In this document: positions 1 to 64,000 of the stretch, piece after piece | Numbering within the stretch: the first letter of the stretch is position 1 | Layout: every line of letters begins with the position of its first letter | NCBI RefSeq assembly: GCF_964213995.1 | Contig: NW_027590154.1 | Location: 620,001-684,000 of the forward strand | Direction: 5' to 3' | DNA length: 64,000 bases | Source of the DNA: Mustelus asterias | Taxonomy: Eukaryota | Program-made: the position numbers and the translations under genes | Notes under the pieces: generated by a model | The model's input: only the letters and a program-made list of their open reading frames with translations | What the model was told of the DNA's origin: nothing | The model's database searches: none

Positions 1-757
1 CACCAGTGATTGAGAGAGTTGGATTTTCTTAATCACATTTAGGACTGAACAGTATTCATTGATGTTAATAACCCCAACAATACGTGTTAATTTTCTGTAT
101 AAAAGTCAAATAAACAAGCTTTATGTTGAACACAGTATATTGGGTCTTTTTAATATCCCGAACACAAATCCATTCCTTTTGTTCCCCATTTCTCCATCCT
201 CACCTCCAACAATAAGTGTGAGGAGCTCATGGAGTTTCTTTGTCAGATTGAGATAATCTGATCAGCTGCCTCTGCTGTTTCCCTCCCTGCCGCAAGCCAC
301 CCTGGCCAAACTATCCCGAATGTTTCTCCTTGGCTGAGCCTTGGACTCACACCTTCCTCCAGTCTAATGATCTGTCTGAAATTCACTCTGTCAATGCTGC
401 ATTAGTTACCCAGAGCACCCCATAAAGTCCCTGTCCCTGATTCTAGGTACCCAGTGCACAGATAGGGAATTGGCATGTGCTCTGAGCATGCATAGTCTGG
501 TGCTGTTGCTGACAAATTGAGCATTGTGTGGGGCCTGCCAATTGTGGGTAAGCCGGCGTGGGGAGCTGGAAACTGTGGGTGAAGACAGGTTCAGAAGGGG
601 ACCTAAACACTGGGTGAATGTGAGTGGGGTGGGGTGGCAGGAAACCTTAAGTGAGCACAAGCCTGGGGAGCCTGGAAAAATGCAGGTGAACACAAGGGGA
701 GAGCGGCTGAAACTGTGGATGAAGAGTGGGGAGTCTGGAGACTTGATTTTTAAAAAA

Positions 758-1065
758 TTATTCTTGTCACATGTGTTAGTATAAAGTGAAAAATATTGTT
801 TTTTGTGCACTATGCAGGCAAAGCATACCATACATAGGAAAGGAGAGAGTGCAGAATGTAGTGTTACAGTCATAGCTAGGGTGCGGAGAAAGACCTTAAT
901 GCAAGGTAGGTCCATTCAAGAGTCAGATGGCAGTCGGGAAGAAACTGTTTTTGTGTTAGTTGGTGCATGACCTTAGGTCCAGGGTGCGTGGGGTCCTTGA
1001 TTATGCTGGCTGCTTTGCCAAGGCAGCGGGAAGTGTAGACAGTGTCAATGGATGGGAGGCTGGTT
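758..1065 (-). mobile_element. Rex1/Babar-like non-LTR retrotransposon, 3' fragment
   Basis: Minus-strand peptide TSLPSIDTVYTSRCLGKAASIIKDPTHP plus 3'UTR; similar to the copies at 24705-25205 and 52400-54512. Confidence 0.6.
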
Positions 1066-1169
1066 AACAAAGTGGGGTCCATGAGTGAATACACAGGAAC
1101 CCTCTCCCATCCCTCAAACATCTTGTTTAGGCTCTGTGTAAACAATTTCTTCCTCAGATCCCTGCCTTC

Positions 1170-1440
1170 ATGTCTTCCCAAACCTTAAATCTGTTTCCCA
1201 AGTCCTTGTCCCATCAGCTAATGGGAACAGCTTTTTTTTGTCCACCTTGTCTCAATCTCTCATACAGCTCCATGAATTCTGCCCTCAACCTGCTTTAGTG
1301 CAAGGAGATCAACCCTAGATTCTCCAACTAACCATGTCACTAAATTCCCTCATCCCTGCTATCCTTCTGGTAAATCTCCTCTGCACCCTCTCATTCTTCT
1401 TCACATCCCCCAGCCACACATCCTGTATTATACAATCCTG
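1170..1440 (-). mobile_element. Old CR1 LINE fragment (ORF2 C-terminal region)
   Basis: ERVQRRFTRRIAGM peptide, diverged. Confidence 0.6.
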
Positions 1441-1751
1441 TACTCTACAAATTCTGATGCACAAGGTATACATACTTATAGGCCAGCAGTCTGCATAAAG
1501 ATTGTCAGATGGTCTCTGTGTCCCAGACAGGACACGGTGAGCATGGATCTGTTGGTGAGCCTTAATCAGCAACTTCAGGAGAATTGGGAGGGTGTATAAT
1601 GGGTACAACAGAGTAAGAAAAGAGGGAGAGAGTGAGGGATGGAGCTTTGAGGGAAAGAATGAGGAAATATTGTTCCATAGAAGCTATAATTTTCTGTTCT
1701 GAATTTCTATCCTGGACTGACAGTGATGACTGTTGTCAATTTCTTTTGCAG

Positions 1752-4733
1752 GATATCTGGAAATGAGAATTTTCAGTAAGAAATCTCAAACCAAACATCA
1801 CATCAAGGTCTCACAGAGTTACTCAATTTATCAGGTCCTGATAATCATTGGCCTTTGAGTTGAGAAGGAGAAATGTTTTTCTCTTAAATCTACTTCAAAA
1901 TATTTTGAACATCAGTGAGACTGTAAAAGCACCGAGACACACAGGCTCTCACACACAGTGAGAGTGTACCAGTGAACTGACTGGAAAAAGCTATAATCAG
2001 TTACACAGCCTGAATAAACATCACCCCATTTACAGTGAGGAGAAACTGTACATGTGTTCTGTGTGTGGACGAGGCTTCAACTGATTATCCAACCTGGAGA
2101 GATACAAGGACACCGGCGCCATGGAGAAACCCTGGAAATGTGAGGACTATGGGAAGGAATCCCGTTCCCCATCAGAGCTGGAGATTCATCGACGCATTCA
2201 CACCGGGGAGAGGCCATTCACCTGCTCTGACTGGGAAAGGATTCACTCATTTAAAAAACCTGCGGATGCACCAGCGAGTTCACAGTGGAGAGAAGCCATT
2301 CACCTGCTTTGTGTGTGGAAAGGGATTCACTCACTCATGGAATCTGTTGACACACCAGCGACTTCACACTGGAGAGAGGCCATTCACCTGCTCTGAGTGT
2401 GGGAAGGGATTCAGTCGCTTATGCAGCCTGCAAACACATCAGCATGTTCACACTGGGGAGAGACCATTCAACTGCTCTGAGTGTGGCAGGAGATTCATTC
2501 AGTTGTCCCATCTGCTGGCACATCAGCGAGTTCACACTGGAGAGAGGCCATTCACCTGCTCTGAATGTGGGAAGGGATTCATTGAATCATTCACCCTGCA
2601 GATGCACCAGCGAGTTCACACTGGAGAGAGGCCGTTCACCTGCACTGAGTGTGAACATAGAACATAGAACATAGAACATAGAACATTACAGCGCAGAACA
2701 GGCCCTTCGGCCCACGATGTTGCACCGACCAGTTAAAAAAAAAAACTGTGACCCTCCAACCTAAACCAATTTCTTTTCGTCCATGAACCTATCTACGGAT
2801 CTCTTAAACGCCCCCAAACTAGGCGCATTTACTACTGATGCTGGCAGGGCATTCCAATCCCTCACCACCCTCTGGGTAAAGAACCTACCCCTGACATCGG
2901 TTCTATAACTACCCCCCCTCAATTTAAAGCCATGCCCCCTCGTGCTGGATTTCTCCATCAGAGGAAAAAGGCTATCACTATCCACCCTATCTAAACCTCT
3001 AATCATCTTATATGTTTCAATAAGATCCCCTCTTAGCCGCCGCCTTTCCAGCGAAAACAATCCCAAATCCCTCAGCCTCTCCTCATAGGATCTCCCCTCC
3101 ATACCAGGCAACATCCTGGTAAACCTCCTCTGCACCCTCTCCAAAGCCTCCACATCCTTCCTGTAATGTGGGGACCAGAACTGCACACAGAACTCCAAGT
3201 GCGGCCGCACCAGAGTTGTGTACAGTTGCAACATAACGCTACGACTCCTAAATTCAATCCCCCTACCAATAAACGCCAAGACACCATATGCCTTCTTAAC
3301 AACCTTATCTACTTGATTCCCAACTTTCAGGGATCTATGCACACATACACCTAGATCCCTCTGCTCCTCCACACTATTCAAAGTCCTCCCGTTAGCCCTA
3401 TACTCAACACATCTGTTATTCCTACCAAAGTGAATTACCTCACACTTCTCCGCATTAAACTCCATCCGCCACCTCTCGGCCCAACTTTGCAACCTGTCTA
3501 AGTCTTCCTGCAAACTACGACACCCTTCCTCACTGTCTACCACACCACCGACTTTGGTGTCATCAGCAAATTTGCTAATCCACCCAACTATACCCTCATC
3601 CAGATCATTAATAAATATTACAAACAGCAGTGGCCCCAAAACAGATCCCTGAGGTACACCACTTGTAACCGCACTCCATGATGAATATTTACTATCAACC
3701 ACCACCCTCTGTTTCCTATCCGCTAGCCAATTCCTGATCCAATTTCCTAGATCACCCCCAATCCCATACATCTGCATTTTCTGCAGAAGCCTACCATGGT
3801 GAACCTTATCAAACGCCTTACTAAAATCCATATATACCACGTCCACTGACTTGCCCCCATCCACCTCCTTGGTCACTTTCTCAAAAAACTCAATAAGGTT
3901 AGTAAGGCACGACCTACCTGCCACAAAACCATGCTGACTATCACCTATCAATTCATTACTCTCCAAATAACTATAAATCCTATCCCTTATAATTTTTTCC
4001 AACATCTTGCCGACAACAGAAGTGAGACTCACCGGTCTATAATTCCCGGGGAAGTCTCTGTTCCCCTTCTTAAACAATGGGACAACATTCGCTAACCTCC
4101 AATCTTCTGGTACTGTACCAGAGGCCAACGACGACCTGAAGATCAGAGCCAGAGGCTCTGCAATCACTTCTCTTGCCTCCCAGAGAATCCTTGGATAAAT
4201 CCCATCCGGACCAGGGGATTTATCTATTTTCAGACCCTCCAGAATATCCTGCACATCCTCCTTATCAACTGTAATACTGTCTATTCTACTCCCTTGCAAC
4301 CCAGTGTCCTCCTCAGCTATATTCATGTCCCCTTGCGTGAACACCGAAGAGAAATATTGGTTCAATGTGTGGGAGTGGGATTCACTCAATCATCTAACTT
4401 GCTGACACATCAACGGGTTCACAGTGGGGAGAGGCCATACATCTGCTCCTTGTGTGGAAAGGGATTCACTCAGTTATCCCATCTGCAGACACACCAGCGA
4501 GTTCACAAGTGATTACAGAGAATGGATTCTGCCACCTCCTGACATACCAGAGAGTTCACAGCGGGGAGAGGCCATTCAGCTGCTCCAAGTGTGGGAAGAG
4601 ATTTGCTCATTCGAACAATCTACAGTCACACCAGCGAGTTCACACTGGAGAGAGACCGTTCCCCTGCTCCGTGTGTGGGAAGGGATTCACTCAGTCATCA
4701 AACCTGATGAAACACCGTCAAGTCCACAAGTGA
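1752..4733 (+). pseudogene. C2H2 zinc-finger gene, disrupted by a frameshift at about 2230 and a CR1 insertion at 2654-4365; has two successive HK* ends
   Basis: Acceptor ttcttttgcag at 1741-1751; MEKPWKC start at 2121; HTGERPF-linked fingers on both sides of the LINE; HK* at 4512 and 4733. Confidence 0.85.
2654..4365 (-). mobile_element. 5'-truncated young CR1/HER1-type LINE with open RT reading frame
   Basis: Long open ORF with SGVPQGSVLGP and KFADD RT motifs; 3' tail of (TTCTATG) repeats seen as catagaa repeats at 2654-2685; splits a zinc finger. Confidence 0.95.
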
Positions 4734-5029
4734 TTACAGAGGTGTGATTCTGATGTTAACATTCCTATAACTGGCTGGAGTTTAATATTCTGGAGGTGTC
4801 AAGATTTTCAGGGCTGCACGTCCCTTTCTAAAAGCATCATCTGTGATCTTTCTCCTTAATTCAAGAATTCTCAACAGAAACCTGGTTGCAGTAAAATTCA
4901 ACCTTAAATTGATCTTTGATGCAAAATTCAGTGTCTGAAAGTTTCCACTGATAAACATCTCCGTAGAAAGTAGTGATTAATCCTTCCTGTTAGTTCTCAC
5001 TGACTTTTTCACAGCGACACCACAATTGG

Positions 5030-5945
5030 GAAACTGTATTGTGAAGGAACCTAAACAAAAAATGAAATATTTTGAACAAAACAGTGAAATATTTAACAGG
5101 CTCATCAATAAAAGCTTCATCAATCAACACTGATGTTGATGAAACTGGGAAGTTGATGAAACTGGGAAGTCGCTGAGTTCAATAATTTCTGACACAGCAG
5201 AAGCAACATTTGGTAAAGGTGGAACCCACAACAAAGACTGGTTTGAGACCCACTCAGCAGAGATGACTTCTGTCATTGAAGCAAAAAGCAAAGGCTACCT
5301 GCTGAAACACTGCATCACTTGGAAGTAGCCAAGACAGATGTGTAAAAAGCAACAAGAGACTGTGCAAATAAACACTGCATCTTCCTGTGTGAATAATTCC
5401 AAACTGCCTGTGGCATGATTATCTGCATGCTGTGCATGATGGGATCAAGAGGCCACTTTGTCCTCCAATCACTAAAGTTGCCCCCCTGAAATCAGCAAAT
5501 GATGAAGTTCTCACCAACAAGTAAACAGATGTCCCGCTGGGTTGAATACGACTGTGAGCCGTACTCCATGGGACAGACATGTCCCAGTCTCTGCTTGACT
5601 CTCCTGCAGCTTCCTGACATGGTTGAGTTGGATGAGGAACCCTCATAATTTGAGCTGCGAAAGGCCATAGATTGCAGAGCAAGGAGAGAGCCTCCCGGCA
5701 AGGATGGAATTACAGCTGAACTGGTCAAACACAGAAAGTCACATCTATTGTTTCCACCTCCTTCCCTGCTGGGAGGCAGGAACCATTCCACGTGCGTGAA
5801 GCAAAAATCATCACAATGTACAAAAACAGCAGTGACAGAGGAGATTGCAACAACTACAGGGACATCTCACTCCTTAGCATCATTGGGAAGGCCTTTGTGA
5901 GGGTGATGTTTAAAATACTGCAGCTACTTGCAGACTGAGTGTATC
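5030..5945 (+). mobile_element. Decayed RTE-clade LINE fragment
   Basis: About 5795-5935 translates to EAKIITMYKNSSDRGDCNNYRDISLLSIIGKAFVRV, typical of the RTE RT N-terminus. Confidence 0.7.
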
Positions 5946-6537
5946 CATAGAACATAGAACAGTACAGCACAGAACAGGCCCTTCGGCCCACGATGTTGTG
6001 CCGAGCTTTATCTGAAACCAAGATCAAGCTATCCCACTCCCTATCATCCTGGTGTGCTCCATGTGCCTATCCAATAACCGCTTAAATGTTCCTCAAGTGT
6101 CTGACTCCACTATCATTGCAGGCAGTCTATTCCACACCCCAACCACTCTCTGCGTAAAGAACCAAGCTCTGATATCCTTCCTATATCTCCCACCACGAAC
6201 CCTATAGTTATGCCCCCTTGTAATAGCTCCATCCACCTGAGGAAATAGTCTTTGAACGTTCACTCTATCTATCCCCTTCATCATTTTATAAACCTCTATT
6301 AAGTCTCCCCTCAGCATCCTCCGCTCCTGAGAGAACAGCCCTAGCTCCCTCAACCTTTCCTCATAAGACCTACCCTCCAAACCACGCAGCTTCCTGGTAA
6401 ATCTCCTCTGCACTCTTTCCAGCACTTCCACATACTTCTTATAGTGAGGTGACCAGAACTGCACACAATATTCCAAATGTGGTCTCACCAAGGTCCTGTA
6501 CAGTTGCAGCATAACCCCACGGCTCTTAAACTCCAAA
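5946..6537 (-). mobile_element. 5'-truncated CR1, same subfamily as the full-length copy at 55537-59758
   Basis: Near-identical to 55535-56120; ORF 6093-6551; catagaa tail. Confidence 0.93.
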
Positions 6538-7957
6538 AAAAGTTGAGGCATTAGAAAGGGAACAGAGAAAATTTACAATAATTATATCAGAAATGTGTAG
6601 GTACTAGATACTAGGAAAGGATTGACAAGCTGGGTCTCTTTTTTTTCAGACTGCAAAACCTTCAATCCACCAAGCGAACTACTAGGATATACCCGCTCCC
6701 TCCTTTTACTGTGGATAATGGGCCTGTATAATCAACCTGCAAAGTTTCCCAGGGAACATCATTCAGATGGGATGTGTCCATTTGGACATTTTATTTCACA
6801 GAGCCAGATTAATTTGGACACAGATTCAGGTGGTGAGGAACATCCTCCTGTTTCCTCAGCCACCGGTAGTAATTATGAACATAAGGATGAATCAAAAGAG
6901 AAACACTTCCTAATTTAATCCCTAAACTAAACTCGTTGTTTTGTAAGACATCACAATGCAGCAAGTTAAATTCAATCCACCTTGTAGGATTGTTCAGTCC
7001 TTACTCGTTGTGAGCCATAAGGGAAAGTTGTTCCTATGGTCTACGGCCTATCTGACCACAGTCACATCAGAGTCAGGATCGTGACAAGTTTTAAAATCAG
7101 GTTTAACTGGAGTCTGTCAGACCAGTGCCAATGATTATGTTTTGGGTGAAGTCCATGGAATCTCCTCCAAAGCAGCTTGCTTGGTGAGTCAGTCTGCCTG
7201 GTTCTTACTATCACCCTCTTCACTAACTCCTGCTGCTGGTCTACCTTCACCTTACAAATAGCAATTTGTCCCGAACACTTACCAGCAACATCCCCAATCA
7301 TTCAGAGTTTGGAGTGGTGGGTGATTTTTTTTTTGCCAGAGAAGTTGTTTCCAGTGAAGGAGATACAACTAATGAAACTTTCAGAATAGTTGGTGATTCT
7401 AAAAGTAATGGGCTGTATTGATGATGTCCTCAGATTTCTGGGCTAAATAGTGTGGTGCCAATTTAATAAGGATGCCACATACTGTCACTGGAAATCAAAG
7501 ACACAGCGCCAGACTGATATGGACCTGATTCATAAAACCCAGATCAATCTACGAACTCTAATACAGTCAAACAGGGATATGACTTTAACAGGATTGGACT
7601 TTGTCTCTGTCTTCTGATAGGTATGTGGGATTCTTTCATGCTCCAATATCCCAGCCTAGTGATAATTGTGAAGTTTCAGGATATTAATGTCTTTACTTTG
7701 TAATTTCACAATTCATCTACTCTTTAACACCAGGAGCACTCCCTTTATTCACAATGTTACCATGGCTTGTCCAGTCTGTAGAATCATCCAATTAAAGTCT
7801 AACAGGTACTCTGCGTTTCACTCCAGTGAGCATTTAATATATGCTTAATAAACGGGACAATCAATCTTTGCACACAGGTGAATGTGTCTGAGATGTATCA
7901 ACCTGGAATACCTTTTCCATTAAGCTCTCAGTTCACGAGAGCATATATATATTTGAG

Positions 7958-8510
7958 TCATAGAGGTTTACAGCATGGAAACAGGCCCTTTGACCCAACT
8001 TGTCCATGCCGCCCTTTTTTTTTAAACCCCTAAGCTAATCCCAATTGCCCGCATTTGGCCCATATCCCTCTATACCCATCGTACCCATGTAACTATCTAA
8101 ATGCTTTTTAAAAGACAAAATTGTACCCGCCTCTATGACTACCTCTGGCAGCTTGTTCCAGACACTCACCACCCTCTGTGTGAAATGATTGCCCCTCTGG
8201 ACACTTTTGTATCTCTCCTCTCTCACATTAAACCTATGCCCTCTAGTTTGAGACTCCCCTACCTTTGGGAAAAGATATTGACTATCTAGCTGATATGTGC
8301 CCCTCATTATTTTATAGACCTCGATAAGATCACCCCTCAGCCTCCTACGCTCCAGAGAAAAAAGTCCCATCTATCCAGCCTCTCCTTATAACTCAATCCA
8401 TCAAGTCCCGGTAGCATCCGAGTAAATCTTTTCTGCAATCTTTCTAGTTTAATAATATCCTTTCTATAATAGGGTGACCAGAATTGCACACAGTATTCCA
8501 AGTGTGGTCT
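7958..8510 (-). mobile_element. 5'-truncated CR1
   Basis: RPHLEYCVQFWSP...GLFSLERRRLRGDL; same subfamily as 25209-26321. Confidence 0.9.
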
Positions 8511-8859
8511 TATTGTTCTGACTTTGCCAACAGGGCTGTGGAATTTATTGGATAGATCTTCCAAAGGCCAGCACAGGCATACTGAGCTGAATGGTTTCCA
8601 TCCATCTGTATCATTCTGTAAAACAATGAATATTCAGAATCAGGATGAGACAGAACGAGAGGAACCAGTGACTGTGCGATTGAATCCAGACAGTCAGCAG
8701 CAGGAAAAGGGAAAGAGAGGAGACAGTGTAAAAGCTTCCCACAGGAGAATTTGAGTAATTTAACATAGCAGATCATCAATTCGCAATAATTTGCGTTTTT
8801 TTAAAATTAACTTATCTCAATAGCTAACAATGTTATTTTATATTCACTGTTTGAGGTTA

Positions 8860-9380
8860 CAATGGCGCTGCTGTTAACCACCATTCCCTGCGGATGTGAA
8901 AGTACCCTATTCACTCCACAGGAGCCCACTGCGCAGGCGCGGTGCTGTATGTGACGCATGCGCAATGCCACTTTGTTCGGAGCCCTGCCGGTGTCGGAGT
9001 CGCTTTTTTCAACGGGTGAGAGTGTGTGGGGCGGAGGGAGGAATGGAGCTGGGAGTCAGGGTGGGGAGGGAGGAATGAAGCCGGGAGTCAGGGTGGGGAG
9101 GGAGAGGAGGCTTCACAAACACCTGCTGTAGGCTGCAAGGTCCGAATAAGACCTTCCGGTCCCGGGTTTGCAGCTGCGGGGATTTTATCCGGGATCAGGC
9201 CCAGTGCCGCGGCCGCCATCTTTGTTCAGCAGGGAGCAGAGGGCGCATGCGCGGCCAGTCGGCGGTGCTTCAGGGTCCCGGTGACCAGGAGAGGAAAGGT
9301 TTGACTCATTGACTGACAGGGCGGGTTAATTGGCGCTCTCTTTAGAGAGGGAAGATGCTGCAGGGCGAATGTGCGGCCAT
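8860..9380 (+). promoter_or_regulatory. CpG-rich promoter and first exon, probably for the plus-strand ZNF at 11034
   Basis: NRF1-like gcgcaggcgc at 8931, cgcatgcgca at 8955, gcgcatgcgc at 9243; donor gtgag at 9016; YY1 ggccgccatcttt at 9211. Confidence 0.7.
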
Positions 9381-9399
9381 CCGAATAACAGAAGAAAAT

Positions 9400-10010
9400 A
9401 TAATCAGAATTAGGAGCATGAGGAGGCCATTCGACCCATCAAGGTTGCTCTGCCGATTCAATAAACTCATGGCTCATCTGATCAAGAAAATGCTGGAAAA
9501 TCTCAGGTGTGACAGCATCTTTGGAGAGAGAATAGAGCTAAAGTTTCAAGTCTGGATGACCCTTCGTCAGAGCTCATCTGTTCATTGTCATAACTCAATT
9601 TTCCTCCAGCCTCTCTCACCCTTAACTCCCTTGGAGGTGAAACTCCCGGTGCGAACACAGCCTTGAATATACTCAATGACCAGTCTCCACTGCCCACTGG
9701 GGGAGAGAACTCCACGGGCTACTGGCCATCTGAGAGATGCAATTTCTCCTCATTTCTGTCCCTTTTTTTAAACTGTCCCTGCAATTTTTGATTCCCTGAT
9801 ATGGGGAAACATCCTTTCCGAATTTACCCTGTCAAGTACCCTCAGAATCATATATGCTTCAGTTAGATCTCCTCTCATTTATCTAAAATCCAATGAGTAT
9901 CGACGCACCCTGTTAACCTTTCCTTAATAAACAAACTTCTTTATGCCAGGAATTATCGTAGTGGACCTTGTCTGAACTGCAACCTATGTCACCATTTCAA
10001 TCTTAAATAA
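9400..10010 (-). mobile_element. Old CR1 3' fragment with a nested Penelope-end fragment (about 9483-9580)
   Basis: CR1 3'UTR ggccattcgaccc; nested minus-strand ctgacgaagggtcatccagacttgaaac followed by agatgctg. Confidence 0.6.
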
Positions 10011-10300
10011 TCCTATGCTGGGAAACAGAAGGAGAGGATGTTATGAATTTATATTCTGGACTAACTAATGGATTTTGGAAACTCCTTTTACGGTTAGAAG
10101 GGGAGGATTTATACACAGCAATCTCAAACCAAGAAAAATGTTTATCTCTTAATCTCTAACCACTGTTGACACATGACTTGTAATCTCCTTTCACAGGGAA
10201 TTAGAAGATTTGAAGACTGCAAGTGTTGTCCGACTCCAGTGCTTCTGGCATCTTTCCAGCTGCAGGCTCCAGCAGGAGGTTTTAAATTTGAAAACAGTGA

Positions 10301-10585
<285 letters not shown>

Positions 10586-11033
10586 AATCATCGATGCAGA
10601 TTTGATGGGCTGAATAGTCTCTTTCTGCACTGTAGGGGTTCCACGGATTCTTAAAATTCTGTCCGAATTGAAGATAATTTCACTATTTCTGATTTCCGTC
10701 CATCTGGAGATAAATTCCACTCCTTTGTGAGCATTTTGATTGATTTGATGGCTCGCAATGATGTTTCAAATTCATTATTCACTCTAAACCAGTGAGGAAA
10801 GAGTGTTCCACAGCAACTAGAATTGTCTGTTCTCAGTTTCTGAGCTGTACTGACTGTGATGACATTTGTAAACTCCTTTTACAGGATATTAAAAGGGGAG
10901 GATTTGCCAGAAGAAATCTCAAATGAAACTTCACGTCAAGCTCTGACAGAGTCACTCGTTAGGACGGGGAAAACCATCGCCCATTTTACCATCAGAGTGA
11001 CAGGAAAAGCACCGAGACGCAGTCACCCACACC

Positions 11034-11966
11034 ATGGGAAAACCGTGGAAATGTGGGGATTGTGGAAAGGGATTCAGATCCCCATCTGAGCTGGAAACAC
11101 ATCGACGCAGTCACACTGGGGAGAGGCCATTCACCTGCTATCAGTGTGGGAAGAGATTTACTAATTCATCCGACCTGCTGACACACCAGCGAGTTCACAC
11201 TGGGGAGAGGCCATTCACCTGCTCTGTGTGTGGGAAGAAATTTAGTATTTCATCCAATCTAGTGAGATACCGTCGAGTTCACTCTGGGGAGAGACCATTC
11301 TCCTGCTCAGTGTGTGGAAAAAGATGCAGAGATTCATCCACCCTGCTGGTACACCAGCAGGTTCACACCAAGGAGAGGCTGTTCACTTGTTCTGAGTGTG
11401 GGAAGGGATTCACTCGGTTATCCAGTCTGCAGAGACACCATCGCATTCACACTGGGGAGAGACCATTCACCTGCTCAGAGTGTGGGAAAGGATTCAGAGA
11501 TTCATCTGACCTGCTGGCACATCAGCGAGTTCACACTGGGGAGAGGCCGTTCATCTGCTCCGTGTGTGGGAAAGGATTTGGAGATTCCTCCACCCTGCTG
11601 ACACACCAACGAGTTCACACTGGGGAGAGGCCGTTCACCTGCTCCAATTGTGGGAGGGGATTCAGTCAGTTAGCCAATCTGCTGAGACACCAGCAAATTC
11701 ACAGCGGGGACAGGGAGAGGCCTTTCACCTGCTCGGAGTGTGAGAAGCGATTCAGTGATTTACCTACCCTGCTGACACACCAGCGGGTTCACACTGGGGA
11801 GAAGCCATTTACCTGCTCTCAGTGTGGGAAGGGATTCAATCGGTCATCGAACCTGCAGACACACCAGCGAGTTCACACTGGGGAGAGACCATTCACCTGC
11901 TCTGACTGTGGGAAGGGATTCACTCAGTCATCCCACCTGCTGAGACACCAGCGAGTTCACAAGTGA
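11034..11966 (+). CDS. Tandem C2H2 zinc-finger protein, 310 aa, 11 fingers (finger 3 has His replaced by Tyr)
   Basis: Open ORF; accATGg Kozak context; acceptor ccttttacag at about 10883; ends HK*. Confidence 0.88.
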
Positions 11967-12179
11967 TGACTGGGGTTGTATTCTGCTCTTATTGCTGCTG
12001 TTAATCACATCCGGGACTGAACCATGTTCATTCTGACAGATGGTGAAGTGGGAGGGTCAGAGGGTTTCTTGCTGTTGGACTGGCCGCTCTCTCAATTTTA
12101 ATTCCAGTGGCTGATTCCCTTTGAGTGAGGGCACATTTCCACTGAAATGATCCACAAAAGCAGAAGTCAGATGAGACTG

Positions 12180-12410
12180 AGATGAGGGAAAAAATTCTTA
12201 ACTCAAAGGGTAGTGAACTTATAGAATTGTCTACCACAGAAGGCTGTGGAATCCCAATCACTGAATATATTCAAGGAAGAGATAGATTTTTTGTTTTAGA
12301 TTTTAATGGCTTCAAGCGGTGTGGGGAGAATATGGCATTGAGATCGAGGATCAGCCATGATCATATTGAATGGTGGAGCAGACTCGAATGGCCTGCTCCT
12401 AGTTTCTATC
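12180..12410 (+). mobile_element. Old CR1 3' fragment
   Basis: gatcagccatgatcatattgaatggtggagcagactcgaatggcctgctcc 3'UTR. Confidence 0.6.
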
Positions 12411-12739
12411 GAGTACATTAACTTTATCCTGGATAGTAAATAGTCTTTTTCCTCCCACTACAGGTGTCTTGTCTTTTATCCGTCCTCGTTCTCAGGGTTG
12501 GCCGCGCTCTGAACAATCTTTCTCCACTGATTTCTCAGCTGCTCTCACTGCCTGTCCCATCGAGAGGCCGGTCCACATTCCGATATTATCCACACATCTC
12601 GGGCCTTCCTTGTACACATTTTCCAGGAGTTTTATCTCACATTGGTCAATTAAAAATGCCTTTCACCAGGATGCTGTATCGCAAGTCTTTGTATTAACTA
12701 AAGATTTGGCAATACTTTGTCTCTGAAAGAAACCCCGTA

Positions 12740-12936
12740 ACAGCCCTGAACATCACTGGCCTTTGGATGTGGAAGGAGCAATGTTACATCTATTCTGTCC
12801 ATGGGATAAGATTTCAGATATAGTTGTGACTGGAAAAGCACCGAGACAAACACACACCCGAGTGAGAGTGTTCCAGTGAACTGAGTGTGGAAAGAGCTTT
12901 AACCAGTTACACAGCCTGAAAATACATCACACTATC
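12740..12936 (+). pseudogene. Orphan 5' part of the ZNF coding exon with no array
   Basis: ctggaaaagcaccgagac...ttccagtgaactgagtgtggaaagagctttaaccag matches the 5' block of the other paralogs; cut off by repeat-like sequence at about 12937. Confidence 0.7.
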
Positions 12937-13289
12937 GGGTAAGTAGATGGGAACGTGGGAATGATAAAGTATAATTTGGGGAAAAAGATTATCCGCATTG
13001 TTGGGAAGAATAGAAAATCAGCATTTTATTGAAATAGAGAGGCTGCAGAATTCCACAGTGGTCTCCTTGATGAGGGATATACTCAGCATGACCACTGTGA
13101 CTGTGTCCTGTCAATGTACAGCTGCATTGCAGGGTCAGGATCATCTCTGAAGGAGCTGCCGGTTAGTCCCTTTTCCTCAGAGCCTTCACTACAATTAGAG
13201 AATGATGACAGCAAATAAAGAGGTCATTCAGCCCATCGTGTTCACACCCAAACCAGCTTTCTGAGAGAGTGACACAGCCAGTCCCACTC

Positions 13290-13535
13290 CCCAACCTCTC
13301 CCTCGTTACTCCCCGGCCTCTCCCTCGATCACACCCCGGCCTCACCCTCACTCCCTCCCTGGCCTCTCCCTCGATCCCTCCCTGGACTCTCCCTCGGTCA
13401 CTCCCCGGCCTCTCCCTCGGTCACTCCCCGGCCTCACCCTCGATCCCTCCCTGGCCTCTCCCTCGATCCCTCCCTGGCCTCTCCCTCGATCCCTCCCTGG
13501 CCTCACCCTCTATCCCTCCCTGGCCTCTCCCTCGG
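13290..13535. repeat. CT-rich minisatellite, unit about 23 bp (ctctccctcgatccctccctggc), about 10 copies
   Basis: Read directly from the sequence. Confidence 0.9.
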
Positions 13536-13639
13536 TCAGTGCACAGTCTTTCTCTCATAACCCTGAACATTTTTTTTTCTCTTCAGATAGTTATCGAGTT
13601 GTGTTTTGAAATCTTGTTTGAACCTTCCTCCTCCCCACA

Positions 13640-14030
13640 CTGGGTCAGTGCACGCCAGGTTCTAACCACTCACTCTGGAAACGGGATTTCCTCAAATCAC
13701 CATTGCTTATTTCACAAATCACCTTTAATTTGTGTCCTCTGCTTCTTAACCTTTTTGCCAATCAGAATAGTTTCTTCCGATCTACTCTGTCCAAATCCCT
13801 CTTGATTTTGAATATTTCTATCGAATCTCCTCTTCTCTATAGAGATCAGCCCCAGCTTTGCCAATCTACCCTCATAACTGAAGTTTCTCATCCCTGGAAC
13901 CAGTCTCATGATTTTTTTCTGCATCCTCTACAATGTCTTCACCTCCTTCCTGTAGCGATCTATCCGGAGTTGGCCACAATGCTCCAGTTGAGGCTGAACC
14001 AATGTTTTATTCTGGTTCATCACAACTTCC
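13640..14030 (-). mobile_element. Old CR1 fragment
   Basis: PGMRNFSYEGRLAKLGL peptide. Confidence 0.65.
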
Positions 14031-14819
14031 TTTGTTATTCTCGGGAATTTGGACATCAGCCTTTCTCCTGTCAATATACAGCTGCCTTATGGGGTTGTAG
14101 TCACACATTTGAAAGAGCTGCCCATCAGCCCCACTCCCCTCCCCTTTCTCCAGAGCCCTGCTAACTTTACCTTCAACTGGAGATCCAATTCACTTCAGAA
14201 AGATGTATCTGAATCTGCTTCCATCCCCTTTCAGGCAGAACATTCCAGAACAAAATTAATTGAGAAATGAATGCCCCCAGTGGATTTTTCCCAATTATTT
14301 GATGCTACGTATTTAATTGTTGATCTTCTGTTTAATACATTTCCAGAGCAGATTTAAGGGAAAATGTTCATGACATCTTAGAGATGAACCACACGAAACA
14401 CTGTCTGTTTGAAACAAAGCTGATTTATTTGATGTATTAAAATATTAAACTCCAGCCACATTACAGGAGTTAACATCAGCAAAATAAAAGCCAGAATTAA
14501 TGTGATTCAATCCTAAATATGATCAACAGCAGCAACAAAAGCAGAATCCAACTCCTCTAGAGACACTGTCTGAGAGTCAGTGCAGACTCGATGGGCTGAA
14601 TGGCCTCCTTCTGCACTGTAGGGATTCTATGAAAAGTAAAGTCAAGATTAAAATAAATAAAGATTCTCCAGCTAGTCACTAATCAGCCTTTTCCATTTTT
14701 CTGAAGTCACCTTATAATTATTTATCTCCTAAATTTGATGAATTAAACATAATCTGCAATTATATGATAAATGATCAGTTTTATACAAATTAATGAATCA
14801 TGTCTTACTTTATAGTTGG

Positions 14820-15300
14820 ATAATGCAGTGACCAGAACTGTGCTCAGTATTCTAGCTGTGTTCTAACTCGTCTTTTATCAGTTCTAACGTAATCTCCCTG
14901 CTCTTATATTCCAGGCCTCAGACAGGAAAGTGTCCCAAATGCCTTCTTGACCATCTGATCTCCATGTGCAGCCATCTTCAGGGATCAGTGGATATGCACT
15001 CCAAAGTCCCTCTGTTCCTCTATAATTCTCAACATCATCCCATGTATTGTTCATTCCCTTGTCTTGTTTACTCTCCCAAATTCAATCTCTCTCATTGATC
15101 CAGATTGAATTCTACTTGCTATTTTTGTGTTGAATCACCCCCCCAGTCCATTAATATCTTCCTGCTGTCCACAGCTTTATTCCTCATTGTCAACCATGGG
15201 AGAAACTTTTGTATCAGATGCAAACTTAGTAATCATTTTCCACACAGTTGAGCCGAAATTATTGACACATACCAGAAAACTGTGGAACACCACTGGAAAC
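14820..15300 (-). mobile_element. Old CR1 fragment
   Basis: gaccagaactgtgctcagtattc, the reverse complement of EYxAQFW. Confidence 0.55.
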
Positions 15301-15317
15301 AGGCATCTTGGCATCAT

Positions 15318-16454
15318 TCAGTCCTGGGTGTGATGAACAGCAGAATCCAACCCCTGCTGTTGCCTGTGAACTTGCTGGTGTTTCAGCAGGTTGTTTGACT
15401 GAGCGAATCCCTTCCCACACATGGAGCAGTTGAACGGCCTTTCCCCAGTGTGAACTCGCTGGTGTTTCAGCAGATTCTGTTTACTTTTAAATCTCTTCTC
15501 ACAATCAGAACATTCAAAAGGTCTCTGATCAGTGTGAACAAGTTGGTGTGTAGTCAGGTGGGATGACTGAGTGAATCTCTTGCCGCACAGGGGGCAAGTG
15601 TAAGGTCTCTCTCCAGTGTGAACTCGCCGGTGTATCAGAAGGTCAGATGCATCAATGAATTCCTGACAACACACAGGGCAGGTGAACGGCCTCTCCCCAG
15701 TGTGAACTCGATGGTGTCTCAGAAGGTGGGCTAACCGAGTGAATCCCTTCCCACAGAGAGAGCAGGTGAATGGCCTCTCTCCAGTGTGAGTGTGCTGGTG
15801 TTTCAGAAGATCCTTTTTGCTTTTAAATGTTTTATCACATTCAGGACAATTGAAAGGTCTCTGATCAGTGTGAACAAATCGGTGTTTCAGGAGCTGGGAT
15901 GAACAAGTGAATCCCTTCCCACACACGGAGCAGATGAACGGCCTCTCCCCAGTGTGAGTGCGTTGGTGAATCAGTAAATCCTTTTTACTTTTAAAGGTCT
16001 TCTCACAATCAGAACATTTAAATGGTCTCTGATCAGTGTGAACACTTTGGTGTGTCAGGAGGTGGGATGACTGAGTGAATCCCTTACCACACATGTTGCA
16101 GATGAATGGCCTCTCCCCAGTGTGAGTGCGTTGGTGAATCAACAAATCCTTTCTGCTTTTAAAGCTCTTCCCACACTCACAACATTTAAACGGTCTCTGA
16201 TCAGAGTGAACCTGGTGGTGAGTCCGGAGGTTTGATAAAGCATTAAATCCCTTCCCACATTGAAGACAGGTGAATGGCCTCTCACCAGTATGGACATGCT
16301 GGTGTGTGTACAGGCTGGATGACTGAGTGAATCCCTTCCCACACACACAGCAGGTGAATGGTCTCTCCCCAGTGTGAATACGTCGATGGGTTTCCAATTC
16401 AGATGGGTAATTGAATCCCGTCCCACAGTCCGCACATTTCCACGGTTTCTCCAT
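15318..16454 (-). CDS. Tandem C2H2 zinc-finger protein, 378 aa, 13 fingers
   Basis: Open ORF starting MEKPWKC; the HK* stop is lost, so it reads on into the 3'UTR block (QGLDSAV). Confidence 0.88.
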   Translation of the reverse strand: MEKPWKCADCGTGFNYPSELETHRRIHTGERPFTCCVCGKGFTQSSSLYTHQHVHTGERPFTCLQCGKGFNALSNLRTHHQVHSDQRPFKCCECGKSFKSRKDLLIHQRTHTGERPFICNMCGKGFTQSSHLLTHQSVHTDQRPFKCSDCEKTFKSKKDLLIHQRTHTGERPFICSVCGKGFTCSSQLLKHRFVHTDQRPFNCPECDKTFKSKKDLLKHQHTHTGERPFTCSLCGKGFTRLAHLLRHHRVHTGERPFTCPVCCQEFIDASDLLIHRRVHTGERPYTCPLCGKRFTQSSHLTTHQLVHTDQRPFECSDCEKRFKSKQNLLKHQRVHTGERPFNCSMCGKGFAQSNNLLKHQQVHRQQQGLDSAVHHTQD

Positions 16455-16455
16455 G

Positions 16456-16580
16456 ATTATTGACAGGCTATCGGGTGTAGGCGGGATGCAGATTTGAGCT
16501 CACTATCAGATCAGCCATGATGTTATTAAATGGCGGAACTGGCCCGTGGGGCCGAATGGCCTATTGCTGCTCCTTGTTCA
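16456..16580 (+). mobile_element. Short CR1 3'-end insertion directly upstream of the ZNF start codon
   Basis: gatcagccatgatgttattaaatggcgg...ggccgaatggcct; flanked by catg at 16452-16455 and 16581-16584. Confidence 0.7.
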
Positions 16581-17959
16581 CATGGTGCAGGTGTCCTCCT
16601 GTCTCTCCAGGTTATATCATCAGTTGAAACCAGGTCCACACACAGAACACGAGTATGGTGTCTACCTGATGTAAATGTGCTATTTCTTTTCACGCTGTGT
16701 GACTGGTTAAAGCTCTGTTCCAGCTGACTGTGGAAAAATAACTGAGATGTCTGTGTCTCGGGGCTTTTCCAGTCACACTGATGTTGAATAATTTCCCAAA
16801 GACAAAATAGGCAAACATTTCTCCTTCCACATTCATAGGCCTTTGATATTCAGATCCTGAAGAATCATGTGACACTGTCAGATCCCGAGATGTTTGGTTT
16901 GAATCGCCCGTCTGCAGATATTCTGGAAAAGGAGTTTACATTGAATTACTTTGAATACACAAGACACAAACAAGCCATTCAGTTTAATTCTTTATACTTG
17001 ACACATCGTCTCCTGTCCCATAGACCTCATCTCAGCCTTTCAGTTGATTTTTCTATTTCTTTTTCTCTCGTGTGTTACTCCCATTTCCTTTTGAAACAAT
17101 CTCAGCACTTTCCTCAACTCATTTCTATGGTAATTCTAAACCTGTGAGTGATGAAATTTGTCCTTATTGCCTTCTTGGATTTATTAGTAACTATCTGAAA
17201 GCTGTAATCTCTGTTGACAAACATCATCACAGTCAATGCAGAATAGAAATCACAGAGAGACAAACATTCCTCTTGGAGTTGAGTTTTCTGTGTGCAAATC
17301 GTCAATTTGTAACAATGTGTAAAAGCAGTTTTCAAACATCTTTCAGTGTCAATCCACAATAGAAATGCTGAACAGACAATTCACTTTCCTCCAATCCCAG
17401 GTTTCTCCCTCCCTCTCCTCTGTCTGGGTTCAGTTCTCCAGCTCCTGTCTGCAGACTGACAATAAAACCAATGGGTCTTATTGGGGGTGTTGGGTCTCCA
17501 GCGGGTGTTTGTGAATCCTCCCCGCCCACCTCCCAGGCTTTCCTTCCTTCCCAGAGATCAGAGTCCTCATTGATTTGAGGCCAAAGTGTAACCTCTTATT
17601 TATTGTCCCCCTCCCCCGTCCTCTGATGTGAACCATCCTCCAGTGGCTGAGCCAGGATGGGGCCGTTAACTGGGCCTGTTCCAGGGAGGGAGGGAGAAGC
17701 CCCGCAGCTGCAAACCAGGGAGCTGACAATGATTCTGAAGGGTGTGCAGATCCACAAATTGTTTCCAAATCCTCCCCAATGTCCAGCCACCTGCAGTCCC
17801 TGCGGTAAAGCCAGGGCCTGTTTCCTGGGCCAGAAGTTGGTGCTCTTTCCAGTGCAGCCGTGGTTTCCATTCCCACCCTGTGCTCACAATCTCCTCCTGA
17901 ACCCTCCCCAATACCATGATTGACACTGAGCATGCTCAGAGCGTGCACCCACACCACCT

Positions 17960-18078
17960 GATGTGGAGATGCCGGTGTTGGACTGGGTGAGTCACCTGAT
18001 GAAGGGGCGGAGCTCCGAAAGCTCGTGATTCCAAATAAATCTGTTAGATGTGAACCTGGTGTTGTGACTTCTTACTGT
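17960..18078. mobile_element. Penelope-derived mini element with a hammerhead-like motif
   Basis: Shares gatgtggagatgccgg...gactggg and ctgatgaag...cgaaagct with 35347-35525 and 53118-53706. Confidence 0.65.
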
Positions 18079-18680
18079 GCAGACCACACCTGCGCAGTGC
18101 GTTCCCAGGCTCCCCAGCGCCTTATCATCTTTGCGCATGCTCCACTCCCAGCCTGGGCCCGCCCCTCATTCACTCCGATTCGTTGGAGGACCAGCCGCTC
18201 CCGCTCGGTCCTTCAGCCCCGCCCCTCATTCACTCCGATTGGTTGGAGGATCAACCGCTCCCGCTCCGTCCTCCAGCCCCGCCCCCTCTTCCTATTGGTC
18301 CGGAGCTGCCGTCAATCAGTCCCCGGGCATTGTGATGTGGAGCATGCGCAGTGCCTGCGGCAGACGGTAAGGCGCTCGAGCGAGCAGGTTTTAAATGGAG
18401 ATTTTTACAAAGATCCAGTGCGGATCCAGAGCCCGAAATAAAACCGGAAACATAAATGGAGTTGGCGGGTGGATGGTGAGGCTTTATAAACACCCGGTGT
18501 CGGCCACAAACCCTCAATTTGCAAAGCAAATTCCTCGGGCCTTCCGAAGGCTTCAGACCCGAGTTCACATCCGCCATCTTTATCGGGATCCACGTATTGC
18601 AAGGCGCATGCGCATCCGCCATCTTTGTTGAGGTAAATTGGAATAACGCATGCGCAGCCACCATACTTCTTGAGGGTGAA
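18078..18680. promoter_or_regulatory. Bidirectional CpG-island promoter between the ZNF at 16454 (-) and the ZNF at 20094 (+)
   Basis: Several NRF1 motifs (tgcgcatgc), GC boxes, CCAAT boxes, YY1 ccgccatctt at 18571 and about 18616, donor gtaag at 18367. Confidence 0.75.
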
Positions 18681-18809
18681 ATCAAATGAATAACCCACTG
18701 GAGACAAAAAAAATCAGACAGTTTGTTATAAAATCAATGTGTTGTTGTAAAACCGGAAGTTAGGGTTACAGCCAACAACAACTTCTATTTATATAACACC
18801 ATTAATATC

Positions 18810-19107
18810 AGGGTGGTTAGCACTGCTGCCTCACAGCTCCAGGGACTCAGGTTCAATTCCAGCCTTGGGTCACTGTGCAGAGTTTGCACGTTATCCCTCT
18901 GACTGTGGGTTTCCTCTGGATGCTCTGGTTTTCTCCCACCGCCCAAAGATGTGATGCTTAGGGGAATTGGCCATGCTATATTGCCCCTTCGTGTACAAAG
19001 ATGTGCAGGTAAGGTGGGTTAGAGGTGTAGATCAGGGGTAAAATATTCAGAGTTGGTCCAGACTTGATGGGCCAAATGGTTTCCTTCTGCATGGTAGGAA
19101 TTCTTTG
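18810..19107 (+). mobile_element. HE1/V-SINE-type tRNA-derived SINE
   Basis: gtggttagcactgctgcctcacagctccaggg head and CR1-like tail. Confidence 0.85.
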
Positions 19108-19297
19108 AGAACTCATCCTTGTGCAGTGAAAGTCCAGTCACTAATGGTGGAGTGATTAAAAAATGGAATGTGTCGGAAGCCAGAATCAGAGCAGTACTAG
19201 AGGTGATTCCAGAGATGGGGAGGAACAGGCCTTGGAGTGATTTGTATAAATTAGTTGTAAGGATGCATGAAAAATATGCAACATTTCATTTGGATCT

Positions 19298-19633
19298 CAT
19301 AGAATCCCACAGTGCAGAAGGAGGCCATTGGGCCCATCGAATCTGCATTGACCACAATCCCACCCAGGCCCTATCACCGTTACCCATGCATTTATCCTAG
19401 CTAGACCCCCCCCCACACACACACACAAACACTCAGGGTTAATTTAGCATTGCCAATCTACTTAATCCGCACCTGTTTGGACAGTGGGAGGAAACTGGAG
19501 CACCCGGAGGAAACTCATGCAGACACAGGGAGAACGTGCAAACTCCACACAGACAGTGAACCAAGCTGGGAATCAAACTCGGGTTCCTGGTGCTGTGAGG
19601 CAGCAGTGCTAACCACTGTCCCACCGTGCCGCC
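19298..19633 (-). mobile_element. HE1/V-SINE-type SINE
   Basis: Full head (ccaccgtgccgccc) and catagaa tail. Confidence 0.88.
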
Positions 19634-20093
19634 CTCAGCTCAGGGAGGAGGGAGAGTGTGTGGGACATAGATTTACTGTTTTGGGAAACCAGAGCAGAAA
19701 AGTTGTTCCTTAGAAATTAGACTTGTCTGATCAGAATTTCTATCCTGGACTGACAGTAGTTTTGTAAACTCCTTTTGCAGGATATTTGAAGGGGAAAATT
19801 TACAGTCCGCAAAATGGAATCAAGTTTCACACCAAGATTTAACAGTTGCTCAATTCACCAGCACCTGAACACTATCAGCCTTTGAATGTGGAGTGCGGGA
19901 AAAGATTTCAAACTTCAGTGTGACTGGAAAAGCACCGAGAGAGAGACACACCCGAGTGAGAGTTTTCCAGTGAACTGACTGTGGAAAGAGCTTTAACCAG
20001 TTACACAGCCTGAAAAAACATCTCACCATTCACAGCAATGTGAATCTGTGCATGTGTTCTGTGTGTGGACGAGGCTTCAACTAATCACCAAAT

Positions 20094-20613
20094 ATGGAGA
20101 GACATGATGATATTGACACGATAGAAAAACCGTGGATATGTGGGGACTGTGGGAAAGCATTCACTTGCCCATCCAAACTGGAAACTCATCGACGCACCCA
20201 CACTGGGGAGAGACCCTTCACCTGCCCCGTGTGTTGGAAGGAATTTACTCAATCATCCTGCCTAACATTACACCAGCGAGTTCACACTGGAGAGAGACCG
20301 TACACTTGCTCTGTGTGTGGGAAGGGATAACCTACAGTTACACAGGAGAGTTCACACCGGAGAGAGGCCGTTCACCTGCGCCGTGTGTGGGAAGCGATTC
20401 ATTAATTCATCCAACCTCGTGACACACCAGAGAGTTCACACTGAGGAGAGGCCGTTCAGTTGCACTGACTGTGGAAAGAGCTTCAGACATTCATCCAGCC
20501 TCAAAGCACATCAGCGACTTCACACTGGGGAGAGACCATTCACCTGCTCAGAGTGTGGGAAGGGATTCACTACCTCCTCCCACCTGGTGACACACCAGCG
20601 ACTTCACAAGTGA
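20094..20613 (+). pseudogene. C2H2 ZNF, about 6 fingers, with a frameshifting deletion at about 20328
   Basis: Two ORFs (20094-20330 and 20317-20613); acceptor ccttttgcag at 19780; ends HK*. Confidence 0.8.
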
Positions 20614-20839
20614 GTGCAGGGAGTGGATTCTGCTGTACTTGCTGCTGTTAATCACATCCAGGAGTGAGCCACATTCATTCTGACATTTGAGGTTTGTTTC
20701 TGCTGATGTTAATAATCCCTGTAGGTGGGCTGCAGGTTAATATTCTCGATCTAGAGCAGATTGTGTTTTTGGGGTTGCAGTTTCCCTTTAAGAACCGCTG
20801 TCTGTGATCTTTCCCCATCATTCAGGAACTCTCATCACA

Positions 20840-21215
20840 GATTCTTTACAGTACAGAAGGAGGCTATTCAGCCCATCAAGTCTGCACTGGCTCACTGAAG
20901 GAGCTTAATCCCATTCCCCTGCCATACCCCTGTAACCTTGCACACTTTCTTTTCAGATAACAATCCAATTCTCTTTTGAGTACCTTGATCAAACCTGCCT
21001 CCACTGCCTTCACAGGAAGTTTATTCCAGACTCCAACCACCCAGTAGGTGAAAATAATTTTCCTCACATCACTTTGACTCTGTTTTCCCCATTAAGGTAG
21101 GTCTGTGCCCTCTAGTTCTTGATGTTCTCTTGGTGGGAACATTTTCTCACTATTTCACCTGCCCAATTCCTCAGGATCTTGAATACCTGTATCAACCTCC
21201 TCTCGACCATCTTCA
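20840..21215 (-). mobile_element. Old CR1 3' fragment
   Basis: FTYWVVGVWNKLP peptide. Confidence 0.65.
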
Positions 21216-22024
21216 ATCAGACAATTAACATTTATTTCTTCTGATGTTAATCTCTAACTGACCTGGAACTTAATATTCTGACATCTGTTAAATAAATCAG
21301 CTTTGTTTCAAACACACGGTGTGTTAAATCCTTGATTTCTCCAGGATAAGAGATTAATTGATGTCCTGTTACTGACTTCTGTTTTTTGGATCTTTTCTCC
21401 TTTCTAACTCTAGATTATTTCAGTCTCAGACCTTCAGTTACACTGATTTTTAAAAATTTGATTTATTATTGTCACAAGTATTAGCATAAAGTGAAAAGTA
21501 TTGTTTCTCATCATGGACAAGTCCCAGCTCCCTATACCTTTCAGAGTGTCTCTCCCAGCCTTGAGATCCAGGGAAGTTTTCAGTATTTAAAAACAGAAAA
21601 TACTGGAAATTATAATCCATACTTTTCCAAGTGTCAGTTGATTGTGTCCCAGATTATTGGCTTTTCCCCACCGCTGATGTTAAACAGATTGTTCTGTAAT
21701 TGCTGTGTTTTTGAACAGGGATGTAACATTTACACTCTCTGTCCTTTGTCACTACGACTCGAGAAGGATTGGAAGATTGTGGCCAGAGCTCCACAAGCTC
21801 CATGTGAAGGACAGTGTGTGTCAGAGTGCAGCAGTCCCTCAATGTCAGACTGCAGTGTCAGCCTCGATAATGTGCTCAGCTTGATGAGTATTTCCTGTTG
21901 TTATTGATGTGGATCATTCAGAAACAATGGACTCTGATGATGTCATCCAGTCCTGCTGCGATGATGTCATAGAGACTATTACATCACAGCAGAGCCTTAG
22001 TGGTGAAAACAGTTTTGTTCCAGA

Positions 22025-22970
22025 TGGGAGGTGATGGCCCAATGGTATTATCCCTGGACTTAATCCATAAACTCAGTTTATGTTCTGGGGACCGGGTTCA
22101 AATCCCACCACAGCAAGTGGTGTAATTTGAACAAAGAACAAGAAAAAAGAAAATTATAGCACAGGAACAGGCTCTTTGGCCCTCCAAGCCTGCACTGATT
22201 ATGCTGCCCGTCTGAACTAAAAAGGCCTCCGGGGACCATATCCCTCTATTCCCATTTTATTCATGCATTTGTCCAGGTGTCCCTTAAAAGTCACTATCAT
22301 ATCTGCTTCCACTACCTCCCCCAGCAGCGAGTTCCAGGCACCTGCCACTCTTTGTAAAAAAAAAACTTGCCTCGTACATTTAATTCAATAAAAATAATTG
22401 AATTCAATAAAAAAAAATCAGAATTAAGAATCTACTGCTGACCATGAAACCATTGTCAATTGTCAGAAAAAACCATTTGGTTCAGTAAAGCAAAAAGTAA
22501 AGTTTATTTATTAGTCACAAGTAGGCTTACATTAACAGTGCAGTGAAGTTACTGTGAAATTCCCCTGGTCGCCACACTCCGGCATTTGTTCAAGTCAATT
22601 CACCGAACCAGCATGTCTTTCAGACTGTGGGAGGAAACCGGAGCACCCGGAGGAAACTCACGCAGACACGCAGAGAACGTGCAAACTCCTCACAGACAGT
22701 GACCCAAGCCGGGAATCGAACCCGGGTCCCTGGCGCTGTGAGGCAACAGTGCTAACCACTGTGCCACCCCATGAATGTCCGTTTGGGGTAGGAAAGCTGC
22801 TGTCCTTACCTGTCTGGCCTACATGTGACTCCAGAGCCATAGCAATGTGGTTGACTGTCAACTGCCCTCTGAAATGGCCCAGTAAGCCACTCAGTTCGAT
22901 GGTAACTGGGGATGGGCAATAAATGCTGGCCATGCAGTGACGCCCATGTCCCACAAATGCATAAAAAATC
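22025..22970 (+). mobile_element. Older tRNA-type SINE-like element hosting a CR1 fragment (22130-22380, -) and a SINE (22495-22768, -)
   Basis: Host is collinear across both inserts (ggttcagtaa|tgtccgtttgggg); B-box-like ggttcaaatccc at about 22095; related fragment at 33925-34055. Confidence 0.6.
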
Positions 22971-23165
22971 CTCACAGTTTAAATTCACACAGACATTCTG
23001 TCTCCTTTTGTAATTACCACTCACTTCACCCGTTTAAAAAAAAATCAGAAATTACCCACAAAAAATATTTTAATTTCTCAGATTTTCTTGACATATCAGT
23101 AGAAATGGACGTCAATGAACATAATTCATTCCTGGATGTGATTTACAGTAAAATCCAGTCACTGA

Positions 23166-24203
23166 TTATTTGTGAACTCGCTGGTGACTCATCAGGGTGG
23201 ATGAGCGAGTGAATCTCTTCCCACACACGAAGCAGGTGAATGGTCTCTCCCCAGTGTGAATTCGCTGGTGTCTCTGCAGGGTGGCTGATTGAGTGAATCC
23301 TTTCTCACACTGCAAACAGATGAACGGCTTCTCCCCAGTGTGAACCCGCTGGTGTGCAGTCAGTTGACATAATTGTCTAAACCCAGTCCCGCAGTGAGAG
23401 CACCTGAACGGTCTCTCGTCAGTGTGAACAAGCTGATGGCGCATCAGGTCCACAGAACCTTTATAGCATTTCTCACAGTCAGCACATTTAAAAGGTCTCT
23501 CGTCAGTGTGAACTTGCTGGTGTTTCAGCAGAGTGGACGAATCGCTGAATCCCTTCCCACATTTGGAGCAGGTGAATGTTCTCTCCCCTGTGTGAACTCG
23601 ATGGTGTTGTCGAAGCCCTGATGATCGAGTGAATCTCTTCCCACATTTGCAACAGATGAACGGCTTCTCCCCAGTGTGAATTCGCTGATGTGCAGTGAGT
23701 TCAGATGATTGTCTGAACCCAGTCTCACAGTGAGAGCATCTGAAGGGTCTCTCGTCAGTGTGAACATGCTGATGTCGCATTAGGTTCTGAGAACTTTTAT
23801 AGCACTTCCCACAGTCCAGGCATTTAAACGGTCTCTCATCAGTGTGAACTTGCTGATGTTTCAGCAGAGTGGATGAATCAGTAAATCCCTTCCCACACTT
23901 GGAGCAGGTGAATGGCCTCTCCCCAGTGTGAATTCGGTGGTGTTGTTGCAGCCCAGATGATCGAGTGAATCCCTTCCCACACTCGGGGCAGGTAAATGGC
24001 TTCTGCGCATTATGAACACGCTGGTGCCTCAACAGGTTGGATGACCAAGTGAATCCCTTCCCACACTCAGGGCAGGTGAATGGCCTCTCCCCAGTGTGAC
24101 AGGGCTGATGAGTTTCCAGCTCAGACAGGGATCTGAATCCCTGCTCACAGTCCCCAGATTTCCACGGTTTATCTACACTGTGAACGTTGCTGTTTTCTTG
24201 CAT
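23166..24203 (-). CDS. Tandem C2H2 zinc-finger protein, about 345 aa, 11 intact fingers plus 1 degenerate
   Basis: The tracked ORF runs on into the intron; acceptor tttcacag at about 24286-24293; first exonic ATG at 24203 (MQENSN...); ends HK*. Confidence 0.82.
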
Positions 24204-24584
24204 GTTAAAAACCCGATGATATTCAGATCCTGATGTGATGTTTGGTTTCAGTTTCCCTGACTGCAAATCTTCCCCTTCTAACGCCCTGTGAAACTGATTT
24301 AAGACAGAAAAAAGGGAGTGAGAGAGAACTCTCAAAAACAGAAAGGCAGGTTGTGAAATTGAGCTGGTTTTAGTGCCAATTTCCCACCCCCTCCCCGAAT
24401 CCTTTGATTCCCTGAAAGATCTCTCCAGCTCTGGGCTAGAATTTTCCTCCATTTTAATCCTGGGAAAACTGCAGTTATTGTCACCGCTCTCTGCTACAAA
24501 TTCCACCCACTGACTCCATCCCTCTCCTCGGAAACTGTCTGAGACTGAGCCAGTCTGTTCACATAGCAAAATATTTCACCCAAC

Positions 24585-27500
24585 CTGAGAATCTGACCAC
24601 AAATCCACATCATTACCAAGACCAGTTCCACCTCAGTAACATCACCCAACTCCAGTCTACTCCCAGTTCATCTGCTGCTGAAACCGTCACCCATTCCTTT
24701 GTTTTGTTTTAATTTATTATTGTCACATGTATTAACATACAGTGAAAAGTATTGTTTCCTGTGTGCTATACAGACAAAGCATACCGTTCATAGAGAAGGA
24801 AACGAGACTGTAGTGCTACAGTTATAGCTAGGGTGGAAAGAAAGATCAACTTAATGCAACGTAGGTCCATTCAAAAGTCTGATGGCAGCAGGGAAGAAGC
24901 TGTCCTCGAGTCGGTTGGTACGTGACCTCAGACTTTTGTATCTCTTTCCCGACGGAAGAAGGTGGAAGAGAGAATGTCGGGGGTGCGTGGAGTCCTTAAT
25001 TAAGCTGGCTGCTTTAGCAAGGCAGCAGAAAGTGTAGACAGAGTCAGTGGATGGGAGGCTGGTTTGAGTGATGGATTGGGCTACATTCATGACCTTCTGT
25101 AGTTCCTTGCGGTCTTGGGCAGAGCAGGAGCCATACCAAGCTGATGCTAATTCTTTCTATGGTGCATCTGTAAAAGTTGGTGAAAGTCACAGCTAACATG
25201 CCAAATTTCATAGTCATACAGGTTTACCGCATGGAAACAGGCCCTGAGGCCCAACTTGCCATGCTGCGCTTTTTTAAAAACCGCTAAGCTAGTCCCAATT
25301 GCCCGCAATTGGCCCTCATCCCTCTATACCCATCTTACCCATGTAACTGTCTAAACGTTTTTTAAAAGACAACATTGTACCCGCCTCTACTCCTACCTCT
25401 GGCAGTTTGTTCCAGACACTCGCCACCCTCTGCGTGAAAAAATTGCCCCTCTGGACACTTTTGTATTTCTCCCCTCTCAACTTAAACCTATGCCCTCTAG
25501 TTTTAGACTCCCCTACCTTTGGGAAAAGATATTGACTATCTAGCTCATCTATGCCTCTCATTATTTTATAGACCTCTATAAGATCACCCCTCAGCCTTCT
25601 ACGCTCCAGAGAAAAAAAGTCCCAGTCTATTCAGCTCTCCTTATAACTCAAACCATCAAGTCCCGGTAGCATCCTAGTAAATCTCTTCTGCACTCTTTCG
25701 AGTTTAATAATATCCTTTCTATAATAGGGTGACCAGAACTGAACACAGTATTCCAAGTGTGGCCTAACCAATGTCTTGTACAACTTCAACAACTCCTGTA
25801 TTCAATGTTCTGACCAATGAAACCAAGCATGCCGAATGCCTTCTTCACCACTCTGTCCACCTGTGACTCCACTGTCAATGAGCTATGAACCTGTACCCTG
25901 AGATCTCTTTGTTCTGTAACTCTCCCCAGTGGCCTACCATTAACTGAGTAAGTCCTGCCCTGGTTCAATCGACCAAAATGCATCACCTCACCTTTATCTA
26001 AATTAAACTTCATCTGCCATTTGTCAGCTCACTGACCCAATTGATCAAGATCCCGTTGCAATCCGAGATAACCTTCTTCACTGTCCACTATGCCACCAAT
26101 CTTGGTGTCATCTGCAAACTTACAAACCATGCCTCCTATATTCTCATCCAAATCATTAATATAAATGACAAAAAACAGTGGACCCAGCACCGAACCCTGA
26201 GGCACTCCGCTGGTCACAGGTCTCCAGTTTGGAAAACAACCTTCTACAACTACCCGCTGGCTTCTGTCATCAAGATAATTTTGTATCCATTTAGCTACCT
26301 CACCCTGGATCCCGTGAGATTTTCCTTAGTCTTCTGAGAAAGTAGAGGCGTTGGTGGGCTTTCTTAACTACAGTGTTGGCTTGGGGGGACCAGAACAGGT
26401 TGTTAATGATCTGGGCACCTAAAAACATGAAGCTTTCGACCATTTCTACTTCATCCCTGTTGATGTAGACAGGGCACTTTCTCCACTATGCTTTCTGAAG
26501 TCGATGACAATCTCCTTCATTTTGTTGACATTGAGGGAGAGATTATTGTTGTCGCACCAGTTCACCAGATTCTCGATCTCATTCCTGTACTCTGTCTCGT
26601 CATTGTTGGAGATCCGCCCACTACGGTGGTGTCACCAGCAAACCTGAAAATCGAGTTGGAGGGAAATTTAGCCACACAATCATAGGTGTATAAGGAGTAT
26701 AGTAAGGGCTGCGAACACAGCCTTGTGGGGCATCGGTGTTGAGGATGATCGTGGAGGAGGTGTTGTTGCCTATCCTTACTGATTGTGGTCTGTGGGTTAG
26801 GAAGTTCAGCATCCAGTCGCAGAGGGAGGAGCCGAGGTCCAAGCCACAGAGTTTGGAGATGGGTTTCGTGGGAATAATGATGTTGAAGGCTGAACTGTAG
26901 TCAATAAATAGGAGTCTGACATAGCTGTCTTTGTAATCTCGATGTTCCAGGGTTGAGTGCAGGGCCAGGGAATTGGCATCTGCTGTGGATTTGTTGGGCG
27001 GTAGGCGAACTGTATTGGATCCAGGCAGTCCGAGAGGCTAACCTTTTCATAATGATGGATGTTAGACCCACCGGACGAGAGCCATTAAGGCACGCTGCTT
27101 GGCTTTTCTTTCGTACTGAGATGATGGTCATCTTCTTGAAGCAGATAGGACCTCAGATTGTTGTAAAGAGAGGTTGATGATGTCTGCGAATACCCCATGC
27201 CAGCTGATCCATGCAGGTTCTGAGTGCTTGTTACCATCAGACTTAATAATTCTAACACACCCCTGGCCGGTCTCCCTCACTCAACCTGTCTATTAACTTG
27301 AGGTCATCACAATTCTGCTGCCCACGTGTTTACTCATTCCAAACCTTGTTCACCCACCACCCCTGCGCTACAAAGGCTGTTTATGAATCAACATTTTAAA
27401 TTTCTCATCCTTGTTCTCAAGTCCCTCCATGGTTTCACCCCTCCCCATGTCTGTAATCTCCTCTCGCCTCACAACCCTCCAATATCTCTGCATTCCTTTC

Positions 27501-27790
27501 ATTCCGGCTTCCTCAGCATTCACAGTTTTAATCACTCCATCATACGTGTCCCAGTTACCAAGGCCATAATCTTTGGAATTTCCCCCTAAACTGCTCCCCC
27601 TCTGTATCTTCCTTCCCCACCTTTAAGATACTCATTAAAACTACCTCTTTAACCAAGCCTTTACCCTTCCACCCTCATGTCTGCTCACATGACTCTATGT
27701 CAAATGTTGCTTTATAACACACCTGAGAAACACCTCAGAATGTTCCAGTACATGAACGATGCTGTATAAATACACATTGTAATTATTGAT
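24585..27790 (+). mobile_element. L2 fragment hosting a Rex1/Babar element (about 24705-27228, -), which in turn hosts a CR1 (25209-26321, -)
   Basis: L2 HAFVTSRLD-like coding sequence is split at ttgtt|ttgtt; Rex RT peptide [16 protein letters not shown]...APQGC; CR1 GVPQGSVLGP and FADD. Confidence 0.75.
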
Positions 27791-27925
27791 TTGGAGATGT
27801 ATCACTGTCCCTTCATCATCACTGGGTGAATAGCCTGTAACTCTTGACCTAAAGGGGAGCACCTTCACCACATGGACTGCAGCTGTTCAAGAAGATAAAA
27901 CATAATCTTCTCCACAGGTAATTTC

Positions 27926-28238
27926 ATAGAAACCCTACAGCACGAAAAGAGGCCATTCGGCCCATCGAGTCTGCACCAACCACAATCCCACCCAGGCCCT
28001 ATCCCCATATCCCTACATATTTTACCCGCTAATCCCTCTAACCCAGGACACTAAGGGGCAATTTTTTTTTAGCATTGCCAATCAACCTAACCCGCACATC
28101 TTTGGACTATGGGAGGAAACCGGAGCTCCCGGAGGAAACCCACGCAGACACGAGGAGACAGTGACACAAGCCGGGAATCGAACCCAGGTCCCTGGAGCTG
28201 TGAAGCAGCAGTGCTAACCACTGTGCTCCCGCGCCGCC
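27926..28238 (-). mobile_element. HE1/V-SINE-type SINE
   Basis: Head and catagaa tail. Confidence 0.88.
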
Positions 28239-28429
28239 CGTTTTGGGGATGGGAAATATTTTCTGTTGGTCTTGTTAGTGAAAAGACAGGGTAGTGGGAT
28301 GAGCTGATTCCCTTGTAGAGAACCAGCAAATGCATGACGGGTTAGTCATTTTCTGTAGTGCAATAATTCAATGTTTCTGTGGCTTAATGAAAAAGAGACC
28401 AATTCTGGAGGCCAGGAACTAACTTCTGG

Positions 28430-28900
28430 AATCAATGCCCACTGCCTCCTATGGAGGTGGTGGCTGCACATGCGTCCTGTTGCCCATTGCCCCCTATAAA
28501 GATGGCCACCGCCCTGCTGTCCATTGCCCCCAATAAATATGGCGGTCACGCTGCCCATTTTTCTCGAAAGATGGAGACTGCAAAATCGGTCAGGCAGGGC
28601 CTCGGGCGTCTTATTTGTGGTTTTAAGCTAATATCCGATGTTTATGAAAGCTCCGCTTCCTATACCGGGTGTTTATGAGTCCTCCCTTTTGACTCTCAGG
28701 CTCCATTTAATCTCACTCACCCGGTGTCTACAATCAGTTTCTGGTCTCCCTGCTGCTCCGACACCATCCGTCCACTGCCTGCACCGCACTGCGCATGCTC
28801 CAGTCAGAGAGGCACTGAGCCTGCGCAATGATCTCCTGTATTGAAGATAGGGTATCGTCACCCTCTCGGTGCACGCTGGGTAATGGCACCGCCATTGCCA
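28430..28900 (-). promoter_or_regulatory. CpG-rich promoter, probably for the ZNF at 24203 (-)
   Basis: Repeated YY1-like aagatgg/aatatggcgg; actgcgcatgctc at about 28788; gggtgtttatgagtcctccc. Confidence 0.6.
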
Positions 28901-29859
28901 CTTGATATTGTCAAATACAAATACATCTTTTGTGGTCCATGATCATAATGACTGGCCTGGCCGAGAATGGCTTACTCCTGTTCCTATTTTCTATGAAAAT
29001 ATATTTAAACAGGCTTATTTTAAATTACTTAACACCTTTCTTGAAATAGTGTGCACAGTGTAATTACCACAATCATTTGTCAGTCTGGAAATTTAAACCT
29101 GCTGTTTCACTTTCAGTCAGGAACACGTCCCAGTTTCACACTAATCTTTGATTTGACAGCACATTTCCAGCCTTCACCGTTGTTCAAAATTTTTGCAAAC
29201 TCTTGGCAGCTGTGACAGAATTTGTAAAGACAGAAACAGAGTCAATGTTTCCAGTCCAATATGACTCTTCAGTTCCAAAACATTTGCTCTGTTTCTGCAG
29301 AGATGCTACCAAACCTGCTGAGTTTTTCTTGCTTTGTTTTTATTTCCGATTTCCAGCATCTGTAATATTTTGATTTTCTTTCAGAATTATTCACCTGACT
29401 CGAAACATAGTTATAAAAGAGCCTTCTGTTCCATGTTTAGGAGCTCTGGACTATAGAAAAGAGCAGTTGGGACACATTTCTTACACACCTCAGGATTAAC
29501 CCACTTTGCTGTCAGTGAAGAGAGATGAGAAAGTCCAAAGTGCTGTTTGTCCCTCTCAGTGTGACCCTATGGCAGGAACAGACTGCAGTTCTGTTCCTGC
29601 TGTGTGAACCACCCCCAGATTGCCCCTTCTGCGCTCCAGCCGGCAATGTTAAACATTCAGCTGGGAAAGATGAACATCTGCAACAATGTATTCAAATATC
29701 ACTGTTTTATTTCACATTTATTTAGAATATTAAACTCCAGTCCAGTTACAGGGATTATTAACATAATCAGAAACAAACTCCAAATATCAGAATGAACATA
29801 GTCCAGTCCTGAATGTGATTCACAGCAGCAGCAATAACAGCAGAATCCAGCCCCTGTAG

Positions 29860-30545
29860 TAACTTATGAACTTGCTGGTGTGTCAGAATGTGAGGTAACC
29901 AAATGAATCTCTTCTCACATGGAGCAAGTGAACAGCCTGTGAATGTGTTTGTGTATCAGCAGATACATTTTGCATTTAAATCTCTGCTCACAGTCAGAAG
30001 TTTGAAAAAGTTCCTTATCAGTGTGAACAAGTTGATGTGCAGTGAAGTGGGATGACTGAGTAAATCTCGTGTTAAACATGGAGCAGGTGAATAGCCTCTC
30101 CCAGAGTGAGTGCACTGGTGGACACTGAGTTCACATGACCAGCTGAACCCAGTCCCATAGTGAGAGACTCTGGATGGCCTGCTGTCAGTGTGAACCTGCT
30201 GATAGCACATCAGATTCATAGAAATTTTAAAACATTTCCCACAATCCAGACATTTAAAACTTATTCCATCAGTGTGAACTCACTGGTGTGTTAACAAAAT
30301 GAATGAATCAGTGAATTGCTTCCCACACATGGAGCAGGTGAATGACCTCTCCCTGGTGCGAACTCTCTGCTGTTGCTGCAGGATGGACAATCACCTGAAC
30401 CTCTTCCTGCACTGAGAGCAGATGAGTGGAGTGGAACGGAGTGAATGCACTGGTGAACCATCAGTGAATGTGGGTTTTTAAAGCTCCTGTCACAGTCTCA
30501 GCATTTAAATCCTCTCTCTGCAGTATGAACCCACTGGTGTGTGTG
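29860..30545 (-). pseudogene. Heavily decayed C2H2 ZNF array with intact 3'UTR block
   Basis: Fragmentary fingers with stops and indels; 3'UTR block at 29725-29862; 5' part replaced by L2 and CR1 sequence. Confidence 0.8.
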
Positions 30546-30549
30546 GAGA

Positions 30550-30760
30550 CTGGATGGAGAAAAGTGGGAGTTCGGGGCTCAGACAAGAGGGATGTTTAGA
30601 GACAGTTTGGCCCGTTGGGCTAATGGAATGGAGCAAAGCAGCAGAGACAGCTGATTGGATTATCTCAATCTTAGTGACAAAGCATTTCCATGAGCTCCTC
30701 ACACTTGTTGTTGGAGGTGAGGATGGAGGAAACAGGGGAGAGCCCTTCAAAAGGAACTGA
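30550..30760 (-). mobile_element. L2-like fragment, homologous to 170-290 (+)
   Basis: ccatcctcacctccaacaa-aagtgtgaggagctcatgga is shared between the two sites. Confidence 0.5.
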
Positions 30761-30804
30761 CTTGTATTAGAGTTATTAAAAATATTCACGATGTGAATAT
30801 TTTT

Positions 30805-32058
30805 CGAACTTGATCGAGTTTTTCGAGGAAGTGACGAAGATGATTGATGAGGATAGGGCAGTGGATGGTGTCTACATGGACTTCAGTAAGGCCTTTGACA
30901 AGGTCCCTCACGGCAGACTGGTGCAGAAAGTGAAGTCGCATGGGATCAGAGGTGAGCGAGCAAGGTGGATACAAAACTGGCTCAGTCAAAGAAGACAGAG
31001 GGTAGAAGGGGAAGGATGTGTTTCTGAATGGAGGGCTGTGACAAGTGGTGTTCCTCAGGGATCAGTGCTGGGACCTTTGCTGTTTGTAATATATATAAAT
31101 GATTTGGAGGAAAATGTAACTGGTTTGATTAGTAAGTTTGCGGACGACACAAAGGTTGGTGGATTTGCGGATAGCGATGAGGACCATCAGAGGATACAGC
31201 AGAATATAGATCAGTTGGAGACTTGGACGGAGAGATGGCAGATGGAGTTCAATCTGGACAAATGTGAGGTAATGCATTTTGGAAGGTCTAATACAGATGG
31301 GAAATATACAGTAAATGGCAGAACCCTTAAGAGTATTCATAGGCAAAGGGATCTGGGTGTACGGGTACACAGCCCACTGAAAGTGGCAATGCAGGTGGAG
31401 AAGGTCGTCAAGAAGGCATATGGCATGCTTGCCTTCATCGGCCGGGGTATTGAGTTTAAAAATTGGCAAGTCATGTTGCAGCTTTATAGAACCTTAGTTC
31501 GACCGCACTTGGAATATAGTGTTCAATACTGGTCGCCACACTACCAGAAGGATATGGAGGCTTTGGAGAGGGTATAGAAAAGATTTACCAGGATGTTGCC
31601 TGGTATGGAGGGCATTCGCTATTTGGAGAGGTTGGAGAAACTTGGTTTGTTCTCACTGGAGTGACAGAGGTTGAGGGGAGACCTGATAGAAGTCCTACAA
31701 GATTATGAGAGGCATGGACAGAGTGGATAGTCAGAAGCTTTTTCCCAGGGTGGAAGAATCAATTACTAGGGGGCATAGGTTTAAGGTGCGAGGTGCAAGG
31801 TTTAAAGGAGATGCACGAGGCAGATTTTTTACGCAGAGAGTAGTGGGTGCCTGGAACCCGTTGCCGGGGGTGGTAGTGGAAGCGGATACGGTAGTGACTT
31901 TTAAGGGGCATCTTGACAAGTACATGAAAAGGATGGAAATAGACAGATATGGTCCCCGGAAGGGTAGGGGGTTTTAGTTAAGTCAGGCAGCATGGTCGGT
32001 GCAGGCTTGGAGGGCCAAAGGGCCTGCTCCTGTGCTGTAATTTTCTTTGTTCTTTGAT
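30805..32058 (+). mobile_element. 5'-truncated CR1
   Basis: 255-aa RT ORF, later stops and a frameshift, ttctttg tail. Confidence 0.92.
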
Positions 32059-32079
32059 GTTTAACACAAATCTGGAATA

Positions 32080-32348
32080 CCTAAGTGCAGAAGGAGGCCA
32101 TTTGGCCCATTGAGCATACACTGATAACAATCCCACCCAGGCCCTATCCCCGTAACTCCATGTATTTGCCCTGCTAATCCCCCTGACAATGAGGAGCCAC
32201 TTAGCATGGCCAATCAACCTGACCCACAAACCTTTGGACTGTGGGAGGAAATCCACGCAGACTGTCATCCGGCATTCCAGGGCTGGAATTGAACTTGAGT
32301 CCCTAGCACTGTGAGGCAGCAGTGCCAACAACTGTTACCGTGCCGCCC
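32080..32348 (-). mobile_element. HE1/V-SINE-type SINE
   Basis: accgtgccgccc head end; internal deletion. Confidence 0.8.
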
Positions 32349-32431
32349 TGAAATGGAGTTTATTAGCATCAGCAGAAACAGAGCCCAATGAATATGGTTC
32401 ATTTCTGGATGTAATTGATGGCAAAATCCAC

Positions 32432-33782
32432 TCACTTGTGAACTCGCTGGTGTGTCAGCAGATTGGATGAATGAGCGAATCCCTTTCCACATTCTGAGCA
32501 GGTGAATGGCCTCTCCCCAGTGTGAGTGCGCTGGTGTACAGTGAGGTGACATAATTCTCTGAATGCAGTCCCACAATCAGAGCACCTGAACGGTCTCTCC
32601 CCAGTGTGAACGCGTTGATGGGACACCAGACTGCTGGAAATTTTAAAGCCCTTCCCGCAGTCTGGACATTTAAAAGGTCTCTCCTCAGTGTGAACTCGTT
32701 GATGGCGTACCAGTTCCCCTGAACTTTTAAAGCATTTCCCACATTCTGGGCATTTAAAAGGTCTCTCCTCAGTATGCGTGCGCTGATGTGATGTGAGGGC
32801 AGGTGATGTCTTGAACCCAATCCCACAGTGAGAGCACCTGAACGGGGTCTCATCAGTGTGAATACGTTGATGGCACAGCAGCTTCGCAGAACTTTTATAG
32901 CACTTCCCACATTCTGGGCATTTAAATGGTCTCTCAGTCGTGTGAACTTGCTGGTGTGTCAGCAAGTTGGTGGACTGACTGAATCCCTTCCCACATTTGG
33001 AGCAGATGTAAGGTTTCTCGTGAGTGTGAACTCGCTGGTGTCTCTGCAGACTAGATGAGTGAGTGAATCTCTTCCCACATTGAGAGCAGGAGAATGGCCT
33101 CTCCCCAGTGTGAATGCGCTGGTGTACAGACAGGTTACTCAATTGCCTGAATGCAGTGCCACACTGAGAGCATCTGAAAGGTCTCTCATCAGTGTGAGTG
33201 CGCTGGTGTTTAGTTAGGGCAGAGGATGTCTTGAACCCACTCCTGCAGTGAGAGCATCTGAAAGGTCTCTCGTCAGTGTGAACACGTTGATGGGACATGA
33301 GTTCCCCAGCACTTTTAAAGCACTTCCCAGTCAGGGCATTTAAAAGGTCTGTCCTCAGTGTGAACCCGCTGGTGTGCGAGCAGGTTAGGTGACCTTGAGA
33401 ATCTCTTCCCACACTCGGAGCAAATGAATGGCTTCTCCCCAGTCTGAACTCGCTGGCGTTTCATCCCACACTCAGAGGAGGTCATTGGCCTCTTCCCACT
33501 GTGAACTTGCTGGTGTCTCAGCAAGTTGGTTAACTGAGTGAATCCCTTCCCACAGTCGGAGCAGATGAATGGTTTTTCCCCAGTGTGACTGCGGCAACGC
33601 ATTTCCAGGTGAGATGGGGATTGGAATCTCTTCCCACAGTCCTCACATTTCCATGGTTTCTTCCTGGTGTGACTGCGATTGTGTATCGACAGGTAAGATA
33701 ATCGGCTGAAGCCTCTTCCACACACAGAACACATGTACGGTTTCTCCCCAGTGTGAACGGTGCTTTTTCCTGCCATGTTCAA
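32432..33782 (-). pseudogene. C2H2 ZNF, about 16 finger units, with a 2-nt frameshift at about 33328
   Basis: ORFs 33315-33782 and 32432-33412 join if gt is restored in gac(tg)tgggaag; acceptor tttcacag at about 33880. Confidence 0.78.
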
Positions 33783-34217
33783 AATCTGATGATATTTACG
33801 TTGTGATAAGTTGTGTGACTGTCAGTTCCAGATGTGATGTTTGGTTTGAATCTCCTGACTCCAAGCCCTCCCGAAACCCTGTGAAATTGATTTAAAACAG
33901 AAAAAAGGGAGTGAGAGAGAACCCACAAAAACAGGTTGTGAAATTGAGCTGAATGAACCTGGTAATTTGTGGGGCCGGCATGAGGAAAACGTGACCATGA
34001 AAGCTGCCGGATTGTTGTAAAAACTCAACTGGTTCACTAATTTCCTTCAGGGAAAGGGGTGAGAAGGAGAAGATGGAAGAGGCAGGGGGAGTCATAGCTA
34101 CAATCAACCAGGACTTCTTTAAAATCTCCCAAACCCTCAACCTCTATCACTTAGAGAGACCAGGGTAACAGGAGTCTGAACATCATCACTGGCACTCTCA
34201 CACTGTCCTGACTGAAG

Positions 34218-34695
34218 GTTGACCAGGATGTTGCCTGGTCTCGAGGGGGTCAGCGATGAGGAGTGGTTGAATAAACTAGGATTGTTTTCACTGCAAAGAT
34301 GGAGGCAGAGGGGAGATCTGATAGAGGTCTACAAAATTCTGAAAGGCATAGACAGGGTGGATAGTCAGACACTTTTTCCCAGGGTGGAAGCGTCAATTAC
34401 AAGGGGGCACAGGTTCAAGGTAAGAGGGGGGAAGTTTAAGGGAGATGTGCGGGGGGGGGAAGTTTTTCATGCAGAGAGTGGGGTGCCTGGAACATGCTGC
34501 AGAGGAGGTGGTGGAAGCAGGCACATTAGCAACATTTAAGAGGCATCTGGATGGGTACATGAATAAGGAGGGAATAGAGGGATACGGACCAAGTAAGGGC
34601 AGAAGATACTTTTTGGATAATTTAGGGCACCACGATCAGCACGGGCTTGGAGGCCGAAGGATCTATTCCTGTGCTGCATTTTCTTTGTTCTTTAA
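34218..34695 (+). mobile_element. 5'-truncated CR1
   Basis: TRMLPGLEG...GLFSL...RGHRFKVRG. Confidence 0.88.
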
Positions 34696-34989
34696 TGCTT
34701 ATGGCATCCAGTACTGGATGAACAGAAATTTCGTTTGTGTACTATCCAGATCCGAATGAATCCGGAGATTCTATCAATGTTGACGTGACGCTTGGCTTGA
34801 AATTCCCGTTGACAAATCCTCCCCCTCTAACTCCCTCAGTGCACCCGAACAGGCGCTAGAATGTGGCGACTAGGGGATTTTCACAATAACTTCAATGCAG
34901 TGTCAATGTAAGCCTACTTGTGACACTAATAAACAAACTCTAAACGCTGTAAAAGGAGTTTCAAAATCCATCACTGTCGTCCCAGGACA

Positions 34990-35345
34990 GACATTCACAA
35001 TCTCTCCTCCTGCTGGCAGGGAGCACTGCACATGCGCATTGCTGCACCTTGCCTCGGCAAAGATGGCGGCTGTTCTTCCGGGTTTGTATCCGCGGGAAGA
35101 GGAGCGGCTCAGGACAAACTCGGGACTGGCCTGGAACCTTCTTAATCGAGGTTTGCAGCCTTCACTGGGTGTTTATGAATGCTTTCCGCCCTCCCTTTGC
35201 GCCAATCTCTCCCTTGGACACGTCACTTCCTTACCCGCCGCAAGGACAAGAAACAGGGAACTCCCGATTGCCAGCACGCCACTGCGCAAGCTCAGAACAT
35301 GGTCTGTACTGCGCCTGCGCGGAGTTCCTCTGTTGCCTGTGAAGG
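34990..35345 (-). promoter_or_regulatory. CpG-rich promoter for the ZNF at 33782 (-)
   Basis: YY1 aagatggcggc at about 35059; NRF1-like catgcgca and tgcgcctgcgc; cacgtcacttcc; minus-strand donor at cttacc about 35230. Confidence 0.7.
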
Positions 35346-35346
35346 G

Positions 35347-35525
35347 ATGAGGTGGAGATGCCGGCGTTGGACTGGGGTAAACACAGTAAGAAGTCTCACA
35401 ACACCAGGTTAAAGTCCAACAGGTTTATTTGGAATCACCAGCTTTTGGAGCGCTGCTCCTTCATCAGGTGAGCGACTCACCAAATGAAGGAGCAGCGCAC
35501 CAAAACCTCGTGATTCCAAATAAAC
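35347..35525. mobile_element. Penelope-derived mini element with an internal inverted repeat of about 50 bp
   Basis: gtttatttggaatcac...tcaggtgag and ctcacc...gtgattccaaataaac. Confidence 0.7.
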
Positions 35526-35529
35526 ATTT

Positions 35530-36065
35530 TCCCCTGTATTCTGTGGCTATGATTCATCTTTCGTTCCCTCACCCTGCAGTATAAATATCTCCCACTTTCT
35601 CTGCCTTTTAGCTTTGACAAAGGGTTATCCGGACTCGAAACGGCATGGTGACATAGCGGTTAGCACTGTTGCCTCACAGCACCAGGGACCGGGTCCAATT
35701 CCTGGCTTGGGTCATTGTCTGTGTGGAATTTGCACGTTCTCTCCATGTCTGCATGGGTTTCCTCGGGTGCTCTGGTTTCCTCCCACAGTCCAAAAGATGT
35801 GCAGGTTAGGTGCATTGGCCATGCTGAATTTCCCGTTTGTGTTCCGGGATGTGCAGGTTAGAGGGATAAGGGGGGTAAATATGTGGGGTTGTGGGGATAG
35901 GGCTTGGGTGGGATTGTTGTCGGTGCAGACTCGATGGGCCTAATAGCCTCTCTCTGCACTATAGGTATTCTATGTTTCTATGAAACATCAGCTCTTTTCT
36001 CTCCTTACAGATGCTGCCAGAGCTGAGAAGATTTTCCAGCATTTTCTCTTTTGGTTTCAGATTCA
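35530..36065 (+). mobile_element. Penelope-end fragment interrupted by an HE1-type SINE (35641-35982)
   Basis: ttgacaaagggttatccggactcgaaac|SINE|gaaacatcagctc...acagatgctgccag; gaaac is duplicated. Confidence 0.7.
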
Positions 36066-36242
36066 CAAATAGCTTATGATCATTCTTTTGCTTTTATCGG
36101 GTACAGGCTGGGACTGAATGGCCAACTATGAAATTAGGAAACAGATCACAGGGAGAATGTGTGGAGTCTGTATGGAAGTCACTCATTCTCCCCGTAACTG
36201 CATGGGTTTCCTCTGGGTGCTCCACTTTCCTCCCAGAGTCAA

Positions 36243-39195
36243 AGAACAAACGAAGAACAAAGAACAATACAGCACAGGAACAGACCCTTCGGCCCTCCAA
36301 GCCTGCGCTGCTCATGTGCCCACTAGACCATTCTTTTGTATCCCTCTATTCCCACTCTGTTCATGTGGTTATCCAGATAAGTCTTAAACAATCCCAGCGT
36401 GACCACCTCAATCGCCTTGCTTGGCAGTGCATTCCAGGCTCCCACCACCCTCTGTGTAAAATACGTCCCCCTGACATCTGTGTTGAACCTTGCCCCCCCT
36501 CACCTTGAACCCGTGACCCCTTGTGTTCGTCACCTCTGACCTGGGAAAAAACTTCCCACAGTTCACTCTATCTATGCCCTTCATAATTTTATACACCTCT
36601 ATTAGGTTGCCCCTCATCCTCCATCTTTCCAGGGAGAACAACCCCAGTTTACCCAATCTCTCCCGATAGCTAAGACCCTCTATACCAGGCAACATCCTGG
36701 TAAACCTTCTCTGTACTCTCTCCAAAGCCTCCACGTCCTTCTGGTAGTGTGGTGACCAGAACTGGATGCAGTATTCCAAATGTGGCCGAACCATCGTTCT
36801 ATACAGCTGCAACATCATATGCCAACTTTTATATTCTATGCCCTGTCCAACAAAGGCAAGTATGCCATATGCCTTCTTCACCACCCTCTCCCCCTGTGCT
36901 GCCACCTTTAAGGATCTGTGGACTTGTACACCTTTGTGTGTCTATACTCCTGATGGCTCTGTCATTTATTGTACAGCTCCCCCTTACATTAGATCTACCG
37001 AAATGCATCACTTTGCATTTATCTGGATTAAATTCCATCTGCCATTTCTCCGCCCAATGTTCCAGCCTATCTATATCCTGCTGCATTCTCTGACAATGTT
37101 CATCACTATCCGCAACTCCAGCAATCTTTGTGTCGTCCGCAAACTTACTGATCACACCAGCTACATCTTCCTCCAAATCATTTATATATATCACAAACAG
37201 CAGAGGTCCCAGTACAGAGCCCTGTGGAACACCACTAGTCACAGACCTCCAGCCAGAAAAAGACCCCTCCACTGCTACCCTCTGTCTTCTATGGCTAAGC
37301 CAGTTCTCCACCCATCTAGCTAGCTCACCTTTTATCCTGTGAGATTTAACCTTTTGCACCAGCCTGCCATGAGGGACCTTGTCAAACTCTTTACTAAAAT
37401 CCATATAGACGACATCCACGCCCCTTCCCTTGTCAATCGTTTTTGTCACCTCCTCAAAAAACTCAACCAAATTTTTGAGGCATGACCTCCCTCGTACAAA
37501 ACCATTCTGTCTATCGCTAATGAGATTATTCAGTTCTAAATGCGCATATATCTTATCTCTAAGAATCTTCTCCAACAACTTCCCCACCATGGACGTCAAG
37601 CTCACCAGCCTGTAATTATCTGGGTTATCCTTGCTACCCTTCTTAAATAACGGGACCACATTTGCGATCCTCCAATCCTCTGGGACCTCACCTGTGTCCA
37701 GTGAAGAGACAAAGATTTCTGTTAGAGGCCCAGCAATTGCACCACTCGCCTCCCTGAGGAGTCTAGGATAGATGCCATCTGGCCCTGGGGATTTGTCTGT
37801 CTTAATGTTTCCTAAAAAACCTAACACTTCCTCCCTTGTAATTGAGATTTTTTCTAACGGGTCAACACATCTCTCTGAGACAATACCAGTCAACATGTCC
37901 CTCTCCTTTGTGAATACTGATGCAAAGTATTCGTTTAGGATCTCACCTACTTCCTTTGGTTCTAAGCATAATTCCCCTCCTTTTCCCCCGAGAGGTCTGA
38001 TTCTTTCCCTAACAACCCTCTTGTTCCTAACCTATGTATAAAATGCCTTATGATTCTCCTTAATCCTGTCTGCCAAAGACATTTCGTGACCCCTTTTAAC
38101 TCCCTGTTCAGTTCTTTTCTACTTTCTCTGTATTCCTCCAGTGCGCCATCTGTTTTTAGCTGCCTGGACCTCATGTATGCCTCTTTTTTCTTTTTGATTA
38201 GACCCACAATTTCACTGGTTATCCACGGCTCCCGAATCCTACCTTTCCTATCCTTCCTCTTTACAGGCACATGCCTGTCCTGCAGTCCTATCAACTGCTC
38301 CTTACATGCCAGATGTGGATTTACCCTCGAACAGCCTCTCCCAATCAACAGCCACCAAATCCTGCCTAATCCGGTTGTAGTTCGCCTTCCCCCAATTCAG
38401 CACCTTACCCATAGGACAACACTCAAGTTTTTCCATTACTATCCTAAAGTTTACAGAATTGTGGTCACTATTTGCCACATGTTCCCCTACTGCAACTTTG
38501 ATGACCTGACCGGGCTCATTCCCCAGTACTAGGCCCAGTATTGCCCCCTCTCTCATTGGACTGTCAACATATTGTTCCAAAGAACCTTCCTGTACGCATT
38601 TTATAAGTTCTTCCTCGTCCAGGCCCCCAGCCCTAAGCGATTTCCAGTCTATGTGAGGGAAATTAAAGTCTCCCACTACAACAACCCTATTTTTTCAGCA
38701 CCTGTCCAGAATCTCCTTACATATCCGTTCCTCAACTTCCCGTGGGCTGTTGGGAGGCCTGTAGTATACCCCCAGCATAGTGACTGCGCCCTTCCTGTTT
38801 CTGAGCTCCACCCACAGTGACTCGTTACCTGACCCCTCCATATTGTCCACCCTCTGTACTGCTGTAATATGCTCCCTCACCAGCATTGCTACTCCCTCAC
38901 CTCTCTTAGCCCCTCCTCTGTCTCGCCTAAAACACTTATGCCCCGGAATATTCAGCTGCCAGTCCTGTCCTTCTTTTAACCAAGTCTTCGTCACTGCAAC
39001 CACATCCAAGTTCCGCGCAAGCATTAAGGCTCTAAACTCGTCTGTCTTGCCCGTGACGCTCCTTGCATTGAAGCAGATGCACTCCAGACCTCCAGGCCCA
39101 CTGAGGTCATCCTCCTCCAGAATGGTCTTCCTCTTAGATAGCCTTGTCTTGGCCCCAACCTCATCCCCAGCCTCTATGCTTATTGACCTATTGTT
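36243..39195 (-). mobile_element. CR1 covering nearly all of ORF2 (APE endonuclease and RT), frameshifted
   Basis: ORF pieces CICFNARS, GDFNFP, SDHN, PQGSVLGP, FADD. Confidence 0.93.
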
Positions 39196-39247
39196 CTTCC
39201 AACCTATTAGGTCGGTAATGATCACCTACCTAATCAGGGAGTACCAT

Positions 39248-39284
39248 CTGTGTGTGTGTGTGCATATATATATATATATATATA
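39248..39284. repeat. (TG)n(TA)n microsatellite
   Basis: Read directly from the sequence. Confidence 0.9.
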
Positions 39285-40159
39285 ATATGGCAATGCACTG
39301 ACACTCCTGATTCTGACTTTGTAACTGAAGCGATCTTAGGAGTGGAACTGAGTTTGTAAATAAAGGGAATCTGTTGAAGGGACACTGGTCTCTGAGGCGT
39401 TATTTCATGTACCATGTTTTGTTTAAACTCGTCCATGAGTTTTTGAGGTATATTGTTACAGACAGGGATGAAAACATGCTTTGTGACAATAAAGCTAAAA
39501 ATAGTACATTTATTCATTAAGAGCTCCATCTCACGAGGAGATTTTAGGCAAATCCTAATCCAACAACCTGCTCTGAAAACTCAGCTCACATTTGACAGCT
39601 GTGACAAATTCCACCCCAGCAGCCGAGATACTCCACAAAATCCTGAAACAATAAACAGTCAAAATAAAACAAACCATAGCAATCTAATAGAGAAAGTGAA
39701 TTTGCCTGATCCCCCGTTGTGAATGGCTCCTTGATATAATTCCTAGATACCGATCTTAACCAAAAATGAATCATTTCTTCCAACGGCCATACTCGGTCAG
39801 TGTACCAAGGTTTGGTGAAATCTATCCATTAGTTTGTGAGATAAATTATTTACAGCAGAATTATAGAGGGAAACATTATCTCGATCTTCAGGGGCAGAGG
39901 TACTTTCAGCACATTGACCAGTCCCGATGTTCATTCTCAGCCAGCATTACAGAGGGAATAGGGGTGGGATTCACAGCTCAGCAAGTCAAAGTATCCTCTT
40001 TAAATGGTCAGGTCCCACAATGTATTCAGTGGCCTCTGAAGGGAAGCAGCCTGGGTTCACACTGGAAGTTCCTGTCCTCCCGCACTCAGACGGCTTGTGC
40101 TGACTCCTGGTCCTCTGGACGATCTGTCCACAAGGATAGGAGCCTGTTAATTCATAAGG

Positions 40160-40910
40160 AAGCTTGCATTTATATAGCGCCTTCCGCCTTTTGGGGTACC
40201 TCAATGCATTTCACAGTCAACGCTTTCTGAAGATCGGCATGTGGCAGCCAATTTGCGCACAGCAAGCTCCCACAGAAGGCAATGTGATGATGACCAGATC
40301 ACCTGGTCTTACTTGTGGGATACTTGTGGCGGCACGGTAGCACAGTGGTTAGCACTGCTGCTTCACAGCTCCAGGGTCCCGGGTTCGATTCCCGCTTGGG
40401 TCACTGTCTGTGTGGAGTTTGCACATTCTCCTCGTGTTTGCGTGGGTTTCCTCCGGGTGCTCCGGTTTCCTCCCACAGTCCAAAGATGTGCGGGTTAGGT
40501 TGATTGGCCAGGTTATAATTGCCCTGAGATGCGTAGGCTAGAGGGATTAGCGGGTAAATATGTGGGGGTAGGGCCTGGGTGGGATTGTGGTCGGTGCAGA
40601 CTCGATGGGCCGAATGGCCTCCTTCTGCACTGTAGGGTTTCTATGATTTCTATGATTAATTGTGGGATAAATATCAGGCCCCAGGACATCACGGAGTTAC
40701 ATCTGTCCTCTTCCAGCTGTTGCTGTTTGATCATTTATGTCCGTCTGAGAGGGAGACAGGGCTCTCGGGTGAGTGTCTCACTCGAAACATGGTCGCTCTG
40801 CCAGTCCGGCTCTCCCTCGGTACTGGTACCGGGAATGCCAGCTCTGGTTTGGGAATTCAAACCCCTTCCCCCCAGCTCCTGACTCAGAGGCAAGAGAGAT
40901 ACCAACTGTC
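40160..40910 (-). mobile_element. SacSINE1/DeuSINE-like element interrupted by a young HE1-type SINE (40328-40655, +)
   Basis: L2-type tail ggcgctatataaatgcaag, tgtgggagcttgctgtgcgcaaattggctgcc block and tRNA-like head, all on the minus strand. Confidence 0.6.
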
Positions 40911-41453
40911 ATGTCGTGCTGTACAGAATCAGCTAGCTGGTAATCCAGAATTGTGGAATGGCAAGACAGAAGGAGGCCATTCAGCCCATTTTGTCTGTGC
41001 TAGCTCTCTGCAATAAAAATTCACACAGTGCCCATTTCCCCCACATCTGTCAATTTTTCCTCTTCAAAAAAATGATCCAATTCTCTATTGAAAACTATGA
41101 CTGAATCTGCCTCCAAATTCTTTCATGCGTGACACATTCCAGCACATCTCCTTTGCACACACTTGAAAAATTCACATCTTTCCCCCAGTGCTGGGCCCAT
41201 ATAAACAGCTCCTATTGGAGTAGGTTAGGATTGGAAAGCAGGGGAGCTTATATTCAACTTGTTTTGAACCAGGATTAGACTGCACTGGGAGCACTGCCAA
41301 CATCGGTGAAAGAACACCAGCCCACTGGAAGCCAAACTGAGAGACCGGCCAGTCCAGCAGAAAGAAATACTCCAACTCTCTCACTTTACCGACTGTCAAG
41401 ATGAACATGGTTCAGTCCTGGATCTGATTAACAACAGAATCTAATCATTGCTT

Positions 41454-42464
41454 TCACTTGTGAACTTGCTGGTGTGTCACCAGACAGGATGACTGAGTGA
41501 ATCCCTTCCCACACACAGAGCAGGCTAACAAACTCTCCCCGATGTGAACTTGCCGATGCCTCTGTAGGCTGCATAACTGACCAAATCCTTTCCCACACAC
41601 AGAGCAGGTGAATGGCCTCTCCCCAGTGTGAATGCGCTGGTGTCTCAGAAGGGTGGAAGAATCTCTGAATCCCTTCCCACACTCAGAGCAGATGGATGGC
41701 CTCTCCCCAGTGTGGACTTGCTGGTGCATCACTAGGTTGCATGACTGAATGAATCCTTTCCCACATTTAGAGCAGGTGAATGGCCTTTTCCCATTGTGAA
41801 CTCGCTGGTGTGTCTGCAAGTGAGATAACTGAATGAATCCCTTCCCACATTCAGAGCAGATGAATGGTCTCTCTCCAGTGTGAATCCGCTGGTGTGTCAG
41901 CAGGTTGGATGACTGAGGGAATCTCTTCCCACACTCGGAGCAGATGAATGGTCTCTCTCCAGTGTGAATCCGCTGGTGCATCAGCAGGTTGGATGACTGA
42001 GGGAATCTCTTCCCACACTCGGAGCAGATGAATGGCCTCTCTCCAGTGTGAACTCGCTTGTGTGTCAGGAGGGCAGATGAATCACTGAATCCCTTCCCAC
42101 ATTCTGAGCAGGTAAATGGCCTCTCCCCAGTGTGAGCCCGTTGGTGCATCAGAAGGTTGGATGACTGAGTGAATCCTTTCCCACATTCAGAGCAGGTGAA
42201 TGGCCTCTCCCCAGTGTGAACACGCTTGTGTGTGAGCAGGTGAGATGAATTACTGAATCCCTTCCCACACTGTGAGCAGGTGAACGGTTTCTCTCCAGTG
42301 TGAATTTGTTGGTGTTTCAGCAGGGTGGATGACTGAGTGAATCCCTTCCCACGCTGAGAGCAGGTGAATGGCCTCTCACCTGTGTGAACACGATGATGAG
42401 TTTCCAGTGCAGATGGGGTGCAGAATCCCTTCCCACAGTCCCCACATTCCCACGGTTTCTCCAT
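41454..42464 (-). CDS. Tandem C2H2 zinc-finger protein, 336 aa, 12 fingers (finger 2 has Cys replaced by Arg)
   Basis: Open ORF; accATGg context; acceptor cttttcacag at about 42822; ends HK*. Confidence 0.88.
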   Translation of the reverse strand: MEKPWECGDCGKGFCTPSALETHHRVHTGERPFTCSQRGKGFTQSSTLLKHQQIHTGEKPFTCSQCGKGFSNSSHLLTHKRVHTGERPFTCSECGKGFTQSSNLLMHQRAHTGERPFTCSECGKGFSDSSALLTHKRVHTGERPFICSECGKRFPQSSNLLMHQRIHTGERPFICSECGKRFPQSSNLLTHQRIHTGERPFICSECGKGFIQLSHLQTHQRVHNGKRPFTCSKCGKGFIQSCNLVMHQQVHTGERPSICSECGKGFRDSSTLLRHQRIHTGERPFTCSVCGKGFGQLCSLQRHRQVHIGESLLACSVCGKGFTQSSCLVTHQQVHK

Positions 42465-43597
42465 GGTGCCGGTATCCTTATGTCCCTCCAGGTTGGATGA
42501 TCAATTGAAGCCTCATCCACACATGGAACTTGAGTACGGTTTCTCCCCGCTGTGAATGGTGTGATGTTTTTTCCGGCTGTGTGAAGCTCTTTCCACAGTC
42601 AGTTCACTGGAACACTCTCACTCGGGTGTGTGTGTGTGTGTCTCGGTGCTTTTCCAGCTACACTGATGTTGAAATCATTTCTCGCAGATAGAGCAGGCAA
42701 ACATTTCTCCTTCCACAATCGAAGGACGATGATATTCAGATCCTGATTAATTGAGTGACTGTCAGATCTTGATGTGATATTTGGTTTGAGTTTTTCAAAT
42801 GCAAATCCTCTTCGAGTGTCCTGTGAAAAGAGTTTACAAAAGTTATCACCGTCAGGACAGGATAGAAATTCAGAACAGACAATTGTAGTTTCAATGGAAT
42901 AGTCTTGCCTCTTCCCCAAAAGCTGTAAGTGTCCACACCACACACCCTCCCTCCATTCTCACTCTGCTGTACCTAATATACTCCCTCCTAATTCTCCTGA
43001 TTGACAGATGCATGTTTACTGCTTCTTGTCCAGGGCACAACGGCCTGAAAACCACCACATAGGCTGCTGGCTTTGTGTATGTATATATTTAATATACACA
43101 ACATCACCTGATTAAGGATACAGAACTAACGCAAGGACAAGCTTTATTTCTGAGTGAATGTGCATGACCAGGAACCTGCTACTTATGAGAATGGTGGAAT
43201 TGGACATAATCGATGATTCCAAAATGAAATTGGATAGGCACTTGAAGAAATAACCTTGCAGGGGAGCAGAGATATAGAAGGGGAATGGGACTGACTGGAT
43301 TGCTCCAACGATTGTCAGCATGGACTCAAGTTGCTGAATTGACTTTTTCTGTGCTGTAACTACAACTGGAAACATATAACGTAACTCGAGTATTATATTA
43401 CAAGACTAAATAATAAATGAAGTTTATTGCAGATCGATAAATAATGTATCTAAAACATACCATATTACTCTCTGTCCTATATTAATTTACGTCCTTAAAT
43501 CTTAGCATCTTCTGGGGAAACCACCCTTTCCGTGAGACAAATGAATGTATCAAGCTGAGGGAGCAAAGGATGTCAATCTCTTTAAGAGAGAGAGAGA

Positions 43598-43876
43598 GCC
43601 GCACGGTGACTCAGTGGTTAGCACTACTGCCTCACAGCGCCAGGGACCTGGGTTCGATTCCCGGCTTGGGTCACTGTCTGTGTGGAGTTTACACGTTTTC
43701 CCCGTGTCAGCGTGGGTTTCCTCCGGGTGCTCCGGTTTCCTCCCACAGTCTAAAAGACATGCTGGGTAGATGCATTGACAAGAACAGGCTTTGGAGTGTG
43801 GCGACTAGAGGAATTTCACAGTAACTTCATTGCAGTGTTAATGTAAGCCTTACTTGTGACAAATAAATAAACTTTA
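43598..43876 (+). mobile_element. SINE with HE1-type head and an alternative (non-CR1) tail
   Basis: Tail gtgtggcgactag...ttacttgtgacaaataaataaacttt; the same tail occurs at 22495-22590 and 34850-34940. Confidence 0.8.
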
Positions 43877-44009
43877 AAAGAGAGAGAGAGACCTGGGCTA
43901 ACCTTTCCAGAGTCTGCAGCCTCCCTGGATTCACTTCCTTTCCCTTCAGTTGCTGCAAGTCCCCAATTTCCCCCAGAATGAGAAAAGAAATATAAAAGGA
44001 TAGAAAATA

Positions 44010-44700
44010 AAGTGTTTTACTCACAGATGTTTGACAGGGGAGGAGGTTGTACTATGTGTGAAGCTCAATCTTCATTCATGGGAGAGGAGCAGCAGCTTTG
44101 CTGGGCCGTGATGAGCAGCTGAACAAGCTCCTCATTCACACAATGGGGGGGATGATCCGTGCAGCCATTGGCACAAAGCGCGCGCCCTGATTGGCTGGAG
44201 GATTTAAGGTCCTCCAGGCGTTCCCATTGGTCAATCTCTGCCATGACGACAATACGGGGGTAGGAGCCCACGTGGGGGTAGGAGACACTTTGACCTCCGA
44301 ACGTGGGAGCTGTTGTCCAATCCGCAGTGTTGTGTTTGTGCTCCAATGGGTGACTGAGTGCTGGGAACGCCCCTCTGAAAGCTTTGTGACGTCCACAAAG
44401 GAGTCCTCCCTGAATCAGCCAATAGGAATCAGTCTGCTCCAAGGTGACATCCTGGGGTTCCAGTGCGCAGGCCCGGGCGAGCGGACACGGAAGCCCCGCC
44501 TCCCCCCTTTCCTCCCCCTCCACATGCCCATCCTGGAGCCAAGGTTTCCAGGCTGACGGCTCCGGCCAATCGGGAGCCCTGGCAGACCGGAAGGACTCTT
44601 GTCCTCCAGCCAATCAGAGGGTGGACCTTGTAACAATGGGGGTTGAGCTTCACACAGACTGAACCTTCTTCCTGTGTCTCACATCTGTGAGTAAAACAGT
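44010..44700. promoter_or_regulatory. Bidirectional CCAAT-rich CpG promoter between the ZNF at 42464 (-) and the ZNF at 45825 (+)
   Basis: About 8 CCAAT/ATTGG boxes, a GC box, gtgacgtc; outward-facing donors ctGTGAGTaa at about 44020 (-) and 44688 (+). Confidence 0.75.
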
Positions 44701-45104
44701 TTGTTTGTGTTGAACAGAAAGAGAAGAGGAACAGGCAGGGTCTGAGAGGTTTTCAGGATGGAAGGAGAAGAATTCAGTAACTGAATAGTGAAGCTGTGAG
44801 TGGGAGATGGAGAGGAAGGAAATCTGAGCAGCTGGAAAAAAAACAGAACAAAAAGGCTGATTGGGAGAATCTAATTGTGAGAGATCCAGAGAATGTGACT
44901 CCTGGGGCTGCCTGTGGAAAAACACTTTGGGATCAACATATATTATTTATTTCGGATATAGGCAAACAGGTTGCCTGAAGATTTTCGGGCCTGTTCACTG
45001 GACCGCAAGCAGTGAGCATGGATCTTTTGATCAGTCTGAATCATCACCTTCAGGAGAATTGGGAGGATGTATGTTAGGTACAACAGAATGAGAATAGTAG
45101 CAGA

Positions 45105-45390
45105 ATGTTTAGAATCCCCGAGTCTGCATCGACCACAATCTCACCCAGGCCTTATCCCGTAACCCCATACATTCACCCCACTAATCCCCCGACACCAGGG
45201 TCAATTTAGAATGGCCAATTAACCTAATCCGCACATCGTTGGACTGTGGGAGGAAAGTGGAGCACCCAGAGGAAAACCCATGCAGATACAGAGAGAAAGG
45301 GCAAACTCTACACAGACAGTGACCTGAGGCCGGAATTGAACCCTGGACCCTGGCCCTGTGAGGCAGCAGTGCTAACCACTGTGCCACCAT
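45105..45390 (-). mobile_element. HE1/V-SINE-type SINE
   Basis: Head and body match the other copies. Confidence 0.85.
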
Positions 45391-45824
45391 GTGGGCCAGA
45401 TTTACAACTTTTCAGGAATTAAAGAAGAAAAAATAGTTTTGTTGATTTGAGAATTATCTGTTCTGAATTTCTTTTCTACAACACTGCGGATGGTATTGAC
45501 TTTTGCAAACTTTTTCACAGGATATTACAAGGGGCGGATTTGCAGACAGAAATATCAAAACAAAACATCACATTCAGATCTGAGAGTCATTCAAATAACC
45601 ATAATGTGAATATCATTGGCATTAGAATCTAGAAGAAGAATTGCTTGTTTTTTTTCTGTCCGTGGGCAATGATTGAACATCAGTGTGACTGGAAAAGCAC
45701 CAAGAAGTACAAACGTGAGTGAGAGTGTTCAGGTTACACAGCCTGAAAAGCATTGCCCCATTTACATTGAGAGGGAGTGTACATCTGTTCTCAGTGAGGA
45801 CGAGGCTTCATCTGATTGTCAAAC

Positions 45825-47009
45825 CTGGAGGGACAGGCGGCCTCCCGCATCAGGGAGAAACAGTGGAAATGTGGGGACTGTGGGAAAAGATTCAAAGCAC
45901 CATGTGAGCTGGAGATTCATCGACGCAGTCACACTGGGGAGAAGCCATTCACCTGCCCTGATTGTGGGAAGGGATTCTCTCAGTTATCCAACCTGCTGAC
46001 ACATCAGAAAATTCACACTGGGGAGAGGCCATTCACCTGCTCTGAATGTGGGAAGGGTTTCACTGATTCATCCCGTCTTCTGATACATGGACGCATTCAC
46101 ACGGGGGAGAGGCCTTTCACCTGCATTGAGTGTGGGAAAGGGTTCGGAGATTCATCCAGCCTCCGGAGACACAAGCGAGTTCACACTGGGGAGAGGTCAT
46201 TCCCTTGCTCAGTGTGTGGGAAGGGATTCACTCTTTCATCCAACCTGCGGAGACACCAGCGAATACACGCCAGGGAGAAGCTGTTCAGCTGCTCAGAGTG
46301 TGGGAAGGGATTCAGTGATTCCTCTGCTCTGCAGAAGCACCAGAGAGTTCACACCGGGCAGAGGCCGTACACCTGCTCTGACTGTGGGAAGGGATTCACT
46401 CGGTCATCTCACCTGCTGATACATCAGCGAGTCCACACCGGGGAGAGGCCGTTCACCTGCACTGTGTGTGGGAAGGGATTCAGTGCATCATCTACCCTGC
46501 AGAACCACCAGGCAGTTCACACTGGGGAAAGGTCATTCACCTGCTCCGTGTGTGGGAAGGGATTCACTCAGTTATCAACCTTGCTGCGACACCAGGCAGT
46601 TCACACTGGAGAGAGGCCATTCCCCTGCTCTGTGTGTGGGAAGGGATTTACTAGGTCCACTAGTCTGCTGACACACCAGCGAATTCACTCTGGAGAGAGA
46701 CCATTCAGTTGCACTGAGTGTGGGAAGGGATTCACTGATTCCTCCAGCCTCTGGAAACACCGGCGAGTTCACACCGGGGAGAGGCCATTCATCTGCTGTG
46801 TGTGTGGGAAGGGATTCTCTGAGTCGTCCAGTCTGCGCGCACACCGTCGAGTTCACACCGGGGAGAAGCCTTTCACCTGCTCTGAATGTGGGAAGGGATT
46901 TGCTGATCCTTCCAGCCTGCGGAAACACAAGCAAGTTCACACGGAGGAGAGAGGCTGTTCACCTGCTCTGAGTGTAGGAAAGGATTCACTGAGTCATCCA
47001 ACCTGCTGA
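45825..47009 (+). CDS. C2H2 ZNF with 13 intact fingers and no in-frame ATG; frameshift before finger 14
   Basis: All Cys/His ligands present; ancestral ATG is AGG at 45852; in-frame TGA at 45813; acceptor tttttcacag at 45520. Confidence 0.55.
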   Translation: MEGQAASRIREKQWKCGDCGKRFKAPCELEIHRRSHTGEKPFTCPDCGKGFSQLSNLLTHQKIHTGERPFTCSECGKGFTDSSRLLIHGRIHTGERPFTCIECGKGFGDSSSLRRHKRVHTGERSFPCSVCGKGFTLSSNLRRHQRIHAREKLFSCSECGKGFSDSSALQKHQRVHTGQRPYTCSDCGKGFTRSSHLLIHQRVHTGERPFTCTVCGKGFSASSTLQNHQAVHTGERSFTCSVCGKGFTQLSTLLRHQAVHTGERPFPCSVCGKGFTRSTSLLTHQRIHSGERPFSCTECGKGFTDSSSLWKHRRVHTGERPFICCVCGKGFSESSSLRAHRRVHTGEKPFTCSECGKGFADPSSLRKHKQVHTEERGCSPALSVGKDSLSHPTC

Positions 47010-47061
47010 GACATTATGGCAGTCACACCGATAAGAGACCTTTTAAATACTCTGCCTGTGG

Positions 47062-47910
47062 GTGTTAATTGTATAATTTGGGGTTAAATATATACAAGCA
47101 GTGGACATTGATTAGATGTTTACATGAGCACATATAGACACTTACTGACAGAGCATGGAATGGTATTAGGAGTTATATACCTGTAATGTTTCACTCTGTG
47201 AATAAATCTATACCAAGTAAAGATTGGAACCCCTTTCCTCCTTCACCAGAAGGCGGTCAGGATTATAACGTGGTAACAGAGAATGCTTAAAAATACTTGA
47301 CGTTTCCAATCTGAATGTTTGAGAAGGAATAATGATATATTTGATAAAAATCAGAAGGGAAAGATGCAAATTATATTAAAACTACACAGACAATTTGTTC
47401 ACACTACTTGCCAAAGATTAAAAGTCCTGCTTTAAGATGCAGGAGCAGTTGATGAAGAGAATACGAGACTCATACAAGACACGAGTGCAAAGTGTACAAT
47501 GTATATGAATTATTGGAGGATGCCATCACATCCCAACAGTGAACCTTCCCTTGGCACTTGGGGCTGGAGCTGTGGCACCAGCTCAGTTTCTGAATGATGA
47601 GTTTTGAGACGTGTGTGAAAACATGAACATTCTGGTCATGAACACGGCAGCTGAAAGTCCTTTCAGTGATGGACTCTGTGAAAGGAATCACACGGTGATC
47701 GATGAAATGCTGCAGGAAATCTCAGCTGATCAGCCAAACTGCAAGTTGGTAACTGCACTGGCCTGGACAATTCGTGTAAAGAATTCACTTCAGATGGTTG
47801 GAGAGTATAATCCCTGTTAATTGGTCTGTGGGAAAAATTTCAAATGACCCTCTGTGCTGGGGATAGCCTTCCTGATTTAGAAGGGACGACAGTGAGTACA
47901 ATTTTCATTC
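47062..47910 (+). mobile_element. Copia-like (GalEa-type) LTR retrotransposon remnant: LTR, PBS and integrase pieces
   Basis: TG start; aataaa at about 47201; tggtaacagagaatg at 47271 resembles the tRNAiMet PBS TGGTAGCAGAGGATG; peptides KLHRQFVH and TAAESPFSDGLCERNH...ALAW...KNSL. Confidence 0.65.
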
Positions 47911-48634
47911 ATTTATCTGATTGTTTCACTGGTGATCGAGCTAAGAAATTATTGGAGATCCTCGATGAGGGGTGTTTTATAATGTAATACTTTGTACAAA
48001 ATAAAGACCGTGTTTTTATTTTTCAAATAGTTTTGAAATATTGTGTGTGTTGTTATAATTCGGGTCGAGAACTTTAACGTTCAGTGAGAAATCCAAACAC
48101 CCATCACAAGATTCCAGGTTTTTAAACAAAATCAAACTTTACTGAATATAAACAGAATATTCAAAACCAGCTCGATGAATTATATTTTGTAAAGATTTAT
48201 GCTGTAAACTCAGTTCTGACTCAAAACATGAACTCTGTTTTCACTCTCTACAGATGCTGCCAGACCTGCTGAGGTTTTGCAGCATTTTTCAGTTTTTGTA
48301 CTTTTTAAACCCTTACTCCTCGACAAGAATGCCCTTATACTTAATATCTTGAATGTGCATTCACTTCTGTTCCTGGGACAAATCCCAAAGGTAGGTCAAA
48401 GCTCCCAGCATTCACTTTAATTCTCCTCAGTAATCCAGCGATTCTCCAGACTCCAAGATTTCATGAGGATCCTTCTATTAGCTTTCGGCTAAACAACTCT
48501 CCAACTTTCCTTTGAGATTTCAAAATTGACTCAAAACATGGACTCCTCAATCCAAGCATGGACTTCACTGCCTTCTTGCTGAGGGATTTAAACATTGGGA
48601 ACACCCATGGTTCCTAATGACCTCCTCGGCTTCT

Positions 48635-48842
48635 GGTCTCACAGCTGGTTCACAGCTCCCGGTCCCACAGCTGGTTCACAGCTCCCAGTCCCACAGCTGG
48701 TTCACAGCTCCCGGTCCCACAGCTGGTTCACAGCTCCCAGTCCCACAGCTGGTTCACAGCTCCCGGTCCCACAGCTGGTTCACAGCTCCCGGTCCCACAG
48801 CTGGTTCACAGCTCCCGGTCCCACAGCTGGTTCACAGCTCCC
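48635..48842. repeat. Minisatellite, 8 x 26 bp (rgtcccacagctggttcacagctccc)
   Basis: Read directly; near-perfect copies. Confidence 0.95.
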
Positions 48843-50089
48843 AAGCTAACTGCAGACTGCCTGCTTTCTGTGAGAAACACCCAGAATTCCAACCAAGACC
48901 ACCCTGAATCACTTATCCCCATGGTAACAGACCAGTAGGGATGTCCAAAAGATGTTTAAATTAATTAACTTTTAGTTTCAGAACCAAACCTTTTTTCTTG
49001 AGGTGTGTGTGAAGAATTCCCCTCTCGAACAAAGACAGGAAAAAAATTGTCAGACCCAATGTCTCCAGCTAAAAGAGCCCAGCTGCCGTGTTACACTTGT
49101 TCTTACCCTTCTAGCTTTGACTTCTCAAACCAACATGGGCCACACCTTGTGACTGCAAATTCCCTCAGTGTGTTTTTATCAGATTCTCAACCCAGGTTTA
49201 CATTTTTTTTAAAATCCGAAATTAATATTTCTAAAACACATGAATTATTAAACTAGATCTTCACAACATATTCCCAGGAAGACATGAAAATGTATCACTC
49301 TATAATATCCCATTTAGAATATTACAAGGTAAAACATACTGGATATCTTAACAACAGTCATGATCTAATCAAATTGTGCAGCAGGCTCGAAGGGCCAAAT
49401 GGCCAACTCCTGTTCCTAAGTCCACTGTTTTCCTGTGTTTAACTATCTTATGACCTGCAATAGACATAATAATCCCTCCATTGTCCACTTCACAGTCACA
49501 AGTCCAGCTTGGTAACAGCACACTGCTGGGTTCCATGTCCAGGAATTCAGTCCACTGAAGATGGAAAATATTATTGGTTTCAGTGTTTTCTGAAAATTTT
49601 CTTCTTTCAGTAATTATAGTAATTTTTAATAATTATAGTTTCTTCTACAAGAGAAGAGTCCTCATTGCTGTTCAGTTGTGGATTTCCAATTCTGAAAACA
49701 GTCTGTTCAGAGTTCACATTTTGAAATTTATTTTCTTCCATGTTTGCAGTTCCTCCATTGTTTAAATCCAGAGAGAATATTCCAGTTAATTCCACATTGA
49801 AATGTCTTCTTCTTGCTCTGTTGTAGCTGCAGCTTCATTTTTAATTTCATTTCCCAGAATCAAACATTCTGGATTCTCTTTTGGAGAGAGCAAGTTCAAA
49901 ATGGCTTCTTTTTGTGCCAACAACTCCTTCCTTCATTGGACAAAATCTTATTTCGCCATTTTAAGAATGTTGTTAAAATGCTTTTTATGTTAAGCAAAAA
50001 GGTCCGATATTCTTGTTTGGAGTATTTTGGACCTTGGGCTTCAGAAATCGGGGAATTGAGAACAAAAGCAGGGAAGTTATTCTGATAGT

Positions 50090-50430
50090 TTTAAAGCTCT
50101 GGTGAGGCCACAACAGAATACTGAGCCCAGTTCTGGTCACCACACTTTAGGAAGGATGTGAGGGTCCTTGAGAGAGTCGAGAGGAGATTTACCACAATGG
50201 TTCCAGAGATGAGGAAGATGACGCGAATGTGGAACTCGCTACCAGTGAGTGGTTGAGGTGAATAACATGGATACATTGAAGGGGAAGCTAGATACATACA
50301 TGAGGGAGAGAGGAATAGAAGGATATGCTGATGGGGGAGAGGAAGAGGGGTGGGTGGAGGCTCATGTGGAACATAAATACTGACACAGACCAATTGAGCC
50401 GACTGGCCTGGCCCTGTGCTGTAGACTCAC
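50090..50430 (+). mobile_element. Old CR1 fragment
   Basis: ctggtgaggccacaacagaatactgagcccagttctggtcaccaca (LVRPxxEYxAQFWSP). Confidence 0.7.
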
Positions 50431-50667
50431 TGGAACAGAGACAAATGTATTTATTTTTGATTTACCTGGTGTTTGTGGGTCATCTCAGTAAAATGTGCAC
50501 TCCCAAATTCAAACAGCATCGACCCACTGGAAGCAAAGCCATGAGGTCGGTCAGTCCAGCAGAAAGAAACCCTCCAACCCTCTCACTTCAGCAACTGTCA
50601 GAATGAACATGGTTCAGTCCTGGATGTGATTAACAGCAGCAAGAACAGCAGAATCCAACCCCTGTCA

Positions 50668-51510
50668 TCACTTGTGAATTCGCTGGTGTCTTAGCAGGTG
50701 AGATGACCGTTTAAATCTATTCCCACACTCAGAGCAGCTGAACGGCCTCTCCCCAGTGTGAACTCGCTGGTGTGTGAGCAGATTGGAGATCTGAGTGAAT
50801 CCCTTCCCACAGTCAGAGCAAGTGAATGGCCTCTCCCCAGTATGAACTCGCTGGTGTGCCAACAGGGTGGATGAATGACTGAAACCCTTCCCGCACACAG
50901 AGCAGGTGAAGGGTGTCTCCCCAGTGTGAACTCGCTGGTGTATTAGCAGTTGGGATGATGTTCTAAATCTCTTCACGCAGTGAGAGCAGCTGAACGGTCT
51001 GTCCTCAGTGTGAATGCGCTGGTGGCCCATCAGAGTCTGAGAGCTTTTGAAGCTACGCCCACAGTCTGAGCATTTAAACAGTCTCTCATTCATGTGAGTG
51101 ACACGGTGTGTCTGCAGGGTGGATGAATGACTGAATCCCTTCCCACACACACAGCAGGTGAACGGCCTCTCCCCAGAGTGAACTCGCCGGTGCCTCCACA
51201 GGGTGGAACGATCGCTGAATCCTTTCCCACAGTCTGAGCAGGCGAAAGGCCTCTCCCCGGTGTGAACTCGCTGGTGGGTCAGCAGGCTGGATAACTGAGT
51301 GAATCCTTTCCCACACACGGAGCAGGTGAACGGCCTCTCCCCAGAATGAACTCGCTGGTGTCTCAGCAGGGTGGTTGATATACTGAATCCCTTCCCACAC
51401 ACAGAGCAGGTGAACGGCCTCTCCCCAGTGTGAACTCGTCGATGTGTGTCCAGTGCAGATGGGCACTGGAATCCCTTCCCACAGTCCCCACATTTCCATG
51501 GTCTCTCCAT
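50668..51510 (-). CDS. Tandem C2H2 zinc-finger protein, 280 aa, 10 fingers
   Basis: accATGg start MERPWKC at 51510 (the tracked start at 51552 is TTG); ends HK*. Confidence 0.88.
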
Positions 51511-52399
51511 GGTGCCAGTGTCCTTTTGATAATGAGTTGATTCCACATCCAAGTACAGAACACGTGTACAGTTTCTCCTCGCTGTGAATGGGGTGATGTT
51601 TTTCAGGCTGTGTTACTGGTTGAAGCTCTTTCCACAGTCAGTTCACTGGAACACTCTCACTCGGGGGTGTGGGGTCTCCATTCTTGTCCAGTCACACTGA
51701 TGTTTGAAATCTTTTCCCACAGACAGAACAAACAAACATTTCTTCTCATACATTCAAACGGCAATTATATTCAGGTCCTGATGAATCCAGTGACTTTGTA
51801 ACATCTTGTTGTGACGTTTGGTGTGAGATTTCAGTCTGTAAATTCTCTCCTTCTAATATCCTGTTTATAGAAGTTATCAGTGTAAGTATAGGACTGAAAT
51901 TCAAAACAGACCATTCTAGTTTCCATGAAATATTCTTTGCTTTCTCATTCCCTAAAGTTGTAAATCTCCATCCCACACACTCTCCCCCCCATTGTCATAC
52001 TGCTGTACCTAATACACACCCTCCCAATTCTCCTGAAGGTGCTGATTCAGGCTGATTGACAGACCCATGCTCCTGTCCAGTACAAAGAGACCTGAAAATC
52101 TTCATGCAGGCTGCTACCCAATGTCCACATTACTAAACATATCATTGATCAGCAATAGAAAGGAGATGTGAGGACCAATTTCATTCACGAGTGGTCACGA
52201 CCTCACCCCACTGCTTCTGTGCATGGTGGAATCAGAAATGATCAATGATTTGAAAAATAAATCAGATAGGTGTGAAGGAATTAAAAAGGGAACAGAGTTA
52301 TGGAGGGGAAATGGGACTGAGTGGATTGATGTACAGAGAGTCAGCATGGACTTCTTCCAACTATCACTGGAATATATACAACATTTCAGGCAATGTAGT

Positions 52400-54512
52400 G
52401 GAAGACACGCCCTGTCTACATCAACGGTGACAAAGTGGAAATGGTTGAGAGCTCAAGTTTCTAGGTGTTCAGATCACAACAACCTGTCCTGGTCCCTCGA
52501 AACTGCTGCTTTAGTTAAGAAAGCCCACCAACGCCTCTACTTTCTCAAGAGGCTAAGGAAATTCAACATGTCAACTACGACTCTCATCAATTTTTACAGG
52601 GACACCACAGCTTGGTATTGCTGCTGCTCTGACCAAGAGTGCAAGAAACTACAAGGAGTGTGAATGTGGCCCAGTGCATCACGCAGATCAGCCTCTTATC
52701 CATTGACACTGTCTACATTTCCTATTGCCTCAGAAAAGCAGCCAGCATAATCAAGGACCCCACTTATCCTGGAAATTCTCTTTTCTATCTTCTTCCGTCG
52801 GGAAAAAGATACAAAAGTCTGAGGTCACATACCAACCGACTCAAGAACAGCTTCTTCCTTGCTGCTATCAGACTTTTACAAACAAAGAACAAAGAAACTT
52901 ACAGCACAGAAACAGGCCCTTTGGCCCTCCAAGCCAGCACCGACCATGCTGCCTGACTGAACTAAAACCCCCTACCCTTCCGGGGACCATATCCCTCCAT
53001 TCCCATCCTATTCATGTATTTGTCAAAAAGCCCCTTAAAAGTCACTATCATATCTGCTTCTACTTTCTCCCCCGGCAGCAAGTTCCAGGCACCCACCACC
53101 CTCTGTGTAAAAAACTTGTAAGAAGTTTAACAACACCAGGTTAAAGTCCAACAGGTTTGTTTGGTAGCAAAAGCCACACAAGCTTTCGGAGCTCTAAGCC
53201 CCTTCTTCAGGTGAGTGGGAATTCTGTTCACAAACAGAGCTTATAAAGACACAGACTCAATTTACATGAATAATGGTTGGAATGCAAATACTTACAACTA
53301 ATCAAGTCTTTAAGAAACAAAACAATGTGAGTGGAGAGAGCATCAAGACAGGCTAAAAAGATGTGTATTGTCTCCAGACAAGACAGCCAGTGAAACTCTG
53401 CAGGTCCACGCAACTGTGGACAGATCTTTTTAGCCTGTCTTGATGCTCTCTCCACTCACATTGTTTTGTTTCTTAAAGACTTGATTAGTTGTAAGTATTC
53501 GCATTCCAACCATTATTCATGTAAATTGAGTCTGTGTCTTTATAAGCTCTGTTTGTGAACAGAATTCCCACTCACCTGAAGAAGGGGCTTAGAGCTCCGA
53601 AAGCTTGTGAGGCTTTTGCTACCAAATAAAACTGTTGGACTTTAACCTGGTGTTGTTAAACTTCTTACTGTGTTTACCCCAGTCCAACGCCGGCATCTCC
53701 ACATCATAAAAAACTTGTCTCATACATCTCCTTTAAACCTTGGCCCTCACACATTAAACCTGTGCCCCCTAGTAATTGACTCTTCCATCCTGGGAAAAAG
53801 TTTCTGACTATCCACTCTGTCCATGCGGCACGGTAGCACAGTGGTTAGCACTACTGCTTCACAGCTCCAAGGACCCGGGTTCGATTCCCGGCTTGGGTTA
53901 CTGTTTGTGTGGAGTTTGCACATTCTCCTCATGTCTGCGTGGGTTTCCTCCGGGTGCTCCTGTTTCCTCCCACAGTCCAAAGATGTGCAGGTTAGGTTGA
54001 TTGGCCGTGCTAAAATTGCCCATTAGTGTCCTGAGATGCGTAGGTTAGAGGGATTAGCGGGTAAATATGTAGGGGTGTGGGGGCCTGGGTGGGATTGTGG
54101 TCGGTGCAGACTCGATGGGCCAAATGGCCTCTTTCTCCACTGTAGGGTTTCTATGATTCTATGCCCCTCATAATCTTGTAGACTTCCATCAGGTCGCCCC
54201 TCAACCTCCGTCGTTCCAGTGAGAACAAACCAAGTTTCTCCAACCTCTCCTCATAGCTAATGCCCTCCATACTAGGCAACATCCTGGTAAATCTTTTCTG
54301 TACCCTCTCCAAAGCCTCCTCCTTTTGAATGGACCTACCTCATATTGAGCTGATCTCTCTCTTCACCCTTTCTGTAACTGTAACACTATATTCTGCACTC
54401 TCTCCTTTCCTACTCCCCTATGTACTCTATGAACAGTATGCTTTGTCTGTATACCGCGCAAGAAACAATACTTTTCACTGTATCCCAATACATGTGACAA
54501 TAAATAAAATCA
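52400..54512 (+). mobile_element. Rex1/Babar fragment hosting a CR1 (about 52878-54320, -), which hosts a Penelope inverted repeat and an HE1-type SINE (53825-54163, +)
   Basis: Rex KKAHQRLYFLKRL peptide; Rex resumes at ctttt|gaatggacc; CR1 is collinear across both inserts. Confidence 0.8.
53118..53706. mobile_element. Penelope-type element: inverted repeat arms of about 245 bp with a 12-bp TSD
   Basis: 53118-53362 is the reverse complement of 53424-53668 with few mismatches; taaaaaacttgt at 53108-53119 and 53707-53718. Confidence 0.82.
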
Positions 54513-54529
54513 AACCCATTGCTGCATTT

Positions 54530-55250
54530 CCTTCCTGAAGCCACATTTGTCCAGTGGGGCCTGGCCCCGGGAGAAAGCGCTGCAGCTGCCGTTGTGTTGG
54601 GTGTTGAGGCGGTGCCGCTAGTTCCTTATTGGGGGTGTTGAAGCCTCCACTGGGTGTGTGGAGCCTCCCCTCCCACCCACTGCCCCTAACGCTGCCTCCG
54701 CTTATCCGCCTCCTTCCCGCCTGAAGATCAGACAAACAAGCGCCTGTCCCTGGACATGAGCTGCACTGCGCATGCTCAACGTCACAATGCCCAGGGACTG
54801 ATTGACGGCAGCTCCGGACCAATAGGAAAAGGGGGCGGGGCTGGCGGACCGAGCGGGAGCGGCTGGTCCTCCAACCAGAGTGAATAGGGGAGGGGTCTGA
54901 AGCATGCGCAGTGCGGGTAATGGCGGCGGACGGACGGTTTTAACTCGAATCCGAGATCAGTTTAAGGTCGAGGGCGGCGCGCAGAGAGCGATGAATGTGG
55001 TGGGTGGAGAGGCTTCGTAAACATGTTGTTCAAACCCAAACCCCGGAAAATAACTTTCCGGGCGCCCTGTTGGTACCAAATTGGAGGCGCAACTTGTCGT
55101 GTTGGGCCTGGGCTGACGGCCGCCAATGTGTCGGTGGCAATGTCTATCAGTGCGCATGTGCGGCCGGCATCTTTGTCAGGGGCAATGTGCAACAGGGTGC
55201 AGGTGCGATCGCCATGTTTGTAGGGGGCGCAGGAGTGTCGACCTTTGTGA
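54530..55250. promoter_or_regulatory. Bidirectional CpG-island promoter, for the ZNF at 51510 (-) and an unidentified plus-strand transcript
   Basis: Outward-facing gcactgcgcatgct and agcatgcgcagtgc; CCAAT and GC boxes; paralog of 18130-18355. Confidence 0.72.
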
Positions 55251-55611
55251 TGTATGGGACCTGAACCCACTGCAGTCCATGTTGTGCAGGTACATCCACC
55301 CCGCTGGTAGGGAGAGAATTCCATGATTTTGACCCAGCGACTGTGACGGAATGGTGATATATTTCCAGATGTGGAGATAAGAACATAAGAAATAGGAGCA
55401 GGAGTTGGCCATCTCGCCCTTCAAGCCTGCTCCGCCATTCAATAAGATCATGGCTGATTTGATAGTGGGTTCAATTCCACTTACACACCCGCTCCCCATA
55501 ACCCTTAATTCCCTTAATGGTTAAAAATCTATCCATAGAACATAGAACAGTACAGCACAGAACAGGCCCTTCGGCCCACGATGTTGTGCCGACCTTCATC
55601 TGAAACCAAGA

Positions 55612-58482
55612 TCAAGCTATCCCACTCCCTACCATCCTGGTGTGCTCCATGTGCCTATCCAATAACCGCTTAAATGTTCCTAAAGTGTCTGACTCCACTA
55701 TCACTGCAGGCAGTCCATTCCACACCCCAACCACTCTCTGCGTGAAGAACCTACCTCTGATATCCTTCCTATATCTCCCACCATGAACCCTATAGTTATG
55801 CCCCCTCGTAATAGCTCCATCCACCCGAGGAAATAGTCTTTGAACGTTCACTCGATCTATCCCCTTCATCATTTTATAAACCTCTATTAAGTCTCCCCTC
55901 AATCTCCTCCGCTCCAGAGAGAACAGCCCCAGCTCCCTCAACCTTTCCTCATAAGACCGACACTCCAAACCAGGCAGCATCCTGGTAAATCTCCTCTGCA
56001 CTCTTTCCAGCGCTTCCACATCCTTCTTATAGTGAGGTGACCAGAACTGCACGCAATATTCCAAATGCGGTCTCACCAAGGTCCTGTACAGTTGCAGCAT
56101 AACCCCACGGCTCTTAAACTCCAACCCCCTGTTAATAAAAGCTAACACACTATATGCCTTCTTCACAGCTCTATCCACTTGAGTGGCAACCTTTAGAGAT
56201 CTGTGGATATGGACCCCAAGATCTCTCTGTTCCTCCACAGTCTTCAGAACCCTACCTTTGACCCTGTAATCCACATTTAAATTAGTCCTACCAAAATGAA
56301 TCACCTCACATTTATCAGGGTTAAACTCCATTTGCCATTTTTCAGCCCAGCTTTGCATCCTATCTATGTCTCTTTGCAGCCTACAACACCCCTCCACCTC
56401 ATCCACTACTCCACCAATCTTGGTGTCATCAGCAAATTTACTGATCCACCCTTCAGCCCCCTCCTCTAAGTCATTAATAAAAATCACAAAGAGCAGAGGA
56501 CCAAGCACCGATCCCTGCGGCACTCCGCTAGCAACCTGCCTCCAGTCCGAAAATTTTCCATCCACCACCACCCTCTGTCTTCGATCAGACAGCCAGTTAC
56601 CTATCCAATCGGCCAACTTTCCCTCTATCCCACACCTCCTTACTTTCATCATAAGCCGACCATGGGGGACCTTATCAAACGCCTTACTAAAATCCATGTA
56701 TATGACATCAACCGCCCTACCTTCATCAACACACCTAGTTACCTCCTCAAAAAATTCTATCAAATTTGTGAGGCACGATTTGCCCTTCACAAATCCGTGC
56801 TGACTATCCCGGATTAATCCGCATCTTTCTAAATGGTCGTAAATCCCATCCCTAAGGACCTTTTCCATCAATTTACCAACCACCGAAGTCAGACTAACCG
56901 GTCTATAATTACCAGGGTCATTTCTATTCCCTTTCTTAAACAGAGGAACAACATTTGCCACTCTCCAGTCCTCTGGCACCATCCCCGTGGACAGCGAGGA
57001 CCCAAAGATCAAAGCCAAAGGCTCTGCAATCTCATCCCTCGCCTCCCAAAGAATCCTAGGATACATTTCATCAGGCCCAGGGGACTTATCGACCTTCAGT
57101 TTATTCAAAACTGCCAATACATCCTCCCTCCGAACATCTATTTCCTCCAGCCTATTAGCCTGTAACACCTTCTCTTCCTGAAAAACATGGCCCCTCTCCT
57201 TGGTGAACACTGAAGAAAAGTATTCATTCATCACCTCGCCTATCTCTACTGATTCCATACACAAGTTCCCACCACTGTCCTTGACCGGCCCTAACCTCAC
57301 CCTGGTCATTCTTTTATTCCTCACATAAGAGTAAAAAGCCTTGGGGTTTTCCTTGATCCGACCCGCCAAGGACTTCTCATGTCCCCTCCTAGCTCTCCTC
57401 AGCCCCTTTTTCAGCTCGTTCCTTGCTAACTTGTAACCCTCAGTCGAGCCATCTGAACCTTGTTTCCTCATCCCTCCATAAGCTTCCCTCTTCCTTTTCA
57501 CAAGACATTCCACCTCTTTTGTGAACCACGGTTCCCTCACTCGGCCATTTCCTCCCTGCCTGACAGGGACATACCTATCAAGGACACCCAGTATTTGTTC
57601 CTTGAAAAAGTTCCACTTTTCATCAGTGCCTTTCCCTGACAGTTTCTGTTCCCATCTTATGCCCCCTAATTCTTGCCTAATCGCATCATAATTACCTCTC
57701 CCCCAATTGTAAGCCTTGCCCTGCCGTCCGGCCCTATCCCTCTCCATTGCAATAACAAAAGACACCGAATTGTGGTCACTATCTCCAAAGTTCTCTCCCA
57801 CAACCAAATCTAACACTTGGCCCGGTTCATTTCCCAGTACCAAATCCAATGTGGCCTCACCCCTTGTCGGCCTATCCACATATTGTGTCAGGAAACCCTC
57901 CTGCACACACTGCACAAAAAGTGCCCCATCCAAACTATTTGACCTACAAAGGTTCCAATCAATATTTGGAAAGTTAAAGTCCCCCATGACAACTACCCTG
58001 TGACCCCCACACGTATCCATAATCTGCTTAGCAATTTCTTCCTCCACATCTCTATTACTATTTGGGGGCCTATAGTAAACTCCTAGCAACGTGACCGCTC
58101 CTTTCCTGTTTCTAACTGCAGCCCATATTACCTCAGTGTGCATATCCCCCTCAAAGTGCTTTTCCGCAGCCGTTAAACTATCCTTGATTAACAATGCTAC
58201 TCCTCCACCTCTTTTACCAGCTTCCCTACACTTAGTGAAACATCTGTACCCCGGAACGTCCAACAACCATTCCTGTCCTTGTTCTACCCACGTCTCCGTA
58301 ATGGCCACAACATCATAGTCCCAAGTAGCAATCCACGCCCCAAGTTCATCCACCTTGTTCCGGATGCTCCTTGCATTGAAGTAGACACACTTCAACCCAT
58401 CTTCCTGTCTACCGGTACCCACCCTTGACCTTGATACCTTCCCCAATACCTCACCACCCTCAACACTGACTTCTTTTCCCAC
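55612..58482 (-). CDS. CR1 ORF2: APE endonuclease and reverse transcriptase (956 aa open, no N-terminal ATG)
   Basis: FNARS, ITETW, GDFN, SDH; PQGSVLGP, FADD; the tracked start codon is GTG. Confidence 0.92.
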   Translation of the reverse strand: MGKEVSVEGGEVLGKVSRSRVGTGRQEDGLKCVYFNARSIRNKVDELGAWIATWDYDVVAITETWVEQGQEWLLDVPGYRCFTKCREAGKRGGGVALLIKDSLTAAEKHFEGDMHTEVIWAAVRNRKGAVTLLGVYYRPPNSNRDVEEEIAKQIMDTCGGHRVVVMGDFNFPNIDWNLCRSNSLDGALFVQCVQEGFLTQYVDRPTRGEATLDLVLGNEPGQVLDLVVGENFGDSDHNSVSFVIAMERDRAGRQGKAYNWGRGNYDAIRQELGGIRWEQKLSGKGTDEKWNFFKEQILGVLDRYVPVRQGGNGRVREPWFTKEVECLVKRKREAYGGMRKQGSDGSTEGYKLARNELKKGLRRARRGHEKSLAGRIKENPKAFYSYVRNKRMTRVRLGPVKDSGGNLCMESVEIGEVMNEYFSSVFTKERGHVFQEEKVLQANRLEEIDVRREDVLAVLNKLKVDKSPGPDEMYPRILWEARDEIAEPLALIFGSSLSTGMVPEDWRVANVVPLFKKGNRNDPGNYRPVSLTSVVGKLMEKVLRDGIYDHLERCGLIRDSQHGFVKGKSCLTNLIEFFEEVTRCVDEGRAVDVIYMDFSKAFDKVPHGRLMMKVRRCGIEGKLADWIGNWLSDRRQRVVVDGKFSDWRQVASGVPQGSVLGPLLFVIFINDLEEGAEGWISKFADDTKIGGVVDEVEGCCRLQRDIDRMQSWAEKWQMEFNPDKCEVIHFGRTNLNVDYRVKGRVLKTVEEQRDLGVHIHRSLKVATQVDRAVKKAYSVLAFINRGLEFKSRGVMLQLYRTLVRPHLEYCVQFWSPHYKKDVEALERVQRRFTRMLPGLECRSYEERLRELGLFSLERRRLRGDLIEVYKMMKGIDRVNVQRLFPRVDGAITRGHNYRVHGGRYRKDIRGRFFTQRVVGVWNGLPAVIVESDTLGTFKRLLDRHMEHTRMVGSGIA

Positions 58483-58494
58483 TCCCCTGACAAA

Positions 58495-59421
58495 TTAGTT
58501 TAAATCCCCCTGAAGAGCCGTAGCAAATTTCCCTCCCAGGATATTGGTGCCCCTCTGGTTCAGGTGCACCCCGTCCTGTTTGTAGAGGTCCCACCTTCCC
58601 CAGAACGTGTTCCAATTATCCACGTATCTGAAACCCTCCCTCCTGCACCATCCCTGCAACCACATGTTTAAGTGCACTCTCTCCCTGTTCCTCAACTCGC
58701 TATCACGTGGCACCGGTAGCGTACCAGAGATGACCACATGTTTTGTCTTTGCTCTCAGCTTCCAGCCGAGCTCCCGAAATTCCTGTTTTAAATCCCCGTC
58801 CCTTCTCTTACCTATGTCGTTGGTACCAATGTGTACCACGACTTGTGACTGTTTCCCCTCCCCCTTAAGAATCCGGAAAACACGGTCCGAGACGTCACGG
58901 ACCCTGGCATCCGGTAGGCAACAAACCATCCTCGAGTCTCTTTTGCTGCCACAGAACCTCCTATCTATCCCTCTAACTAACGAGTCCCCAATAACTATTG
59001 CCCTCCCGCTCTCCTCCTTACCCTCCTGAGCCACAGGGACGGACTCAGTGCCGGAGATCCTCTCACTGCGGCTCACCACTGGTATGTCGTCCCCCTCAAC
59101 CGTATCCAAAGCGGAATACTTATTGCTAAGGGGAACGACCACAGGGGATCCCTGCACCGACTGCTTCTTCCCAGCCCCTCTCACCGTCACCCATCTATTT
59201 TCATTCCGCGGAGTAACTGTATCCCTGAAGCTTCTGTCTATGGCCATCTCTGCATCCCTAATGATCCTAAGTTCCTCCAACTCCAGCTCCAGTTCCCTTA
59301 CACGGTTTTGGAGGAGCTGCAGATGGATGCACTTCTCACAGGTATAATCAGCAGGGACACTGACGTCGTCCCTCACCTCGAACATAGTGCAAGAGGAACA
59401 TTGCACTGCCTGCACACCCAT
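58495..59421 (-). CDS. CR1 ORF1: CxxC-CxxC zinc finger, coiled coil and SGNH/GDSL esterase
   Basis: CSSC...CEKC; heptad Leu pattern; IGDSLV, HIGTND, DGVHL. Confidence 0.9.
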   Translation of the reverse strand: MGVQAVQCSSCTMFEVRDDVSVPADYTCEKCIHLQLLQNRVRELELELEELRIIRDAEMAIDRSFRDTVTPRNENRWVTVRGAGKKQSVQGSPVVVPLSNKYSALDTVEGDDIPVVSRSERISGTESVPVAQEGKEESGRAIVIGDSLVRGIDRRFCGSKRDSRMVCCLPDARVRDVSDRVFRILKGEGKQSQVVVHIGTNDIGKRRDGDLKQEFRELGWKLRAKTKHVVISGTLPVPRDSELRNRERVHLNMWLQGWCRREGFRYVDNWNTFWGRWDLYKQDGVHLNQRGTNILGGKFATALQGDLN

Positions 59422-61789
59422 CCCCTCTAGATACCTTGCCAGTACCAGGTAGAAACAGCAAAAAATGAATTAACTCACCCCTGCTCGCCCTTTCTGCCCA
59501 AGCCCTGTGAGCCAAAGCCCTACAGCATTCACTCTGCCTCCTGCTCACTCCACTGCCCACTAACGACGCTGCCCGCTCAAAAGTGCGGCCTACTTTTAAA
59601 CCCTCCAAAAACCTTCCCAGACTCCTGCTGGGCCCACTTCCTGTTTTAAAAAAAACCTCCGATTTTTTACACAAATTTAACTTAAAATAAATAAATAAAT
59701 GTAGTGAACAAACCAACTGCCTTCTCCTCAGCCTGGTCCTGTGGAACAATGAGTGACAATCCATCTGTGACTTAAACACATTTAACGAGGTAGCCTCTAC
59801 TGCTTCATTGGGCAGAGAATTCCAAAGATTCACCACCCTCTGGGAGAGGAAGTTCCTCCTCAACTCTGTTCTAAATTGACTCCCCCGTATTTTGAGGCTA
59901 TGCCCCCTAGTTCTTGTTTCCATTGTAAGTGGAAATAACCTCGCTGCTTCTCCCCTGTCTAGCCCCTTCATTATCTTATATGTCTCTATAAGATCTCCCC
60001 TCAACCTTCTAAACTCCAATGAGTACAGGCCCAGTCTACTCAATCTCTCCTCATAAGCTAACCCCCTCATCTCCGGAATCAACCTGGTGAACCTTCTCTG
60101 TACCCCCTCCAAAGCTAATATATCCTTTCTTAAATAAGGGGACCAAAATTGTACACAGTACTCTGGGTGTGGCCTCACCAGTACCCTGTACAGTTGCAGC
60201 ATGACCTCCCTGCTTTTATACTTCATCCCCTTCACGATAAAGGCCAACATTTCATTTGCCTTCTTGATCACCTGCTGCACCTGTAAACTGAGTTTTTGTG
60301 ATTCATGCACAAGGACCCCCAGGTCCCTCTGCACAGTACCATGTTGTAATTTTTCACCGTTTAAATAATAGTCCATTTTACAATTATTCCTTCCAAAATG
60401 GATAACCTCACACTTACCAACGTTATACTCCATCTGCCAGATCCTTGCCCACTCACTTAGCCTATCCAAACCTCTCTGCAGACTCTGTGTCCTCCACGCA
60501 ATTTGCTTTCCCACTCATCTTTGTGTCATCCGCAAACTTTGTTACCCGACACTGGGTCCCCTCCGCCGGATCGTCTATGTATATGGTAAATAGTTGAGGC
60601 CCCAGCACCGATCCCTGCAGCACACCACTAGTCACTGATTGCCAACCGGAAAAGCACCCATTTATTCCGACTCTCTGCTTTCTGTTGGATAGCCAATCCT
60701 CAATCCACGCTAACACTTTACCCCCAACTCCGTGTACCTTTATCTTATGCAGCAACCTTTTGTGAGGCACCTTATCGAATGCCTTCTGGAAATCTAAATA
60801 CACCACATCCACCGGTTCCCCTCTGTCAACTGTACTCATTATATCCTCAAAAAATTCCAGTAAATGTCGGATAATTTTTTCAAACACACGCTCCAGCTTG
60901 AATGATGTCTGTATCTAAACCCTTTATAACTTATGACAATTCATTGAGGTACAGCGGGGTCTAATGTTTTGTGTGTTTGGCAGAGAGTTTAGTCTGAGTT
61001 CGAAGCTCAAACAGGCTCTTCACTGCAGACAGCTCACCATGGCAACACTGATAAGACATTTCATTGCACAGAATCGACTCAGAAACCCTTGCCTGAGGCC
61101 TGGCTGTACTCAGTAGCCATTGATGATTTAACATGTTTTTGTGACTGTCTTGAATCAGTGACTTTAATGCTGGTGTTACTATTTTAAAATAAACTCATTC
61201 AAAATAATTTAATGCAGACTTTTATAAAGTATCAGATGAAGGAGTTCACAGGAGCCTGTTAATCGCTGGGACAACAATACAACAGGCATTGAGTGAGGGA
61301 CAGACGCGACCTGGAAACTGGAGGAGTGAATATTGGAAATACTGACCCTTCAGCACCCAGTGAATTCACACATGGCTCTGAGCTCCTGAACAGGGAACAG
61401 AAGCTCCTTTACAACTGTGTTTAGAGTCAGGAAGAACAGCGGTGAATGCTGGAAACGTGCTGTCAAATCAGAGATTGGTGTAAAACTGGGATCTGTTCCT
61501 GAGTGAGAGCGAAACAGTGGGTTTAAAATTCCAGTCTGAAAAATGACTGGTATTTATTGTGTGATGATTTAATGTGTTTGCGATAGTCTTGAATCAGTGA
61601 CTTTAAAGCTGGTGTTACTAATTTAGAATAAAGCCATTTAAAATAAATCTGTGAAAAATCAGTTGGAGGAGTTAAGAGGAGCCTGTTAACCCTGGGACAA
61701 TTATACAACAGACATTGGATCTTCAGATAGAGAAGGAGCTGCAGTATGTTTCCAGGAATTCCCTGTTTAATTGAGAATAAGCAGCTTCT

Positions 61790-62400
61790 GGTCCCGGGTA
61801 TAAACTGGCGGCAGCTTCTCGGCTGTTTCCGGTGACAGACCCGGCACAGCCAATGAGGGAGCTCTTGCTCAGAGCCGCCTCTGACACTCTCTCTCTGGTT
61901 GGAGGACCAGCTGTCCTTTCTCATTCTTCTTCAGAAGAGTCACATTGGACATGAATCATTAGCTCTGTTTCTCTCTCAACAGATGCTGCCAGACCGAGAG
62001 CTTTTCCAGCGTTTTCTGTTTTTATTTCACCATCTCCACCATTTCTTTCCTCCACTCCCAGTTTTCTCCCTCCCTCTCCTCTGTGTTCAGATCTCCAGCT
62101 CCTGCCTGCAGCCTAACAGTAAAATCAATGATTATCTCTCCTGGTCACTGGGACTCTGAAGCCCCGCCCCCTCGCTGTTGTGTCAAGGTAACCACACATG
62201 TGTTCTGCTCCCTGTTGAAACAAAATGGCAGCCATTAATCTGACCCTGGTCTGGAGCAGAATTCCTGGAGCTGCAAATGCAGGACCTGCAGGGTTTTATT
62301 CCAGATTTGCTACCAATCCCGGGTGTTAATGACCCCCTCCATCCACCTGCCAGCTCCACCGCTCCCTCATATCTCGCTGCCTCTGCCACCACTTACCGGC
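61790..62400. promoter_or_regulatory. Partly decayed paralog of the ZNF promoter/first-intron module, with no coding exon nearby
   Basis: 62040-62130 matches 17385-17475; aaaatggcagcc (YY1-like), a GC box, ggttggaggaccag. Confidence 0.5.
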
Positions 62401-62844
62401 AGCAAATGGGAGAAAAATCTCTTCTTCACCATCACTCGCCTTGGGCATGCTCCAAACAATCCAACGCTGTTATTGTGCATTCGTCTCCCATGATGTAGAG
62501 AGGGGACTTTCCCCATCACAGAGAATGCTGGGTATACTCACCACCATTTAAGTCCCAATTAGTTTTAATTATTTATTTGGTGTGACGGCACGGAGACTGG
62601 GGTTAGAGTGACAATCAATAAAATTAGGAACTAAATACAGAAACCCAAGTTTACAGTCCCTCTCCAATCTGCCAGACAGTAGGAGATGGGAATTAGTGAA
62701 GAACGAGAGTGTCCACATAGCAGTGTGTTATAATCCAGGTCTGAAACTCCAAGGTGTTTTATAAAGTCATCCCAGATCATAAGCTTTGCATTTTGACTTT
62801 GGTACGGGTAAGCATGAGATGTTTCACTCCAGGTATGATTCAAG

Positions 62845-64000
62845 TCGCGGGAGAGTGAGAACAGGAATCGGTGGAGAATGAATGCGTGGCTGAGGGACTG
62901 GAGCAAGGGACAAGGATTTGGGTACTTGGATCATTGGGACCTCTTTAGGGGCAGGTGTGACCTGTTTAAAAAAGACGGGTGGCACTTGAATCCCAGGGGG
63001 ACCAATATCCTGGCGGGAAGGTTGGCTAAGGCTACTGGAGAGACTTTAAACTAGAAAGGTTGGGGGGAGGGAATCGAAATGAGGGGACTGAGAGCGAGGA
63101 GGTTAGCTCGCAAATAGATAAGGAATGTAGACAGGGTAAGAGGGAGGTTAGACGAGTGATGGAGAAGGGAAGTGCTCAGGCTGAAGGTCTGAGATGTGTC
63201 TATTTTAATGCCAGGAGTGTAGTGAATAAAGTGGATGAGCTTAGAGCGTGGATTGCTGCTTCGAATTGTGATGTGGTGGCCATTACGGAGACTTGGATGT
63301 CTCAGGGACAGGACTGGGTGCTTCAGGTGCCGGGTTTTAGATGTTTCAGGAAGGACAGGGAGGGGGGCAAGAGAGGGGGGGGGGAGTGGCACTGTTGATC
63401 AGGGATAGTGTCACGGCTGTAGAGAAGGTGGACGCCGTGGAGGGATTGACTACGGAGTCTCTGTGGGTGGAGGTTAGGAACAGGAAGGGGTCGGTAACTT
63501 TGCTGGGTGTTTTCTATAGGCCACCCAATAGTAACAGAGATGTTGAGGAGCAGATGGGGAAACAGATCCTGGAGAGATGTAGGAATAACAGAGTTGTCGT
63601 GATGGGAGATTTTAATTTCCCAAACATAGATTGGAATATCCCTAGGGCTAGGGGTTTGGATGGAGAGGAGTTTGTTAGGTGTGTCCAGGAGAGTTTCCTG
63701 ACACAGTATGTGGATAAGCCTACTAGAGGAGAGGCTGTACTTGATCTGGTGCTGGCTAATGAACCTGGACAGGTGGAGGATCTCTCGGTGGGTGAGCATC
63801 TTGGGGATAGCGATCATAATTCTATCTCCTTCACGATAGCATTGGAAAGAGATAGGATCAGGCAGGCTAGGAAAGTGTTTCTCTGGAGTAAAGGGAAATG
63901 CAGTGTCATCAGGGAGGCAATTGGACGGGTAAATTGGAAGGAGGCATTCTTGGGGAAAAGTACCGAAGGAAAGTGGAGGATTTTCAAGGAATGTTTGTCT
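62845..64000 (+). mobile_element. CR1: end of ORF1 and start of ORF2, running off the window; frameshift in the G-run at about 63380
   Basis: WDLF...DGWHLNPRGTNILAG...LN* followed by CVYFNARS, ITETW, GDFNFP. Confidence 0.92.

Follow-up and report, generated by a model that had tools for sequence, protein, structure and literature searches.

Results

A CR1 element with a slippery heptamer at its ORF1 stop codon

The window analyzed here is a stretch of 64,000 nucleotides of Mustelus asterias (contig NW_027590154.1, positions 620,001 to 684,000 of the forward strand), taken from a source genome of 3.68 Gb. Its right end holds a plus-strand copy of a CR1 retrotransposon (family A), which is 5'-truncated at about 62846, where the alignment to longer copies begins, leaving the last ~68 codons of ORF1. 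This ORF1 3' end (62846..63054) encodes the C-terminus of an SGNH/GDSL esterase (...DGWHLN...ATGETLN*); it matches the ORF1 of a second copy in the window at 54% (tblastn), and the closest named relatives of ORF1 are those of sharks and rays. In the ORF1 frame the junction reads ...GAG ACT TTA AAC TAG, which places the heptamer U_UUA_AAC (TTTAAAC, 63045..63051) in X XXY YYZ phase directly in front of the ORF1 stop codon TAG (63052..63054), an arrangement found in 34/34 family-A loci. U_UUA_AAC is the heptamer at which coronaviruses shift into the -1 frame. At the CR1 junction the -1 frame reads FKLERLGGGNRNEG...VMEKG...LRCVYFNARS (in short, FKLERLGGG...VMEKG...CVYFNARS) and stays open for 117 codons. 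It comprises a linker of 52 codons from the slip site to the APE endonuclease (63045..63200), with an in-frame ATG (VMEKG) at 63159..63161 which is specific to family A and absent in the sister family A2, and the endonuclease domain of ORF2 (Pfam PF03372; 63195..64000), which runs past the window to about 66050 in the same numbering. ORF2 loses its frame at a G10 run (63375-63384) and a second time past the end of the window. A G tract begins at 63058 and has its core, GGGGGGAGGG, at 63062-63071; this motif of the form GGGG-N3-GGG starts 11 nt after the heptamer and is a candidate frameshift stimulator. The first-pass annotation of this DNA had described the heptamer followed by TAG, a -1 frame open into the endonuclease, a G-rich tract within about 10 nt and an ATG ahead of the endonuclease domain, and all of these were confirmed. 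Counting both strands, the window has 27 occurrences of TTTAAAC; the presence of the heptamer alone is thus at chance level and the case rests on the relatives of this copy; the position, phase and conservation of the heptamer are not at chance level.

The second copy lies on the minus strand and belongs to family B. It has a full ORF1 of the esterase type (58495..59421; Pfam PF13472, E 4.4e-12), which ends in the heptamer U_UUA_AAC (58498..58504), in the same phase as in the first copy, and the stop codon TAA (58497-58495). The G-rich motif GGGGAGTGGG follows at 58478..58487 with the same 10-nt spacer. ORF2 (55612..58494; APE endonuclease and reverse transcriptase, PF03372 and PF00078) has no Met ahead of the endonuclease and is here in frame 0, because 14 nt are missing about 25 nt after the heptamer (near 58472). 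The 14 nt and the -1 offset are retained in 27/30 fetched family-B loci, the three exceptions being the copy in the window and its two near-identical duplicates. The earlier description of a phased heptamer at the ORF1 stop of this diverged copy holds, but its ORF2 is not in the -1 frame. Both CR1 copies in the window are broken.

The domain content agrees with that of canonical CR1. ORF1 carries the SGNH/GDSL esterase domain, with homologues named from sharks, rays and reptiles, ORF2 carries the endonuclease and reverse transcriptase, and no protease domain was found in either ORF by Pfam. Instead of poly(A), the 3' end consists of short tandem repeats, with (TTCTATG)n-type tails following a hairpin motif in 16/21 loci, namely those where the end of ORF2 was located. 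By eye, the junction matches published CR1 consensuses. Most families share a common 3' hairpin motif (GGGCCGAAGGGCC) and the TTCTATG-repeat tail (window 55500-55611, minus strand; L272-L291), a combination which we take to resemble the tail of the shark HE1/HER1 elements.

Several further features of the region were observed. Both CR1 copies (55612-64000) are found again, equally spaced and with identical lesions, on contigs C122, C132 and C71 (L001-L003, L031-L033), which points to a segmental duplication or to haplotype duplicates of the region. The window contains more than a dozen further 5'-truncated CR1/L2-like ORF2 fragments (2700-61000, 30-91% identity), and some flanks resemble C2H2 zinc-finger exons by eye, e.g. 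near 50700. The G run within the endonuclease (KRGGGV, 63375-63384) varies in length among 34 family-A copies, a sample biased towards the window copy: G8 in 8, G9 in 9, G10 in 11, G11 in 4, G12 in 1 and an interrupted run in 1. This variation reflects either a hot spot of copying slippage or assembly error.

Conservation of the heptamer within the genome

In family A, the heptamer, TAG and a -1 frame open into the endonuclease were present in 30/30 fetched loci, which include the window copy and its two duplicates. For the clustering described below, loci were taken from the first matches listed for two ORF1 patterns and were partly picked for diversity. Genome-wide, an ORF1 pattern lying clear of the junction gave 15,687 matches. 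A junction pattern with the heptamer letters left unspecified, which captures families of the QG.G type, gave 8931 (8 for the control), 7965 of them with exactly TTTAAAC. Among the first 100 junction matches listed 14 deviate, twelve by scattered point changes and two as chance matches.

To compare lineages rather than copies, 23 lineages (8 multi-copy, 15 single copies) were chosen blind to the letters of the heptamer; a lineage was kept only if its ORF1 stop was located at the homologous codon, and one mixed cluster was excluded. The wobble base preceding the Leu codon was T in 23/23 lineages, across codons for seven amino acids (D, T, A, G, S, I and V). The Leu codon itself was TTA in 19/23 lineages, with none using another Leu codon, and the Asn codon was AAC in 21/23; in the same ORF1s, TTA accounts for 13% of Leu codons and AAC for 44% of Asn codons. 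At 11 wobble positions further upstream the median conservation was 0.57, with two positions reaching 0.91. As the lineages share ancestry, these counts do not represent independent events. The exact heptamer was found in 8/8 multi-copy lineages, none of which displayed a synonymous break, so that the predicted conservation of TTTAAAC, with TTA for Leu and T at the preceding wobble position, is borne out in these lineages. The stop codon next to it differs by lineage (TAA, TAG or TGA), and the -1 frame reads across it as CTA or CTG, both Leu. Clustering of 183 records, a few of which are the same place fetched twice, yielded nine single-copy clusters without the exact heptamer. In old single copies the exact heptamer or the frame is often missing, which we read as decay.

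Offset of ORF2, linker and start codons

Among scored copies, ORF2 is in the -1 frame in 34/34 of family A, 61/65 of family B, 11/12 of family D, 6/6 of family E and 3/3 of family A2. Family C has 7/10, its remaining copies differing by one G in a G run, and the older family H has 6/10. Thus, the -1 offset is kept by the majority of scored copies in the young families A, A2, B, C, D and E despite a variable linker, which spans 123-366 nt (41-122 codons) from the slip site to the endonuclease. In families A and H a -1-frame stop lies 5 and 1 codons, respectively, ahead of the heptamer, and entry into the frame must therefore occur at or after the slip site. In representative loci (20/21 scorable) the linker holds no -1-frame stop, with up to 12 and 18 stops in the other frames; these loci were chosen as intact, and the absence of -1-frame stops is thus partly by choice.

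A conserved ORF2 ATG, which would have counted against frameshifting, was not found. In 9/20 representative loci the linker has no Met, and in the other 11/20 the Met codons are scattered over codons 3 to 74. Most copies of the young families B, D, E and A2 lack any Met between heptamer and endonuclease. Family B has its first Met at codon 125, within the endonuclease, and none occurs in 37 open codons upstream. The caveat attached to the flagged copy by the first-pass annotation, its in-frame ATG, is therefore correct for this copy and does not apply generally: in A2, Ile or Thr replaces the Met of VMEKG. A linker ATG is present in families A, C and G, that of family A in good context, and the family-F junctions (L097, L102, L133) show TAATG, a stop-start overlap as in SART1, on top of the heptamer. 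Neither a conserved UAAUG nor a conserved AUG was found near the ORF1 stop, as an ATG directly behind it occurs in only 3/23 lineages. Judged by the four young families without a linker AUG, an ORF2 AUG is dispensable; given the linker Met codons, the UAAUG of family F and the ATG context in family A, AUG reinitiation may occur alongside frameshifting.

The region downstream of the slip site

The 80 nt behind the slip site are poor in C (4-16%). Folding with ViennaRNA revealed no significant or shared 3' hairpin in 20 loci of this genome (z +1.4 to -1.7). Likewise, no pseudoknot or stem-loop was found 5-9 nt after the heptamer; ViennaRNA has no pseudoknot model, but there are few C residues to pair. 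A local hairpin or pseudoknot is therefore not supported as the stimulator, and neither is a coronavirus-like structured element. Pairing of the region with the 3' end of the element scored no better than shuffled sequences (12 loci, 7 families; z +1.7 to -1.8), so that 3'-tail pairing is likewise unsupported, and no shared pairing partner was found elsewhere in the element. A significant downstream hairpin (z -3.0) was found only in the metagenome locus L195, which has no G tract.

The element that is conserved behind the slip site is GGGG-N3-GG(G). G occupies positions +11, +12, +13 and +14 in 21, 22, 21 and 18 of 23 lineages, and where the codon at the motif encodes Gly it is GGG in 16/20 cases compared to 33% in ORF2. 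The spacer to the first GGGG measures 10 nt in 8/11 own-genome representatives, with 6 or 8 in the others, and 7-12 nt in 5/6 metagenome loci, L195 having its hairpin instead. Ranked by G4Hunter against the other windows of the element, the motif comes in the top 0.1-2.2%. Folding as a two-tier G-quadruplex is predicted for 8/12 loci, not in families B, D and H. A pause caused by the adjacent stop codon and the G motif, rather than by a pseudoknot, is likely in our view, although weakly supported. We tentatively suggest that the G-rich motif about 10 nt downstream may act as a linear element bound by protein; that it would act as a two-tier G-quadruplex appears rather doubtful.

Relatives beyond this genome

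Leu-Asn is invariant at the end of 23 aligned ORF1 proteins. In a library of ORF1 homologues at 50% identity, counted where the protein ends 22-30 residues after the DGxH motif, the terminal pairs are LN (28), GN (6), KN (2), SN (2), EN (2) and others (14); homologues named among those ending in LN stem from a snake, turtles, a tegu and an eel. One record, P0008, is labelled as a Pseudomonas aeruginosa SGNH hydrolase; it is 71% identical to CR1 ORF1, ends in GLN and is probably animal DNA in a bacterial assembly. The gene models P0037, P0062 and P0221 either lead from ORF1 into the -1-frame linker or combine esterase and endonuclease domains, and are probably single mutated copies. Longer, naturally fused proteins were represented by two gene models only, one of them with esterase plus endonuclease (P0221), giving no evidence of a fused lineage.

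From 80 metagenome loci, the 11 most element-like were analyzed; the other 69 (22-33% identity) are probably microbial SGNH hydrolases. The metagenome relatives show 27-58% identity in the endonuclease start, and the tree of this region, which has two mostly empty rows and long branches, was used for identities only. In L198 and L201, U_UUA_AAC precedes the ORF1 stop, with a -1 frame open into the endonuclease for 829 and 158 codons. In L197 the heptamer directly ahead of the stop is G_UUA_AAC, the -1 frame being open for 833 codons into the endonuclease, and in L192 and L195 it is G_GGA_AAC (835 and 699 codons). L193 displays G_GGA_AAC plus TAG at a contig end, L196 a non-canonical G_AAU_UUU directly ahead of the ORF1 stop with 815 codons open into the endonuclease, and the broken copy L199 retains the heptamer. 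The sequence of L194 ends early. Two esterase genes, L206 and L209, have neither an ORF2 behind them nor the heptamer. The ORF1 of L195 carries a long C-terminal extension (~900-1400) rich in Pro, Ser, Gly and Ala, and G_GGA_AAC has moved along with the stop codon. That three bases switch as a set while phase and AAAC stay the same is predicted by tandem tRNA slippage and neither by protein constraint nor by reinitiation.

In the supplement of PMC13343379, TTTAAAC followed by a stop was also found where ORF1 ends in 17 CR1 consensuses, most of which have a G tract, and in one Crack consensus, with four matches elsewhere; the search covered 22 of 23 places in cells cut at 400 letters and carries no denominator. 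Species read from the label abbreviations are alligator, crocodile, bearded dragon, bullfrog, coelacanth, bowfin, chimaera, rays, catshark and dogfish, each by motif match. No bird row was seen among the matches listed from this supplement. Viral contigs gave one unrelated weak match by profile alignment and none by DNA pattern.

Discussion

A model for the CR1 junction

Our analysis suggests, with a probability of roughly 0.85, that the ORF1/ORF2 junction of esterase-type CR1 elements is a site of programmed -1 ribosomal frameshifting which yields an ORF1-ORF2 fusion. Most ribosomes would terminate at the ORF1 stop and release ORF1p. In a minority, the tRNA-Leu and tRNA-Asn positioned on UUA AAC would re-pair one base back on UUU AAA, and the slipped ribosome would read the stop as CUA or CUG (Leu) and continue through a linker of 41-122 codons into endonuclease and reverse transcriptase. 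The product would be a Gag-Pol-like fusion of ORF1p and ORF2p. Pausing may be provided by the adjacent stop codon together with the G-rich motif about 10 nt downstream, a step for which support is weak. The position and phase of the heptamer, its synonymous conservation, the -1 offset, the dispensable AUG, the concerted heptamer variants and the conserved G motif can be read from the aligned sequences, and at that level they show that this known LINE family carries a genuine, conserved signal of the recoding type. Slippage of the ribosome, the fusion product and the role of the G motif are what we infer from them. The earlier proposal of a fusion made in the manner of gag-pol is thus supported by the conservation, the -1 offset and the unconserved ATG. 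The non-canonical heptamer of L196 and the 4/10 off-frame copies of family H count against it. Also, a missing AUG alone is no proof of frameshifting, since mammalian L1 is reported to tolerate the loss of its ORF2 AUG (PMC1965478).

Alternatively, termination-reinitiation at the ORF1 stop or shortly behind it might yield ORF2 as a protein of its own, with the heptamer as a cis reinitiation signal or a by-product. Where no AUG is available the start would be a non-AUG codon, in line with L1, whose ORF2 is considered AUG-independent (PMC5009743, PMC1965478); elsewhere it would be a UAAUG, as used by SART1 (PMC3708506), or a linker AUG, and family F on the one hand and families A, C and G on the other possess such codons. 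Moreover, as the -1 codon across the stop is always CUA or CUG, a start there would fix the frame equally well. However, the position of the AUG is not conserved, CUA is two changes away from AUG, and reinitiation explains neither why Leu is encoded by TTA only and the wobble T is invariant upstream of the stop, nor why the three X bases change jointly from UUU to GGG with AAAC and phase kept. We therefore regard reinitiation as an unlikely account of the junction.

It might also be argued that the letters are kept for reasons of protein or DNA only, i.e. the C-terminal Leu-Asn of ORF1, an AT-rich motif or shared descent, and that no recoding takes place. The lineages are indeed related, and the dipeptide is invariant in the 23 aligned proteins. 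A constraint on protein can fix neither TTA among six Leu codons nor a wobble T across seven amino acids, and the terminal dipeptide turns into Gly-Asn precisely in those loci whose heptamer is G_GGA_AAC; in L195, heptamer and stop have moved together to a position behind the long extension of ORF1. A start for ORF2 would still be needed, and we consider such an explanation very improbable. Slippage of RNA polymerase, RNA editing or splicing at the T/A runs, joining ORF1 and ORF2 in one frame, would likewise set the -1 offset and make an AUG unnecessary. However, runs of T3 and A3 are far shorter than the nine A or T in known cases of slippage (PMC5009743), and the pattern tracks codon phase, which is invisible to a polymerase. 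Contigs of four runs guessed to be RNA listed no indel in the heptamer and no GT..AG joint, with one 3-nt gap 47 nt further on, a weak argument as contigs drop rare variants. Joining at the RNA level is hence scarcely credible.

Comparison with known systems and implications

With programmed frameshifting as the preferred reading, CR1 elements would use a Gag-Pol-like strategy with a fixed ratio of ORF1p to ORF2p, the CR1 enzyme would carry its own ORF1 module, and current ORF2 annotations would start at the wrong place. In most vertebrate species, elements of the CR1 group are said to dominate among the retrotransposons (PMC13343379). More speculatively, CR1 elements of hosts ranging from sharks to reptiles, together with distant relatives in animals, may produce their reverse transcriptase as an ORF1-ORF2 fusion by a G-tract-stimulated -1 frameshift without an RNA fold, the stimulator being a linear G element bound by a host G-tract protein or by ORF1p, or a G-quadruplex; taken as a whole, we judge this to have somewhat less than an even chance. 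If the G tract indeed has this role, CR1 would provide the first frameshift in nature to be stimulated by a G tract, a G-rich counterpart of the PCBP mechanism of arteriviruses. Tests can target exact positions in the 7-nt site and in the G motif.

The elements most closely resemble vertebrate canonical CR1 (type IVB, CR1 subgroup 7; PMC4120745, PMC13343379), with which they share the esterase ORF1 with its N-terminal Cys motif, the APE endonuclease and reverse transcriptase of ORF2 and a short tandem-repeat tail without poly(A). The main text of both articles contains neither the word 'frameshift' nor the word 'overlap', and no report of CR1 frameshifting was found in the literature searched; the original accounts of CR1 in chicken and turtle, from the 1990s, lie outside this search and may mention an overlap. 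Mammalian L1 and silkworm SART1 likewise have a bicistronic LINE RNA with ORF2 downstream of ORF1 (PMC5009743, PMC3708506, PMC1965478). They are described as producing separate proteins by reinitiation, whereas CR1 has an overlap of its two ORFs at a slippery site and, in many families, lacks an AUG. Reviews describe LINE ORF2 translation as unclear (PMC3708506, PMC5009743); one of them puts it down to unconventional initiation (PMC5009743), with no mention of CR1 in the portion searched. The same review knew of no natural frameshift stimulated by a G-quadruplex in 2016 but expected one (PMC5009743), and the CR1 junction is a candidate.

In the nsp2 gene of PRRSV, -2/-1 frameshifting is protein-stimulated and depends on an unstructured C-rich motif, CCCANCUCC, 11 nt 3' of the shift site, which is bound by PCBP and nsp1beta and has a 10-nt spacer, functioning at 9-11 nt (PMC4937337). 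Similarly, the CR1 junction shows no conserved RNA structure and has a short low-complexity motif at a similar spacing; in contrast, the candidate motif of CR1 is G-rich, has no known binder and is preceded by spacers of 6-12 nt in some lineages. The likeness in spacing is thus a lead only. A precedent among non-LTR elements of the APE type is given by TRE5-A and TRE3-A of Dictyostelium, whose ORF2 is said to depend on a -1 frameshift (PMC5911963). They belong to another LINE clade, have another ORF1 and reside in a protist host, and the likeness rests on the statement of that review. In contrast to retroviral and LTR gag-pol and to coronavirus 1a/1b, CR1 displays no pseudoknot or hairpin 5-9 nt downstream, the stop follows the heptamer directly and no Pfam protease domain that could cut a fusion is present in ORF1 or ORF2. 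In the gag-pol and coronavirus systems, as in CR1, a phased X XXY YYZ heptamer is located near the end of the first ORF, with the ORF for the polymerase in the -1 frame.
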